Sequence record: OZ335960.1
DNA: 64,000 nt
Direction: 5' to 3' (one strand)
Source of the DNA: a phage
Part shown: piece by piece, positions 1-64,000 of the stretch
Layout of the letters: each line of letters opens with the position of its first letter
Numbering within the stretch: position 1 is the first letter of the stretch
The notes under the pieces: model-generated
Told to the model about the DNA's origin: nothing
The model's input: the letters and a program-made list of their open reading frames with translations, nothing else
Database searches by the model: none
Position numbers and translations under genes: made by a program

Positions 1-1836
<1,836 letters not shown>

Positions 1837-1864
1837 TATTAAAGCATATTAAAGAGGATTAAAA

Positions 1865-3844
1865 ATGACTTTATTATCTCCGGGCATTGAGCTCAAAGAA
1901 ACTACGGTTCAAAGCACCGTGGTTAATAACTCTACTGGTACAGCAGCTTTGGCCGGTAAATTCCAGTGGGGTCCTGCTTTTCAAATTAAACAGGTTACAA
2001 ATGAAGTAGATTTAGTTAATACTTTTGGTCAACCTACAGCTGAAACTGCTGACTATTTTATGTCTGCAATGAATTTCTTACAATACGGAAATGATTTGCG
2101 AGTTGTGCGTGCTGTCGATAGAGATACCGCTAAAAACTCATCTCCGATTGCCGGTAATATTGAATACACTATTTCTACCCCAGGTAGTAACTACGCGGTT
2201 GGAGATAAAATCACGGTTAAGTATGTTTCAGAAGATGTTGAAACAGAATGTAAAGTTACCGAAGTAGATGCTGATGGAAAAATTAAGAAAATTAATATTC
2301 CTACCGCAAAAATTATCGCTAAAGCGAAAGAAGTAGGCGAATATCCAGCATTAGGTTCTAACTGGACCGCGGAAATTTCTTCGTCTTCCTCTGGTTTAGC
2401 TGCAGTAATAACTCTTGGAAAAATTATTACTGATTCTGGTATTTTATTAGCTGAAATTGAAAATGCTGAAGCTGCTATGACAGCTATTGACTTTCAAGCA
2501 AATCTCGAAAAATATGGAATTCCAGGAGTAGTAGCTCTTTATCCAGGCGAGTTGGGCGATAAAATCGAAATTGAAATCGTATCTAAAGCTGACTACGCAA
2601 AAGGTGCTTCTGCATTACTTCCAATTTATCCAGGTGGCGGAACACGCGCATCTACTGCCAAAGCAGTGTTTGGATATGGACCACAAACTGATTCACAATA
2701 CGCTATTATAGTTCGTCGCAACGATGCTATTGTTCAAAGCGTTGTTCTTTCAACAAAGCGTGGTGAAAAAGATATTTACGATAGTAACATCTATATTGAT
2801 GACTTTTTCGCAAAAGGTGGTTCAGAATATATTTTCGCAACTGCACAAAACTGGCCAGAAGGCTTCTCTGGAATTTTAACTCTGTCCGGTGGATTATCAT
2901 CAAATGCTGAAGTAACAGCAGGAGATTTGATGGAAGCTTGGGATTTCTTTGCTGACCGCGAATCTGTTGATGTTCAGTTGTTTATTGCGGGTTCTTGTGC
3001 CGGTGAATCTTTAGAAACAGCATCTACTGTCCAAAAACACGTCGTTTCAATTGGGGATGCTCGCCAAGATTGCTTAGTACTGTGCTCACCACCGCGTGAA
3101 ACTGTCGTTGGAATTCCTGTAACTCGTGCTGTTGATAACTTAGTCAATTGGAGAACCGCAGCAGGTTCATACACTGATAATAACTTTAATATCAGTTCAA
3201 CCTATGCAGCAATTGATGGTAACTACAAGTATCAGTATGACAAATATAATGATGTGAATCGTTGGGTTCCATTAGCAGCTGATATTGCTGGTTTATGCGC
3301 AAGAACAGATAACATTTCTCAGACTTGGATGTCTCCAGCTGGTTATAATCGTGGCCAGATTCTTAACGTTATTAAACTTGCTATTGAAACTCGCCAGGCG
3401 CAGCGTGACCGTTTATATCAAGAAGCTATCAACCCAGTAACTGGTACAGGTGGTGATGGTTACGTATTGTATGGTGATAAAACAGCTACTTCTGTTCCTT
3501 CTCCATTTGATCGTATTAACGTTCGTCGTCTGTTTAATATGTTGAAAACGAATATCGGACGTAGTTCAAAATATCGTTTGTTCGAATTAAACAACGCGTT
3601 TACTCGTTCATCGTTCCGCACAGAAACTTCCCAGTACTTACAGGGAATTAAAGCTCTCGGTGGAATTTATGAATATCGTGTAGTTTGCGATACAACAAAT
3701 AACACTCCGTCAGTAATTGATAGAAATGAGTTTGTTGCAACATTCTACATCCAACCGGCTAGAAGCATTAACTACATTACCTTAAACTTCGTAGCAACTG
3801 CTACTGGTGCAGATTTCGATGAGTTAACTGGTCTTGCAGGTTAA
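1865..3844 (+). CDS. 18: Tail sheath protein gp18
   Basis: 659-aa ORF, same length as T4 gp18; conserved position 17-18-19. Confidence 0.95.
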   Translation: MTLLSPGIELKETTVQSTVVNNSTGTAALAGKFQWGPAFQIKQVTNEVDLVNTFGQPTAETADYFMSAMNFLQYGNDLRVVRAVDRDTAKNSSPIAGNIEYTISTPGSNYAVGDKITVKYVSEDVETECKVTEVDADGKIKKINIPTAKIIAKAKEVGEYPALGSNWTAEISSSSSGLAAVITLGKIITDSGILLAEIENAEAAMTAIDFQANLEKYGIPGVVALYPGELGDKIEIEIVSKADYAKGASALLPIYPGGGTRASTAKAVFGYGPQTDSQYAIIVRRNDAIVQSVVLSTKRGEKDIYDSNIYIDDFFAKGGSEYIFATAQNWPEGFSGILTLSGGLSSNAEVTAGDLMEAWDFFADRESVDVQLFIAGSCAGESLETASTVQKHVVSIGDARQDCLVLCSPPRETVVGIPVTRAVDNLVNWRTAAGSYTDNNFNISSTYAAIDGNYKYQYDKYNDVNRWVPLAADIAGLCARTDNISQTWMSPAGYNRGQILNVIKLAIETRQAQRDRLYQEAINPVTGTGGDGYVLYGDKTATSVPSPFDRINVRRLFNMLKTNIGRSSKYRLFELNNAFTRSSFRTETSQYLQGIKALGGIYEYRVVCDTTNNTPSVIDRNEFVATFYIQPARSINYITLNFVATATGADFDELTGLAG

Positions 3845-3860
3845 TACGGTGCATTCTAAA

Positions 3861-3878
3861 GGCCTGTTTCGGCAGGCC
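3861..3878 (+). terminator. Hairpin GGCCTG-TTTCGG-CAGGCC after gene 18
   Basis: 6-bp GC-rich stem; no T-tract, so it may act as attenuator or RNA-stability element. Confidence 0.4.
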
Positions 3879-3879
3879 A

Positions 3880-3887
3880 TATAAATA
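3880..3887 (+). promoter_or_regulatory. Late promoter box TATAAATA (gene 19 upstream, distal)
   Basis: Exact TATAAATA right after the post-gene-18 hairpin. Confidence 0.45.
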
Positions 3888-3948
3888 CACTATATCCTTA
3901 ATTCTTTAATTCTATATGCCCTAGGTTAAACATAGGGATATAAATACT

Positions 3949-3956
3949 ACAGAGGC
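3949..3956 (+). promoter_or_regulatory. Late promoter box TATAAATA (gene 19)
   Basis: Exact TATAAATA 5 bp upstream of the gene 19 ATG region. Confidence 0.5.
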
Positions 3957-3960
3957 TAAT

Positions 3961-4452
3961 ATGTTTGTAGATGATGTAACACGAGCGTTTGAATCTGGTG
4001 ATTTTGCTCGACCTAACTTATTCCAAGTAGAAATTTCTTATCTTGGACAAAATTTTACGTTTCAATGTAAAGCCACTGCTTTACCAGCTGGTATTGTAGA
4101 AAAAATTCCAGTCGGTTTTATGAACCGTAAAATTAACGTAGCAGGCGATCGTACATTCGATGACTGGACTGTTACAGTAATGAACGATGAGGCACATGAT
4201 GCTCGCCAGAAGTTTGTTGATTGGCAAAGCATTGCCGCCGGGCAGGGGAACGAAATTACTGGTGGAAAACCAGCAGAGTATAAAAAGAGCGCTGTTGTTC
4301 GCCAATATGCTCGTGACGCTAAAACTGTAACAAAAGAAGTCGAAATTAAAGGCCTGTGGCCTACTAACGTGGGTGAACTTCAGTTAGATTGGGATTCAAA
4401 CAATGAAATCCAAACCTTTGAAGTAACTCTTGCTCTCGATTATTGGGAATAA
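3961..4452 (+). CDS. 19: Tail tube protein gp19
   Basis: 163-aa ORF, T4 gp19 length and synteny. Confidence 0.93.
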   Translation: MFVDDVTRAFESGDFARPNLFQVEISYLGQNFTFQCKATALPAGIVEKIPVGFMNRKINVAGDRTFDDWTVTVMNDEAHDARQKFVDWQSIAAGQGNEITGGKPAEYKKSAVVRQYARDAKTVTKEVEIKGLWPTNVGELQLDWDSNNEIQTFEVTLALDYWE

Positions 4453-4484
4453 AATGAATGGGGAGAAATCCCCATCCTGCTTAA

Positions 4485-6109
<1,625 letters not shown>

Positions 6110-6110
<1 letters not shown>

Positions 6111-6367
6111 TGGAAGGTTTAATTGAAGCTATTAAATCAAACGACCTCGTAGCCGCTCGTAAATTCTTTGCTGAAGCCATGGCTGCAAGAACGATTGATT
6201 TAATTAAAGAAGAAAAAATCGCTATCGCTCGTAATTTCTTAATCGAAGGTGAAGAACCTGATGATGAGGATGACGAAGACGAGGATGATGACGAAGATAG
6301 CGATGATAAAGACGACAAAAAAGACAAAGACTCTGACGAAGATGACGAAGACGAGGATGATGAATAA
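6110..6367 (+). CDS. 67: Prohead core protein gp67 (acidic C-terminal tail)
   Basis: 85-aa ORF with poly-D/E tail, between 20 and 68 as in T4. Confidence 0.8.
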
Positions 6368-6792
6368 TGCTTCTGATCCCTGAAACTCATGAATTAGTTC
6401 TCGAGAATGTCGAAGCACTTATTCCTGAAGCACAGGGTCGCTTTGACGAATTGTCTTCTGCTTTAAATAAAGACGATATAAATACAATTGTCGAGAATAT
6501 GCTTGATGATGAAACTGATTTAGCGATTGCATTAGCTTCTATTAATGAAGATATGCCGCTAAATGAATTCATCGTTAAACATGTTTCTGCTCGTGGTGAA
6601 ATTACACGTACCAAAGACCGTAAAACGCGTGAACGTAATGCATTTCAAACCACCGGGCTGTCTAAAGCAAAACGTAGACAAATTGCTCGCAAAGCTACCA
6701 AAACGAAGATTGCCAATCCAGCAGGTCAATCTCGTGCTCAGCGTAAGCGTAAAAAAGCTCTTAAACGCCGTAAAGCATTAGGATTAAGCTAA
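6367..6792 (+). CDS. 68: Prohead core protein gp68
   Basis: 141-aa ORF, position between 67 and 21; basic C-terminus. Confidence 0.8.
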
Positions 6793-7430
6793 TGAATGAA
6801 CCCCAATTACTAATTGAAACTTGGGGTCAACCTGGCGAAATTATTGATGGCGTGCCAATGCTTGAATCTCATGATGGAAAAGACCTAGGTTTAAAACCTG
6901 GTTTATACATCGAAGGAATATTCATGCAAGCGGAAGTCGTCAATAGAAATAAACGTCTTTATCCAAAACGCATATTAGAAAAAGCGGTAAAAGACTATAT
7001 CAATGAGCAAGTTTTAACTAAACAAGCTCTCGGAGAATTAAATCATCCTCCACGCGCTAATGTTGACCCGATGCAAGCCGCTATCATTATAGAAGATATG
7101 TGGTGGAAAGGAAATGACGTATACGGACGAGCTCGTGTTATTGAAGGTGACCATGGTCCTGGAGATAAATTAGCAGCTAATATTCGTGCCGGATGGATTC
7201 CAGGAGTTTCTTCTCGTGGATTAGGTTCATTGACTGACACAAATAAAGGTTATCGTATCGTAAACGAAGGATTCAAATTAACTGTAGGTGTTGATGCAGT
7301 ATGGGGTCCAAGTGCTCCAGATGCATGGGTAACTCCTAAGGAAATTACCGAATCACAGACGGCGGAAGCCGATACAAGTGCCGATGACGCCTATATGGCT
7401 CTCGCAGAGGCCATGAAAAAAGCGTTATAA
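6792..7430 (+). CDS. 21: Prohead core protease gp21
   Basis: 212-aa ORF, T4 gp21 length and position. Confidence 0.9.
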   Translation: MNEPQLLIETWGQPGEIIDGVPMLESHDGKDLGLKPGLYIEGIFMQAEVVNRNKRLYPKRILEKAVKDYINEQVLTKQALGELNHPPRANVDPMQAAIIIEDMWWKGNDVYGRARVIEGDHGPGDKLAANIRAGWIPGVSSRGLGSLTDTNKGYRIVNEGFKLTVGVDAVWGPSAPDAWVTPKEITESQTAEADTSADDAYMALAEAMKKAL

Positions 7431-7433
7431 ATA
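7426..7433 (+). promoter_or_regulatory. Late promoter box TATAAATA (gene 22)
   Basis: Exact match overlapping the gene 21 stop, ~30 bp upstream of gene 22. Confidence 0.55.
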
Positions 7434-7460
7434 TTATTATCTAAACAACAGGACTACAAA

Positions 7461-8270
7461 ATGCTTAAAGAACAACTGATTGCTGAAGCGCAAAAAATTG
7501 ATGCTTCCGTTGCTCTTGATAGTATTTTCGAATCAGTTAATATTTCTCCGGAAGCAAAAGAAACTTTCGGCACTGTATTCGAAGCTACCGTCAAGCAGCA
7601 CGCCGTTAAATTAGCTGAATCTCATATCGCTAAAATTGCTGAAAAAGCAGAAGAAGAAGTAGAAAAAAATAAAGAAGAAGCCGAAGAAAAAGCTGAGAAG
7701 AAAATCGCTGAGCAAGCTTCTAAATTCATCGACCATCTTGCGAAAGAATGGCTCGCTGAAAATAAATTAGCAGTTGATAAAGGCATCAAAGCCGAACTGT
7801 TTGAATCCATGCTTGGTGGATTAAAAGAGCTCTTTGTTGAACACAACGTTGTTGTTCCAGAAGAATCAGTTGATGTTGTAGCTGAAATGGAAGAAGAGCT
7901 GCAAGAACATAAAGAAGAATCAGCTCGTCTGTTCGAAGAACTCAATAAGCGTGACGCATATATCAATTATGTGCAGCGTGAAGTGGCATTGAGCGAAAGT
8001 ACTAAAGATCTGACTGAGTCTCAAAAAGAAAAAGTCTCTGCTCTGGTCGAAGGTATGGATTATTCAGATGCATTCTCAAGTAAATTGAGTGCCATCGTAG
8101 AAATGGTGAAGAAGTCTAATAAAGATGAAAGCACTATTACTGAGGGTATAAATACTCCTGATACTGAAGCAGCCGGACTGAATTTCGTCACTGAAGCTGT
8201 AGAAGATAAAGCTGCACCTGGTGCAGAAGATATTGTAAGTGTATATGCGAAAGTCGCATCTCGTTTCTAA
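7461..8270 (+). CDS. 22: Prohead core scaffold protein gp22
   Basis: 269-aa highly charged coiled-coil-like protein immediately upstream of major capsid gene. Confidence 0.9.
   Translation: MLKEQLIAEAQKIDASVALDSIFESVNISPEAKETFGTVFEATVKQHAVKLAESHIAKIAEKAEEEVEKNKEEAEEKAEKKIAEQASKFIDHLAKEWLAENKLAVDKGIKAELFESMLGGLKELFVEHNVVVPEESVDVVAEMEEELQEHKEESARLFEELNKRDAYINYVQREVALSESTKDLTESQKEKVSALVEGMDYSDAFSSKLSAIVEMVKKSNKDESTITEGINTPDTEAAGLNFVTEAVEDKAAPGAEDIVSVYAKVASRF
8147..8154 (+). promoter_or_regulatory. Late promoter box TATAAATA (gene 23 promoter inside gene 22)
   Basis: GGGTATAAATACTCCTGATACTG inside the 3' end of gene 22, where I recall the T4 P23 late promoter. Confidence 0.6.
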
Positions 8271-8288
8271 TTTTAAAGGTTAACACAA

Positions 8289-9854
8289 ATGACTATCAAA
8301 ACTAAAGCTGAACTTTTGAACAAATGGAAGCCATTACTGGAAGGTGAAGGTTTACCGGAAATTGCTAATAGCAAACAAGCGATTATCGCTAAAATCTTTG
8401 AAAACCAGGAAAAAGATTTCCAGACAGCTCCAGAATATAAAGACGAAAAAATCGCTCAGGCGTTCGGTTCTTTCTTAACAGAAGCTGAAATCGGTGGTGA
8501 CCACGGTTACAACGCTACTAACATCGCTGCTGGTCAGACTTCTGGCGCAGTAACTCAGATTGGCCCAGCTGTTATGGGTATGGTACGTCGTGCTATTCCT
8601 AACCTGATTGCTTTCGATATTTGTGGTGTTCAGCCGATGAACAGCCCGACTGGCCAGGTATTCGCACTGCGCGCAGTATATGGTAAAGACCCAATCGCTT
8701 CCGGTGCTAAAGAAGCATTCCATCCAATGTATGGTCCAGATGCAATGTTCTCCGGTCAGGGTGCTGCTAAGAAATTCCCAGCTCTGGCTGCTAGCACAGA
8801 AACCGTTGTAGGTGACATCTATACTCACTTCTTCCAGGAAACTGGTACTGTGTATCTGCAAGCTTCTGCTCAAGTAACAATTAGTGCAAGCGCAACTGAC
8901 GCTGCTAAATTAGATGCTGAAATTAAGAAACAAATGGAAGCTGGTGTACTGGTAGAAATCGCTGAAGGTATGGCTACTTCTATCGCTGAACTTCAGGAAG
9001 GTTTCAACGGTTCTACCGATAACCCATGGAATGAAATGGGCTTCCGTATCGATAAACAAGTTATCGAAGCTAAATCTCGTCAGCTGAAAGCTGCTTACTC
9101 TATCGAATTAGCACAAGACCTCCGCGCTGTTCACGGTATGGATGCTGATGCTGAACTGTCTGGTATTCTGGCTACCGAAATCATGCTGGAAATCAACCGT
9201 GAAGTTGTTGATTGGATTAACTACTCAGCTCAGGTTGGTAAATCTGGTATGACCCTAACTCCGGGTTCTAAAGCTGGTGTGTTTGACTTCCAGGATCCGA
9301 TTGATATTCGTGGCGCTCGCTGGGCGGGTGAATCCTTTAAAGCTCTGTTGTTCCAGATTGACAAAGAAGCAGTTGAAATTGCTCGTCAGACCGGTCGTGG
9401 TGAAGGTAACTTCATTATCGCTTCCCGTAACGTAGTTAACGTTCTGGCTTCAGTTGATACCGGCATTTCTTATGCTGCACAGGGTCTGGCTACCGGCTTT
9501 AACACTGATACTACCAAGTCAGTATTTGCTGGTGTTCTGGGTGGTAAATACCGTGTATATATCGACCAGTATGCTAAACAGGATTATTTCACTGTAGGTT
9601 ATAAAGGTCCGAACGAAATGGATGCTGGTATTTACTACGCCCCATATGTAGCTCTGACTCCGCTGCGTGGTTCCGATCCGAAGAACTTCCAACCGGTAAT
9701 GGGATTCAAAACTCGTTACGGTATCGGTATCAACCCATTTGCAGAATCCGCTGCTCAGGCTCCGGCTTCTCGCATCCAGAGCGGTATGCCTTCTATTCTG
9801 AATAGCCTTGGTAAAAACGCTTACTTCCGCCGTGTATATGTTAAAGGTATCTAA
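8289..9854 (+). CDS. 23: Major capsid protein gp23
   Basis: 521-aa ORF, T4 gp23 length; strong codon bias; followed by strong terminator. Confidence 0.97.
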   Translation: MTIKTKAELLNKWKPLLEGEGLPEIANSKQAIIAKIFENQEKDFQTAPEYKDEKIAQAFGSFLTEAEIGGDHGYNATNIAAGQTSGAVTQIGPAVMGMVRRAIPNLIAFDICGVQPMNSPTGQVFALRAVYGKDPIASGAKEAFHPMYGPDAMFSGQGAAKKFPALAASTETVVGDIYTHFFQETGTVYLQASAQVTISASATDAAKLDAEIKKQMEAGVLVEIAEGMATSIAELQEGFNGSTDNPWNEMGFRIDKQVIEAKSRQLKAAYSIELAQDLRAVHGMDADAELSGILATEIMLEINREVVDWINYSAQVGKSGMTLTPGSKAGVFDFQDPIDIRGARWAGESFKALLFQIDKEAVEIARQTGRGEGNFIIASRNVVNVLASVDTGISYAAQGLATGFNTDTTKSVFAGVLGGKYRVYIDQYAKQDYFTVGYKGPNEMDAGIYYAPYVALTPLRGSDPKNFQPVMGFKTRYGIGINPFAESAAQAPASRIQSGMPSILNSLGKNAYFRRVYVKGI

Positions 9855-9868
9855 TCTTTGACGATTTA

Positions 9869-9899
9869 AGGGACCTTCGGGTCCCTTTAGTTGTTTTTA
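9869..9899 (+). terminator. Rho-independent terminator after gene 23
   Basis: AGGGACC-TTCG-GGTCCCT followed by TTAGTTGTTTTT. Confidence 0.8.
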
Positions 9900-9902
9900 T
9901 GG

Positions 9903-9910
9903 TATAAATA
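9903..9910 (+). promoter_or_regulatory. Late promoter box TATAAATA (gene 24)
   Basis: Exact match between the gene 23 terminator and gene 24 start. Confidence 0.6.
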
Positions 9911-9937
9911 AATCATATAAACCAAAAGGAAAGCGCA

Positions 9938-11221
9938 ATGGCTAAAATCAACGAACTTCTGCGCGAATCAACCACAACGAATAGCAACTCAATCGGTCGC
10001 CCAAATCTCGTTGCTTTGACTCGCGCTACCACTAAATTAATATATTCTGACATTGTAGCAACGCAAAGAACTAATCAACCTGTTGCTGCTTTTTATGGTA
10101 TCAAATACCTTAACCCAGATAACGAATTTACATTTAAAACTGGTGCTACTTACGCTGGTGAAGCTGGGTATGTAGACCGAGAACAAATCACAGAATTAAC
10201 AGAAGAGTCTAAATTAACTCTCAATAAAGGCGATTTATTCAAATATAATAATATCGTTTATAAAGTATTAGAAGATACACCATTTGCTGATATTGAAGAA
10301 AGCGATTTAGAATTAGCTCTTCAGATTGCAATCGTTCTTTTAAAGGTTCGTCTATTTTCTGATGCTGCAGTAACAAGCAAATTTGAAAGCTCTGATAGTG
10401 AAATTGCGGATGCTAGATTCCAGATTAATAAATGGCAAACCGCAGTTAAATCTCGTAAACTTAAAACTGGCATCACAGTTGAATTAGCACAAGATTTAGA
10501 AGCAAATGGATTCGATGCTCCTAATTTCTTGGAAGATTTGCTTGCAACTGAAATGGCGGATGAAATCAATAAAGATATTCTACAGTCTCTGATTACAGTA
10601 TCAAAACGCTATAAAGTTACAGGAATTACTGATACTGGATTCATTGATTTGAGTTATGCATCTGCACCTGAAGCTGGTCGTTCATTATACCGAATGGTGT
10701 GTGAAATGGTTTCACATATCCAGAAAGAATCAACTTATACAGCAACGTTCTGTGTTGCTTCAGCTCGTGCCGCTGCGATTCTTGCTGCATCAGGCTGGTT
10801 AAAACATAAACCAGAAGATGATAAATATCTTTCACAAAATGCCTATGGGTTCTTAGCTAATGGTTTACCGCTTTATTGCGATACCAACAGCCCATTAGAT
10901 TATGTAATCGTGGGTGTAGTAGAAAATATAGGTGAAAAAGAAATTGTTGGATCAATTTTCTATGCTCCGTATACAGAAGGCCTTGACTTAGATGACCCTG
11001 AACATGTAGGTGCATTTAAAGTTGTAGTTGATCCAGAAAGTTTGCAGCCATCTATCGGTTTATTAGTTAGATATGCTTTATCTGCAAATCCTTACACTGT
11101 AGCAAAAGATGAAAAAGAAGCAAGAGTAATTGACGGTGGAGACATGGATAAAATGGCGGGTCGTTCAGATTTGTCTGTTTTATTAGGTGTTAAGCTACCA
11201 AAAATTATCATTGATGAATAA
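9938..11221 (+). CDS. 24: Capsid vertex protein gp24
   Basis: 427-aa ORF, gp23 paralog position/length as in T4. Confidence 0.93.
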   Translation: MAKINELLRESTTTNSNSIGRPNLVALTRATTKLIYSDIVATQRTNQPVAAFYGIKYLNPDNEFTFKTGATYAGEAGYVDREQITELTEESKLTLNKGDLFKYNNIVYKVLEDTPFADIEESDLELALQIAIVLLKVRLFSDAAVTSKFESSDSEIADARFQINKWQTAVKSRKLKTGITVELAQDLEANGFDAPNFLEDLLATEMADEINKDILQSLITVSKRYKVTGITDTGFIDLSYASAPEAGRSLYRMVCEMVSHIQKESTYTATFCVASARAAAILAASGWLKHKPEDDKYLSQNAYGFLANGLPLYCDTNSPLDYVIVGVVENIGEKEIVGSIFYAPYTEGLDLDDPEHVGAFKVVVDPESLQPSIGLLVRYALSANPYTVAKDEKEARVIDGGDMDKMAGRSDLSVLLGVKLPKIIIDE

Positions 11222-11224
11222 AAC

Positions 11225-11246
11225 AAAGGGACCGAAAGGTCCCTTT
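11225..11246. terminator. Bidirectional hairpin terminator between gene 24 and rnlB
   Basis: AAAGGGACC-GAAA-GGTCCCTTT with T-runs on both sides; convergent genes. Confidence 0.7.
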
Positions 11247-11250
11247 TTAT

Positions 11251-12255
11251 TTAACTTACCAATTCAATCCAAGCCGGACGAAGTACATCTTGTACCATTT
11301 TAACTAATTCCTTTTTAACCAAAGAAGGACTATCCGCTTGAGTTAGAGTAATACCTTCACGAGAAGTTTCTTCCAAAATATCTTGAACAGTTAGTCCCAT
11401 TACCTTTCCAAAATCTTTTGGACCAATTTCGCCAATTTTAGAAATAACGTTATTTACTCGGTTCAGTGTAACGTAACAAGCTAAAATTCCAACCAATTTG
11501 TTATCAGCTTCTGACAGTTCAACTTTAGCTTTAATAGGCTTATCAGACTTTTTCTTTTCACTAAATTTAGAGTTCTTGCATTTGATGGCTACACGATTGC
11601 GATTAGGCAGCCAAGAAGGATAACAAGGTTTCAATACATATCCTTCAGCGGTAAATACTTCGCCTTTTGCTTCGGCATTCCAAACGCATTTATTTGCATC
11701 AACTAATCCAGCGTGGTCTGCTGCAAAATTATAATCTTGGACGACAGAGTCTAAATCATTTGGCAATTTAATAAGTTCTTCAAATTTACCGCGACCTAAA
11801 AGTGGAGCCATTTTAAATTTAAATGTATTACAGAATGATTCCATCATATAATCATCGACATAAGTCACATCACCACTTTCTGTAGTAACAATAATGTCAA
11901 ATACATAAAAATCTTTATCGCCATAATCGACATTCTTCTGAATGCCAGGTCCGGCGAATTCGCCAAAAACTTGATAAGATACAACCGCTGAAGTTTCCAT
12001 AATATCTTGTACTGCTTTAATGGAATCAGCGTAATTCTTTAAAACAATTTCATACCCAAAGAAATCTTCAGCAGGAAGAATAGGACCAGTGCGTTTAGCA
12101 CAAGTTACTTTATCACGCTCAATAATCAACGAGAAATTTGTGCCATGAATCTTTTCACGAGCTACCCATTCGCCGCCAGTCAATCCTAAACTGTAAAGTT
12201 TTTCAATGAATTTAGAATTGTAATGATTTTCAAGACTGCTATACTTTTTAAACAT
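11251..12255 (-). CDS. rnlB: RNA ligase 2 (Rnl2)
   Basis: 334-aa ORF; nucleotidyltransferase motif KIHGTN (lysine adenylation motif I); same length as T4 Rnl2. Confidence 0.93.
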
Positions 12256-12264
12256 AATTAATCC

Positions 12265-12543
12265 TCAAAATGTAATTTCTAACCAATCACCATCACGCTG
12301 ATCACTATTGACTTTAAAGCTAAATCCTTCTTTTCTCAGCCAATCACCAATTTCTTCAGTAATCAATTTATCGCGAGCAGTACAATAATAACTAAAATAT
12401 GTTTTACCTTGCTCAGCTGCTTTATTAGCAAGTTCCGAAAAATCTTTAATAAAACACTCTAGCTTAAACTGTTTACTTTTAAGTGCTTTTTCGCGTAATC
12501 GATTAGCAAAAGATTCATTTTCATAAAGATCATACTGTTCCAT
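12265..12543 (-). CDS. Hypothetical protein (T4 24.2 position)
   Basis: 92-aa ORF between rnlB and hoc; positional inference only. Confidence 0.6.
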   Translation of the reverse strand: MEQYDLYENESFANRLREKALKSKQFKLECFIKDFSELANKAAEQGKTYFSYYCTARDKLITEEIGDWLRKEGFSFKVNSDQRDGDWLEITF

Positions 12544-12745
12544 TTTTCACCTTTTTATTAATATGTCTTTTTCTATAGACAACTTTTTCTCGAGTTTCAA
12601 ATTTATTCTTAGCAGTCATAGCTCGAGCCCATAATACAGCCACTTCTTTTGCCTGTAAGTTCAATTCACGAGCAATTTCAATGAATGACTTTCCAGACTC
12701 ATGAAGAGTAAACACCACAACCTCAGTTCTCATAATCAATCTCAT
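12530..12745 (-). CDS. Hypothetical protein (T4 24.3 position)
   Basis: 71-aa ORF; positional inference only. Confidence 0.55.
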   Translation of the reverse strand: MRLIMRTEVVVFTLHESGKSFIEIARELNLQAKEVAVLWARAMTAKNKFETREKVVYRKRHINKKVKNGTV

Positions 12746-12813
12746 GTTATTGAGTTGGTGCCATTATATACATCATTTTATGAGTGTGTTTTGTGTGCTT
12801 TCAAAATGAAGAA

Positions 12814-12829
12814 AGGGGCAGAAGCCCCT
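12814..12829 (-). terminator. Terminator hairpin after hoc (minus strand)
   Basis: AGGGGC-AGAA-GCCCCT; T-rich on the minus strand downstream. Confidence 0.6.
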
Positions 12830-12834
12830 TATGA

Positions 12835-14253
12835 TTATGGATAGGTATAGATGATACCAGTTTCTAAAGCAGTTTTATGAATGATGTATCCATTACGTGA
12901 TTCTTGAACATCAACTTCTGGATAGTCTTTCATCATCTTCTGAAGAGTGTAACGATGCAGGTAGTATTTACTATCTGGATCTTCAGTTTTCCAATCTTTA
13001 CCTTCTTCGGTCATTTTTTGGATTTCATCCATAACCCACCAACCGCACCAGATATAAGCTGAAGTACGATGTGGAAGAGGATGAACATAAGGCAATTCAC
13101 CTTCTGGTTCCGGAGCAACTTTATCAGTTACCTGAACTTGGCCTGTTGCTTTAACTGTTTTACTATCATAGTCGGTTGCTGTAACGACAGCAGTAACTTC
13201 AATAGTTTGACTTCCAATAGATGAGGTGTCAACGGTGTATACGTTAGTTGACACTTCTACAGGAGAAGAATCTTTCTTCCATGAATAAGTAATTTGTGCT
13301 GCTTCAGGTGCTCCAGTAACATTAGCCGTAAATGTAGCCGAAGCATCTTGCTGAACGTTAATAGAAGGAGGAGTCAATGTAACCTGTGGATTCATTGTTT
13401 TCTTATTAACTGTCAATGATACTTCATTAGAAGTAACTTCCTTTTCATTGTAATTTTCTGCGGTTACTTGCGCTACACATTTAATTCTTTTTACTCCACT
13501 TGTAGTTGGAGTATAGTTAAATGTAGAGTTAGTTTCTCCACCAATTTGAGAATCATCTACATACCATTTATATGTAGCAGCCGCTCCATCAGGTTGAGAA
13601 GCTAAGGCAGCAGTAAATTGAACTGGGGTTCCAATTACTCCAGCTGAAGGACTATTAGGAGTTACAGCTAAGGTAGTTGTCTGCGTCTTTTTATTAACTG
13701 TCAGTGACACTTCATTAGAAGTAACGCTCAGTGCATCATAATCTGTCGCAGTTACTTGAGCTATGCACTTGATTTTTTTAACTCCACTTGTGGTAGGAGT
13801 GTAATTGAATGTAGCAGAAGTTGCTTCGCTTACAGGAGAACCGTCAACGTGCCATTGATACGTGGCAGTTGCGCCCGATGGCTGTGAAGCTAAGGCAGCA
13901 GTAAATTGGACAGCTGTTCCGATTACTCCAGCTGGAGGACTAGCAGGAGTTACTGCCAAGGTAGTTGTTTGTGTTTTATTTTTAACTGTGATAGTTGTAC
14001 TAATTTCTGCTGTTTCAGGTTCAGATTCTGCAACTTGATTGGTTGCAACTACTTTAATAGTCTTTTGACCGGCAGGTCCTTTTAGTACATAACTAAAAGT
14101 TGCTGACGTTTCTTCCTGTGGAGCGTCGTCTACAGTCCAAGCATATGTAATAGGTCCATCTCCAGTTTGACCACTGGGTGTAGCAGTAAACTGCTGAGTC
14201 TGATCTATAACTCCAGTAGGTGTTTTAGGAGTTATATCAACTGTAAAAGCCAT
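12835..14253 (-). CDS. hoc: Hoc, highly immunogenic outer capsid protein, with one extra Ig-like domain
   Basis: 472-aa ORF; N-terminal MAFTVDITPKTPTGVIDQ and C-terminal capsid-binding region (WCGWWVMDEIQK) as in T4 Hoc (376 aa as I recall); contains two consecutive ~96-aa near-identical Ig-like units. Confidence 0.92.
   Translation of the reverse strand: MAFTVDITPKTPTGVIDQTQQFTATPSGQTGDGPITYAWTVDDAPQEETSATFSYVLKGPAGQKTIKVVATNQVAESEPETAEISTTITVKNKTQTTTLAVTPASPPAGVIGTAVQFTAALASQPSGATATYQWHVDGSPVSEATSATFNYTPTTSGVKKIKCIAQVTATDYDALSVTSNEVSLTVNKKTQTTTLAVTPNSPSAGVIGTPVQFTAALASQPDGAAATYKWYVDDSQIGGETNSTFNYTPTTSGVKRIKCVAQVTAENYNEKEVTSNEVSLTVNKKTMNPQVTLTPPSINVQQDASATFTANVTGAPEAAQITYSWKKDSSPVEVSTNVYTVDTSSIGSQTIEVTAVVTATDYDSKTVKATGQVQVTDKVAPEPEGELPYVHPLPHRTSAYIWCGWWVMDEIQKMTEEGKDWKTEDPDSKYYLHRYTLQKMMKDYPEVDVQESRNGYIIHKTALETGIIYTYP
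13402..13977 (-). repeat. Tandem direct repeat of ~288 bp (2 copies) encoding duplicated Hoc Ig-like domain
   Basis: Hoc residues ~93-188 and ~189-284 are near-identical (KTQTTTLAVTP...NEVSLTVNK twice); the DNA is visibly similar between the two copies. Confidence 0.85.
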
Positions 14254-14262
14254 AAGTTATCC

Positions 14263-14943
14263 TTATTTTAATGTTACGAAAGAAGAATTACGTGTTTCAC
14301 GAATTAGAACTGATCCGTCGCGATTAATGTAATAAATTAAGCTAAATAAAGTTTGGTGCGCCGCCGCGTGTTCAAAACTAGTTGGGTGAGATTTCCAATC
14401 CGGAGTTTCAGCAATCCACTGGTAAATCCACCAAGGAACGGTACAGAATCCTGGATTTTTTCCAATCAGCTGAAGATTCGGACTAAAGTTTTCCGGAAGA
14501 GTAAATACAGACGGCTTTTCAGATTCAATAATCTCAGCTACAGCCTGCTCGAATTTTTCTTCAACAAAAGGAGTATCTTCAATCAAAACATCGGTATTTT
14601 CAGGAATTTTATCCGTTTCTACTACTTCAATTTTAATGTCAGATTTAACCGGAGAATCAATCAGAAGTGCTGCCTCTGGATTGACTTCTTCATCGTCATA
14701 TTTTAATCCGTCTGCGGCATCAGCAGCATCAATTAAGTCTTTAATAGATAACCCATCAGTCTCTGGCATAGGTTCACTAGCGAGCTTCTGGAGGGCTTCT
14801 TCAATATCATTAACGATATTATCAAAAGATTTATTCTTTTTGACTTTTATACCAAACTGTTCAGCATATTCAGCTAATTTAGCTTTAGCTTCTTTATTAT
14901 CATCAAGAGCCTTCAGCTCTGCAATATAATCTTTATCTATCAT
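14263..14943 (-). CDS. inh: Inh, inhibitor of prohead protease
   Basis: 226-aa ORF immediately upstream (transcriptionally) of hoc, as in T4. Confidence 0.85.
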   Translation of the reverse strand: MIDKDYIAELKALDDNKEAKAKLAEYAEQFGIKVKKNKSFDNIVNDIEEALQKLASEPMPETDGLSIKDLIDAADAADGLKYDDEEVNPEAALLIDSPVKSDIKIEVVETDKIPENTDVLIEDTPFVEEKFEQAVAEIIESEKPSVFTLPENFSPNLQLIGKNPGFCTVPWWIYQWIAETPDWKSHPTSFEHAAAHQTLFSLIYYINRDGSVLIRETRNSSFVTLK

Positions 14944-14956
14944 AATATTTCCTCAG

Positions 14957-14964
14957 TATAAATA
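14957..14964 (+). promoter_or_regulatory. Late promoter box TATAAATA (uvsW)
   Basis: Exact match ~30 bp upstream of uvsW. Confidence 0.55.
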
Positions 14965-14993
14965 TAGATATATTTATTACATGGTATTTAGAC

Positions 14994-16505
14994 ATGACTG
15001 ACATTAAAGTACATTTTTATGATTTTAGTCACGTGAGAATTGATTGTGAAGAAAGTACATTTCATGAACTCCGTGATTTCTTTAGCTTTGAAGCCGATGG
15101 GTATCGTTTTAATCCAAAGTACAAATATGGTCACTGGGATGGACGAATCCGTCTTTTAGATTATAATCGTCTTCTTCCATTCGGCTTAGTCGGGCAAATT
15201 AAAAAGTTCTGCGATAACTTTGGCTATAAAGCCTGGATTGACCCACAGATTAACGAAAAAGAAGAATTATCAAGAAAAGATTTTGATGAATGGCTTTCTA
15301 AATTAGAAATCTATTCAGGAAATAAAAGAATTGAACCACACTGGTATCAAAAAGATGCAGTGTTCGAAGGATTAGTTAATCGTCGTAGAATTCTTAATCT
15401 TCCAACATCCGCAGGTAAATCTTTAATTCAAGCTTTGCTTGCTCGATATTATTTGGAAAATTATGAAGGCAAAATTCTTATCATTGTTCCAACAACTGCT
15501 CTGACAACTCAGATGGCTGATGACTTTGTTGACTATCGTTTATTCAGTCATGCAATGATAAAGAAAATCGGCGGTGGAGCATCAAAAGATGATAAATATA
15601 AAAATGATGCACCAGTCGTTGTTGGTACATGGCAAACTGTAGTAAAACAACCAAAAGAATGGTTCTCACAGTTTGGAATGATGATGAATGATGAATGTCA
15701 TCTTGCTACAGGAAAAAGTATTTCATCTATCATATCAGGTTTAAATAACTGCATGTTCAAATTTGGTTTGTCTGGTTCATTACGTGATGGCAAAGCTAAT
15801 ATCATGCAGTATGTTGGAATGTTTGGTGAAATATTTAAGCCAGTAACGACTTCTAAATTAATGGAAGATGGACAAGTAACCGAGTTAAAAATTAATAGTA
15901 TTTTTCTTCGCTATCCCGATGAGTTCACTACTAAATTAAAGGGAAAAACTTACCAAGAAGAAATAAAAATTATTACTGGGCTCAGTAAAAGAAATAAATG
16001 GATCGCTAAATTAGCTATTAAGCTTGCACAAAAAGATGAAAACGCTTTTGTCATGTTTAAGCATGTATCACATGGTAAAGCTATTTTCGATTTAATTAAA
16101 AATGAATACGATAAAGTTTATTACGTATCAGGGGAAGTTGATACCGAAACCCGCAATATAATGAAAACCTTAGCTGAAAACGGTAAAGGAATAATTATAG
16201 TAGCTAGTTATGGTGTATTTTCTACCGGTATTTCAGTTAAAAATCTGCATCACGTTGTTTTAGCACACGGTGTTAAATCTAAAATTATTGTATTGCAAAC
16301 AATAGGTCGCGTATTACGTAAGCATGGTTCCAAAACAATCGCAACAGTCTGGGACCTCATCGATGATTGTGGTGTTAAGCCAAAATCTGCTAATACGAAA
16401 AAGAAATATGTTCATTTGAACTATCTTTTAAAACACGGCATTGATCGTATTCAGCGCTACGCAGATGAAAAATTTAATTACGTAATGAAAACAGTTAATT
16501 TATAA
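14994..16505 (+). CDS. uvsW: UvsW DNA/RNA helicase
   Basis: 503-aa ORF with helicase motifs (LPTSAGKS Walker A, DECH box). Confidence 0.93.
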   Translation: MTDIKVHFYDFSHVRIDCEESTFHELRDFFSFEADGYRFNPKYKYGHWDGRIRLLDYNRLLPFGLVGQIKKFCDNFGYKAWIDPQINEKEELSRKDFDEWLSKLEIYSGNKRIEPHWYQKDAVFEGLVNRRRILNLPTSAGKSLIQALLARYYLENYEGKILIIVPTTALTTQMADDFVDYRLFSHAMIKKIGGGASKDDKYKNDAPVVVGTWQTVVKQPKEWFSQFGMMMNDECHLATGKSISSIISGLNNCMFKFGLSGSLRDGKANIMQYVGMFGEIFKPVTTSKLMEDGQVTELKINSIFLRYPDEFTTKLKGKTYQEEIKIITGLSKRNKWIAKLAIKLAQKDENAFVMFKHVSHGKAIFDLIKNEYDKVYYVSGEVDTETRNIMKTLAENGKGIIIVASYGVFSTGISVKNLHHVVLAHGVKSKIIVLQTIGRVLRKHGSKTIATVWDLIDDCGVKPKSANTKKKYVHLNYLLKHGIDRIQRYADEKFNYVMKTVNL

Positions 16506-16530
16506 GGGCTTCGGCCCTTTGGAGAAAAAG

Positions 16531-16761
16531 ATGTTACTAGAATTTAAACAATTTCTTTATGAAGCTTCTATTGATGAATTTATGGGTAAAATTGCCTCTT
16601 GTCAAACAATAGAAGGTCTAGAAGAACTTGAAGCTTATTATAAGAAAAGAGTTAAAGAAACTGAATTAAAAGATACTGATGACATCTCAGTCAGAGATGC
16701 TTTGGCAGGAAAAAGAGCTGAATTAGAAGATTCAGACGATGAAGTAGAAGAAAGCTTTTAA
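16531..16761 (+). CDS. uvsW.1: UvsW.1 small acidic protein
   Basis: ORF track start 16519 is TTG; ATG at 16531 preceded by GGAG gives 76 aa; directly downstream of uvsW. Confidence 0.7.
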   Translation: MLLEFKQFLYEASIDEFMGKIASCQTIEGLEELEAYYKKRVKETELKDTDDISVRDALAGKRAELEDSDDEVEESF

Positions 16762-16770
16762 ATTAAAAAA

Positions 16771-16792
16771 GGCCCAACCAAAAGGAAGGGCC
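16771..16792 (-). terminator. Terminator hairpin after uvsY.-2 (minus strand)
   Basis: Minus strand reads GGCCC-12 nt-GGGCC followed by TTTTTT. Confidence 0.55.
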
Positions 16793-16815
16793 AAAACTAT
16801 AGACTAAAGGTCACA

Positions 16816-16983
16816 CTATAGCAAAAGTTGTGTTTCATTTAATTGTTCTTCCGAACTTTCTGAAACTGGTAGTTCTTTAATGTAATTATAACAAGGCCCA
16901 GGATGTACAGGACCTTTGTCTGTTTCAACAACCAATGCAGAATCGATTGGAGTTTTACAGACAACACAAATCTTATCTGACAT
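16816..16983 (-). CDS. Small Cys-containing protein (T4 uvsY.-2 position)
   Basis: 55-codon minus-strand ORF found by hand (MSDKICVVCKTPIDS...), below the ORF-track size cutoff; followed by a minus-strand hairpin plus T-tract. Confidence 0.5.
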   Translation of the reverse strand: MSDKICVVCKTPIDSALVVETDKGPVHPGPCYNYIKELPVSESSEEQLNETQLLL

Positions 16984-17011
16984 GATTGTCTCCTCTAAAT
17001 TATATATCTAT

Positions 17012-17236
17012 TTATATAACTCTCATATGCATATCAATGCCCATATCTTTAGAATAAAAATATTCATCAAGATATCCAGCAAATTTTCCTTTAACATAAA
17101 GTACATCTTCACCGCATGGGTGGTCGGCCAGGATACGAATATCCTGACGCTTGAGATTATACTTTTTCATTAAGAATTGAATTTCCGTTTCGAATTCTTC
17201 TTCATAATTAAAAGCATCATCAATGCTATATTTCAT
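17012..17236 (-). CDS. Hypothetical protein (T4 uvsY.-1 position)
   Basis: 74-aa ORF abutting the uvsY stop. Confidence 0.65.
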   Translation of the reverse strand: MKYSIDDAFNYEEEFETEIQFLMKKYNLKRQDIRILADHPCGEDVLYVKGKFAGYLDEYFYSKDMGIDMHMRVI

Positions 17237-17649
17237 TATTTTCCAGCCTCAAATGCTCGCATGTCTTGAATGTGCTTAATAGCAAATCCGCGTGATTTAA
17301 TAGCATCAAGAGCTCCGCTACAGAAATCCAATAAAATTCCCCAATATTGTAATGAAGTATCAACTTTTAAAACATCCTTATCAGCTGATAGAACTGTCTT
17401 CATTTCTGATTTCTCATAACGGTCCATACTAAATTCATCACCATCTCCTCGTCCCGAGTAGTAGTCTAATTTAGCTTTAAGAGCAACTTTTTTCTGTGCT
17501 TCAATTCTAAGCATTTCCTTTTTAATACTTGAATGCTTATTAAGCCATTTACTATATAACATCACATTATTAGCTGCTTCATACTGTAATTTAGTCGAAT
17601 CTATAAACACATCTTTCTTCAATTCTTCTTGAAGATCTTCTAATTTCAT
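17236..17649 (-). CDS. uvsY: UvsY recombination mediator protein
   Basis: 137-aa ORF, T4 UvsY length and sequence character. Confidence 0.93.
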   Translation of the reverse strand: MKLEDLQEELKKDVFIDSTKLQYEAANNVMLYSKWLNKHSSIKKEMLRIEAQKKVALKAKLDYYSGRGDGDEFSMDRYEKSEMKTVLSADKDVLKVDTSLQYWGILLDFCSGALDAIKSRGFAIKHIQDMRAFEAGK

Positions 17650-17715
17650 ATTGTTCTCTATTCAATTGTTATTGGATGGACTTAGATTCATTATACCACG
17701 TTTATACGTGAAGCA

Positions 17716-18114
17716 TTATACTCTGTTACTTGAAGCCAGTTGTAGTTTTATCTGCTCAATATCATCAGGGTTATCGATGACTGAAAAGCGTATTTCTACT
17801 ATTAGAGTATAATCATCATAAACTGGTATTACATTAACTGCTAATTTATCAATACGTGGCTCGTAGTTTCTTACTGCGCTTTCAATGTTACGCTCAACAG
17901 TATCAGCAGTAAGAGGAGTCATATTCTCAAAAAGCTGATCAGATAAATCGCATCCAAATTCTGGGTCAAATGGCCTTGACCCTTTCCTGGTTGTAATAAT
18001 TCCTAAAAGGCTATTTTTAATTGACCTTAATCCAAGGGATCTTGAAACATCTTTGTCCCAATCCATTTTCATTTCTGGGTCAATGTCAGAATAAAGCTTA
18101 TTAATATTTGCCAT
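17716..18114 (-). CDS. 25: Baseplate wedge protein gp25
   Basis: 132-aa ORF (T4 gp25 length), gpW/lysozyme-like baseplate family position. Confidence 0.92.
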   Translation of the reverse strand: MANINKLYSDIDPEMKMDWDKDVSRSLGLRSIKNSLLGIITTRKGSRPFDPEFGCDLSDQLFENMTPLTADTVERNIESAVRNYEPRIDKLAVNVIPVYDDYTLIVEIRFSVIDNPDDIEQIKLQLASSNRV

Positions 18115-18740
18115 TATAATAGCTCAAAGAATTCTTTGAGTCCTCTTATTACATGAGCGTGAGTTTTTCCACACTCTGGACACTTAATTGGAACAGCCAA
18201 ATAAACAGTAGGCTTTAAAAGCATATCTTTTATAGCTACAATATCTGACTCTGTGATGATAGAGTATAAATCTTCCAGTTCTTTTTCATTTAAGTCTTCA
18301 ACTGGAATGCTTTCACCATTAGCATGAATCGTTTCTATGCATGATACTATCATGTGGGCTATATTTTTATCATCAAAAATTTTAGGGTAATGGAACTTAA
18401 TTTTAATGTCACCCAGTGTATACCAGAGGTCTTCTGGCGCATCTATTTGTGTATGTAATAGATTTATATGGGTTGGTATTTCAGTTCCACAGGTGCACTT
18501 CCAGGAGTTTTCGTGATTAACTTCTCCAAGAGAATGCGCCCATAAATGAATCAATAATAGTTCTGATTCTTGGCGGTTTAAATCTTTTGCATTTGTACAG
18601 TCTTTAATTAGCTTTTTAACGATCTCTTCTACTGAACCGTTCTTTTTAGCAGTAATAAGTTCTAGATATTCTTTAAGAGTAAATGTGCGACAGTTGATTA
18701 TTTTAGAACCAACTTTCACATCAAATTTGTATTCATACAT
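18114..18740 (-). CDS. 26: Baseplate hub protein gp26
   Basis: 208-aa ORF divergent from gene 51. Confidence 0.88.
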
Positions 18741-18762
18741 ATTTAGCTCCTTTATTTATCAT

Positions 18763-18770
18763 ATTTATAA
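18763..18770 (-). promoter_or_regulatory. Late promoter box TATAAATA (gene 26, minus strand)
   Basis: Forward TATTTATA = reverse TATAAATA, overlapping the divergent gene 51 box. Confidence 0.5.
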
Positions 18771-18773
18771 ATA
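18766..18773 (+). promoter_or_regulatory. Late promoter box TATAAATA (gene 51)
   Basis: Exact match ~20 bp upstream of gene 51. Confidence 0.55.
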
Positions 18774-18790
18774 GAATAAAAGGAGCATCT

Positions 18791-19540
18791 ATGGCAAACA
18801 TTATTCGTTGTAAATTACCAGATGGTGTTCATCGTTTTAAACCATTTACGGTAGAAGATTATCGAGATTTTTTGTTAGTTCGAAACGATATAGAACATCG
18901 GTCACCACAAGAACAAAAAGAAATAATTGCTGATTTAATTGCTGATTATTTTGGAGACTATCCGAAGACTTGGCAACCATTTATATTTTTACAGGTATTT
19001 GTAGGGTCAATAGGCAAAACTAAAGTACCAGTCACATTTGTATGCCCAAAATGTAAAAAAGAAAAGACAGTTCCATTTGAAATATATCAAAAAGAATTAA
19101 AGGAACCTATTTTTGACGTAGCTAATGTTAGAATTAAATTAAAGTTTCCTTCTGAGTTTTATGAAAATAAAGCAAAGATGATTACTGAAAATATTCATTC
19201 TGTCCAAGTAGATGAAATGTGGTATGATTGGAAGGAAATTAGCGAATCGAGTCAAATAGAACTTGTTGATGCCATCGAGATAGAAACATTAGAAAAAATT
19301 CTTGATGCAATGAATCCTATTAATTTAACATTGCATATGTCATGTTGTAATAAGTATGTAAAAAAATACACTGATATAGTAGATGTGTTTAAGCTATTAG
19401 TTAATCCAGATGAGATATTTACTTTTTATCAAATTAATCACACACTTGTAAAAAGTAATTATAGCTTAAATTCAATAATGAAAATGATTCCTGCTGAGCG
19501 CGGATTCGTATTAAAACTGATTGAGAAGGATAAACAATAA
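18791..19540 (+). CDS. 51: Baseplate hub assembly protein gp51
   Basis: 249-aa ORF, position 26/51/27 as in T4. Confidence 0.88.
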
Positions 19541-20715
19541 TGAGTATGTTGCAACGCCCCGGATATCCAAATCTCAGCGTTAAATTATTTGAGAGTTATG
19601 ACGCTTGGAGTAATAATAGATTTGTTGAATTAGCTGCTACTATTACCACATTAACTATGCGGGATTCTCTTTATGGTCGAAATGAAGGAATGCTGCAGTT
19701 TTATGATTCTAAAAATATCCATACAAAAATGGATGGAAATGAAATAATTCAGATTTCTGTAGCTAATGCAAACGATATTAATAATGTTAAAACAAGAATT
19801 TATGGATGTAAGCATTTTTCAGTGTCAGTAGATTCAAAGGGTGATAACATCATTGCTATTGAATTGGGAACTATTCATTCCATAGAAAATCTTAAATTTG
19901 GCAGACCGTTTTTCTCTGATGTAGGTGAATCTATAAAAGAAATGCTTGGCGTCATTTACCAGGATCGCACATTATTAACTCCAGCAATAAATGCTATAAA
20001 TGCATATGTTCCTGATATTCCATGGACTAGCACATTTGAAAACTATTTGTCATATGTCAGAGAAGTTGCTCTAGCTGTAGGAAGTGACAAATTTGTATTT
20101 GTATGGCAAGACATCATGGGAGTTAACATGATGGACTATGATATGATGATAAATCAAGAACCATATCCAATGATTGTCGGTGAGCCATCTTTAATAGGTC
20201 AATTCATCCAAGAATTAAAATATCCATTAGCATATGATTTCGTTTGGTTGACTAAATCGAATCCTCACAAACGTGACCCAATGAAAAATGCTACTATCTA
20301 TGCTCATTCATTTTTAGATTCTTCATTGCCAATGATTACTACAGGAAAGGGCGAAAACTCTATTGTAGTATCAAGGTCAGGTGCTTATTCTGAAATGACT
20401 TATAGGAATGGCTATGAAGAAGCTATTCGTCTTCAAACTATGGCACAATACGATGGCTATGCTAAATGTTCTACTGTCGGTAATTTTAACTTGACTCCTG
20501 GCGTTAAAATTATTTTTAATGATAGTAAAAACCAATTTAAAACAGAATTTTACGTTGATGAAGTTATCCATGAATTATCCAATAATAATTCAGTAACTCA
20601 TCTATATATGTTCACTAATGCAACGAAACTGGAAACAATAGACCCAGTTAAGGTTAAAAATGAATTTAAATCTGATACTACCACTGAAGAAAGTAGTTCT
20701 TCCAATAAGCAATAA
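19540..20715 (+). CDS. 27: Baseplate hub protein gp27
   Basis: 391-aa ORF (T4 gp27 length). Confidence 0.92.
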
Positions 20716-21193
20716 AGAAGTTTCTATTCCTAAAATGGGTCTTAAACATTATAACATTTTAAAAGATGTTAAAGGTCCTGATGAAAATTTAAAACTTCTT
20801 ATTGATTCTATTTGTCCGAATTTATCACCGGCAGAAGTTGATTTCGTTTCCATTCATTTATTGGAATTTAATGGAAAGATTAAATCCCGTAAAGAAATAG
20901 ATGGTTATACTTATGACATTAATGATGTTTATGTGTGCCAAAGATTAGAATTTCAATACCAAGGAAATACATTTTATTTTAGACCTCCTGGAAAATTTGA
21001 GCAATTTTTGACAGTAAGCGATATGTTATCTAAATGCTTGTTTAAGGTCAATGATGAAGTTAAAGAAATTAATTTTCTTGAGATGCCAGCATTTGTATTA
21101 AAATGGGCAAATGATATTTCTACAACTTTAGCAATTCCTGGCCCTAATGGTCCAATAACTGGAATTGGCAATATTATTGGATTATTTGAATGA
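20660..21193 (+). CDS. 28: Baseplate hub distal subunit gp28
   Basis: 177-aa ORF starting at ATG 20660, overlapping the gp27 3' end in another frame. Confidence 0.85.
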
Positions 21194-22962
21194 AAAAGCC
21201 ACAAGAAATGCAAACGATGCGTAGAAAAGTTATTTCAGATAATAAACCAACACAGGAAGCGGCTAAATCCGCTTCTAATACTTTATCTGGACTTAACGAT
21301 ATATCTACGAAATTGGATGATGCTCAAGCTGCTTCTGAATTAATTGCTCAAACTGTCGAAGAAAAATCGAATGAAATAATTGGAGCAATTGACAATGTAG
21401 AAAGCGCAGTGGGTGATACTACTGCTGGTTCTGAGTTAATTGCTGAAACTGTTGAAATTGGCAATAATATTAATAAAGAAATCGGCGAATCGCTCGGGAG
21501 CAAATTAGATAAATTAACAAGTTTACTAGAGCAAAAAATTCAGACAGCTGGAATTCAACAGACTGGAACTAGTTTAGCCACGGTTGAAAGCGCTATTCCT
21601 GTTAAAGTTGTTGAGGACGATACAGCTGAATCTGTGGGTCCTTTATTACCGGCTCCTGAAGCAGTTAATAATGATCCTGATGCTGATTTTTTCCCTACCC
21701 CTCAGCCAGTTGAACCCAAACAAGAATCGCCAGAAGAAAAACAGAAAAAAGAAGCATTTAATTTAAAATTATCTCAAGCTTTAGATAAATTAACAAAGAC
21801 TGTTGATTTTGGATTTAAAAAATCCATTTCAATTACTGATAAAATATCAAGCATGCTATTTAAGTATACTGTCAGTGCTGCTATTGAAGCTGCTAAAATG
21901 GTTGCATTAATAATGGCTGTTGTTATTGGAATAGACCTACTGATGGTTCATTTTAAATATTGGTCAGATAAATTTTCAAAAGCCTGGGATTTGTTTAGCA
22001 CTGATTTTAAAACTTTTTCAAGCGAAACCGGAACTTGGGGTCCTTTATTACATAGCATCTTTGAATCTATTGATGAAATTAAAAAGTTCTGGGAAGCTGG
22101 AGACTGGGGTGGATTGACAGTAGCTATTGTGGAAGGACTTGGAAGTGTTCTTTATAATTTAGGAGAACTTATTCAACTTGGAATGGCTAAATTATCAGCA
22201 GCAATTCTTCGAGTTATTCCTGGTATGAAGGATACCGCTGATGAAGTAGAAGGAAGAGCATTAGAAAATTTCCAAAATTCTACTGGAGCATCTCTCAATA
22301 AAGAAGACCAAGAAAAAGTAGCAAATTATCAAGATAAACGAATGAATGACGATCTTGGTCCAATAGCAAAAGGATTAGATAAAATTGCTAATTGGAAAAC
22401 CCGTGCATCTAACTGGATTCGTGGTGTTGATAATAAAGAAGCATTAACAACTGATGAAGAACGCGCAGCAGAAGAAGAAAAATTAAAGCAACTTTCACCA
22501 GAAGAAAGAAAAAACGCTTTAATGAAGGCTAATGAAGCTCGTGCTGCGATGATTCGTTTTGAAAAATATGCCGATTCAGCTGATATGAGTAAAGACTCAA
22601 CAGTTAAATCAATTGAAGCCGCTCATGAAGACCTTAAAAAACGGATGAATGACCCGGATTTAAATAATTCACCTGCAGTTAAAAAGGAGCTTGCTTCTAG
22701 ATTTGCTAAAATTGATGCTACTTATCAAGAGCTTAAGAAAAATCAACCTGAGGCCAAACCTGAAACTTCTGCTAAATCGCCAGAAGCAAAACAAGTCCAG
22801 GTAATAGAAAAGAACAAAGCGCAACAAGCTCCTGTTCAACAAACATCTCCTTCAATCAATAATACTAATAATGTTATTAAGAAAAATACTGTCGTTCATA
22901 ATATGACACCTGTTACGAGTACAACTGCTCCTGGTGTATTTGGCGCGACTGGAGTTAATTAA
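21190..22962 (+). CDS. 29: Baseplate hub / tail length determinator gp29
   Basis: 590-aa ORF (T4 gp29 length). Confidence 0.9.
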   Translation: MKKPQEMQTMRRKVISDNKPTQEAAKSASNTLSGLNDISTKLDDAQAASELIAQTVEEKSNEIIGAIDNVESAVGDTTAGSELIAETVEIGNNINKEIGESLGSKLDKLTSLLEQKIQTAGIQQTGTSLATVESAIPVKVVEDDTAESVGPLLPAPEAVNNDPDADFFPTPQPVEPKQESPEEKQKKEAFNLKLSQALDKLTKTVDFGFKKSISITDKISSMLFKYTVSAAIEAAKMVALIMAVVIGIDLLMVHFKYWSDKFSKAWDLFSTDFKTFSSETGTWGPLLHSIFESIDEIKKFWEAGDWGGLTVAIVEGLGSVLYNLGELIQLGMAKLSAAILRVIPGMKDTADEVEGRALENFQNSTGASLNKEDQEKVANYQDKRMNDDLGPIAKGLDKIANWKTRASNWIRGVDNKEALTTDEERAAEEEKLKQLSPEERKNALMKANEARAAMIRFEKYADSADMSKDSTVKSIEAAHEDLKKRMNDPDLNNSPAVKKELASRFAKIDATYQELKKNQPEAKPETSAKSPEAKQVQVIEKNKAQQAPVQQTSPSINNTNNVIKKNTVVHNMTPVTSTTAPGVFGATGVN

Positions 22963-22970
22963 GGAATAAT

Positions 22971-24065
22971 ATGGCAATTGTTAAAGAAATAACTGCTGAT
23001 TTAATTAAAAAGTCTGGCGAGACAATTTCAGCTGGACAGAGTACTAAATCAGAAGTAGGAACTAAAACATACACAGCCCAGTTTCCAACTGGGCGTGCTA
23101 GTGGAAATGACACTACAGGGGACTTCCAGGTAACAGATCTATATAAGAATGGATTATTATTTACTGCATACAATATGTCATCTAGGGATTCTGGAAGTCT
23201 CAGAACGATGAGATCTAACTACTCTTCTTCATCTTCTAGTATTTTACGTACAGCCAGAAACACTATCAGTAATACAGTATCAAAACTGTCAAATGGATTA
23301 ATATCAGATAATAATTCAGGAACAATAAGTAAAGTTCCTGTTGCAAATATTCTTTTACCGAGATCTAAATCCGATGTTGATACATCATCACATAGATTTA
23401 ACGATGTTCAAGATAGTCTTATTACAAAAGGTGGAGGTACTGCTACTGGCGTGTTAAGCAATATGGCTTCAACTGCAGTATTTGGAGCACTGGAAAGTAT
23501 AACACAAGGTATAATGGCTGATAATAATGAACAGATTTATACGACAGCCAGAAGTATGTATGGTGGTGCTGAGAATAGAACTAAAGTGTTCACTTGGGAT
23601 TTGACTCCGCGTTCCACGGAAGATTTAATGGCTATTATTAATATCTATCAATATTTTAACTATTTTTCTTATGGTGAAACGGGTAAATCTCAATATGCTG
23701 CTGAAATAAAAGGATATCTAGATGAGTGGTATCGCTCTACTTTTATTGAGCCATTAACTCCAGAAGATGCAGTTAAAAATAAGACGTTATTTGAGAAAAT
23801 GACATCGAGTTTAACTAACGTTCTTGTAGTTTCAAACCCGACAATTTGGATGGTTAAAAACTTTGGCGCAACTTCTAAATTTGACGGAAAAACAGAAGTG
23901 TTTGGACCGTGTCAAATTCAAAGTATTAGATTTGATAAAACTCCGAATGGTAATTTTAACGGATTAGCTATTGCTCCTAACCTTCCAAGTTCTTTTACAC
24001 TCGAGATTACTATGAGAGAGATTATCACGTTAAACCGTGCTTCTTTATATACGGGGACTTTCTAA
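22971..24065 (+). CDS. 48: Baseplate tail-tube junction protein gp48
   Basis: 364-aa ORF, synteny 29-48-54. Confidence 0.9.
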   Translation: MAIVKEITADLIKKSGETISAGQSTKSEVGTKTYTAQFPTGRASGNDTTGDFQVTDLYKNGLLFTAYNMSSRDSGSLRTMRSNYSSSSSSILRTARNTISNTVSKLSNGLISDNNSGTISKVPVANILLPRSKSDVDTSSHRFNDVQDSLITKGGGTATGVLSNMASTAVFGALESITQGIMADNNEQIYTTARSMYGGAENRTKVFTWDLTPRSTEDLMAIINIYQYFNYFSYGETGKSQYAAEIKGYLDEWYRSTFIEPLTPEDAVKNKTLFEKMTSSLTNVLVVSNPTIWMVKNFGATSKFDGKTEVFGPCQIQSIRFDKTPNGNFNGLAIAPNLPSSFTLEITMREIITLNRASLYTGTF

Positions 24066-25030
24066 TGTATTCTTTAGAGGAATTTAATAACCAAGCAATA
24101 AACGCAGACTTCCAACGTAATAATATGTTTAGCTGCGTTTTTGCCACTACTCCATCAACTAAAAGCTCATCATTAATAAGCTCAATTAGTAACTTTGCTT
24201 ATAACAACTTGGGGCTAAATTCAGACTGGTTAGGATTGACTCAAGGCGATATTAATCAGGGAATTACCACGCTAATTACTGCTGGCACACAAAAACTGAT
24301 AAGAAAATCAGGGGTTAGTAAATATCTTATTGGTGCAATGAGTCAACGCACAGTTCAAAGTTTATTAGGTTCATTTACAGTTGGTACATATTTAATTGAC
24401 TTCTTTAACATGGCATATAACTCATCTGGATTGATGATATATTCTGTAAAAATGCCAGAGAATAGATTATCCTATGAAACTGACTGGAACTATAACTCTC
24501 CTAATATTCGTATAACTGGGAGAGAATTAGACCCTTTGGTTATTTCATTTAGAATGGATTCAGAAGCTTGTAACTATCGTGCAATGCAAGACTGGGTTAA
24601 CGCTGTTCAAGACCCAGTAACTGGACTGCGTGCTTTGCCGCAAGATGTCGAGGCAGATATTCAGGTTAATCTTCATGCTCGTAATGGATTACCTCATACT
24701 GCAGTGATGTTCACCGGATGCATTCCAATGTCAGTGAGCGCTCCTGAGTTATCATATGATGGAGATAACCAAATAACTACGTTTGATGTTACTTTTGCGT
24801 ATAGAGTCATGCAGGCTGGAGCAGTTGATAGACAAGCTGCCCTTGAATGGCTTGAATCTGCTGCTATAAACGGTATTCAAAGCGTTCTCGGAAATAGTGG
24901 AGGCGTTACTGGATTATCTAATTCGCTTTCACGACTTAGTAGATTAGGGGGAACTGCTGGAAGCATTTCAAACATTAATACTATGACAGGAATTGTCAAT
25001 TCGCAAAGTAAAATATTAGGAGCAATATAA
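24065..25030 (+). CDS. 54: Baseplate tail-tube initiator gp54
   Basis: 321-aa ORF, synteny; followed by strong terminator hairpin. Confidence 0.9.
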   Translation: MYSLEEFNNQAINADFQRNNMFSCVFATTPSTKSSSLISSISNFAYNNLGLNSDWLGLTQGDINQGITTLITAGTQKLIRKSGVSKYLIGAMSQRTVQSLLGSFTVGTYLIDFFNMAYNSSGLMIYSVKMPENRLSYETDWNYNSPNIRITGRELDPLVISFRMDSEACNYRAMQDWVNAVQDPVTGLRALPQDVEADIQVNLHARNGLPHTAVMFTGCIPMSVSAPELSYDGDNQITTFDVTFAYRVMQAGAVDRQAALEWLESAAINGIQSVLGNSGGVTGLSNSLSRLSRLGGTAGSISNINTMTGIVNSQSKILGAI

Positions 25031-25033
25031 CAA

Positions 25034-25064
25034 TGGGGACCGAAAGGTCCCCATATTTTTATTT
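25034..25064 (+). terminator. Rho-independent terminator after gene 54
   Basis: TGGGGACC-GAAA-GGTCCCCA followed by TATTTTTATTT. Confidence 0.8.
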
Positions 25065-25349
25065 ACGGAATGAAATGAAAGCAGCAACTGAAGCAACTAA
25101 ACTGTCTTCAATATAAACTTCAATTTTTACCGGAGCTTCTGACTCAAATTTACCTGTTACTACACCTTGGAAAATGCTTTCAGTCTGCTCTGGCTTTGAA
25201 AAATTTTCAGAAGGAAAAATTCCGAACTTTTTATCTGTTCCAAAAATTTTGATAAATTCATCGTAAACTGCTTCATTAAAAGCGTTATCAGCAGGAATAA
25301 CGCCTTCAACTACAAGTTCTTGACCTAAAAAGCGTAAAGAAGATTTCAT
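25059..25349 (-). CDS. Hypothetical protein (alt-downstream small ORF)
   Basis: 96-aa ORF with its own early promoter and SD (GAGGA) upstream. Confidence 0.6.
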   Translation of the reverse strand: MKSSLRFLGQELVVEGVIPADNAFNEAVYDEFIKIFGTDKKFGIFPSENFSKPEQTESIFQGVVTGKFESEAPVKIEVYIEDSLVASVAAFISFRK

Positions 25350-25380
25350 TTTGTGTTCCTCATGTTATGTCAGTAAGATT

Positions 25381-25410
25381 ATTATAACACAACACGAGGG
25401 ACTTGTAAAC
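25381..25410 (-). promoter_or_regulatory. T4-type early promoter (GTTTAC - 17 bp - TTATAAT)
   Basis: Minus-strand GTTTACAAGTCCCTCGTGTTGTGTTATAAT followed by SD GAGGA and the ATG of the 96-aa ORF. Confidence 0.75.
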
Positions 25411-27467
25411 TACATCTTGAACTTTTTAGACATTCCGTTGATGTTAACCAAAGAAGCCAAGATTTGAGAAACTTCGTTTTCCTCTTCTTTTGATTCTTCT
25501 ACAAGGAATTGATTAAACCCAGCCATTGGACGAACTTCACCAGTTTCCATTAGATGATCGCCATCATATACCGATTCTTCTAATTGTTCAGAAGGAGGAA
25601 CGATTGTGCCTTCGATTAGATACTTGTTATAAGCAGTTTCTTTCATCATGTACGTGCTTACTTTATTAATCTTCAACAAAATTCCGCGCGGTAGAATAAC
25701 TTCAGCTTCTGATGGAAATCCTGATAAATGACCTGGAACGATAACTTTGATTCGCTCAGCCCCTTTAATTACCATACCTACACTAGTTTCAGAATCTTCA
25801 TTAGCATATGCAGAATGACTACCCATATGCATTAAATCTTCGGCATCAACGGAACCTTCTCCTTCACCAGAAAATACTGCACCGGAATCATCTAGAGCCA
25901 TATAGTTTTTACCATGCTCACCGAAGATATTTGGTTTAAGCGATGTTGATACGAAGTTCTTGAAATAGAACATTTTATTTTCAATATTATGACGTAAAGT
26001 TTTAAAAGTAACTTCTTGTCCACGATAAAGCGTAGTTCCTGGAGGAAGAACTGAACCTTTGGCAAAGGCAGAATCCAACGTCTCGATGTGTTTAATAGCT
26101 CGTTCCATATATTCTTCACGAGTAGAATCCGGTTTACCTAAAAGGAACGAGTTCATTTCAACATATGAATCTGCGCAATAATCTTCAATTACATCAGACT
26201 CAGCCTGAGTTAATCCTTTTGGAGTTACTTCGGTGCTTGCGTATTCATATGCCTGAGCAGCAGATTCATTAATCAATTTATAAATGCCATTCATGACAAA
26301 TTGAATAATAGCTACCTTTTCGTCTGGTGTGGCTTTAGAACCTTTAACTAAATCATTGATAATTTTCTTAATAACATCAAAGCTATTAGAAATATTAATG
26401 TCAGCGAGATCGCTCAAAATTTTATCGGTTTTATAATCAAAAAATTCTTTATTCTTTAAATATTCTTGAGAACCTTGATGTGTTATATCGCTCTGCAGTC
26501 TGATAGACGGATCACGTAAACGCACATGGGCCAATGCAATATGATTTCGGAAGCTTTCTAGTTCATAATCGCTAGATTTAAAACGAGAAGCACTTCTCAT
26601 ACCACCGATAGCTCCTTTGCCGAAGTTTGAACCAATCTGAATAACGCCAGAGTTCATTGGTCCTTCTGCTTTATATACCGGAACTTTAGATTCAAACTCT
26701 TGATATTTCTTAGCGGCGAAGCTATCACCCTGAAGTGAAGCATCAACAGTAGAATATTGAGCTTGTGCTGCTAATCGACGACTAATTTTAGTTTTCTGAA
26801 TAACAGCTTGATCCGTGCGCTTATCATTTTCTAAAGCAATAGAAGCAGCAACAGCAACAGCTTTAGGAACAGCATTACCTGTTTTAACATCTACATAAAC
26901 ATCACCAACCTTTGATTCAACTTTTGTGAATAACTCAGTTGAAATAGGAGGTACACCTGGAATGTCTTCTAAATTGGCATTTTTACGGTAAACCATAATA
27001 TATGCATACTTTTTATCGTAATCCCAGATTTCCTTTAAAAGAACATATCGACCTGCTCCTTTAGTACGTACTAAACGGTCAGCAATAACTTGCATTTGAC
27101 GAGCAGCGCCATTTGTTTTACTTTTTAGTACGCGGAATAAGCATGCATCAATTTTATACTGTTTCATTGTTTGAAGAGCAGTATCAAAAACCGCATTAAT
27201 GACACCAATTGGATTTCCACCCAAGTTTTTAAGTTTAACTAATGATAGTTTCTCATTGACACCTATCATTACGATATGCATCATTTTATCCCCTGGCTTA
27301 ACGTTTTTATTTGTATCACCGCCAGAGGTGTATGTACAAAATCTAAATCCAGGAAGCACGCTTTCTTCACCGGCTTGAATAGCAAAAATTTGAGGTATTT
27401 TATGCTTAGGATTTAAGTTAACAACCGGCGCCGAAGCGCCGTCAAATAATTCTGTAATAAGTTCCAT
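25410..27467 (-). CDS. Alt-family ADP-ribosyltransferase paralog
   Basis: 685-aa ORF; N-terminus MELITELFD almost identical to the adjacent Alt; C-terminal ART motifs: YRG (Arg), FVSTSL (STS), SEAEVILPRG (E-x-E). Confidence 0.8.
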   Translation of the reverse strand: MELITELFDGASAPVVNLNPKHKIPQIFAIQAGEESVLPGFRFCTYTSGGDTNKNVKPGDKMMHIVMIGVNEKLSLVKLKNLGGNPIGVINAVFDTALQTMKQYKIDACLFRVLKSKTNGAARQMQVIADRLVRTKGAGRYVLLKEIWDYDKKYAYIMVYRKNANLEDIPGVPPISTELFTKVESKVGDVYVDVKTGNAVPKAVAVAASIALENDKRTDQAVIQKTKISRRLAAQAQYSTVDASLQGDSFAAKKYQEFESKVPVYKAEGPMNSGVIQIGSNFGKGAIGGMRSASRFKSSDYELESFRNHIALAHVRLRDPSIRLQSDITHQGSQEYLKNKEFFDYKTDKILSDLADINISNSFDVIKKIINDLVKGSKATPDEKVAIIQFVMNGIYKLINESAAQAYEYASTEVTPKGLTQAESDVIEDYCADSYVEMNSFLLGKPDSTREEYMERAIKHIETLDSAFAKGSVLPPGTTLYRGQEVTFKTLRHNIENKMFYFKNFVSTSLKPNIFGEHGKNYMALDDSGAVFSGEGEGSVDAEDLMHMGSHSAYANEDSETSVGMVIKGAERIKVIVPGHLSGFPSEAEVILPRGILLKINKVSTYMMKETAYNKYLIEGTIVPPSEQLEESVYDGDHLMETGEVRPMAGFNQFLVEESKEEENEVSQILASLVNINGMSKKFKM

Positions 27468-27470
27468 GAT

Positions 27471-29567
27471 TTATCCTTGAACGAACTTGTAAGGCATGTT
27501 TGCAATATCTATGCAAGACGCAATAATTCCAAGAGATGATTCGACTTTCTGTTTAACATTTGATGAAACAAATGATGCAAAATCAACTCTGTCTTCTATT
27601 TCAATATCACCTGTCATTGCAACTACTTCACCAGTTTCCATTAGACGGTCACCGTCATAAATTACTGATTCGGTGAGTTCTTCCGTAGTCATAACTTCAG
27701 CTTGAATGAGTTTTGTATTATTAGATGTTGTTCCGTCATTATTAGAAGCATCAGTTATTTTATTAACTTTGACCATCAATCCGCGTGGTAGAATAACTTC
27801 AGCTTCTGTTGCTATTCCGAGACTTCCTGGATATACAACATTAACTTTATGAGCTCCATCAATTGCCCATCCTATTTGAACTTTAACGTATTCAGGATTT
27901 TCTTTATACGCTCTTATTTCATTTGGATTAATAGTTATTCCTTCTTCATTTTTATCAACTGTCAATTCATTACGAGCTTCTGGTTCTAAAAGACCAATAC
28001 CAGCATGTGTAATTCCAAAACGTCCAAAAATGATAGGAGTTAAAGAAGTAGATACAAAATTTCTGAAATAGAACACTTTATTTTTAACTAGTGCTTCGTA
28101 TATAGGAGCAGTCATACTTTGAGCACGATAAACTGTAATGCCTTCTGGTATACGGTCACCATTTTCAAAAGCTGAATCTAAGTTATTTATAGCAGATTCA
28201 ATTTCTTTTTCACTCATTACATCATATCGTTCTGGATTGTAGCGTCCTAAAAGAAGATTATTGATGTCAGTATATCCTGAACCGCAATACTCTCTAATGC
28301 CGCGCTTTTGTGATGGAGTATATTTAGAACCATCACGGGCAATAGTAATATCAATCATTGGACCTGCACCAATTCCAGAAAAGCTATAAATCATTCGTTT
28401 GAGGAATTTAGTTTTTGCTGCGTTCCAGGAATTTTTAGTTATTTCTTCCCAGACTTCATCTGGCTGTCCTTTACGGGTTTTATTATGTTTATCAAGCCAA
28501 TTATCTTTATATTCTTCAAAGAGTTGATTAACAGCTGCTGCGTATTTCTCCAAACATTTTATTGAAGTAGTTGGTTCATTTTTAATCGCATTAAGAATTA
28601 CATCTTTAATCTTTTCAGAAACTTCATCAACCTCACTTTTTGAAAAGAATTTATAATCATAGTGAAGTTCATCTGCAGTTCCTTCGGCAATGATTTTTGC
28701 TGCCTTAGTTTTAGAAGCTAGTGAATTAATTCCAAGTTTCATTTCTTCCGCTTCGGGAATTAAAGGAGCGGTAGCAGGTTTATTGAAATTAGCTGCGGTA
28801 GATTCATACTTCTGGAATAATTCACTTTCAAATCTAGAAGATTCCAATGACTGACTTTGCGCAATTGCTCTACGGGAAATTTTAACTTTAACTATTACAG
28901 CTTGATCAGAACGTTTATCGTTTTCTTGCGCAATAGATGCTGCAATTGCCTCATTTTTAGTTACTTGAGCTCCAGTATCTTTATTGATATAAACATCACC
29001 GACCTTCGATTCAACTTTAGTAAAGAGCTCGGTACTAATTTCAGGAACTCCTGGAATGTCTTCTAATGATACATTTTTGCGATGTATAAGAATATATGCA
29101 TACTTTTTATCGTAATCCCAGAGTTCCTTAAGAAGGACGTATCTGCCACCTGAACGACTACGGATAAGTCTATCAGCAATAAGTTGAATTTGACGAGCTT
29201 GACCAGCAGTTTTAGACTTAAGAATACGGAGCATGCAGGCATCAATTTTATACTGACGCATCGTCTGCATCGCAACAGTAAAAACTGAATTGATGTAATT
29301 AATTGGGCTTGGACCGAGACCTTTTAATTTAGCAATTGAACCTTTGGCAGTTAATGTAAAAGGAACAATATGCATCATTTTATCGCCCATTTTTAAATCG
29401 CGATTAGTATCACCTCCAGATGTATAGGTACATAAACGAAAGCCTGGTTGTTCAATTGCGTCATCAACATGAACTGAAAAAATTTGCGGTATTTTCTTCT
29501 TTGGATTTAAGTTTGTAATCGGAAGAGTAGTATCTTCGTCAAATAATTCTGTAATGAGTTCCATCAT
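27471..29567 (-). CDS. alt: Alt, NAD-protein ADP-ribosyltransferase (head-packaged)
   Basis: 698-aa ORF; ART motifs VYRAQ, FVSTSL, ATEAEVILPRG; located next to DNA ligase gene 30 as in T4; TATAAATA late-promoter box directly upstream. Confidence 0.85.
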   Translation of the reverse strand: MMELITELFDEDTTLPITNLNPKKKIPQIFSVHVDDAIEQPGFRLCTYTSGGDTNRDLKMGDKMMHIVPFTLTAKGSIAKLKGLGPSPINYINSVFTVAMQTMRQYKIDACMLRILKSKTAGQARQIQLIADRLIRSRSGGRYVLLKELWDYDKKYAYILIHRKNVSLEDIPGVPEISTELFTKVESKVGDVYINKDTGAQVTKNEAIAASIAQENDKRSDQAVIVKVKISRRAIAQSQSLESSRFESELFQKYESTAANFNKPATAPLIPEAEEMKLGINSLASKTKAAKIIAEGTADELHYDYKFFSKSEVDEVSEKIKDVILNAIKNEPTTSIKCLEKYAAAVNQLFEEYKDNWLDKHNKTRKGQPDEVWEEITKNSWNAAKTKFLKRMIYSFSGIGAGPMIDITIARDGSKYTPSQKRGIREYCGSGYTDINNLLLGRYNPERYDVMSEKEIESAINNLDSAFENGDRIPEGITVYRAQSMTAPIYEALVKNKVFYFRNFVSTSLTPIIFGRFGITHAGIGLLEPEARNELTVDKNEEGITINPNEIRAYKENPEYVKVQIGWAIDGAHKVNVVYPGSLGIATEAEVILPRGLMVKVNKITDASNNDGTTSNNTKLIQAEVMTTEELTESVIYDGDRLMETGEVVAMTGDIEIEDRVDFASFVSSNVKQKVESSLGIIASCIDIANMPYKFVQG

Positions 29568-29587
29568 ATCCTCTCTAGTGTTTATTC

Positions 29588-29595
29588 TATTTATA
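29588..29595 (-). promoter_or_regulatory. Late promoter box TATAAATA (alt, minus strand)
   Basis: Forward TATTTATA ~25 bp upstream of the alt start on the minus strand. Confidence 0.55.
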
Positions 29596-29600
29596 AAATT

Positions 29601-29618
29601 AAAGGCCCGAAGGCCTTT
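29601..29618 (-). terminator. Hairpin AAAGGCC-CGAA-GGCCTTT between the 62-aa ORF and alt
   Basis: Perfect 7-bp stem with tetraloop; A/T-rich flanks. Confidence 0.55.
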
Positions 29619-29805
29619 AATAATCTATTGGTAAGAGAGTACGATATATTTCAAACTTTGGGCCTTTTTCATAGGTATCAAATGTTTCTGTGAATTTATT
29701 ATAAGCATATGCATCTATAAATTCAATCATAATTTGTGACACAGAAGTAGAAACATCTCCACCTTCTTTTTGAGCCACGACAATTGTTTCTAAGTAAGCT
29801 TTCAT
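29617..29805 (-). CDS. Hypothetical small protein between gene 30 and alt
   Basis: 62-aa ORF overlapping gene 30 stop by 4 bp. Confidence 0.5.
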   Translation of the reverse strand: MKAYLETIVVAQKEGGDVSTSVSQIMIEFIDAYAYNKFTETFDTYEKGPKFEIYRTLLPIDY

Positions 29806-31262
29806 AGACCAGTTACCTCATGAAAATCACCAAATACATCCTCGAATGTATTAGCTTTAGTTTTATCTTCACGTAAACGAATCGCAATCGGAAGAAATAA
29901 TTTAACGTAATCAGTGCGGCCATCAGATTTTAACCAACCGTTGCATTCGCACTCTAGAATTTTTCCAATATAATAATTTTGGTTTTCCATAATGCGAGTA
30001 CGGTCAAGTTCATGCGATTTTACACCGGCTTTATCTTTTAAGCCTGAACCAGCATTTACTTTAATTTTTCCACACTCTGATTCAAGAATAAATCCACCTG
30101 CTTTAGTAGGGTCTTTACGGTGAGGATAAATTCCTACAATTTTTAAATCAACATCAATTACTTCTTTAAATTTATAAAGATTTTTTGAACGAGCATTTTC
30201 CCACAATCCATCGGTATTTTTGAGAATAATACCTTCGAGACCTTGGTCAATATACTTTTTATAAATTACCTTAGCTTCATCTAGGTTATTTACTACTTGG
30301 TTTTCAATTAAAATTACTTTATCATATCCTGATGTCATTTGTTCTAGTTTAGAAAACCGTACATCATATTTTAAACGAAACGCCGGAAGACCGTATATTT
30401 CTACTAACGGGACATAATCCCAGACCTGAAACTTCATGCATTGAGCTTCTTTTTCTGAAATAGTTCCCTTTAAAGATTTATTGGCAATTCCATTAGAAGC
30501 AGTACGAGATTCAGCTACTTCGGCAAACTCTTTAGCTTTACTGATTTCAGGAGCATCAAAAAGAAAATCTAGACCTTCTGGCTCTTTTTCAACTTGCTCA
30601 TGGTATACCAATTCGCCATCGATTAACACGCCTTCTGGATGAATCTGGCGGGCTTCAACAGTCATTTTGATTAACTCTTCCTTAAGAAGATCTAATCCTA
30701 GATATTCATTACCAGCTCGTGATAAAAGACGAACATCATCTAATTCATCGCCTCGGACTTCAGCAAAACACCGAGCTCCATCTGCTTTTAACTGTGCAAA
30801 GGCTGGAAATTTGATATTCTTATTAATGCCCTTTTCATCATAAGAACTTGCCAGCATTTGAGGTTGTTCAGGAATTAAACCTGGCCAAACTTTATTTGCA
30901 ATAGATACTGAAGCACCACATTCAAGATCTCGCATCATAACTCGACGCAAAACTTCAACATCATCCTTTTTACCATCAGTGATATATCCAGTTAATTCCT
31001 CAATTGCAGCATTTCCAGTCAATTTCCGAGTAGCTAACGTGAATTCAATGAAGTCAAGCATATCGGTAATAGTCAGCATTCCAAAACTCTGGGTAGCAAT
31101 ACCAGGTTTAGGCCATTTCTTGATATAATACTGTAACCCACGAGAATAAGTCAGACGATATACTCGTTTAAGCAATTCATTATCTTTATTCTTTTCAAGA
31201 ATTGCTTGCTTCTGCTTAGTTGATCCAATAGATGCTATTTCATTCAGAATTTTAAGAATCAT
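29802..31262 (-). CDS. 30: ATP-dependent DNA ligase gp30
   Basis: 486-aa ORF; adenylation motif KADGAR; T4 ligase is 487 aa as I recall. Confidence 0.95.
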   Translation of the reverse strand: MILKILNEIASIGSTKQKQAILEKNKDNELLKRVYRLTYSRGLQYYIKKWPKPGIATQSFGMLTITDMLDFIEFTLATRKLTGNAAIEELTGYITDGKKDDVEVLRRVMMRDLECGASVSIANKVWPGLIPEQPQMLASSYDEKGINKNIKFPAFAQLKADGARCFAEVRGDELDDVRLLSRAGNEYLGLDLLKEELIKMTVEARQIHPEGVLIDGELVYHEQVEKEPEGLDFLFDAPEISKAKEFAEVAESRTASNGIANKSLKGTISEKEAQCMKFQVWDYVPLVEIYGLPAFRLKYDVRFSKLEQMTSGYDKVILIENQVVNNLDEAKVIYKKYIDQGLEGIILKNTDGLWENARSKNLYKFKEVIDVDLKIVGIYPHRKDPTKAGGFILESECGKIKVNAGSGLKDKAGVKSHELDRTRIMENQNYYIGKILECECNGWLKSDGRTDYVKLFLPIAIRLREDKTKANTFEDVFGDFHEVTGL

Positions 31263-31528
31263 TGCTCATCCTTCAAGGTTTGGTTTACAGCTCTATTATA
31301 AATCAATTCATCATTAAGCTCAGGCAAAGACCTATGATATGTAGTTCTAACTTTATTTCCTTGCATCCAGTGCTTGACGTAAATGAAACCTTGCTCTACA
31401 CATTTTTTAAAAATTCGTTCGTCTTTTTGAGCTCGGAATTCCGGATTGCATCTAAAAAATTGATTTACGTGACCATAATCACGTGTAGTATTACCTTCAT
31501 TTTCATAAATAGTGTGAACGACAAACAT
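31259..31528 (-). CDS. Hypothetical protein (T4 30.1 position)
   Basis: 89-aa ORF, translationally coupled to neighbours. Confidence 0.6.
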   Translation of the reverse strand: MFVVHTIYENEGNTTRDYGHVNQFFRCNPEFRAQKDERIFKKCVEQGFIYVKHWMQGNKVRTTYHRSLPELNDELIYNRAVNQTLKDEQ

Positions 31529-32367
31529 TAGAATGCTCCTTGGAAAATATTATCACCGCTAGTAGGTCTATTATACAAATACTCTATGCCACCAGGTTTA
31601 ATGTAGTTCCATGTCTGAAACGGATGTGTCTGATATGGATGATATAGATGATTATAAGGATTAAATCCAGGCGTTCTCCAGGTAGTGTTCCAAGGAAAAG
31701 AATCGTTTTTAACCATCTTCTCAATTAAATCTTTTATAGCTTTTTCACTATCAAAATTTTCTTTATTTTCCTTCGGTGAAAAAAGCTTATTTTCTACATC
31801 ATTCCATGTATAAACTCGCTGAGCAGTTTTTGGAATATTGTCACGCTCTCCTCGAGCCATCCAATAAACCGGAACATTTAATATTTCACTCGCGTGGTCG
31901 CAGTGGTGAGCGAGATCGTCAATATAACAAATTACGTTATATTTCTCTTTTGCCTTTTTGAATAACTCTTCTTTTGAAGAATCATGGCCACACATCATTA
32001 CTTCTGAGAAGGCACCAGGAAAAAGAGCATTCAAATTAAATTGACGATTCAGCAGAGCGTCAATAGAATCACCCAATGCTGTAACAGCTACAAAATTATA
32101 ATCTTCTTTTAATTTGTTAATTACACACAGGGCATCTTTATACGGAGACAAGTAACGAATAAAATCTGAACGATTGTATTTTTCAATTAGCTTGACACCG
32201 AGTTCTTCATCACAATTAAAGAGTTTACCCGGAGAAATAAATTTCTCATCTTGGATCATTTTTAAAATATGTTCTAACGGAAGATTATATTTCTGAGCAA
32301 AATAAGGAAGTCCTGATTGCCAGCTTAAACATACTCCATCAATATCAGTTAAAATAGTAGGCTTCAT
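31528..32367 (-). CDS. HAD-superfamily phosphatase-like protein (T4 30.2 position)
   Basis: 279-aa ORF; N-terminal HAD motif I ILTDIDGV (DxDG). Confidence 0.7.
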   Translation of the reverse strand: MKPTILTDIDGVCLSWQSGLPYFAQKYNLPLEHILKMIQDEKFISPGKLFNCDEELGVKLIEKYNRSDFIRYLSPYKDALCVINKLKEDYNFVAVTALGDSIDALLNRQFNLNALFPGAFSEVMMCGHDSSKEELFKKAKEKYNVICYIDDLAHHCDHASEILNVPVYWMARGERDNIPKTAQRVYTWNDVENKLFSPKENKENFDSEKAIKDLIEKMVKNDSFPWNTTWRTPGFNPYNHLYHPYQTHPFQTWNYIKPGGIEYLYNRPTSGDNIFQGAF

Positions 32368-32828
32368 AGAGAGTCTCTTAATAGGTTTAACACATCAATA
32401 AATTCAGCTTCGGTTAGTATTGTATCATCTTTTGTTAGACCACTAGCCATGCTGTGCTTCAAAACTTTTCCTTTCGAGGCTTGTAATGCATCACGAAAGC
32501 CCTTGTTTTGGAACGCTGCTTCAAAATATGCATTTGTGTATAATTCTTTCCACGCCGGAGAGTATCTTGAAAACGGAACTCCAAGCCAAAAGAGGGTCCC
32601 ACGGTCCTGAGCTCTAGCACAAGACCTTCCAGCTTGTTGGGCGGCAAGCCCGGATAACCCAAATATACGACGTTGCTGTTCAACATTTTTCACCTTGCAT
32701 CCTTGGAGGAATCCTTCGAGACCTCCAAATTGAATACCATCCATAACGAAAGGCCATTGGGCGAAATTACTTAATGCGCATGATGGCCATTTAAAATTGC
32801 TTCTTATCTCTAGCTCAGACATTTTCAA
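32364..32828 (-). CDS. NADAR/YbiA-like (DUF1768) protein (T4 30.3 position)
   Basis: 154-aa ORF; LSNFAQWPF...DGIQFGGLEGFLQGCK resembles the YbiA/NADAR signature (E. coli YbiA FSNFAAWP...DG..W...EHYFQAQK, from memory). Confidence 0.6.
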   Translation of the reverse strand: MKMSELEIRSNFKWPSCALSNFAQWPFVMDGIQFGGLEGFLQGCKVKNVEQQRRIFGLSGLAAQQAGRSCARAQDRGTLFWLGVPFSRYSPAWKELYTNAYFEAAFQNKGFRDALQASKGKVLKHSMASGLTKDDTILTEAEFIDVLNLLRDSL

Positions 32829-33021
32829 TACTTATAATTTCAACATCAGCCCAATGACCATAGCAAGGAAGACGAAATTCAACTGGCCAGTTAGGGTCCT
32901 TTTCTAATATAATAGACTCAACTCGTGGTTCTTCATGTTCATCAGTATATGGATTTTTATCTGTTACTTTATATGTGACCTTAATGTACTGAATTCCAAA
33001 AATCTTATTAATTATATTCAT
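32815..33021 (-). CDS. Hypothetical protein
   Basis: 68-aa ORF in 30.x cluster. Confidence 0.5.
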   Translation of the reverse strand: MNIINKIFGIQYIKVTYKVTDKNPYTDEHEEPRVESIILEKDPNWPVEFRLPCYGHWADVEIISIENV

Positions 33022-33215
33022 ACTAATTCCTTTAATCCGTAAATAGGAGATAATTCATCGCCCATACGAAGGTCTTCATTTCCATCTACCCAGGAAACAA
33101 TATAAGCCTCTTTTATTTGAATACCACTCCATTTAAATGGAGGTAGAACCTTAGAAATTAATCCAGGTATACCAACTCCCTTTAATTCAACAGTTTGACC
33201 TAAAAAGAATTTCAT
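33018..33215 (-). CDS. Hypothetical protein
   Basis: 65-aa ORF in 30.x cluster. Confidence 0.5.
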   Translation of the reverse strand: MKFFLGQTVELKGVGIPGLISKVLPPFKWSGIQIKEAYIVSWVDGNEDLRMGDELSPIYGLKELV

Positions 33216-33502
33216 TAGAACCTCATCTGAAAACCGTGCGATTTAACATTACCGCCGCCAATATCAGAAATGTTAATTTCACGCGCAATTGAAGGGTCAA
33301 TGTCAATTTCACGATTGAGTTTAGTGATAGCTAAAGTATCGCGCCCATTTACAGTACGGAATTCTAAAGGACATACTACATTAACGTAGTTTTTAATCGA
33401 TTCGCTAGTAGGTTGCAAATGAGCAGGAAGGTCTTTAGGCGCCTTAGAGAAAACTACTTCGCAGAAGTTTTTACGAGTATCAAAATAAGTAGTCATAAAC
33501 AT
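33215..33502 (-). CDS. Hypothetical protein
   Basis: 95-aa ORF in 30.x cluster. Confidence 0.55.
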   Translation of the reverse strand: MFMTTYFDTRKNFCEVVFSKAPKDLPAHLQPTSESIKNYVNVVCPLEFRTVNGRDTLAITKLNREIDIDPSIAREINISDIGGGNVKSHGFQMRF

Positions 33503-33517
33503 AGTATTTTCCTCAGT

Positions 33518-33545
33518 AAGGGGCCGAAGCCCCTTATTTTATTTT
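33518..33545. terminator. Hairpin AAGGGGC-CGAA-GCCCCTT with T-tract on the plus strand
   Basis: Sits between minus-strand ORFs; T-tract orientation suggests it stops plus-strand (antisense/late) read-through. Confidence 0.5.
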
Positions 33546-33909
33546 AAATATCAAATTCGTTAAGAACTACATCAAAGATTGCTTCAAGATGCTCAGGTTT
33601 AGCTTTGTTACTCAGAATATGACGAATCCAAGTTTTAACCAGAAGTTTACGATTGACGCCATTCCAGCAAGGATGAGTCCCTAAATCACGTTGACGGAAA
33701 TCATCATCCAGAGCGATTTTAAAAGAAGAACCTTCTTTCGTGATTGAAACCGTGATGCCATTTTCAAATCGCATATAAACGTAGTTAGGAGTCATATACT
33801 GTTCAATTTCGCATACTGATCCATTTTGATGTTTCCAAAGGCAGATAGTATCAATAGAACCTGCAATACCATTAGAAACATATTTACGTTCAAAGTTGAT
33901 GTAGTTCAT
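33544..33909 (-). CDS. Hypothetical protein
   Basis: 121-aa ORF with own early promoter upstream. Confidence 0.6.
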   Translation of the reverse strand: MNYINFERKYVSNGIAGSIDTICLWKHQNGSVCEIEQYMTPNYVYMRFENGITVSITKEGSSFKIALDDDFRQRDLGTHPCWNGVNRKLLVKTWIRHILSNKAKPEHLEAIFDVVLNEFDI

Positions 33910-33946
33910 TTTTATTCTCCGAGATGTTTAATTGCGGTACAGGTAT

Positions 33947-33975
33947 ATAATATCATATCCTGTACCAAAGTAAAC
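33947..33975 (-). promoter_or_regulatory. T4-type early promoter (GTTTAC - 17 bp - TATTAT)
   Basis: Minus-strand -35 GTTTAC and -10 TATTAT upstream of ORF 33544..33909. Confidence 0.65.
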
Positions 33976-33977
33976 AA

Positions 33978-34310
33978 TTATTTTACTACTTTCCAGTGCT
34001 GCATGTCAAGTTTACCAACTTTTTTCATCTTCTCAATTAAGCGTTCGGCACGTTGGCGAGCTGTAACATAATACCATTCACCCAATTCATTTTGTTCAAT
34101 TTTTCCAACGATTACTGTATTCAATTCATAAATCCAACCAGTAAAGAAATTATGAACTTGAATTGTAAAGGTGAAATCTGTTCCCATACCTTCTGTTGTT
34201 TCTACTTCAATAATATCACCTTCAACTGCCATTAAGAACCACATAGTTTCATCATATTTACCATTGAAGCATTTAGTTTTAACTGTAGCGTTCAGATTAA
34301 TCGTTTTCAT
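33978..34310 (-). CDS. Hypothetical protein
   Basis: 110-aa ORF; early promoter and AAGGAG SD upstream. Confidence 0.6.
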   Translation of the reverse strand: MKTINLNATVKTKCFNGKYDETMWFLMAVEGDIIEVETTEGMGTDFTFTIQVHNFFTGWIYELNTVIVGKIEQNELGEWYYVTARQRAERLIEKMKKVGKLDMQHWKVVK

Positions 34311-34337
34311 TTTATTCTCCTTTGTTTGTGTAAGATA

Positions 34338-34367
34338 ATACTATCACAAAGGAACCATACTGTAAAC
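34338..34367 (-). promoter_or_regulatory. T4-type early promoter (GTTTAC - 18 bp - TAGTAT)
   Basis: Minus-strand AAAGTTGTTTAC...TAGTATTAT then AAGGAG SD and ATG of ORF 33978..34310. Confidence 0.7.
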
Positions 34368-34383
34368 AACTTTGTGCAATCTT

Positions 34384-34410
34384 TGGAAAATAAAAAAGGA
34401 CTCCCGAAGG
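34384..34410 (-). terminator. Terminator after the 30.9-position ORF (minus strand)
   Basis: Minus strand AGGACTCC-TTCG-GGAGTCCT followed by TTTTTTAT. Confidence 0.7.
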
Positions 34411-34420
34411 AGTCCTCAAC

Positions 34421-34639
34421 TTATGCTTTCTGCTTACCAAAACGAGAAGCATCATCTCGAAGAACCGCACGTGCTCGGCGCATGATCTTCTCAACAGTTT
34501 GATTGATACGAGAGTTCGACCCACGCTTGTAGCCAGCGCGTTTAGAATCACCAACTTTCTTTTCAACTGCTTTCTTTGCTTTAGCTTGTTTTGCCATTAT
34601 AAATTCTCTTTTAAATGAAAATGCAGGACTTATTGGCAT
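34421..34639 (-). CDS. Small basic protein (T4 30.9 position); true start probably internal ATG giving MAKQAKAKK...
   Basis: 72-aa ORF as tracked; Lys/Arg-rich; followed by hairpin plus T-tract terminator on minus strand. Confidence 0.5.
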   Translation of the reverse strand: MPISPAFSFKREFIMAKQAKAKKAVEKKVGDSKRAGYKRGSNSRINQTVEKIMRRARAVLRDDASRFGKQKA

Positions 34640-34992
34640 TGCCTGCGCAAGCCCTCAAGGGGAACATAGGTTTTGTATATTTACCGACAGGATAACCATA
34701 AACCCGTCAACATACCTTATAGCTCTTATCTGTTGCACACCGTTAGCTTAAAGGTTCCGGGTTCGATTTCTCGAGGATAAGATATATACTGATGGATATA
34801 TAGGCCTTGAGGCGTACTCCCGATTAGCCATCACCTCGGGGTAGCATGCACTTGCCGCTATAAAATAACATTCAAGAGGTACACCGTAAAACTGCCGGGG
34901 TCTTAAAACTATAATGATTCGCAAATCATTAATCAGACAGTTCGACGGCTCCTCGTTTTAACTTCACACTAAGGCAGTGACTCTCCAATAAA
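34640..34992. other. 352-bp ORF-free, GC-elevated, inverted-repeat-rich segment between rIII and the 30.9-position ORF; candidate structured RNA or gene remnant
   Basis: No ORF above ~25 codons on either strand; stops in all frames; ~44% GC by hand count against visibly AT-rich flanking DNA; several local and long-range inverted repeats. Confidence 0.5.
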
Positions 34993-35241
34993 TTACTTCA
35001 GTGTTACCACAAAGTGACGAACTGCTTTTCGTGCAGCAGAAGCCAGTGGCTTAGCATATTTAAGTTCATCTTTTTCCTGAAGCTCAGCAGCTAATGCAGT
35101 TTGAGCAGGATTCAGATGTTTGAAATAACGCAGGATTTCAAGAGCTTCGGCTTCAACATCAATAGATGCGCCATAGTTTTCGTGACCATTATTCCATGCG
35201 TTTCGTTGCAGTTCAAGAGCGTGTTGTAATTGTTTAATCAT
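34993..35241 (-). CDS. rIII: rIII lysis-inhibition accessory protein (putative)
   Basis: 82-aa ORF immediately downstream of gene 31 on minus strand, the T4 rIII position and length as I recall. Confidence 0.6.
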   Translation of the reverse strand: MIKQLQHALELQRNAWNNGHENYGASIDVEAEALEILRYFKHLNPAQTALAAELQEKDELKYAKPLASAARKAVRHFVVTLK

Positions 35242-35380
35242 TTAAAAATTCTCGTTAGAGATTAAAACTCGGTAGTCACGTTCTTCTGAATTTCATCTTC
35301 TTTCGACAGATCTCTCAGTTGTAGACTACCACATAGAATTGTTCGGTTAACTTATTATTCCGACACCCAATTCATATTAT

Positions 35381-35388
35381 TATTTATA
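35381..35388 (-). promoter_or_regulatory. Late promoter box TATAAATA (rIII upstream, minus strand)
   Basis: Forward TATTTATA just after the gene 31 stop, ~140 bp upstream of rIII. Confidence 0.4.
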
Positions 35389-35724
35389 TCACTTATAAAG
35401 ACACGGAATAGCTTTATAGTGACAGGTAACGAATTTTTGTTTAATTTCTTTTGGCTGCTTAAGACCCAGAGCTACAAAAGGATGCGGAACGTTTCGAATT
35501 TGACCAACTGGAAGAGAAGTCAAATCACCAACTTCGCAGAAACCTTCAGGAACATCAGGACCAACGGAGTGAACTACACACAGTTCAGGAACTTCACCTT
35601 GAACACGTTTACCGATAATAAGTCCTGATTCTGTAACTTCTTCATCACCGGCTTGTGCAGGTTCAGAAACTAAAATAACATATTCACCGACAGCACGAAT
35701 TGGTAGCTGTTGTACTTCAGACAT
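35389..35724 (-). CDS. 31: gp31 co-chaperonin (GroES-like)
   Basis: 111-aa ORF (T4 gp31 length); mobile-loop-like region. Confidence 0.9.
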
Positions 35725-35780
35725 CGTTTTTCCTTTTTGTTAACAGATGAATTAATAATAACAAATAATTCTTAAAGCAT

Positions 35781-36089
35781 TTATTTACCAATAAATTGAA
35801 GCAAATGCTCAACTTTCATACCATTAACGGAAATCAATTTGTCAATAGAAAAACCTCGCCATGCACCGAGTTCAACATCAAATACTGGAATCATATCAGT
35901 AGATTCTTTCCGAGCAGATTCAGTCAATTTACCAGTTTGCATGGTTGGCATAAAGTCTGCATCGCGAGTACCTTTCATAGTACGAATAGTACCATCAGAC
36001 TTTTCAAAAACTACATTTGAAATACCCATGGACAATTTAGTTTTCAAAATTTCACGAATTGCTACTTTTTGTTCAGTCGTCAGTTTCAT
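35781..36089 (-). CDS. Hypothetical protein (31.1 position)
   Basis: 102-aa ORF. Confidence 0.6.
   Translation of the reverse strand: MKLTTEQKVAIREILKTKLSMGISNVVFEKSDGTIRTMKGTRDADFMPTMQTGKLTESARKESTDMIPVFDVELGAWRGFSIDKLISVNGMKVEHLLQFIGK
35797..35804 (-). promoter_or_regulatory. Candidate MotA box (TTGCTTCA) of a middle promoter upstream of gene 31
   Basis: Minus-strand TTGCTTCA about 70 bp upstream of gene 31 ATG; a -10-like element follows; weak, motif-only. Confidence 0.3.
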
Positions 36090-36326
36090 TTATTTACCTA
36101 TTACAGTTTTATGATAAATTGTTCCACGTTCTTTAAGAGTGGAAAGTAATTTTTGATATTTTTCTAAATCAGATTTCCAACTATGCGGTCTATCAATACA
36201 AACCCAGTTTGATTTATAATACTGTTTCCACCTAGAGAAAAAATATTTCTTATACTCTACAGCAAATGAAATGTTCTCGGTAGAATAAGAACTAATTGCT
36301 GTGAGCTGTACCAAACGAAATTTCAT
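36090..36326 (-). CDS. Hypothetical protein (31.2 position)
   Basis: 78-aa ORF. Confidence 0.55.
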   Translation of the reverse strand: MKFRLVQLTAISSYSTENISFAVEYKKYFFSRWKQYYKSNWVCIDRPHSWKSDLEKYQKLLSTLKERGTIYHKTVIGK

Positions 36327-36907
36327 TATTCACCACAGAATTCGTTGATATTTTCCCAGTTTAACTTATTCAAGTTTTTCTTAGGAACATTAAACACTTC
36401 AATACCTGCATTTCGCAGAATATCATCCCAGCCAGGTTTATTTTTATCGTATGTTTCGCAATAAACCAGCTTTTTAATACCAGATTGAGCTATCGCTTTT
36501 GCGCAATCTGGGCAAGGAGAAAGTGTTACATACATAGTAGCACCTTCAATTGAAGAACCGTTTCGTGCAGCAAACAAAATCGCATTTAGTTCAGCATGAA
36601 TTTCATTTTTAGACGACCATTCAGAGTGAGCGCTACGGTGTTCTTTCGCCAAGACAAAACGATCAGTTGAACCAAACGATACACATTCAGGCTTATGACC
36701 TTGAATGATAGTATGTTTAGGCTTATTCAGCAACCAACCTTGCTCGGCAGCATAATCACAACAATTCACACCACCAGCAGGTGAACCATTATATCCGGTA
36801 GAAATAATACGCCCATTCTTTTCAATTACTGCTCCTACCTTCCAGGAGCAGCATTTTGATTCTTGTGATACTAAATATGCAATTTGAAGTACTGTACTCG
36901 CTTTCAT
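36326..36907 (-). CDS. cd: dCMP deaminase
   Basis: 193-aa ORF; zinc-binding deaminase motifs HAELNAI and PCPDCA. Confidence 0.92.
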   Translation of the reverse strand: MKASTVLQIAYLVSQESKCCSWKVGAVIEKNGRIISTGYNGSPAGGVNCCDYAAEQGWLLNKPKHTIIQGHKPECVSFGSTDRFVLAKEHRSAHSEWSSKNEIHAELNAILFAARNGSSIEGATMYVTLSPCPDCAKAIAQSGIKKLVYCETYDKNKPGWDDILRNAGIEVFNVPKKNLNKLNWENINEFCGE

Positions 36908-37242
36908 TTCATAATCACCAGATAAGCAGATTTAGCAGTTTCAACACGATAAATTTCGTGACGAAGTTTAGTTATACTTTTAATAACAGAACTAATTATA
37001 TTCTGCCCATCTTTAAAGCGGTTTTTCTTATCAATAAAAATTGCGCCAACCATCTTTTTGTGAAGCTCAACTGGATACTTCGTCACAATAATAGCATCAT
37101 ACACAGAAGGATGAATACTATTCACTAAAGTATCATTCATTAAAGTTATTCTAATGAACTGTGCTGTTTCAGAATCAAGCGCTCTATGATCGCCAGTATC
37201 ATTTTCAAGACAATTATCAATTATATCAGTTAAATTCATCAT
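36904..37242 (-). CDS. Hypothetical protein (cd-pseT cluster)
   Basis: 112-aa ORF. Confidence 0.55.
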   Translation of the reverse strand: MMNLTDIIDNCLENDTGDHRALDSETAQFIRITLMNDTLVNSIHPSVYDAIIVTKYPVELHKKMVGAIFIDKKNRFKDGQNIISSVIKSITKLRHEIYRVETAKSAYLVIMK

Positions 37243-37475
37243 AGTACGCCATACACCCTTTGTGCTTCAACTAATCCATCAAAATCCAATTTGAGATGTG
37301 TTATTTGGTCACCATCACCTGGATTCACAATTACTAATACTGAACGAGGAGTTTCGGTAATAACGCGAACCGATGTTTCTGGAAATCGTTCAGAAACCTT
37401 ATTTACCAATTCCTGAGCAAATAGTTTAACTTTTTCTTGGAATTCTTTAACAGTAATTGGTTTTTCACTTAGCAT
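37239..37475 (-). CDS. Hypothetical protein (cd-pseT cluster)
   Basis: 78-aa ORF. Confidence 0.55.
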   Translation of the reverse strand: MLSEKPITVKEFQEKVKLFAQELVNKVSERFPETSVRVITETPRSVLVIVNPGDGDQITHLKLDFDGLVEAQRVYGVL

Positions 37476-37996
37476 GTTGATCCTAGCTCCTTACTTTCAA
37501 CGTTTTTAACTAATTTGACAGAAACTAATTCGGCATCTTGGGTAATCATTACCGGGCCTTCTTTATACTCTTCAAGATATTCTAGAGCTTTCTTTTTAGC
37601 TTCTTCCTTCGTATCAGTTTGAGCATAGATATAAAACATACAACCAGTAATACCTACTACTTTCCACTTAATTTCTTTATCAGTTTTAATTTCAAATTTA
37701 CTGACAGAATCATCTTTTTGAACTTCTTCGAAAAAAGAATATTCTAACATATAAGCAATTGAAAATAACGGGCTAACTTTATAGGATTCGCCCATTACAT
37801 CAACAGCTTTATACCAACAGTCATCAATTTCGCGTTTAATGCTAATAACATTTTTCGCAGGATCTATTTTTACTTTAAATGAATTTTCTCCAATAAACTG
37901 AGCAATTCGTTTATTAGCCCCGCAAGTTTCATTAAAAATATCTTTATATCCAGCTTTAAAGCGATAAACCTTATCTTCTTCAAACCATTCGCTCAT
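37469..37996 (-). CDS. Hypothetical protein (cd-pseT cluster)
   Basis: 175-aa ORF with early promoter and SD upstream. Confidence 0.6.
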   Translation of the reverse strand: MSEWFEEDKVYRFKAGYKDIFNETCGANKRIAQFIGENSFKVKIDPAKNVISIKREIDDCWYKAVDVMGESYKVSPLFSIAYMLEYSFFEEVQKDDSVSKFEIKTDKEIKWKVVGITGCMFYIYAQTDTKEEAKKKALEYLEEYKEGPVMITQDAELVSVKLVKNVESKELGSTC

Positions 37997-38026
37997 TTCA
38001 ATTTCCTCATTTGTTTTGGTAGAGCT

Positions 38027-38056
38027 ATAATATCACAACTCTACCATAAAGTAAAC
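38027..38056 (-). promoter_or_regulatory. T4-type early promoter (GTTTAC - 18 bp - TATTAT)
   Basis: Minus-strand -35/-10 upstream of ORF 37469..37996. Confidence 0.7.
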
Positions 38057-38058
38057 CA

Positions 38059-38340
38059 TTAAATTGCTTTGAATTCTGATGTCTGTGATTCAAAGCGAAT
38101 ATCGCCTTTGATGACTAGCTCAGCATCAAGACCAAATACGACAATGATATGCGCGAAACCCGGATACAGCGTAATTGCAATAGAATCCACCTGGTCTGGA
38201 AGCAAAGTGTTCAATACATGAGTCACTTGAGCATGAATTCGAAGCTCGGCTGCGTTATCAAGCTTTTCAAACATATTATTAGCGATAATTTGACTAAACA
38301 CTACTTCTACGATTTTAGAATAAGTCGGAAACATATTCAC
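38059..38340 (-). CDS. Hypothetical protein (cd-pseT cluster)
   Basis: 93-aa ORF. Confidence 0.55.
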   Translation of the reverse strand: MNMFPTYSKIVEVVFSQIIANNMFEKLDNAAELRIHAQVTHVLNTLLPDQVDSIAITLYPGFAHIIVVFGLDAELVIKGDIRFESQTSEFKAI

Positions 38341-38537
38341 CCCACATAATTTTCTTCAAGCCAATTAATAACATCCAACGCATTATCAAAAGTTGAACCA
38401 TCTACTATGTCTTCTGTTTCATAATCAAGAATATCTAAGTCTATTCTTCCATCAACAATAGGCCATAAACAAAATAGATATTTCTTTTCTTTTTCAATTT
38501 TATCACAAAGTCGATAAATCTTTTCTATGTTATTCAT
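38337..38537 (-). CDS. Hypothetical protein (cd-pseT cluster)
   Basis: 66-aa ORF. Confidence 0.5.
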   Translation of the reverse strand: MNNIEKIYRLCDKIEKEKKYLFCLWPIVDGRIDLDILDYETEDIVDGSTFDNALDVINWLEENYVG

Positions 38538-38726
38538 AAGTTTTCCATGGTAAAGGCAGTTTAGTTTTCTTTACTGTTAGTTCAACATCAGGATTCTTTT
38601 CCCTTAATTTAAGACATTCCTCCCAAGCTCTGTTTTCACTAGTGAAAACACAAAATTGCCCATTACTAGTACCAACTAAACCGCTATTTACAATAACAAT
38701 AGCCCAAGTTTCATGATGCAAAGCCA

Positions 38727-38727
<1 letters not shown>
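38530..38727 (-). CDS. Hypothetical protein (cd-pseT cluster)
   Basis: 65-aa ORF. Confidence 0.5.
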
Positions 38728-39948
<1,221 letters not shown>

Positions 39949-39952
<4 letters not shown>

Positions 39953-40185
39953 CTATTTTCCTCAACCAATGATTGAATATAATCATGCAAGTCTTTAGAT
40001 GCTTTACCCCACTTATTTTGGTATTCATTTTTAAGATTAGCACGAGATTGAGCTAATAAAACATCATTAGTTGGAGGTAAAGATTCTAACCGCTGAATCT
40101 GGCGTCCGTAAATCATTGCAGCCATCTCGGATTCATAAATCAATCCTTTGAGATGTTCAAATTGATGCCATGAAATCATTTGCAT
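39949..40185 (-). CDS. Hypothetical protein (pseT-upstream)
   Basis: 78-aa ORF. Confidence 0.5.
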
Positions 40186-40475
40186 TTATCCTCTTTTAAC
40201 TCTTGGCGATAATAACATATCATAGTTTTCTGATCATGTACATATCGTTTTACATCATTAAGCCAAATACGAAATTCCTGGGAATCTTCGAATGGCATAC
40301 CGACCCAAGCTTTACCATCAATAACTTTAACTTGCCAGGATAGTTTAGCTTCATCATATGACTTTATTTGTACAGGCCAATTAGGATGAACTGTTTCTTT
40401 CTTTACTTCTAGAGGCTTTGTCGAACAACCAACTAGAAGACCAATAGATAATATTACTGCTGATAGTTTAATCAT
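40176..40475 (-). CDS. Outer-membrane spanin lipoprotein (o-spanin) candidate
   Basis: 99-aa ORF; signal peptide with lipobox LLVGCS; overlaps the upstream i-spanin candidate. Confidence 0.7.
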   Translation of the reverse strand: MIKLSAVILSIGLLVGCSTKPLEVKKETVHPNWPVQIKSYDEAKLSWQVKVIDGKAWVGMPFEDSQEFRIWLNDVKRYVHDQKTMICYYRQELKEDKCK

Positions 40476-40825
40476 TTAGAAAGGTCCTGGATGTCTTCTG
40501 CGAACTTGTTGAAGGAGTTATTGATTTGTTTTTCAACCAATCCTGGCTTATGAGCCACCACATCCGCCTTCTTTGCGTCTTTGCGCAGTTTTTCATTTTC
40601 ACGCTCAATAGCAGCAATTGCCTCACGATTTTTATTATTCATCGCATCAATATAATTATACTGAATTCGCAAATTATTTAATGCTAAAGCGTTTTCATTG
40701 GCCGTTTTTGTAATTTCTACAACAGACGTTTCTAATCTTTCAATTTTATTTTTTAAAATTAAAGAAGTTCCGCCCAATGCAATTACAATTAATAGCAAGC
40801 CTGTTGTCGTATTACTTAATTGCAT
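40472..40825 (-). CDS. Inner-membrane spanin (i-spanin) candidate
   Basis: 117-aa ORF; N-terminal TM helix (GLLLIVIALGGTSLIL) followed by predicted coiled coil. Confidence 0.7.
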   Translation of the reverse strand: MQLSNTTTGLLLIVIALGGTSLILKNKIERLETSVVEITKTANENALALNNLRIQYNYIDAMNNKNREAIAAIERENEKLRKDAKKADVVAHKPGLVEKQINNSFNKFAEDIQDLSK

Positions 40826-41322
40826 AAAGTTTTAATAACCTCTATAATATCGTCTTGAGAAAGACCGTTAATTAAAATATGATGTTCAGCAGGAGATTTA
40901 GAAATTTTAAAGCATGCCTCAACATCTTCTGCCATATCCGATGCGCTGCGATTTGGATTACTAATTCCAAGACGATGTTTTCCCGTTAAAGGATTAACGA
41001 TGATATAGCATTTACAGTTGTTGATATGAACATTAGGTTGAGTCTGATTAATGAACACATCACAATCATATTTCGCAAGCTGATTTTCTAAAAAGACTTT
41101 CATCTCCTCAACCGCATCAGGAAGCATATCACGGGCTTGCTCAAGACGACGATTTCGATATTCTTTAATGGTCGTTTTCCGCTTGACTTGCTTAGCTAAA
41201 TCTTTCTTAAGATCGGTGATATATCCAACTCGACGATTTCCTTTAAATACAGAAATCCCATCTGTAGTATCACCGTATGCTTCAACGACCATCTCAGTAG
41301 TAATAAGCTGTAAATCCATCAT
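40816..41322 (-). CDS. alc: Alc, inhibitor of host transcription
   Basis: 168-aa ORF at the T4 alc position (between pseT cluster and rnlA); early promoter upstream. Confidence 0.85.
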   Translation of the reverse strand: MMDLQLITTEMVVEAYGDTTDGISVFKGNRRVGYITDLKKDLAKQVKRKTTIKEYRNRRLEQARDMLPDAVEEMKVFLENQLAKYDCDVFINQTQPNVHINNCKCYIIVNPLTGKHRLGISNPNRSASDMAEDVEACFKISKSPAEHHILINGLSQDDIIEVIKTLCN

Positions 41323-41350
41323 AAAGTCCTCATGTTATGTCAGTAAGACT

Positions 41351-41380
41351 ACTATAACACAACACGAGGGACTTGTAAAC
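41351..41380 (-). promoter_or_regulatory. T4-type early promoter for alc (GTTTAC - 17 bp - TTATAGT)
   Basis: Near-identical to the promoter/leader at 25361..25410. Confidence 0.75.
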
Positions 41381-41383
41381 AGC

Positions 41384-42971
<1,588 letters not shown>

Positions 42972-42978
42972 AATAAAA

Positions 42979-42994
42979 TGGGCCTTACGGCCCA
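42979..42994 (-). terminator. Hairpin TGGGCC-TTAC-GGCCCA between nrdB and denA
   Basis: On the minus strand followed by TTTTATT and then the denA ATG. Confidence 0.5.
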
Positions 42995-42998
42995 CTCC

Positions 42999-44168
42999 TT
43001 AAAAATATTTTTTAAAACTCATCATAACTTTATCATCAACATCATTATCAATCTGTGCTACAAGGTAAGATGAAAGTTCTACTTCTTGTGGCGCGGATTG
43101 AACATTATCAGAATTAAGATATTCACGAATCCAAGGATACGGATGTTTAACCGGAGCATCAGTAATTGGGCATGGAAGACCACACTGTTTCATACGAGAT
43201 ACAGTTAAGTAATCAATAAAGCTCCACATGCTATTTGTATTTAATCCAGGAACATCACCATCTTTAAATAAATGAACTGCCCAGTCTTTTTCTTGGCGGT
43301 TAACTTCCATGAAAATATCAACTGCTTCTTGTTCACACTCTTGGGCGATTTTAACCCATTCATCACCATCAGTGCCAAGTTGAAGTTGACGAATAATATA
43401 TTGGGTGCCTTTAAGGTGAAGCTGCTCATCACGTGCAATGAACTTCATAATCTTGGCATTACCTTCCATGATTTCCATGTTTTTATGGAAGTTAAAGGTA
43501 CACGCGAAAGATACATAAAAACGAATAGCTTCCAATGCGTTGATTACATGAAGGCAAAGATAAAGAGATTTCATTAGTGCTCGTTTAGTACATTCAACAA
43601 CTTTGCCTAACTCTTCTTTGCGAAATCCTTCTGATAAAATTCCTTCATAATCTTCAACCGCATTCTGATATTCACGAGTCTTAACTAGAACATCATCGTA
43701 ATAGCGACCAATAGATTCAGCACGTTTCATAATAGCTTTATCTAATACAATCTCATCAAACACTTTTGACGGATCAGTATAAAGATTTCGCATAATATGA
43801 GTGTATGAACGGCTGTGAATAGTTTCACTAAAAGTCCATGTAGCAACCCATGTATCAAGACTTGGGTCTGAAATTAACGACATAAGTACAGCAGACGGTG
43901 CACGACCCTGAATGCTATCTAGAAGTGATTGATACTTCAGGTTATTAGTAAAAATATCTTGCTGATACTGAGGAAGCTTGTTAAATTGTGCAGCATCCAT
44001 CATCAAGTTTACTTCTTCAGGACGCCAGAAAAATGACAATTGCTTTTCGGTTAAATCTTCAAAAACTTTATGACGTTGAATATCATAACGCGCAATACCA
44101 AGACCTGAACCGAAGAACATAGGTTCTTTTAAAACATCAACTGGATTTGTATTAAAAACTGTGCTCAT
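42999..44168 (-). CDS. nrdB: Ribonucleotide reductase small subunit, uninterrupted
   Basis: 389-aa continuous ORF with diiron ligand character; no intron. Confidence 0.93.
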   Translation of the reverse strand: MSTVFNTNPVDVLKEPMFFGSGLGIARYDIQRHKVFEDLTEKQLSFFWRPEEVNLMMDAAQFNKLPQYQQDIFTNNLKYQSLLDSIQGRAPSAVLMSLISDPSLDTWVATWTFSETIHSRSYTHIMRNLYTDPSKVFDEIVLDKAIMKRAESIGRYYDDVLVKTREYQNAVEDYEGILSEGFRKEELGKVVECTKRALMKSLYLCLHVINALEAIRFYVSFACTFNFHKNMEIMEGNAKIMKFIARDEQLHLKGTQYIIRQLQLGTDGDEWVKIAQECEQEAVDIFMEVNRQEKDWAVHLFKDGDVPGLNTNSMWSFIDYLTVSRMKQCGLPCPITDAPVKHPYPWIREYLNSDNVQSAPQEVELSSYLVAQIDNDVDDKVMMSFKKYF

Positions 44169-44219
44169 AAATTTTCCGCTTAGTTAATAGATAGTGACTC
44201 GTCCGTGAGTCAAATTATA

Positions 44220-46484
44220 TCATAATTTACAGGATGAACAATCTTCAGCTTTTGGAGTTTCTATTTCATAATCATCAGTACCAGAACCGTCACGGGTATT
44301 ATGATAATAGAAATTTTTTCCGCCAAAATACCAAAAATACAAAAGGTCATCAATCATTATTGACATTGGAACCTTTCCTTTTGGAAAAATCTGCGGGTCA
44401 TAATATGTATTCGCTGAAGCTGATTGACACACCCATTTCAGCATAATAGCTACTTGCGTAAGATAAGGTTTATTGCCTTTCTTAGCTAATTTCCATGTAT
44501 AATCATAGAGGTCTATGTTGTGCTCAATATTGGGCACGACTTGATTAAAGGAGCCCTCTTTTGATTCTTTAACAGAGACTGGTCCACGTGGAGGCTCGAT
44601 ACCGTTTGTACTGTTAGAAACTTGGGAAGATGACTCACATGGCATAAGTGCTGATAATGTGCTATTACGGATGCCAAAGAGCTTAAGGTCTTCCCGCAGC
44701 GACGACCAGTCACAAACGTATTTTGGAGCTGCGATTTGGTCAATCTTTTTATTGTACCAGTCGATAGGTAATTCGCCTCGAGACCAACGAGTGTCTGAAT
44801 AATATTCGCAAGGTCCTTTTTCTTTGGCGAGCTTAATGGATGCTTTAATGAGTCCATACTGTAATCTCTCAAATAGTTCATGTGTTAAATCGTTAGCATC
44901 TTCATAAGAAGCAAAATTACTTGCTAGCCAAGCTGCATAGTTAGTAACACCTACGCCAAGGTTTCGACGTTTTTTAGCTTTTTCTGCTTCAGGAACTGGA
45001 TATCCTTGGTAATCCAAAAGATTATCAAGAGCACGAACTTGGACTTCTGCCAATTCATTAATTTTATCTTGGTCTTGCCAATCGAAGTTATCTAACACAA
45101 ATGCAGATAACGTACACAATCCAATTTCAGCATCAGGACTATTCACATCATTTGTTGGAATAGCAATTTCACAACACAAGTTGCTCTGACGAATAGGTGC
45201 CTTTTCACGAATAAATGGCGTATAGTTATTCGTATTATCAATGAACTGCACATAAATCCTTGCTGTTCCTGAGCGTTCAGTCATGAGCAATTCAAACAGT
45301 TCACGGGCTTTAATACGCTTTTTACGAATATTAGGGTCTTTTTCTGCAGCTTCGTATAATTCACGGAAACGGTCTTGGTCTTTAAAATAAGAATAATAAA
45401 GTTCGCCACCCATTTCATGCGGACTGAACAAAGTAATGTAATCATTCTTTCCGAATCGTTCCATCATTAGGTCATTCAGTTGAACGCCATAATCCATATG
45501 ACGGATACGGTTTTCTTCTACACCTTTGTTATTTTTCAAAACGAGAAGATTTTCAACTTCCAAATGCCAAATAGGATAATAAGCAGTAGCAGCGCCGCCA
45601 CGAATTCCACCCTGTGAACATGATTTAACTGCAGTCTGAAAATGTTTCCAAAAAGGAATAACACCAGTATGACGCACTTCACCCATTCCAATCTTAGAAC
45701 CTTCGGCACGAATCATACCAACGTTAATACCAATTCCAGCGCGTTTGGAGATATATTCAACAATTGAAGCAGAAGCCTTATTGATAGACTTTAATGAATC
45801 ACCTGCCTCAATAACAACGCATGAACTAAACTGCCGAGTTGGAGTACGGCAACCAGCCATAATAGGGGTTGGCAGTGAAATCTGTCGAGTAGATACTGCT
45901 TCATAAAAACGAATAACATGTTTTAATCTATCAACAGGTTCATCTTGATGCAATGCCATTCCAATAGTCATAAATGCAAACTGTGGAGTTTCATAAATTT
46001 GACCAGTGGTTTTATCTTTAACTAGATATTTTTCTTTTAATTGCATCGCCCCGGAATAAGTAAATTCCATATCCCGCTCGTGCTTAATTTTTGATTCTAA
46101 AAATGTAATTTCTTCTGCTGAATATTTTGACAACAATTCAGGGTCGTATTTACCTTCATTTACACAGTAAGAAATATGGTCAATAAATGAACGGGGCTCA
46201 TACTGCCCGTAAACATGCTTACGAAGAGCGAACATTAAACACCGTGCAGCTACATATTGATAATCAGGCTCTTCAACTGAAATAGAATTCGCAGCAGCCT
46301 TAATGACAATAGTCTGAATGTCATCAGTTGTCATTCCATCACGGAGATATGATTTAATATTTTCATATAATTCATAAGGATCTACAGATGTTCCTTCAGC
46401 TGCCCAAGATAAAACTTTAATAATTTTTTGCGGGTCAAAGCTCTGAGAAACACCACTACTTTTGATAACATTAATTAATTGCAT
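44220..46484 (-). CDS. nrdA: Ribonucleotide reductase large subunit
   Basis: 754-aa ORF (T4 NrdA length); C-terminal CSSCKL-type tail. Confidence 0.95.
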   Translation of the reverse strand: MQLINVIKSSGVSQSFDPQKIIKVLSWAAEGTSVDPYELYENIKSYLRDGMTTDDIQTIVIKAAANSISVEEPDYQYVAARCLMFALRKHVYGQYEPRSFIDHISYCVNEGKYDPELLSKYSAEEITFLESKIKHERDMEFTYSGAMQLKEKYLVKDKTTGQIYETPQFAFMTIGMALHQDEPVDRLKHVIRFYEAVSTRQISLPTPIMAGCRTPTRQFSSCVVIEAGDSLKSINKASASIVEYISKRAGIGINVGMIRAEGSKIGMGEVRHTGVIPFWKHFQTAVKSCSQGGIRGGAATAYYPIWHLEVENLLVLKNNKGVEENRIRHMDYGVQLNDLMMERFGKNDYITLFSPHEMGGELYYSYFKDQDRFRELYEAAEKDPNIRKKRIKARELFELLMTERSGTARIYVQFIDNTNNYTPFIREKAPIRQSNLCCEIAIPTNDVNSPDAEIGLCTLSAFVLDNFDWQDQDKINELAEVQVRALDNLLDYQGYPVPEAEKAKKRRNLGVGVTNYAAWLASNFASYEDANDLTHELFERLQYGLIKASIKLAKEKGPCEYYSDTRWSRGELPIDWYNKKIDQIAAPKYVCDWSSLREDLKLFGIRNSTLSALMPCESSSQVSNSTNGIEPPRGPVSVKESKEGSFNQVVPNIEHNIDLYDYTWKLAKKGNKPYLTQVAIMLKWVCQSASANTYYDPQIFPKGKVPMSIMIDDLLYFWYFGGKNFYYHNTRDGSGTDDYEIETPKAEDCSSCKL

Positions 46485-46801
46485 AAGTCCTCAACTTGAA
46501 AATCGTCTTTAAACAATCGGTTAACTATATGAGCTATTATATCACCATGACACGGCTTTGGTTTACATGTGCATCCTAGCCTCATTCCACGTAAAGGCTC
46601 TAAATGTGCTTTAGTTATTTCTCCGGATTTAATTCGACGTATAAAATCTTTTTTGAATAATTCAATGGCAGCCTCCCGGCTGCCAGCATCTTTACCGACG
46701 TAATTTCCCCAAAATGTACCACGGTGAATATTAACATCAAAGTCGGATTTATATTTATTCACTACCTGGCATAGACGGCCCGCGCGGTGATAATTCGTCA
46801 T
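46475..46801 (-). CDS. Hypothetical protein (nrdA.1 position)
   Basis: 108-aa ORF with CxxC...CHGD motifs. Confidence 0.6.
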
Positions 46802-47030
46802 ATTGTTTTTCCGTTAAAACAGTAATATCATAGTAACAATCAGAAGAAGTTTTAACTGTGGAAATTTTATTATCAAAATACTCACGAGTCATTTTATGAG
46901 TATAATACTTTTTACCATAAATGATAATAGGTTGTTCTGGTCCTGGAACTTCTAACTCGCTTGGATTAGGAAGTGTAAAAAGAACGATACCAGAAGTATC
47001 CTTAAATCGTAAAATCATATATCCTCTCAA
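46755..47030 (-). CDS. Hypothetical protein (nrdA.2 position)
   Basis: 91-aa ORF. Confidence 0.55.
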
Positions 47031-47041
47031 TTAAATTAAAA

Positions 47042-47902
47042 TTACACCGCCATCTTTCCTTTCAAAACACCGTGGGACTGATAATCTTTGAGAACGAAAT
47101 CCCGTGCTGTCATATATTCAGTTAACCAATACATTTGAGTTTCAGTATCGCATTGACTGAATCCATTAGGCCAATTAATACTGAGTTTGCATAGATCCAT
47201 AGGAGTTCTATTTAATATCTCTTTGCATTGCTCAATATGGTTAGAATAAATGTGTGTATTACCACCAGAGAATACCAAATCGCCCGGAACTAGTTCACAC
47301 ATGTCAGCAACAATATGTAAAAGAGCAGCATAACTCGCGATGTTAAATGGAAGACCGAGGAAAACATCTACCGAACGTTGATACCATTGGAGGTCAAGGT
47401 ATCCGTTACGCACATTAAACTGATAGAACATATGACAAGGTGGTAATGCCATCTGCTTGAGTTCAGCTGGATTCCATGCCGACACAATTTGACGTCTATC
47501 ATTGGGAAATGTTTTAATACGATTAACAACTTCTACAATTTGATCTACACCACCAAAATCACGCCATTGTTTTCCGTAAATTGGACCAAGTTCACCGCTA
47601 TGATAACCTAGGTCTTTGGCCTGGTTTTCGTAGTTTTCATCCCAAATTGTTTTTCCTGCAATTAAAGATCCATGAGTACGTTGACGTAAATCATTTACGT
47701 TAGTACTTCCTGATAAGAACCACAATAACTCAGAAATACATGCATTCCAGGCGAGCTTCTTAGTTGTTACTGCAGGAAAACCTTTAGTTAAATCCCAGCG
47801 TAATTTAGTACCGAACAAAGCAATTGTTCCTGTGCCTGTTCGGTCATCGGTTTCATAGCCGTTTTCAAAAATGTCTTTAATTAAATCTTGGTATTGTTTC
47901 AT
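47042..47902 (-). CDS. td: Thymidylate synthase, uninterrupted (no group I intron)
   Basis: 286-aa continuous ORF (T4 Td is 286 aa after splicing); catalytic region ALPPCHMFYQFNV intact. Confidence 0.95.
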   Translation of the reverse strand: MKQYQDLIKDIFENGYETDDRTGTGTIALFGTKLRWDLTKGFPAVTTKKLAWNACISELLWFLSGSTNVNDLRQRTHGSLIAGKTIWDENYENQAKDLGYHSGELGPIYGKQWRDFGGVDQIVEVVNRIKTFPNDRRQIVSAWNPAELKQMALPPCHMFYQFNVRNGYLDLQWYQRSVDVFLGLPFNIASYAALLHIVADMCELVPGDLVFSGGNTHIYSNHIEQCKEILNRTPMDLCKLSINWPNGFSQCDTETQMYWLTEYMTARDFVLKDYQSHGVLKGKMAV

Positions 47903-47946
47903 TTAGTACCTTATATAAATTATAATACATTTTATGAAGCTAATAA

Positions 47947-48306
47947 TCAATACGGTTTAGCATCAAATTTTCTTTCAATTTCAGGCGTAAAATATAATTC
48001 TTTACCACGCTTGGAAAAGCGACCAATAATATGATAATTATTCTCATCAAACGTGATATTGCCGATATCCATAGCTTTCAACCAAATATCGATATTTCTG
48101 TCAAGCTTTATATCAAAATTCCAATACGGAGAATTATTACCAAAAATACTACAAGCGGATTCAGTGAAACAACTGCTATAAATTTTGTCTTTAGGAACTA
48201 CTAATTGATAGACTCCTTTAATAAACTGAGGACCTTGCCATTTTGGTTGTTTCGCGTCTTTTTCTAATAGAATAGGATAATAATTAAAATTCATATTTTC
48301 CGCCAC
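47947..48306 (-). CDS. Hypothetical protein inserted between frd and td
   Basis: 119 codons as tracked (GTG start) or 115 from ATG at 48294; no recognisable motif; occupies a ~410-bp gap where I recall T4 frd and td overlapping. Confidence 0.55.
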   Translation of the reverse strand: MAENMNFNYYPILLEKDAKQPKWQGPQFIKGVYQLVVPKDKIYSSCFTESACSIFGNNSPYWNFDIKLDRNIDIWLKAMDIGNITFDENNYHIIGRFSKRGKELYFTPEIERKFDAKPY

Positions 48307-48314
48307 GTGTTATT

Positions 48315-49141
<827 letters not shown>

Positions 49142-49149
49142 TTTATCTC

Positions 49150-49485
49150 CTAATATAAAGGATCGGGAACATATCCACTAGCTTTAATCATTTTAATTAA
49201 TGTTAACATTCCTTTATTAACTGCTAGTGAAATTTCATCAAAAACTTCATCACTAAAAAGTTCTAACACGCCCTTCTGAACTTTTAGTTTACAGCCAACA
49301 ATTTCGTCATCGCCTATAGTAAATTCGTTTCCGCCAATTCCACCGAAAAACTTAATTACGCCAGTTAACTGTCTTCCACGAGAATATGGGTCGTGCGATA
49401 AAGTAATATGAGTCACCCCAGGTACAGTTTTAAATTGGCAGCGGATGTTTACTTGAGCAATTCCAGTTACATGAATGTCAGACAT
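49150..49485 (-). CDS. Hypothetical protein (frd-32 cluster)
   Basis: 111-aa ORF. Confidence 0.55.
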   Translation of the reverse strand: MSDIHVTGIAQVNIRCQFKTVPGVTHITLSHDPYSRGRQLTGVIKFFGGIGGNEFTIGDDEIVGCKLKVQKGVLELFSDEVFDEISLAVNKGMLTLIKMIKASGYVPDPLY

Positions 49486-49495
49486 AATATTTTCC

Positions 49496-49738
49496 TCAAA
49501 CAGTCTTTTTCACAATTTTCCAATCAGCTTTAAACTGTTCAACATCAGAATGGTAAATCCAGAATCCTGCGCTTTCTCCATCCTCGTAAAGAGGGCATCC
49601 ATCACATTCATCTTCCCATCCCATGTCACGCAAAAGATGTTCAGCTTTTTCAACAAGTTCAGAATCTTTACCGATGATATTAAAATACCATTTACCTCTA
49701 ACTTCTGAATCTTTAATACTCTGGCGTTGTAATCTCAT
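49496..49738 (-). CDS. Hypothetical protein (frd-32 cluster)
   Basis: 80-aa ORF with AAGGAG SD. Confidence 0.55.
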   Translation of the reverse strand: MRLQRQSIKDSEVRGKWYFNIIGKDSELVEKAEHLLRDMGWEDECDGCPLYEDGESAGFWIYHSDVEQFKADWKIVKKTV

Positions 49739-49847
49739 TTTATTCTCCTTAGCAAGCTTTAATCAAAAGATATAAACAGACCAACATAACTATTGCCATA
49801 ATATAAGGTGCGAACATTTTCTTTTCTCCATTAGTTTTGATAGGGTA

Positions 49848-49877
49848 ATAGTATCACACTACTACCCTTTTGTAAAC
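49848..49877 (-). promoter_or_regulatory. T4-type early promoter (GTTTAC - 18 bp - TACTAT)
   Basis: Minus-strand match upstream of ORF 49496..49738. Confidence 0.65.
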
Positions 49878-50263
49878 TACTTTTTGAAAGTTTTTCGCAA
49901 AAGTTCAATGATTTCATCTACATTGTTTTCGTCAACAATGCAGTGAATTTTTGTCACGCCAGAAACTATACCTTCATTAGCGGATTGAGGCTTTTCTAAA
50001 GTTACCTCAGTAAAGTATTTGAATTCTTCAGAGTAAATCTCAAAATACGTCTCAAGTGGGCCACCCGCCATGTATTCAGTGCCATCTTCCATAGTTACAC
50101 GTACCACACATTCACCAGCACAATCATCACTTTCCATTTCATCTACAACAAAACTAGGCCCGTGCTTCTCTATTAAATTTAGCATCATTACATTGCAACG
50201 GCACTCGTTAGCAAAGTCATTTTTAAATAAAGGGTTAATGATATAAGTTTTTCCAACTTCCAT
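49877..50263 (-). CDS. Hypothetical protein (frd-32 cluster)
   Basis: 128-aa ORF. Confidence 0.55.
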   Translation of the reverse strand: MEVGKTYIINPLFKNDFANECRCNVMMLNLIEKHGPSFVVDEMESDDCAGECVVRVTMEDGTEYMAGGPLETYFEIYSEEFKYFTEVTLEKPQSANEGIVSGVTKIHCIVDENNVDEIIELLRKTFKK

Positions 50264-50283
50264 TTTGATTTCCTCATTTTAAT

Positions 50284-50301
50284 AGGGGCTTGATAGCCCC
50301 T
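50284..50301 (-). terminator. Hairpin AGGGGC-TTGATA-GCCCCT in the frd-32 cluster
   Basis: Perfect 6-bp GC-rich stem between two minus-strand ORFs. Confidence 0.45.
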
Positions 50302-50307
50302 TGATAA

Positions 50308-50535
50308 TTATTGTTCAATTAATCCCATGTAAAATTCTGTGTCTTCAGAATCCATACCATCACAATATTCATTAGCCATAAAGCGGGTGAGGTCTTCAAG
50401 AGGACCTTCAATAACGATTTGAATACTCCAAAACTTAGAATCTTGCACGCTTGTGATACTAAGTTCAGGATAACGATTACGAATAATTTCTTCGATATAT
50501 TCAAAATCAACGATGTCAATATCAACTTTAGCCAT
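50308..50535 (-). CDS. Hypothetical protein (frd-32 cluster)
   Basis: 75 aa from ATG at 50535 (MAKVDIDIV...) with AAAGAGGAAAA SD; ORF track extends it to 100 aa through the promoter. Confidence 0.5.
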
Positions 50536-50578
50536 ATTATTTTCCTCTTTAATCATCAGCAGTATTGCCGATAGTCGT

Positions 50579-50608
50579 ATAGTACCACAGTTCTTATAGT
50601 ATGTAAAC
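50579..50608 (-). promoter_or_regulatory. T4-type early promoter (GTTTAC - 18 bp - TACTAT)
   Basis: Minus-strand CACAAAGTTGTTTAC...TACTATAC upstream of the 75-aa ORF. Confidence 0.7.
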
Positions 50609-50639
50609 AACTTTGTGAAAAAATTTTTGAAATAAAAAA

Positions 50640-50658
50640 GGGGACCTCTAGGGTCCCC
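50640..50658 (-). terminator. Rho-independent terminator after gene 32 (minus strand)
   Basis: Minus strand GGGGACC-CTAGAG-GGTCCCC followed by TTTTTTATTTC. Confidence 0.75.
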
Positions 50659-50680
50659 AATTAATTAGTAATATAATCTA

Positions 50681-51589
50681 TTAAAGGTCATTCAAAAGAT
50701 CATCCAGGTCCGTGTCATCAGCACTAGATGAACTGCCAGAGCTTGAGCTCATAAAATCATCTTCAGTTTTTGTATTGAAGTCGTCAACATTGAATGCATC
50801 CAAATCATCAGCAACTTTATCAGCTTTCTTAGCGGCAGTCGCTGCGGCACCACCCATAGCAGCAGTTCCCATAACTTGACTGAATTTAGTGCTCAGTTCT
50901 TCAAACGATTTGAATTTATCTTTAGAAGTCATTTCAGAAAGGTCAACCATTTGTTCGAACAGTTCTTTCTGGAAAGATTCATCATCAATGTTTGGAATCG
51001 CAGATTGATTCAGGAATTTAGATTCGTCGTAGTTACTAAAACCAGAAACTTGTTTAACTTTCAGTACAAAGTTAGCACCTTCCCACGGACAAGTTACATC
51101 AACCGGAGTTTCACCCATTTCAACATCAACTGCAATCATTGCATTGATTTTATCCCAGATTTTCTTACCGAAGCGGTATTTAAATACTTTACCTTCATTT
51201 TCTGGAGCAGCCGGGTCTTTTACTACAAGAATGTTAGCCCAGTAAGAAGTTTTACGTTTAACAAGACCGTACTCTTTATTGTCAGTGTTATACAAATCAT
51301 TTTTACTGATGTACTGACATACTGGACAAGAATCGTAATCACCGTGGGTAGATGAACAGTTTTCAATATACCATTTACCATTTTTCTTGAAACCGTGATT
51401 TACAAGAATTGCAAATGGTGCTTGTTCATCATTTTTAGACGGAAGAAAACGAATTACTGCTTGACCGTTACCCGCATTATCGAGTTTCAGTTTCCACTCG
51501 CCTTTATCTTCAGAAGAAAAACCACCTTTATTTCCAGCCAGTTTAGCCATTTGTGCAGCGAGTTCAGCAGTAGATTTACGTTTAAACAT
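50681..51589 (-). CDS. 32: Single-stranded DNA-binding protein gp32
   Basis: 302-aa ORF; acidic Ser-rich C-terminal tail; leader contains the gene 32 operator. Confidence 0.95.
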
Positions 51590-51660
51590 TTTTATTTCCT
51601 TTTTAATTTAATTAACAGTTGGTGCTATGACGATGTATGACCTCATAGCTGGTCAGTGAG
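51590..51660 (-). promoter_or_regulatory. Gene 32 translational operator: unstructured A/U-rich tract plus upstream RNA pseudoknot
   Basis: mRNA sense reads UGACCAGCUAUGAGGUCAUACAUCGUCAUAGCACC...UUAAUUAAAUUAAAAAGGAAAUAAAAAUG, matching the T4 gene 32 autoregulatory leader as I recall it. Confidence 0.75.
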
Positions 51661-51688
51661 ATAATTATAATCTATTTATAATAAGCAA

Positions 51689-52342
51689 TTAATACTTGCA
51701 AGATTTCACAGTTTCAATGAAAACACTTTTAGCTTTCTGCGAATCAATATTTAAAATTTTTCTATAAGCCTTTAACTTTATAGAATAATTATTCCAGACT
51801 AAATTATCAGTCTGTTCATCATGTTTATCAATTATATTTAAAAACGAATCAAGCAAGATAAACGTCTCAAACGAAATTATATTCGATTGAAGTAGTTTAA
51901 AAATATAACTTGATTGAACTTTTGGATTATAATCAAAGATTTCTTTAAAAGCAGAAACTTCAACTTTTTTACTAAAATAATAAATGTTGCGAATATCTTC
52001 TTCAAACTTAAATTTAATTTGCTTTAAGCGTCCGATATATTCACGATAAAACACAAGTGCATCAGCGTCAGAGATGTCACCAATCCAAGCATCTTGGTTA
52101 GCAACAAGATTGCTTATAAAGATTAAAGCAAGTTCCTTTAATTTATATTTTTCTGATAACTTCTGGAAAAAATACTTATCCCTTCGCTTTTGATAAGCGG
52201 CATCAGACACCCGCATGCACCAATTATACTTAATTACATCATACTTTCCATTCATATGTTGTTTTATCATTAAGTATAATTTATAAACTGATTTACCATC
52301 GATGTATCTTTCACCACCAGCAGGCATGCGGAGTTTAATCAT
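51689..52342 (-). CDS. 59: Helicase loader gp59
   Basis: 217-aa ORF (T4 gp59 length). Confidence 0.92.
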   Translation of the reverse strand: MIKLRMPAGGERYIDGKSVYKLYLMIKQHMNGKYDVIKYNWCMRVSDAAYQKRRDKYFFQKLSEKYKLKELALIFISNLVANQDAWIGDISDADALVFYREYIGRLKQIKFKFEEDIRNIYYFSKKVEVSAFKEIFDYNPKVQSSYIFKLLQSNIISFETFILLDSFLNIIDKHDEQTDNLVWNNYSIKLKAYRKILNIDSQKAKSVFIETVKSCKY

Positions 52343-52677
52343 AGTAGAAAATCTAATGTATTAGTTTTTTCACAACGAACAACAGAAGGACGTAAAAGAT
52401 TTTCGTCAATAGCTTCTGACTGAATTTTTTCAATTATACCCGAAGGAATAAATTTAGCAAATTGAGTTTCAGGAATAGAATTTTCTTCTAAGAATGCTGT
52501 TGTAGCTTCAAGATAACTCATTCCAAACTCTTCTACCATTTTTTCAATAATAAATCCATTTTCTTGGCGGTCAAGAAGCTTTGCAATTTCATCCTTTTCT
52601 TTCTTAATTGAAAGTTCTTTTTCTGAAAGACCGGTCTCATCGACCGGACGAATATCATTTAGAGAAAACTGTGTCAT
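52339..52677 (-). CDS. 33: Late transcription co-activator gp33
   Basis: 112 aa from ATG at 52677 (MTQFSLNDIRP...); track start 3 codons earlier. Confidence 0.85.
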   Translation of the reverse strand: MTQFSLNDIRPVDETGLSEKELSIKKEKDEIAKLLDRQENGFIIEKMVEEFGMSYLEATTAFLEENSIPETQFAKFIPSGIIEKIQSEAIDENLLRPSVVRCEKTNTLDFLL

Positions 52678-52924
52678 AAAGTTCAACTACCTCTTCAGTT
52701 TCAGCTTCAAACACATCGCGGTTATCTTTATGATACAAAGCTAACAGACGATTAAACATCTTACCATCAACGCCAAGTTCATCTTTGGCGCGAATTCGAA
52801 TATCTTTAATCAATTCATTATAGCCAGAAATTTTCAGTTTATGATCAGATGCTTCTTTAATAAATTTAGCCAAATCTTCGCCATGGATGGCTTCATCAAA
52901 TTCAACCATTTCTTTTTTAGCCAT
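52655..52924 (-). CDS. dsbA: dsDNA-binding protein DsbA
   Basis: 89-aa ORF between rnh and 33. Confidence 0.8.
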   Translation of the reverse strand: MAKKEMVEFDEAIHGEDLAKFIKEASDHKLKISGYNELIKDIRIRAKDELGVDGKMFNRLLALYHKDNRDVFEAETEEVVELYDTVFSK

Positions 52925-52932
52925 TATTCACC

Positions 52933-53850
52933 TCAAAATTCATTAATGCTATTAGTTAATTTAGAAAGACCCGCTTTTACAAAATATGAATAAATTTTGC
53001 CACGCGGTGGTAATTTATATGAATTATAGTAATTCACAATGTTTGAAGCAATATTATCAGGAATATAATCAAAATCAATTAGAACTAAATTTTCTTTATA
53101 ACGATTATATTCAGATTCTGTGAGAAGCACCTTAGCTTGATCACGGTCATTAGCAATAGCTTCGACAATAGATGTTTTCATTGAAGGAGTTCGTTCACCT
53201 TCAACTCTGGTAAACCAAAAGTCAGATCGTACTTTAACTGAAGCAACGTTATCCTTTTTGTCACCTTTAAGGATTTTAGTCATACAGTCAATTTCAGCAG
53301 AACCGCTTTTAATTTTAACCCATTTCTTGTGCATCGGTGACCATTGCTTAACATTTGGGTATTTATGAAGTTGAGTAAAGTCACCATCCGATGAAATGAT
53401 TAAAATCTTATGTCCTTCTAAAGAGAACTTTTTAACAAGAACAGCAATATGGTCATCTGCTTCATACTTATCAATATCCATAACGATGTATGGCATATAA
53501 GCTTTCAATTCATCTATAACTTTATGACTGGATTCAAAATAACCTTCCCAGTCCCAAGTAGATTCTTCTCGTGCTTTTCCACGGTTTTTCTTATAATAAT
53601 AAGCAAAATCACGACGCCAGTATCCAGATTTCGCGTTATCAATACACAGTACAATTTTAGTGTATCCAAGAGTTTTTGCTTTTTTGACATTAAACTTAAT
53701 TGAGTTCAATATCAAATGACGAACCATTGATAAATTAATTTTTTCTTTATCTGGAAAGTTTACCAAAGCAGTTGAAAGCGCAATTTGACTAAAGTCAATT
53801 AAGCAGATTCCTTCTTTGTAATCTTCATCCAGCATCATTTCTAAATCCAT
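52933..53850 (-). CDS. rnh: RNase H (5'-3' exonuclease, FEN-family)
   Basis: 305 aa from ATG at 53850 (MDLEMMLDEDYKEG...); track start extended by 5 codons. Confidence 0.92.
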   Translation of the reverse strand: MDLEMMLDEDYKEGICLIDFSQIALSTALVNFPDKEKINLSMVRHLILNSIKFNVKKAKTLGYTKIVLCIDNAKSGYWRRDFAYYYKKNRGKAREESTWDWEGYFESSHKVIDELKAYMPYIVMDIDKYEADDHIAVLVKKFSLEGHKILIISSDGDFTQLHKYPNVKQWSPMHKKWVKIKSGSAEIDCMTKILKGDKKDNVASVKVRSDFWFTRVEGERTPSMKTSIVEAIANDRDQAKVLLTESEYNRYKENLVLIDFDYIPDNIASNIVNYYNSYKLPPRGKIYSYFVKAGLSKLTNSINEF

Positions 53851-53911
53851 ATGAACCTCGTTCAATTAGTGAGATTTCTATTATATACTATCCAAATCTT
53901 AAAGTAAACAA

Positions 53912-53919
53912 GTATAAAT
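53912..53919 (+). promoter_or_regulatory. Late promoter box TATAAATA (gene 34)
   Basis: Exact match ~35 bp upstream of gene 34. Confidence 0.6.
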
Positions 53920-53954
53920 ACTTATTATTGAAAACACAATAGGAGCCCGGGAGA

Positions 53955-56900
53955 ATGGCCGAGATTAAAAGAAAGTTCAGAGCAGAAGATGGTCTGGACG
54001 CAGGTGGCGATAAAATAATCAACGTAGCTTTAGCTGATCGTGCCGTAGGAACTGACGGTGTTAACGTTGATTACCTAATTCAAGAAAACACAGTTCAACA
54101 ATACGATCCAACTCGTGGATATTTAAAAGATTTTGTAATCATTTATGATAACCGCTTTTGGGCTGCTATAAATGATATTCCAAAACCAGCGGGAGCTTTT
54201 AATAGCGTACGTTGGAGAGCATTACGTACTGATGCAAACTGGACAACTGTTTCGTCAGGACCTTATCAATTAAAGTCAGGTGAATCAATTTCAGTTAATA
54301 CTGCAGCAGGAAATGATATCACATTTACTTTGCCAACTTCTCCAATTGATGGAGATACTATCGTTCTTCAAGATATTGGTGGAAAACCTGGAGTTAACCA
54401 AGTTTTAATTACCGCTCCAGTGCAAAGCATTGTAAATTTTAGAGGTCAGCAAGTACGATCAGTATTAATGACCCATCCAAAATCACAGATAGTTTTAATT
54501 TTTAGTAATCGTCTGTGGCAAATGTATGTTGCTGATTATAGCAGAGAAGCTGTAATTGTGACGCCAGCAAGTCTCTATCAGGCGCAGTCAAACGATTTTA
54601 TCGTACGCAGATTTACTTCTGCTGCTGCAATTAATATTAAACTTCCTAGATTTGCTAATCATGGCGATATTATTAATTTCGTTGATTTAGATAAATTAAA
54701 TCCTCTTTATCATACAATTGTCACGACATATGATGAAACAACTTCAGTACAAGAAGTTGGAACTCATTCTATTGAAGGTCGTACATCGATTGATGGTTTC
54801 TTGATGTATGATGATAATGAGAAATTATGGAGATTATTTGACGGGGATAGTAAAGCACGTTTACGCGTTATAACAACTAATTCTAATATTCGTCCAAACG
54901 AAGAAGTTATGGTATTTGGTGCGAATAATGGAACAACTCAAACAATTGAACTTCAGCTTCCGACCGATATTTCCATTGGCGATACTGTTAAAATTTCCAT
55001 GAATTACATGAGAAAAGGCCAAACAGTTAAAATAAAAGCTGCCGGTGAAGATAAAATTGCTTCTTCAGTTCAATTGCTGCAATTCCCAAAACGTTCAGAA
55101 TATCCACCTGAAGCTGAATGGGTGACTGTTCAAGAATTAGTTTTTAACGGTGAAACTAATTATGTTCCAGTTTTACAACTTGCTTATATCGAAGATTCTG
55201 ACGGAAAATACTGGGTTGTACAGCAAAACGTTCCAACTGTAGAAAGAGTTGATTCTTTAAATGATTCTACTAGAGCAAGATTAGGCGTGATTGCTTTAGC
55301 TACACAAGCTCAAGCTAACGTCGATTTAGAAAATTCTCCACAAAAAGAATTAGCAATTACTCCAGAAACATTAGCTAACCGTACTGCTACAGAAACTCGT
55401 AGAGGTATCGCAAGAATAGCAACCACTGCTCAAGTGAACCAGGACACTACATTCTCTTTTGCTGATGATATTATCATCACTCCTAAAAAGCTGAATGAAA
55501 GAACTGCTACAGAAACTCGTAGAGGTGTTGCTGAAATTGCTACGCAACAAGAAACTAATACAGGTACTGATGATACTACAATCATCACTCCTAAAAAGCT
55601 TCAAGCTCGACAAGGTTCTGAATCATTATCGGGTATTGTAACCTTTGTATCTACCGCGGGAGCTACTCCAGCTTCTAGTCGTGAATTAAATGGTACAAAT
55701 GTTTACAATAAAAACACTAATAATTTAGTTGTTTCGCCTAAAGCTCTGGATCAGTATAAAGCTACTCCAACACAGCAAGGCGCAGTAATTTTAGCAGTTG
55801 AAAGTGAAGTAATTGCTGGACAGAGTCAAGAAGGATGGGCAAATGCGGTTGTAACGCCAGAAACGTTACATAAAAAGACATCAACTGATGGAAGAATTGG
55901 TTTAATTGAAATTGCTACGCAAAGTGAAGTTAATACAGGAACTGATTATACTCGTGCAGTCACTCCTAAAACTTTAAATGACCGTAAAGCAACTGAAAGT
56001 TTAAGTGGTATAGCTGAAATTGCTACGCAAGTTGAATTCGACGCAGGCGTCGACGATACTCGTATCTCTACACCATTAAAAATTAAAACCAGATTTAATA
56101 GTACTGATCGTACTTCTGTTGTTGCTCTATCTGGATTAGTTGAATCAGGAACTCTCTGGGACCATTATACCCTTAATATTCTTGAAGCAAATGAGACACA
56201 GCGTGGTACACTTCGTGTAGCTACACAAGTTGAAGCTGCTGCAGGGACATTAGATAATGTTCTAATAACTCCTAAAAAGCTTTTAGGTACTAAATCTACT
56301 GAAGCGCAAGAAGGCGTTATTAAAGTTGCAACTCAAGTTGAAACTGTAGCTGGAACGTCAGCAAATACTGCTGTATCTCCAAAAAATTTAAAATGGATTG
56401 TACAGAGTGAACCTACTTGGGCAGCAACTACTTTGATAAGAGGTTTTGTTAAAACTTCATCTGGTTCAATTACATTCGTCGGTAATGATACCGTTGGTTC
56501 AACACAGTCATTAGAATTATACGAGAAAAATAGCTATGCAGTATCTCCATATGAATTAAACCGTGTATTAGCAAATTATTTGCCGTTAAAGGCAAAAGCT
56601 GCTGACACGAATTTATTGGATGGTCTAGATTCATCCCAGTTCATTCGTAGGGATATTGCGCAGACGGTTAATGGTTCACTAACCTTAACTCAACAAACGA
56701 ATCTGAGTGCCCCTCTTGTATCATCTAGTACTGCTACGTTTGGTGGATCAGTTTCGGCAAATAGTACACTAACTATTTCTAATACTGGAACAGCAACTAA
56801 ATTGATTTTTGAGAAAGGACCTCAAACTGGAACGAACCCAGCGCAGACGATGACTGTCAAAGTGTGGGGAAATCAATTTAGTGGGGAATCAGATACAACA

Positions 56901-57824
56901 CGTTCTACTGTATTTGAAGTTAGTGATGAAACGTCTAGTCATTTTTATTCTCAGCGCAATAAAGCTGGTAATATAACATTTAATATCAACGGTACAGTAA
57001 CTCCGATAAATGTTAATGCTTCAGGAACATTGAATGCAAATGGTGTAGCAACATTTGGTAATTCAGTCACTGCAAGTGGTGAAATTATTTCTCGAAGCGC
57101 AAATGCTTTCCGTGCTATTAACGGAAATTATGGTTTTATTGTTCGCAATGACGGGTCAGTAACGAATTTTATGCTTACTGCATCGGGCGATCAGACTGGT
57201 GGATTTAATGGATTACGTCCATTAACTATTAATAATGCATCTGGTCAAGTAACGATTGGTGAAAGCTTAATCATTGCCAAAGGTGCTACTATAAATTCAG
57301 GTGGTTTAACTGTTAACTCGAGAATTCGTTCTCAGGGTACTAAAACATCTGATTTATATACCCGTGCGCCAACATCTGATACTGTAGGATTCTGGTCAAT
57401 CGATATTAATGATTCAGCTACTTATAACCAGTTCCCAGGTTATTTTAAAATGGTTGAAAAAACTAATGAAGTGACTGGACTTCCATACTTAGAACGTGGC
57501 GAAGAAGTTAAATCTCCTGGTACATTGACTCAGTTTGGTAACACACTCGATTCGCTTTACCAAGATTGGATTACTTATCCAACGACTCCAGAAGCACGTA
57601 CCACTCGCTGGACACGTACATGGCAGAAAACCAAAAACTCTTGGTCAAGTTTTGTTCAGGTATTTGATGGAGGTAACCCTCCTCAACCGTCTGATATCGG
57701 TGCTTTACCATCTGATAATGCTACAATGGGGAATCTTACTATTCGTGATTTCTTACGAATTGGTAATGTTCGCATTATTCCTGACCCAGTGAATAAAACG
57801 GTTAAATTTGAATGGGTTGAATAA
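53955..57824 (+). CDS. 34: Long tail fibre proximal subunit gp34
   Basis: 1289-aa ORF (T4 gp34 length); internal degenerate repeats (ITPKKL...ATE..RG.A.IAT). Confidence 0.93.
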   Translation: MAEIKRKFRAEDGLDAGGDKIINVALADRAVGTDGVNVDYLIQENTVQQYDPTRGYLKDFVIIYDNRFWAAINDIPKPAGAFNSVRWRALRTDANWTTVSSGPYQLKSGESISVNTAAGNDITFTLPTSPIDGDTIVLQDIGGKPGVNQVLITAPVQSIVNFRGQQVRSVLMTHPKSQIVLIFSNRLWQMYVADYSREAVIVTPASLYQAQSNDFIVRRFTSAAAINIKLPRFANHGDIINFVDLDKLNPLYHTIVTTYDETTSVQEVGTHSIEGRTSIDGFLMYDDNEKLWRLFDGDSKARLRVITTNSNIRPNEEVMVFGANNGTTQTIELQLPTDISIGDTVKISMNYMRKGQTVKIKAAGEDKIASSVQLLQFPKRSEYPPEAEWVTVQELVFNGETNYVPVLQLAYIEDSDGKYWVVQQNVPTVERVDSLNDSTRARLGVIALATQAQANVDLENSPQKELAITPETLANRTATETRRGIARIATTAQVNQDTTFSFADDIIITPKKLNERTATETRRGVAEIATQQETNTGTDDTTIITPKKLQARQGSESLSGIVTFVSTAGATPASSRELNGTNVYNKNTNNLVVSPKALDQYKATPTQQGAVILAVESEVIAGQSQEGWANAVVTPETLHKKTSTDGRIGLIEIATQSEVNTGTDYTRAVTPKTLNDRKATESLSGIAEIATQVEFDAGVDDTRISTPLKIKTRFNSTDRTSVVALSGLVESGTLWDHYTLNILEANETQRGTLRVATQVEAAAGTLDNVLITPKKLLGTKSTEAQEGVIKVATQVETVAGTSANTAVSPKNLKWIVQSEPTWAATTLIRGFVKTSSGSITFVGNDTVGSTQSLELYEKNSYAVSPYELNRVLANYLPLKAKAADTNLLDGLDSSQFIRRDIAQTVNGSLTLTQQTNLSAPLVSSSTATFGGSVSANSTLTISNTGTATKLIFEKGPQTGTNPAQTMTVKVWGNQFSGESDTTRSTVFEVSDETSSHFYSQRNKAGNITFNINGTVTPINVNASGTLNANGVATFGNSVTASGEIISRSANAFRAINGNYGFIVRNDGSVTNFMLTASGDQTGGFNGLRPLTINNASGQVTIGESLIIAKGATINSGGLTVNSRIRSQGTKTSDLYTRAPTSDTVGFWSIDINDSATYNQFPGYFKMVEKTNEVTGLPYLERGEEVKSPGTLTQFGNTLDSLYQDWITYPTTPEARTTRWTRTWQKTKNSWSSFVQVFDGGNPPQPSDIGALPSDNATMGNLTIRDFLRIGNVRIIPDPVNKTVKFEWVE

Positions 57825-57832
57825 GAGGTATT

Positions 57833-58948
57833 ATGGAAAAATTTATGGCAGAGTTTGGACAAGGATATGTCCAAACGCCATTTTTATCGGAAAGTAATTC
57901 AGTAAGATATAAAATAAGTATAGCGGGTTCTTGCCCGCTTTCTACGGCAGGACCATATGTTAAATTTCAGGATAATCTTGTCGGAAGTCAAACATTTAGC
58001 GCAGGTCTTCATTTAAGAGTTTTTGATCCTTCCACCGGAGCATTAGTTGACAGTAAGTCATATGCTTTTTCGACTTCAAATGATACTACATCAGCTGCTT
58101 TTGTTAGTTTCATGAATTCTTTTTCAAACAACAGACTTGTTGCTATATTAACTAATGGAAAGGTTAATTTTCCTCCTGAGGTAGTATCTTGGCTAAGAGC
58201 TGCAGGAACGTCTGCTTTTCCATCTGATTCTATATTGTCAAGATTTGACGTATCATATGCTGCCTTTTATACTTCTTCCAAAAGAGCTATTGCATTAGAA
58301 CACGTTAAACTAAGTAATAGAAAAAGCACAGATGACTATCAAACTATTTTAGATGTTGTATTTGACAGTTTAGAAGACGTTGGAGCTACAGGATTTCCTA
58401 AAAGAACATACGAAAGCGTTGAGCAATTTATGTCAGCAGTCGGTGGAACTAATAACGAAATTGCACGTTTACCAACTTCATCTGCGATAAGTAAACTCTC
58501 TGATTATAATTTAATTCCTGGCGATGTTCTTTATCTTAAAGCGCAGTTATATGCTGACGCAGATTTACTTGCGCTTGGAACTACAAATGTATCAATCCGT
58601 TTTTATGATGAATCGAATGGATATATTTCTTCAACACATGCCGAGTTTACTGGACAAGCTGGGTCATGGGAATTAAAGGAAGATTATGTAGTTATTCCAG
58701 AAAATGCAGTAGGATTTACGATATATGCACAAAGAACTGCACAAGCAGGTCAAGGCGGCATGAGAAATTTAAGCTTTTCTGAAGTATCAAGAAATGGTGG
58801 AATTTCAAAACCTGCTGAATTTGGCGTCAATGGTATTCGAGTTAATTATGTCTGTGAATCTGCTTCACCTCCGGATATAATGGTACTTCCTACGCAAGCA
58901 TCGTCTAAAACTGGTAAAGTGTTTGGACAAGAATTTAGAGAAGTTTAA
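57833..58948 (+). CDS. 35: Long tail fibre hinge protein gp35
   Basis: 371-aa ORF, synteny. Confidence 0.9.
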   Translation: MEKFMAEFGQGYVQTPFLSESNSVRYKISIAGSCPLSTAGPYVKFQDNLVGSQTFSAGLHLRVFDPSTGALVDSKSYAFSTSNDTTSAAFVSFMNSFSNNRLVAILTNGKVNFPPEVVSWLRAAGTSAFPSDSILSRFDVSYAAFYTSSKRAIALEHVKLSNRKSTDDYQTILDVVFDSLEDVGATGFPKRTYESVEQFMSAVGGTNNEIARLPTSSAISKLSDYNLIPGDVLYLKAQLYADADLLALGTTNVSIRFYDESNGYISSTHAEFTGQAGSWELKEDYVVIPENAVGFTIYAQRTAQAGQGGMRNLSFSEVSRNGGISKPAEFGVNGIRVNYVCESASPPDIMVLPTQASSKTGKVFGQEFREV

Positions 58949-58953
58949 ATTGA

Positions 58954-58980
58954 GGGAGCCTTCGGGTTCCCTTTTTCTTT
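58954..58980 (+). terminator. Rho-independent terminator after gene 35
   Basis: GGGAGCC-TTCG-GGTTCCC (one G-U pair) followed by TTTTTCTTT. Confidence 0.7.
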
Positions 58981-58987
58981 ATAAATA
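58980..58987 (+). promoter_or_regulatory. Late promoter box TATAAATA (gene 36)
   Basis: Exact match between the gene 35 terminator and gene 36 start. Confidence 0.55.
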
Positions 58988-59010
58988 CTATTAAAATAAA
59001 GGGGCATACA

Positions 59011-59667
59011 ATGGCTGATTTAAAAGTAGGTTCAACAACTGGAGGCTCTGTCATTTGGCATCAAGGAAATTTTCCATTGAATCCAGCCGGTGACGATGTA
59101 CTCTATAAATCATTTAAAATATATTCAGAATATAATAAACCACAAGCTGCTGATAACGATTTCGTTTCTAAAGCTAATGGTGGTACGTATTTAAATAAAG
59201 TAATTTTTAATAAAGGAATGACTGTTCCTGGTGCAGGGTCAGGTGACAATGGTATTTTTGCTGGTCCTGGTGATAATGCCACGTATGATACTACAAATAT
59301 GGATATTGTTTCATGGTATGGTATTGGTTTTAAATCATCGCAGGGTTCAGCAGGTAGAACTGTAGTAATTAACACACGAAATGGAGATATTAGCTCAAAG
59401 GGTGTAATTGAAGCATCACAAATACGCGCAACTTCATTATCTCCAGTAAATAATTATGACCTTACGCGGAAAGATTATGTCGATGGAGCAATAAATATTG
59501 TTACAGCAAACGCAAACTCTAGGGTATTACGCTCTGGAGACACTATGACAGGTAACTTAACCGCGCCAAACCTTTTTTCACAGAATCCTGCATCTCAACC
59601 CTCACATGTTCCACGATTTGATCAAATTGTTATTAAGGATTCTGTTCAAGATTTCGGCTATTATTAA
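59011..59667 (+). CDS. 36: Long tail fibre distal connector gp36
   Basis: 218-aa ORF, synteny. Confidence 0.88.
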   Translation: MADLKVGSTTGGSVIWHQGNFPLNPAGDDVLYKSFKIYSEYNKPQAADNDFVSKANGGTYLNKVIFNKGMTVPGAGSGDNGIFAGPGDNATYDTTNMDIVSWYGIGFKSSQGSAGRTVVINTRNGDISSKGVIEASQIRATSLSPVNNYDLTRKDYVDGAINIVTANANSRVLRSGDTMTGNLTAPNLFSQNPASQPSHVPRFDQIVIKDSVQDFGYY

Positions 59668-59675
59668 GAGGACTT

Positions 59676-61125
59676 ATGGCTACTTTAAAACAAATACAAT
59701 TTAAAAGAAGCAAAACCGCAGGAGCACGTCCTGCCGCTTCAGTATTAGCCGAAGGTGAATTGGCTATAAACTTAAAAGACCGCGTACTTTTTACTAAAGA
59801 CGACCAAGGAAATATCATTGATCTTGGTTTTGCTAAGGGCGGTAGTATTGACGGGAATGTTATTCATATAGGAAACTATAATCAAACTGGTGATTATACT
59901 TTAAATGGCACCTTCACTCAGACGGGTAATTTTAATTTAATCGGTATTGCTCGAGTAACTCGCGATATTATTGCCGCCGGGCAGATTATGACCGAAGGCG
60001 GAGAACTTATTACAAAAAGTTCAGGTACATCACATGTTCGTTTTTTCGATAGCAATAGCCGCGAGCGCGGAATCATTTATTCTCCTGCTAATGATGGATT
60101 AACTACACAAGTACTTAATATCAGGGTTCAAGACTACGCCGCTGGTAGCGAAAGCACCTATGCATTTTCAGGCAATGGCCTATTTACTTCACCTGAAGTA
60201 TCAGCATGGAAATCTATGTCAACTCCTCAGATTTTGACCGATAAAGTTATTACAGATGGGAAGAAGACAGGCGATTATGACATCTATTCATTAGCAAATA
60301 ACACTCCATTGGCAGAAAGCGAAACGGCTATTAACCACCTCCGTGTTATGCGAAATGCCGTAGGATCTGGTATATTCCATGAAGTTAAAGATAACGACGG
60401 GATAACCTGGTACGCCGGTGACGGATTAGATGCCTATCTTTGGTCGTTTACCTGGTCCGGTGGATTGAAAGCAGGCCATTCTATTTCTATAGGTCTTCCG
60501 GGCGGCTCTAAAGGATATTCTGAATTAGGGACTGCTTCGATTGCTCTTGGTGATAATGATACTTGGTGATAATGATACTGGTTTAGTCCATGGCGGTGAT
60601 GGCCGAATCAATATGGTTGCCAATGGTATACATATTGCAAACTGGGGCGCAGGCTATCAATCTCATCCTGGGCTTTGGGATTCAACCGGTGCTTTTTGGA
60701 CAGAAGTTGGAAGAGCTATCGTTTCTCATGGGCATCTCGTTCAGGCAAATGATAGTTATTCAACGTTTGTCCGTGATGTTTATGTCCGTTCTGATATTCG
60801 CGTTAAAAAAGACCTCGTTAAATTTGAAAATGCTTCTCAGAAGCTTTCTAAAATTAACGGTTACACTTATATGCAGAAGCGAGGCCTAGATGGAGAAGGT
60901 AATCAGAAATGGGAACCTAACGCTGGTTTAATTGCTCAAGAAGTTCAAGCTATTTTACCAGAATTAGTTGAAGGCGACCCTGATGGCGAAGCTTTACTTC
61001 GTTTGAACTATAACGGTGTAATTGGTTTAAATACAGCTGCAATCAATGAGCATACCGCAGAAATTGCAGAACTTAAATCAGAAATCGAAGAACTTAAAGC
61101 ATTAGTTAAATCGTTGTTAAAATAA
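59676..61125 (+). pseudogene. 37: Long tail fibre distal subunit gene 37, frameshifted by a 16-bp tandem duplication; C-terminal intramolecular-chaperone-like domain
   Basis: N-terminus MATLKQIQFKRSK...AINLKDR...DLGFAKGG is gp37-like; reading frame stops at 60567-60569 just after the duplicated ttggtgataatgatac; the +1 frame continues without stop to 61125 and ends ...SDIRVKKDL...GLIAQEVQAILPELV...[19 protein letters not shown], a motif I associate with tail-fibre intramolecular chaperones. Confidence 0.8.
60547..60578 (+). repeat. Perfect 16-bp tandem duplication (ttggtgataatgatac x2) inside gene 37
   Basis: Read directly from sequence; 16 is not a multiple of 3, so the second copy shifts the frame. 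Confidence 0.95.
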
Positions 61126-61144
61126 TAAGAGGGGCTTCGGTCCC

Positions 61145-61951
61145 TTGGAGGTTTATATGGCAGTTGAAGGACCGTGGGTAGGATGGTCTGCAGTAGTTAA
61201 TACAGGACAAAATTGGATGGGTGGTGCGGCCCAACGATTAAGAATGGGCATTCCGTTCTGGATGAGTAATATGATAGGTCGATCCGTTGAAGTAATTCAC
61301 ACACTTGGAGCAGACCATAACTTCAATGGTCAATGGTTCCGAGATAGATGTTTTGAGGCAGGTAGTGCACCCATAGTGTTTAATATCACAGGAAATTTGG
61401 TATCATATTCTAGAGATGTTCCTTTATTCTTCATGTATGGAGATACACCAAATGAATATGTTCAGTTGAATATTAGCGGTGGAGCTCATATGTGGGGCAG
61501 AGGTGGACAAGGTGGGTGGACTCATTCTGGTGGAGATGGTAATGGTCAACAGGGTGGACATTGTATTCAAAATGACATTGGTGGTCGATTAAGAATTAAT
61601 AATGGTGGAGTAATTTGTGGCGGCGGTGGCGGCGGTGGCGGCATCGCTTATCGTCCTCACTCTGGTGCAAACTGGCAAGATATTGGTGGCGGTGGAGGAA
61701 GACCATTTGGCCCAGGAGGTGGCGGTGGTTATTCAGGAGGTGCTGCTTCTTATGACGGTCCAGGAGGCGGTTATAATTATGGTAATGCTCACTCTGGACA
61801 GGGTGGTGATGCTGGCGGAAATGGACAAAATGCCTGGTATGATGGTGGTAAAGTTCTAAAAGTTGGCGCTGGCGGGGCTGCAGGTTATGCTGTAATAGGG
61901 TCTGCTCCAACATGGCAAAATGTTGGAATAATATATGGTCCAAGAGTATAA
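61145..61951 (+). CDS. 38: T2-type receptor-recognising adhesin gp38 (glycine-rich motifs)
   Basis: 268-aa ORF; [25 protein letters not shown] and poly-Gly motifs ([19 protein letters not shown]) as I recall for T2/K3-type gp38; true start may be ATG at 61157. Confidence 0.85.
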
Positions 61952-61982
61952 TTTTGAATAAATATCCTTAAAAGGAGGGTCT

Positions 61983-62639
61983 ATGGCAGCACCTAGAATA
62001 TCATTTTCGCCCTCTGATATTCTGTTTGGTGTTCTAGATCGCTTGTTCAAAGATAACGCTACCGGGAAAGTTCTTGCTTCCCGGGTAGCTGTCGTAATTC
62101 TTTTGTTTATAATGGCGATTGTTTGGTATAGGGGAGATAGTTTCTTTGAGTACTATAAGCAATCAAAGTATGAAACATACAGTGAAATTATTGAAAAGGA
62201 AAGAAATGCACGCTTTGAATCTGTCGCCCTGGAACAACTCCAGATAGTTCATATATCATCTGAGGCAGACTTTAGTGCGGTGTATTCTTTCCGCCCTAAA
62301 AACTTAAACTATTTTGTTGATATTATAGCATATGAAGGAAAATTACCTTCAACAATAAGTGAAAAATCACTTGGAGGATATCCTGTTGATAAAACTATGG
62401 ATGAATATGCAGTTCATTTAAATGGACGTCATTATTATTCCAACTCAAAATTTGCTTTTTTACCAACCAAAAAGCCTACTCCCGAAATAAATTACATGTA
62501 CAGTTGTCCATATTTCAATTTGGATAATATCTATGCTGGAACAATAACCATGTACTGGTATAGAAATGATCATATAAGTAATGACCGCCTTGAATCAATA
62601 TGTGCTCAGGCGGCCAGAATATTAGGAAGGGCTAAATAA
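61983..62639 (+). CDS. t: Holin T
   Basis: 218-aa ORF (T4 holin length); single N-terminal TM segment (VAVVILLFIMAIVWY) and large periplasmic domain. Confidence 0.93.
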   Translation: MAAPRISFSPSDILFGVLDRLFKDNATGKVLASRVAVVILLFIMAIVWYRGDSFFEYYKQSKYETYSEIIEKERNARFESVALEQLQIVHISSEADFSAVYSFRPKNLNYFVDIIAYEGKLPSTISEKSLGGYPVDKTMDEYAVHLNGRHYYSNSKFAFLPTKKPTPEINYMYSCPYFNLDNIYAGTITMYWYRNDHISNDRLESICAQAARILGRAK

Positions 62640-62912
62640 TTATTTGTTCGTATACATCTCTAGATATCGATATACACCCTCAAAACCCTCGTTGAATTCG
62701 TCGATGAGGGTTTTCTTATCTTCTTGAGTTAATTCAGAAACAATTTTACGGAATGAATTCTGATTTAACTTTCTACCTTCATGCGTTACTCCAATCTCAT
62801 TCAGAAATGCAATAAAATTAGCGCGATTCTCAACAATATCTTCTCTGGAAAATTTAATCAAAATAGACGCAACAGTAATAATTTCACGAACTGTATCAAT
62901 ATTTTTATTCAT
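62640..62912 (-). CDS. asiA: AsiA anti-sigma70 factor
   Basis: 90-aa ORF starting MNKNIDTVREIITVASILIKF, matching T4 AsiA as I recall. Confidence 0.93.
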   Translation of the reverse strand: MNKNIDTVREIITVASILIKFSREDIVENRANFIAFLNEIGVTHEGRKLNQNSFRKIVSELTQEDKKTLIDEFNEGFEGVYRYLEMYTNK

Positions 62913-62924
62913 TAACTATACCAC

Positions 62925-63077
62925 TCAATTAGTTGACTTTGTTATAATATCATCAGACGCTTGATTTGTAAACTGGTCTGTGGTATTTTCTTCAAAAATT
63001 TTTTCTACGAATTCCTTGAACGACTTACGTTCCTGAGCTACATTATGCTCGATTACTTTTTCAAGATTATGACTCAT
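62925..63077 (-). CDS. Small ORF between arn and asiA (asiA.1-like)
   Basis: 50-codon ORF found by hand (MSHNLEKVIEHNVAQERKSF...); ATG overlaps arn stop (ATGA); asiA early promoter lies within its 3' end. Confidence 0.45.
   Translation of the reverse strand: MSHNLEKVIEHNVAQERKSFKEFVEKIFEENTTDQFTNQASDDIITKSTN
62944..62973 (-). promoter_or_regulatory. T4-type early promoter for asiA (GTTTAC - 18 bp - TATTAT)
   Basis: Minus-strand -35/-10 ~35 bp upstream of asiA ATG. Confidence 0.7.
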
Positions 63078-63352
63078 TCGAAATAATCTTCAATTTCATA
63101 ATCAAGGACATAAATCATTATAGTTTTTAATACATCATCAATACTTTTTCCTGGAGCTGGAATTACGTAAAAATATCCTGCTTTTGAGAGGTCTTTATAA
63201 GTTCCAACCAAGAAATCATTATTCTCGAGATGTAGTTCTTCAACTAATTCATTAACAATTGAGTTGTATAAATTTGGTAGAAACTTATATAGCTTTTCTA
63301 GAATATCAATTTTGATTGTGTATTGAACCACAGATTGAGAATCAATAATCAT
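63074..63352 (-). CDS. arn: Arn, anti-restriction nuclease (McrBC inhibitor)
   Basis: 92-aa ORF at the T4 arn position and length. Confidence 0.88.
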   Translation of the reverse strand: MIIDSQSVVQYTIKIDILEKLYKFLPNLYNSIVNELVEELHLENNDFLVGTYKDLSKAGYFYVIPAPGKSIDDVLKTIMIYVLDYEIEDYFE

Positions 63353-63435
63353 AGACCTTCCCCTTATGTTTCTGTTTGCGATTAGATTCTTTAAACGCTT
63401 TCTTCTTATCTTTATGGACAGAAGCTTTATTAAAA

Positions 63436-63654
63436 TTATGTTTTGCGACTAAATTGTTCATAGTGCTGAATTACCTCTCTCAAACATTTGCATGTGAATG
63501 AAAACTTTTTAGCTACACCACATTCAAATATATGTTCTCTTAAATCACGTGTGTCAGTATATCCCATCTCAACAATAAAATGCCGTATTAGATTTTTATC
63601 TTTATCATTGAGAGAATTAAAATAATCGGATTTTGAATTAATTTCCCTGGCCAA
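63436..63654 (-). CDS. Hypothetical protein (arn-upstream)
   Basis: 72-aa ORF with Cys pairs (CGVAKKFSFTCKC). Confidence 0.5.
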   Translation of the reverse strand: MAREINSKSDYFNSLNDKDKNLIRHFIVEMGYTDTRDLREHIFECGVAKKFSFTCKCLREVIQHYEQFSRKT

Positions 63655-63934
63655 ATTGAATCACCTTCAGTTGACGTTTTAGTTCTTTTATCATCTCTTC
63701 GTTCATCGCAATATAAAGATCGCGTAAAGCAGGTTTTAGCATTCCATTTACTGGAGAACTAAATGGACATACATAATCTTTTCCTACGAGCTTTTTAGTG
63801 AATTCCATGTCACAGAACTGAAATGCCGGTTCATTGGCATAAATTCCCCAATTAGTTGACATCATTTTATTGGCATATTCCAACGCCTGGATTTGATTCA
63901 TAATTCCGTCAATTTGAAACTTTTTAATATTCAT
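63638..63934 (-). CDS. Hypothetical protein (arn-upstream)
   Basis: 98-aa ORF. Confidence 0.5.
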   Translation of the reverse strand: MNIKKFQIDGIMNQIQALEYANKMMSTNWGIYANEPAFQFCDMEFTKKLVGKDYVCPFSSPVNGMLKPALRDLYIAMNEEMIKELKRQLKVIQFGQGN

Positions 63935-64000
63935 TAGTAAAGGTCCTCAGAGTAAAGTTCTTTTTCACTACCACCGCGTTCAATACGTACTTGTCCAGCA
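63934..64000 (-). CDS. 3' end of a minus-strand ORF truncated by the window edge
   Basis: Open frame to window end terminating with TAA that overlaps the next ATG (TAATG); C-terminal peptide ...RIERGGSEKELYSEDLY. Confidence 0.35.
   Translation of the reverse strand, partial: AGQVRIERGGSEKELYSEDLY

Follow-up and report, generated by a model that had tools for sequence, protein, structure and literature searches.

A T2/S16-type distal tail-fibre end in a Tequatrovirus genome: a gp38 adhesin of predicted OmpA specificity downstream of an interrupted gene 37

Results

The gene 37-38-t locus

The window analysed here, a stretch of 64,000 nucleotides from the phage sequence record OZ335960.1, belongs to a Tequatrovirus genome whose DNA is about 95-96% identical to that of known members, no record being identical to it. 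Look-ups by exact sequence found neither the 264-aa gp38 nor the 297-aa fragment of gene 37 on record. The genes at the distal end of the long tail fibre follow the order 37-38-t, as in T2, T6, RB32, ELT1, FL08, AV119, HY01 and Ec_MI-02. The locus comprises the following features:

59676-60569, + strand: 5' part of gene 37, a 297-aa ORF ending in ALGDNDTW followed by TGA (60567-60569); from the ORF and 95% identity to Ec_MI-02
60547-60578, + strand: perfect, frame-shifting tandem duplication of 16 nt, two copies of TTGGTGATAATGATAC; from the sequence and TRF (period 16, 100% match)
60565-61125, + strand: 3' part of gene 37 in the +1 frame, 186 aa, with the predicted gp38 docking tip, the cleavage motif and the S74 chaperone; from Pfam and homologues
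61129-61146, + strand: C(UUCG)G tetraloop hairpin AGGGGCUUCGGUCCCU in the 37-38 spacer, just before the ribosome-binding site of gene 38; from folding
61157-61951, + strand: gene 38, assigned to the T2-family gp38 tail-fibre adhesins, 264 aa plus stop; from the ORF, Pfam, PDB and homologues
61983-62639, + strand: gene t (holin), which lies next downstream and anchors the synteny; Pfam Phage_holin_T at E=2e-117 and 99% identity to T4 t

The ORF list places gene 38 on the + strand at 61145-61951, with a length of 268 aa when a TTG is taken as the start; this was the length given in the original prediction. The ORF is present and intact; its length is to be corrected to 264 aa, a start difference of 12 nt. 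Indeed, the gene probably starts at the ATG at 61157 (CDS 61157-61951), because a Shine-Dalgarno sequence GGAGG (61148-61152, + strand) lies 5 nt before this codon and because all the annotated homologues begin there. The GGAGG is identical in the 37-38 intergenic region of the relatives, and MAV.GPWVG is found at the N-terminus of every annotated gp38 homologue, from the equivalent ATG. A scan for terminators and promoters around gene 38 gave nothing above background. Small ORFs in other frames within the gene, at 61596-61943 (- strand) and 61617-61859 (+ strand), are taken by us to be by-products of the repeats in its GGN-repeat part.

The interruption of gene 37

Gene 37 is split over two ORFs that do not share a frame, one at 59676-60569 and the other made of the rest, up to 61125. 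With respect to Ec_MI-02, 1253 nt (about 418 codons) are absent, and more are absent with respect to the other relatives; the blastn breakpoints fall at 60562/60563 in the window and at 3961/5215 in the Ec_MI-02 locus. The gp37 of close relatives is 900-1109 aa long (900 aa in Ec_MI-02), and all the relatives carry two (L/I)GDNDTG motifs, the first at aa 292 and the second at aa 715-924, 423-632 codons apart. In the window, two copies of this motif abut as the 16-nt tandem, and the removal of one TTGGTGATAATGATAC copy yields an open, in-frame gp37 of 477 aa. This tandem is the only out-of-frame case among the perfect short tandems of the window; the other perfect one, of 12 nt at 18924, is in frame within an intact ORF. 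A further TRF tandem, of 9 nt (61617-61642), lies inside gene 38. No copy of the exact junction string occurs in the viral, metagenome or genome contig collections, and a degenerate version of the single-copy, in-frame junction gave no match in viral contigs.

Does this break belong to the phage or to its assembled sequence? An assembly or joining artefact is the most likely reading, and we consider it probable, because both 16-nt copies are kept, out of frame, as would result from butt-joining through an untrimmed overlap of 16 nt. A real out-of-frame deletion of 1253 nt would leave gp38 intact but orphaned, in a defective phage or in a non-viable variant of a mixed population, and we hold it to be unlikely. 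It takes at face value the frame that stops at 60567-60569, the rest of the gene in the +1 frame and the codons absent with respect to the closest relative, and it can appeal to the fact that a contiguous short gene 37 occurs in 0 of 50,697 phage records; but the two copies abut exactly, whereas if the motifs had recombined, a single copy would remain and the deletion would be in frame and 1269 nt (423 codons) long, the other tail-fibre genes examined (34, 35, 36 and 38) and t are all intact, and a phage without long tail fibres is not normally propagated and sequenced. We give little credence to a third reading, in which the 16-nt duplication would be a local error superimposed on a real in-frame deletion. 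If this were true, the phage would carry a natural "mini" distal half-fibre, made of a 477-aa gp37 that has lost 423 shaft residues, with an intact docking tip, its S74 chaperone and an OmpA-type gp38 cap.

Two ways in which the interrupted gene could still be expressed were considered and rejected. Programmed +1 frameshifting at ACU UGG UGA is discarded, as the site has no slippery P-site codon and tRNA-Trp cannot re-pair on GGU; furthermore, three in-frame stops follow and the arrangement is found in no relative. If gp37 were instead split and its 3' ORF translated on its own, the sole start available is a TTG that lacks a ribosome-binding site, and no covalent bond would join the two halves. 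Gene 37 as written cannot encode a functional distal half-fibre. As a matter of quality control, the gene 37 locus is in doubt for any host-range inference or fibre engineering made from the genome as written.

The tail-fibre module and the gp37 tip

The original prediction placed the adhesin in an otherwise T4-like tail-fibre module. This description fits the proximal proteins, since gp34 and gp35 are 93-95% identical to those of T4 and T6 and gp36 is 81% identical to that of T4 (82% to T2), but it fails at gp37: its first 300 aa or so are only 39% identical to T4 (95% to aa 1-296 of Ec_MI-02 gp37), and its C-terminal 186 aa have no T4 match by blastp. These 186 aa are 90-92% identical to the C-termini of FL08, AV119, ELT1 and HY01 and 29% identical to that of T2. 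They contain a Peptidase_S74 domain ("chaperone of endosialidase") of 111 aa (Pfam, E=4e-13), preceded by a predicted cleavage motif, DVYVR^SDIRVKK, with its Ser codon at 60790, on a fragment whose frame differs from that of the 5' part of the gene. This motif aligns with the cleavage sites DLNVS^SDRRIKK of S16 and DVYIR^SDGRLKI of the fPS phage (PMC7917993). Judged from its sequence, the whole distal end, gp37 tip and gp38 together, is of the T2/S16 type. The T2-type gp38 arrangement predominates in the T4 superfamily, of which T4 itself is the exception (PMC3157838).

The gp38 attachment domain (aa 1-45; window 61157-61291, compared with 4501-4640 of the RB32 locus) shares 91-96% identity with the HY01/FL08/ELT1 type and 58-60% with the RB32/T6 type, and its type tracks that of the gp37 C-terminus. 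The OmpA-type specificity domain is common to the HY01/FL08/ELT1-type and RB32/T6-type backgrounds. This sharing of one specificity domain by two attachment and tip types clearly illustrates the module shuffling already known for gene 38. As a separate observation, the protein encoded by the gp37 C-terminal fragment (60565-61125) is only 88-92% identical to any relative, below the values found for gp34-36, gp38 and t; it represents a separate allele of the tip that docks gp38 and of the S74 chaperone.

Anatomy of gp38

The window gp38 was aligned with those of ELT1, Ec_MI-02, FL08, AV119, HY01, T2, T6 and S16, and the alignment was repeated with RB32 added, so that the variable segments could be mapped. 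Loops A-E were transferred from the PP01 structure through the PP01-like HY01 row, on the assumption that HY01 numbering equals PP01 numbering; PP01 loop A corresponds to W119-I124 (PMC12892980). The resulting parts, all on the + strand, are:

61157-61276, + strand: N-terminal attachment domain (aa 1-40), predicted to dock on the gp37 trimer tip; Pfam Gp38_N, with the role taken from S16 (PMC7917993)
61319-61393, + strand: middle-region motif (aa 55-79), before the glycine-rich domain; from the alignment
61469-61948, + strand: C-terminal specificity domain (aa 105-264), in which hypervariable loops alternate with conserved motifs rich in glycine; from the alignments
61517-61540, + strand: predicted receptor loop A (aa 121-128, WTHSGGDG); transferred from its PP01 counterpart
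61649-61678, + strand: predicted receptor loop B (aa 165-174), holding R166 and H168-A171; from the PP01 mapping and PMC12032242
61721-61732, + strand: predicted receptor loop C (aa 189-192), which this subtype has in a very short form; transferred from its PP01 counterpart
61775-61789, + strand: predicted receptor loop D (aa 207-211, NYGNA); from the PP01 mapping
61835-61855, + strand: predicted receptor loop E (aa 227-233, WYDGGKV); from the PP01 mapping

The N-terminal domain carries Trp at positions 7, 10, 20 and 35, of which W7, W20 and W35 do not vary among the nine aligned sequences; the docking role of the conserved tryptophans on gp37 is taken from S16 (PMC7917993). The 25-residue motif quoted in the original prediction is found at aa 55-79 (nt 61319-61393). 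Presented there as a conserved N-terminal region, it is kept in T6, RB32, HY01, FL08 and AV119, whereas T2 and S16 do not conserve it. In the PP01 structure, a beta-helix domain precedes the polyglycine-II (PGII) sandwich (PMC12892980).

Glycine accounts for 27% of gp38 and for 37% of aa 110-264, with runs of eight (155-162), five (177-181) and five (187-191) residues and many GG or GGG, and the GC content of the DNA of the specificity domain (61469-61948) is 50% versus 36% for the whole window. The expected poly-glycine motifs separated by variable segments are thus borne out across the nine gp38 sequences, in which the glycine blocks are invariant and the segments between them vary. The invariant elements are GRGG, a run of 7-8 Gly and GGGGGRP.G.GG, together with Gly columns further on and, at the C-terminus, P.W.NVG.I (WxNVGxI); the variation is concentrated between the glycine blocks and differs by subtype. 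The window gp38 matches the layout of five motifs rich in glycine (GRMs) with four hypervariable segments (HVSs) described by Trojet et al. (PMC3157838), and its arrangement is like that in the structures of S16 and PP01, with their ten PGII helices and five loops (PMC7917993, PMC12892980). A PGII sandwich fold with distal loops is strongly implied by homology to the solved chains 6F45_D and 9V85_A. A single-sequence AlphaFold2 model was uninformative (mean pLDDT 31.9, pTM 0.21).

Family of gp38

The hmmscan search matched the profile GP38 (PF05268, "Phage tail fibre adhesin Gp38") with E=8.8e-68 and 228.8 bits against a cut-off of 25, completely, over positions 1-218 of 218 and aa 45-264 of the protein; Gp38_N (PF21721) covers aa 1-40 with its positions 1-40/40 (E=6.1e-21, 74.6 bits, cut-off 25). 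Among the solved structures, S16 gp38 (PDB 6F45_D) aligns over aa 1-261 with 51% identity (E=2e-51), and the receptor-binding domain (RBD) of PP01 gp38 (PDB 9V85_A) over aa 37-264 (E=1.9e-72), the 9V85 entry being an sfGFP fusion of this domain (PMC12892980). By tblastn, gp38 homologues are present in 846 phage records, the closest being ELT1 (97.7%), then SH7, vB_EcoM_F1 and CE1 (97.0%) and KIT03 and Ec_MI-02 (96.6%), followed by wV7 (95.8%), FL08 (95.1%), AV119 (94.3%) and RB32 (89.8%).

With high confidence, then, the ORF 61157-61951 can be assigned from these matches to the receptor-binding adhesins gp38 of T-even (Tequatrovirus) phages, in the T2/T6/S16 family and the RB32/AV119/FL08 subtype ("OmpA type 1"). 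The database comparison with the T2 family, significant for both Pfam GP38 and 6F45_D, agrees with the original prediction of a T2-family adhesin rather than a T4-type chaperone. The label "T2-type" holds for the family and is misleading as to kinship, the window gp38 being nearer to RB32 (90%) and T6 (63%) than to T2 (44%).

Discussion

The model that we favour for this distal fibre combines the action of gp37 and gp38. The C-terminal Peptidase_S74 domain of gp37, an intramolecular chaperone, would cleave itself off at the predicted DVYVR^SDIRVKK site and expose the docking tip, on whose trimer the N-terminal domain of gp38 would dock, a role taken from S16 (PMC7917993). The C-terminal half of gp38 would fold as a polyglycine-II sandwich built of the conserved glycine-rich motifs, from the distal face of which five variable loops (approximately aa 121-128, 165-174, 189-192, 207-211 and 227-233) would project. 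Their target would be the extracellular loops of OmpA, to which LPS may add its part as in RB32, and this reversible binding of the long tail fibre would be the step that sets the host range. The role of gp38 as host-range determinant presupposes an intact gp37, which is absent from the sequence as written.

OmpA is likely the primary receptor of the window gp38, because its specificity domain is near-identical to those of the tested OmpA adhesins of RB32, FL08 and AV119. Over aa 105-264, the identity amounts to 96% with RB32, 95% with AV119 and 94% with FL08, versus 56% with T6, 54% with HY01 (close in sequence to the OmpC-binding PP01 gp38, 9V85) and 46% with both T2 and S16; with ELT1 and Ec_MI-02 included, the range is 94-97% on one side and 46-56% on the other. 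The domain therefore groups with the tested OmpA-dependent adhesins and not with the Tsx, OmpC or FadL/OmpF types. In RB32, OmpA is required and LPS composition matters, and the transfer of a 400-bp HVS segment of its gene 38 into RB5 transferred the OmpA/LPS specificity (PMC3157838). FL08 and AV119 do not infect an ompA deletion mutant; this dependence was established on MG1655, and the two phages form the broad-host-range "type 1" OmpA group (PMC12032242). The receptor of T6 is Tsx and that of T2 is FadL (PMC3157838), and S16 uses OmpC (PMC12892980). The location of receptor specificity in the variable segments of gp38, as originally proposed, thus finds support in experiments on near-identical proteins, namely the RB32 HVS swap (PMC3157838) and the work on FL08 and AV119 (PMC12032242).

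The residues predicted in silico to contact OmpA in FL08 and AV119 are R165, V166-A170, R181, D217 and R262 (PMC12032242), and their equivalents in the window are R166, P167-A171, R182, D218 and R263, D218 lying near loop D as the equivalent of FL08 D217. R166, H168, S169, G170, A171, R182, D218 and R263 are all conserved; position 167 is P in the window, RB32 and ELT1 and V in FL08 and AV119. It is quite improbable that the same adhesin recognizes a receptor other than OmpA (e.g. Tsx, OmpC, OmpF or FadL) or has a shifted range of OmpA variants. Such a shift would draw on three substitutions within or close to loops, namely Y228 (in loop E) and I258, unique to the window among the six closest sequences, and P167, which differs from FL08 and AV119, and there are precedents: single HVS substitutions can alter gp38 specificity, one to three residue changes switching the receptor between PST and T6 and between SV76 and T2 (PMC3157838). 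The OmpA "type 1" adhesins are, moreover, phylogenetically nearer to the Tsx binders than to OmpA "type 2" (PMC12032242). However, identity in the specificity domain is 94-97% with three adhesins whose dependence on OmpA was tested independently and only 46-56% with the Tsx, OmpC-type and T2 representatives, every predicted contact residue is conserved, and P167 is shared with the OmpA-dependent RB32. The prediction of OmpA as receptor would be useful for host-range prediction and for the design of phage cocktails.

That the ORF encodes instead a T4-type gp38, a transient assembly chaperone of gp37 absent from the virion, with the receptor site on gp37, has a negligible probability: the ORF does sit where gene 38 is expected, between gene 37 and t, and some relatives' records bear the label "distal long tail fiber assembly catalyst", but blastp detects no similarity to T4 gp38 (NP_049864.1, no match at E<=1e-3), the Pfam matches are to an adhesin family with no chaperone family in the scan of gp38, the PDB matches are receptor-binding proteins, and the gp37 C-terminus has no T4 gp37 tip match and carries its own S74 chaperone. 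The appropriate annotation of gene 38 as an adhesin is "long tail fibre adhesin gp38 (receptor-recognising protein)".

The comparison with known systems places the window gp38 as follows. The RB32 protein (ABI95068.1), 90% identical overall and 96% over aa 105-264, has the same loop sequences, including RPHSGA, and the same position between gene 37 and t, on a different gp37 C-terminus (34% identical to that of the window). The FL08 and AV119 proteins, "type 1" OmpA adhesins of Lutz et al. 2025 (PMC12032242), are 95% and 94% identical over their full length and share the attachment-domain type and the type of gp37 C-terminus (91-92%); they differ by 13-15 substitutions, including P167V, D200V/G201A, N207Q and Y228S, and by a one-residue indel at 108, and their gene 37 is intact (1104-1109 aa), unlike that of the window. 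The gp38 of ELT1 (UAW07552.1), SH7, vB_EcoM_F1, KIT03, wV7 and Ec_MI-02, 95.8-97.7% identical over 264 aa, occur in identical synteny, and that of ELT1 shows six differences (E4T, W10S, N172R, G221A, Y228H and I258A); no receptor data for these six phages were found in the literature searched.

The T2 and T6 proteins, classical examples of receptor recognition (FadL/OmpF and Tsx, respectively), share the family, the length (262-265 aa), the GRM/HVS layout and the gene position, at 44% and 63% identity, but their loops are unrelated to those of the window. S16 gp38 (6F45 chain D) and the PP01 RBD (9V85), which define the attachment domain, the beta-helix, the PGII sandwich and the five loops (PMC12892980, PMC7917993), both come from OmpC binders whose loop sequences differ from those of the window. 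T4 gp38, a protein of 183 aa that is not a virion component, has only its gene name and its position after gene 37 in common with the window gp38, the receptor site of T4 being the gp37 tip. The gp38 family, its fold, the GRM/HVS design, the way in which the N-terminal domain co-varies with the gp37 tip, and the subtype's receptor have all been published; gene 38 of the window is an allele, at 98% identity, of an adhesin subtype already described, an ordinary feature that is correctly annotated.

Two further features of the window deserve mention. The 37-38 hairpin folds with -11.1 kcal/mol (z = -1.3 versus shuffles, not significant alone) and is conserved at the same site in T4, T2, HY01, ELT1, FL08 and Ec_MI-02; in the window, a C-to-T change converts one of its G-C pairs into G-U. 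On the - strand, a 472-aa ORF (12835-14253) has repeated segments, Ig-like in look, and contains a 288-nt tandem repeat in two copies at 13403-13989 with 77% identity. This ORF may encode a Hoc-type outer capsid protein, which would have one repeat more than T4 Hoc.
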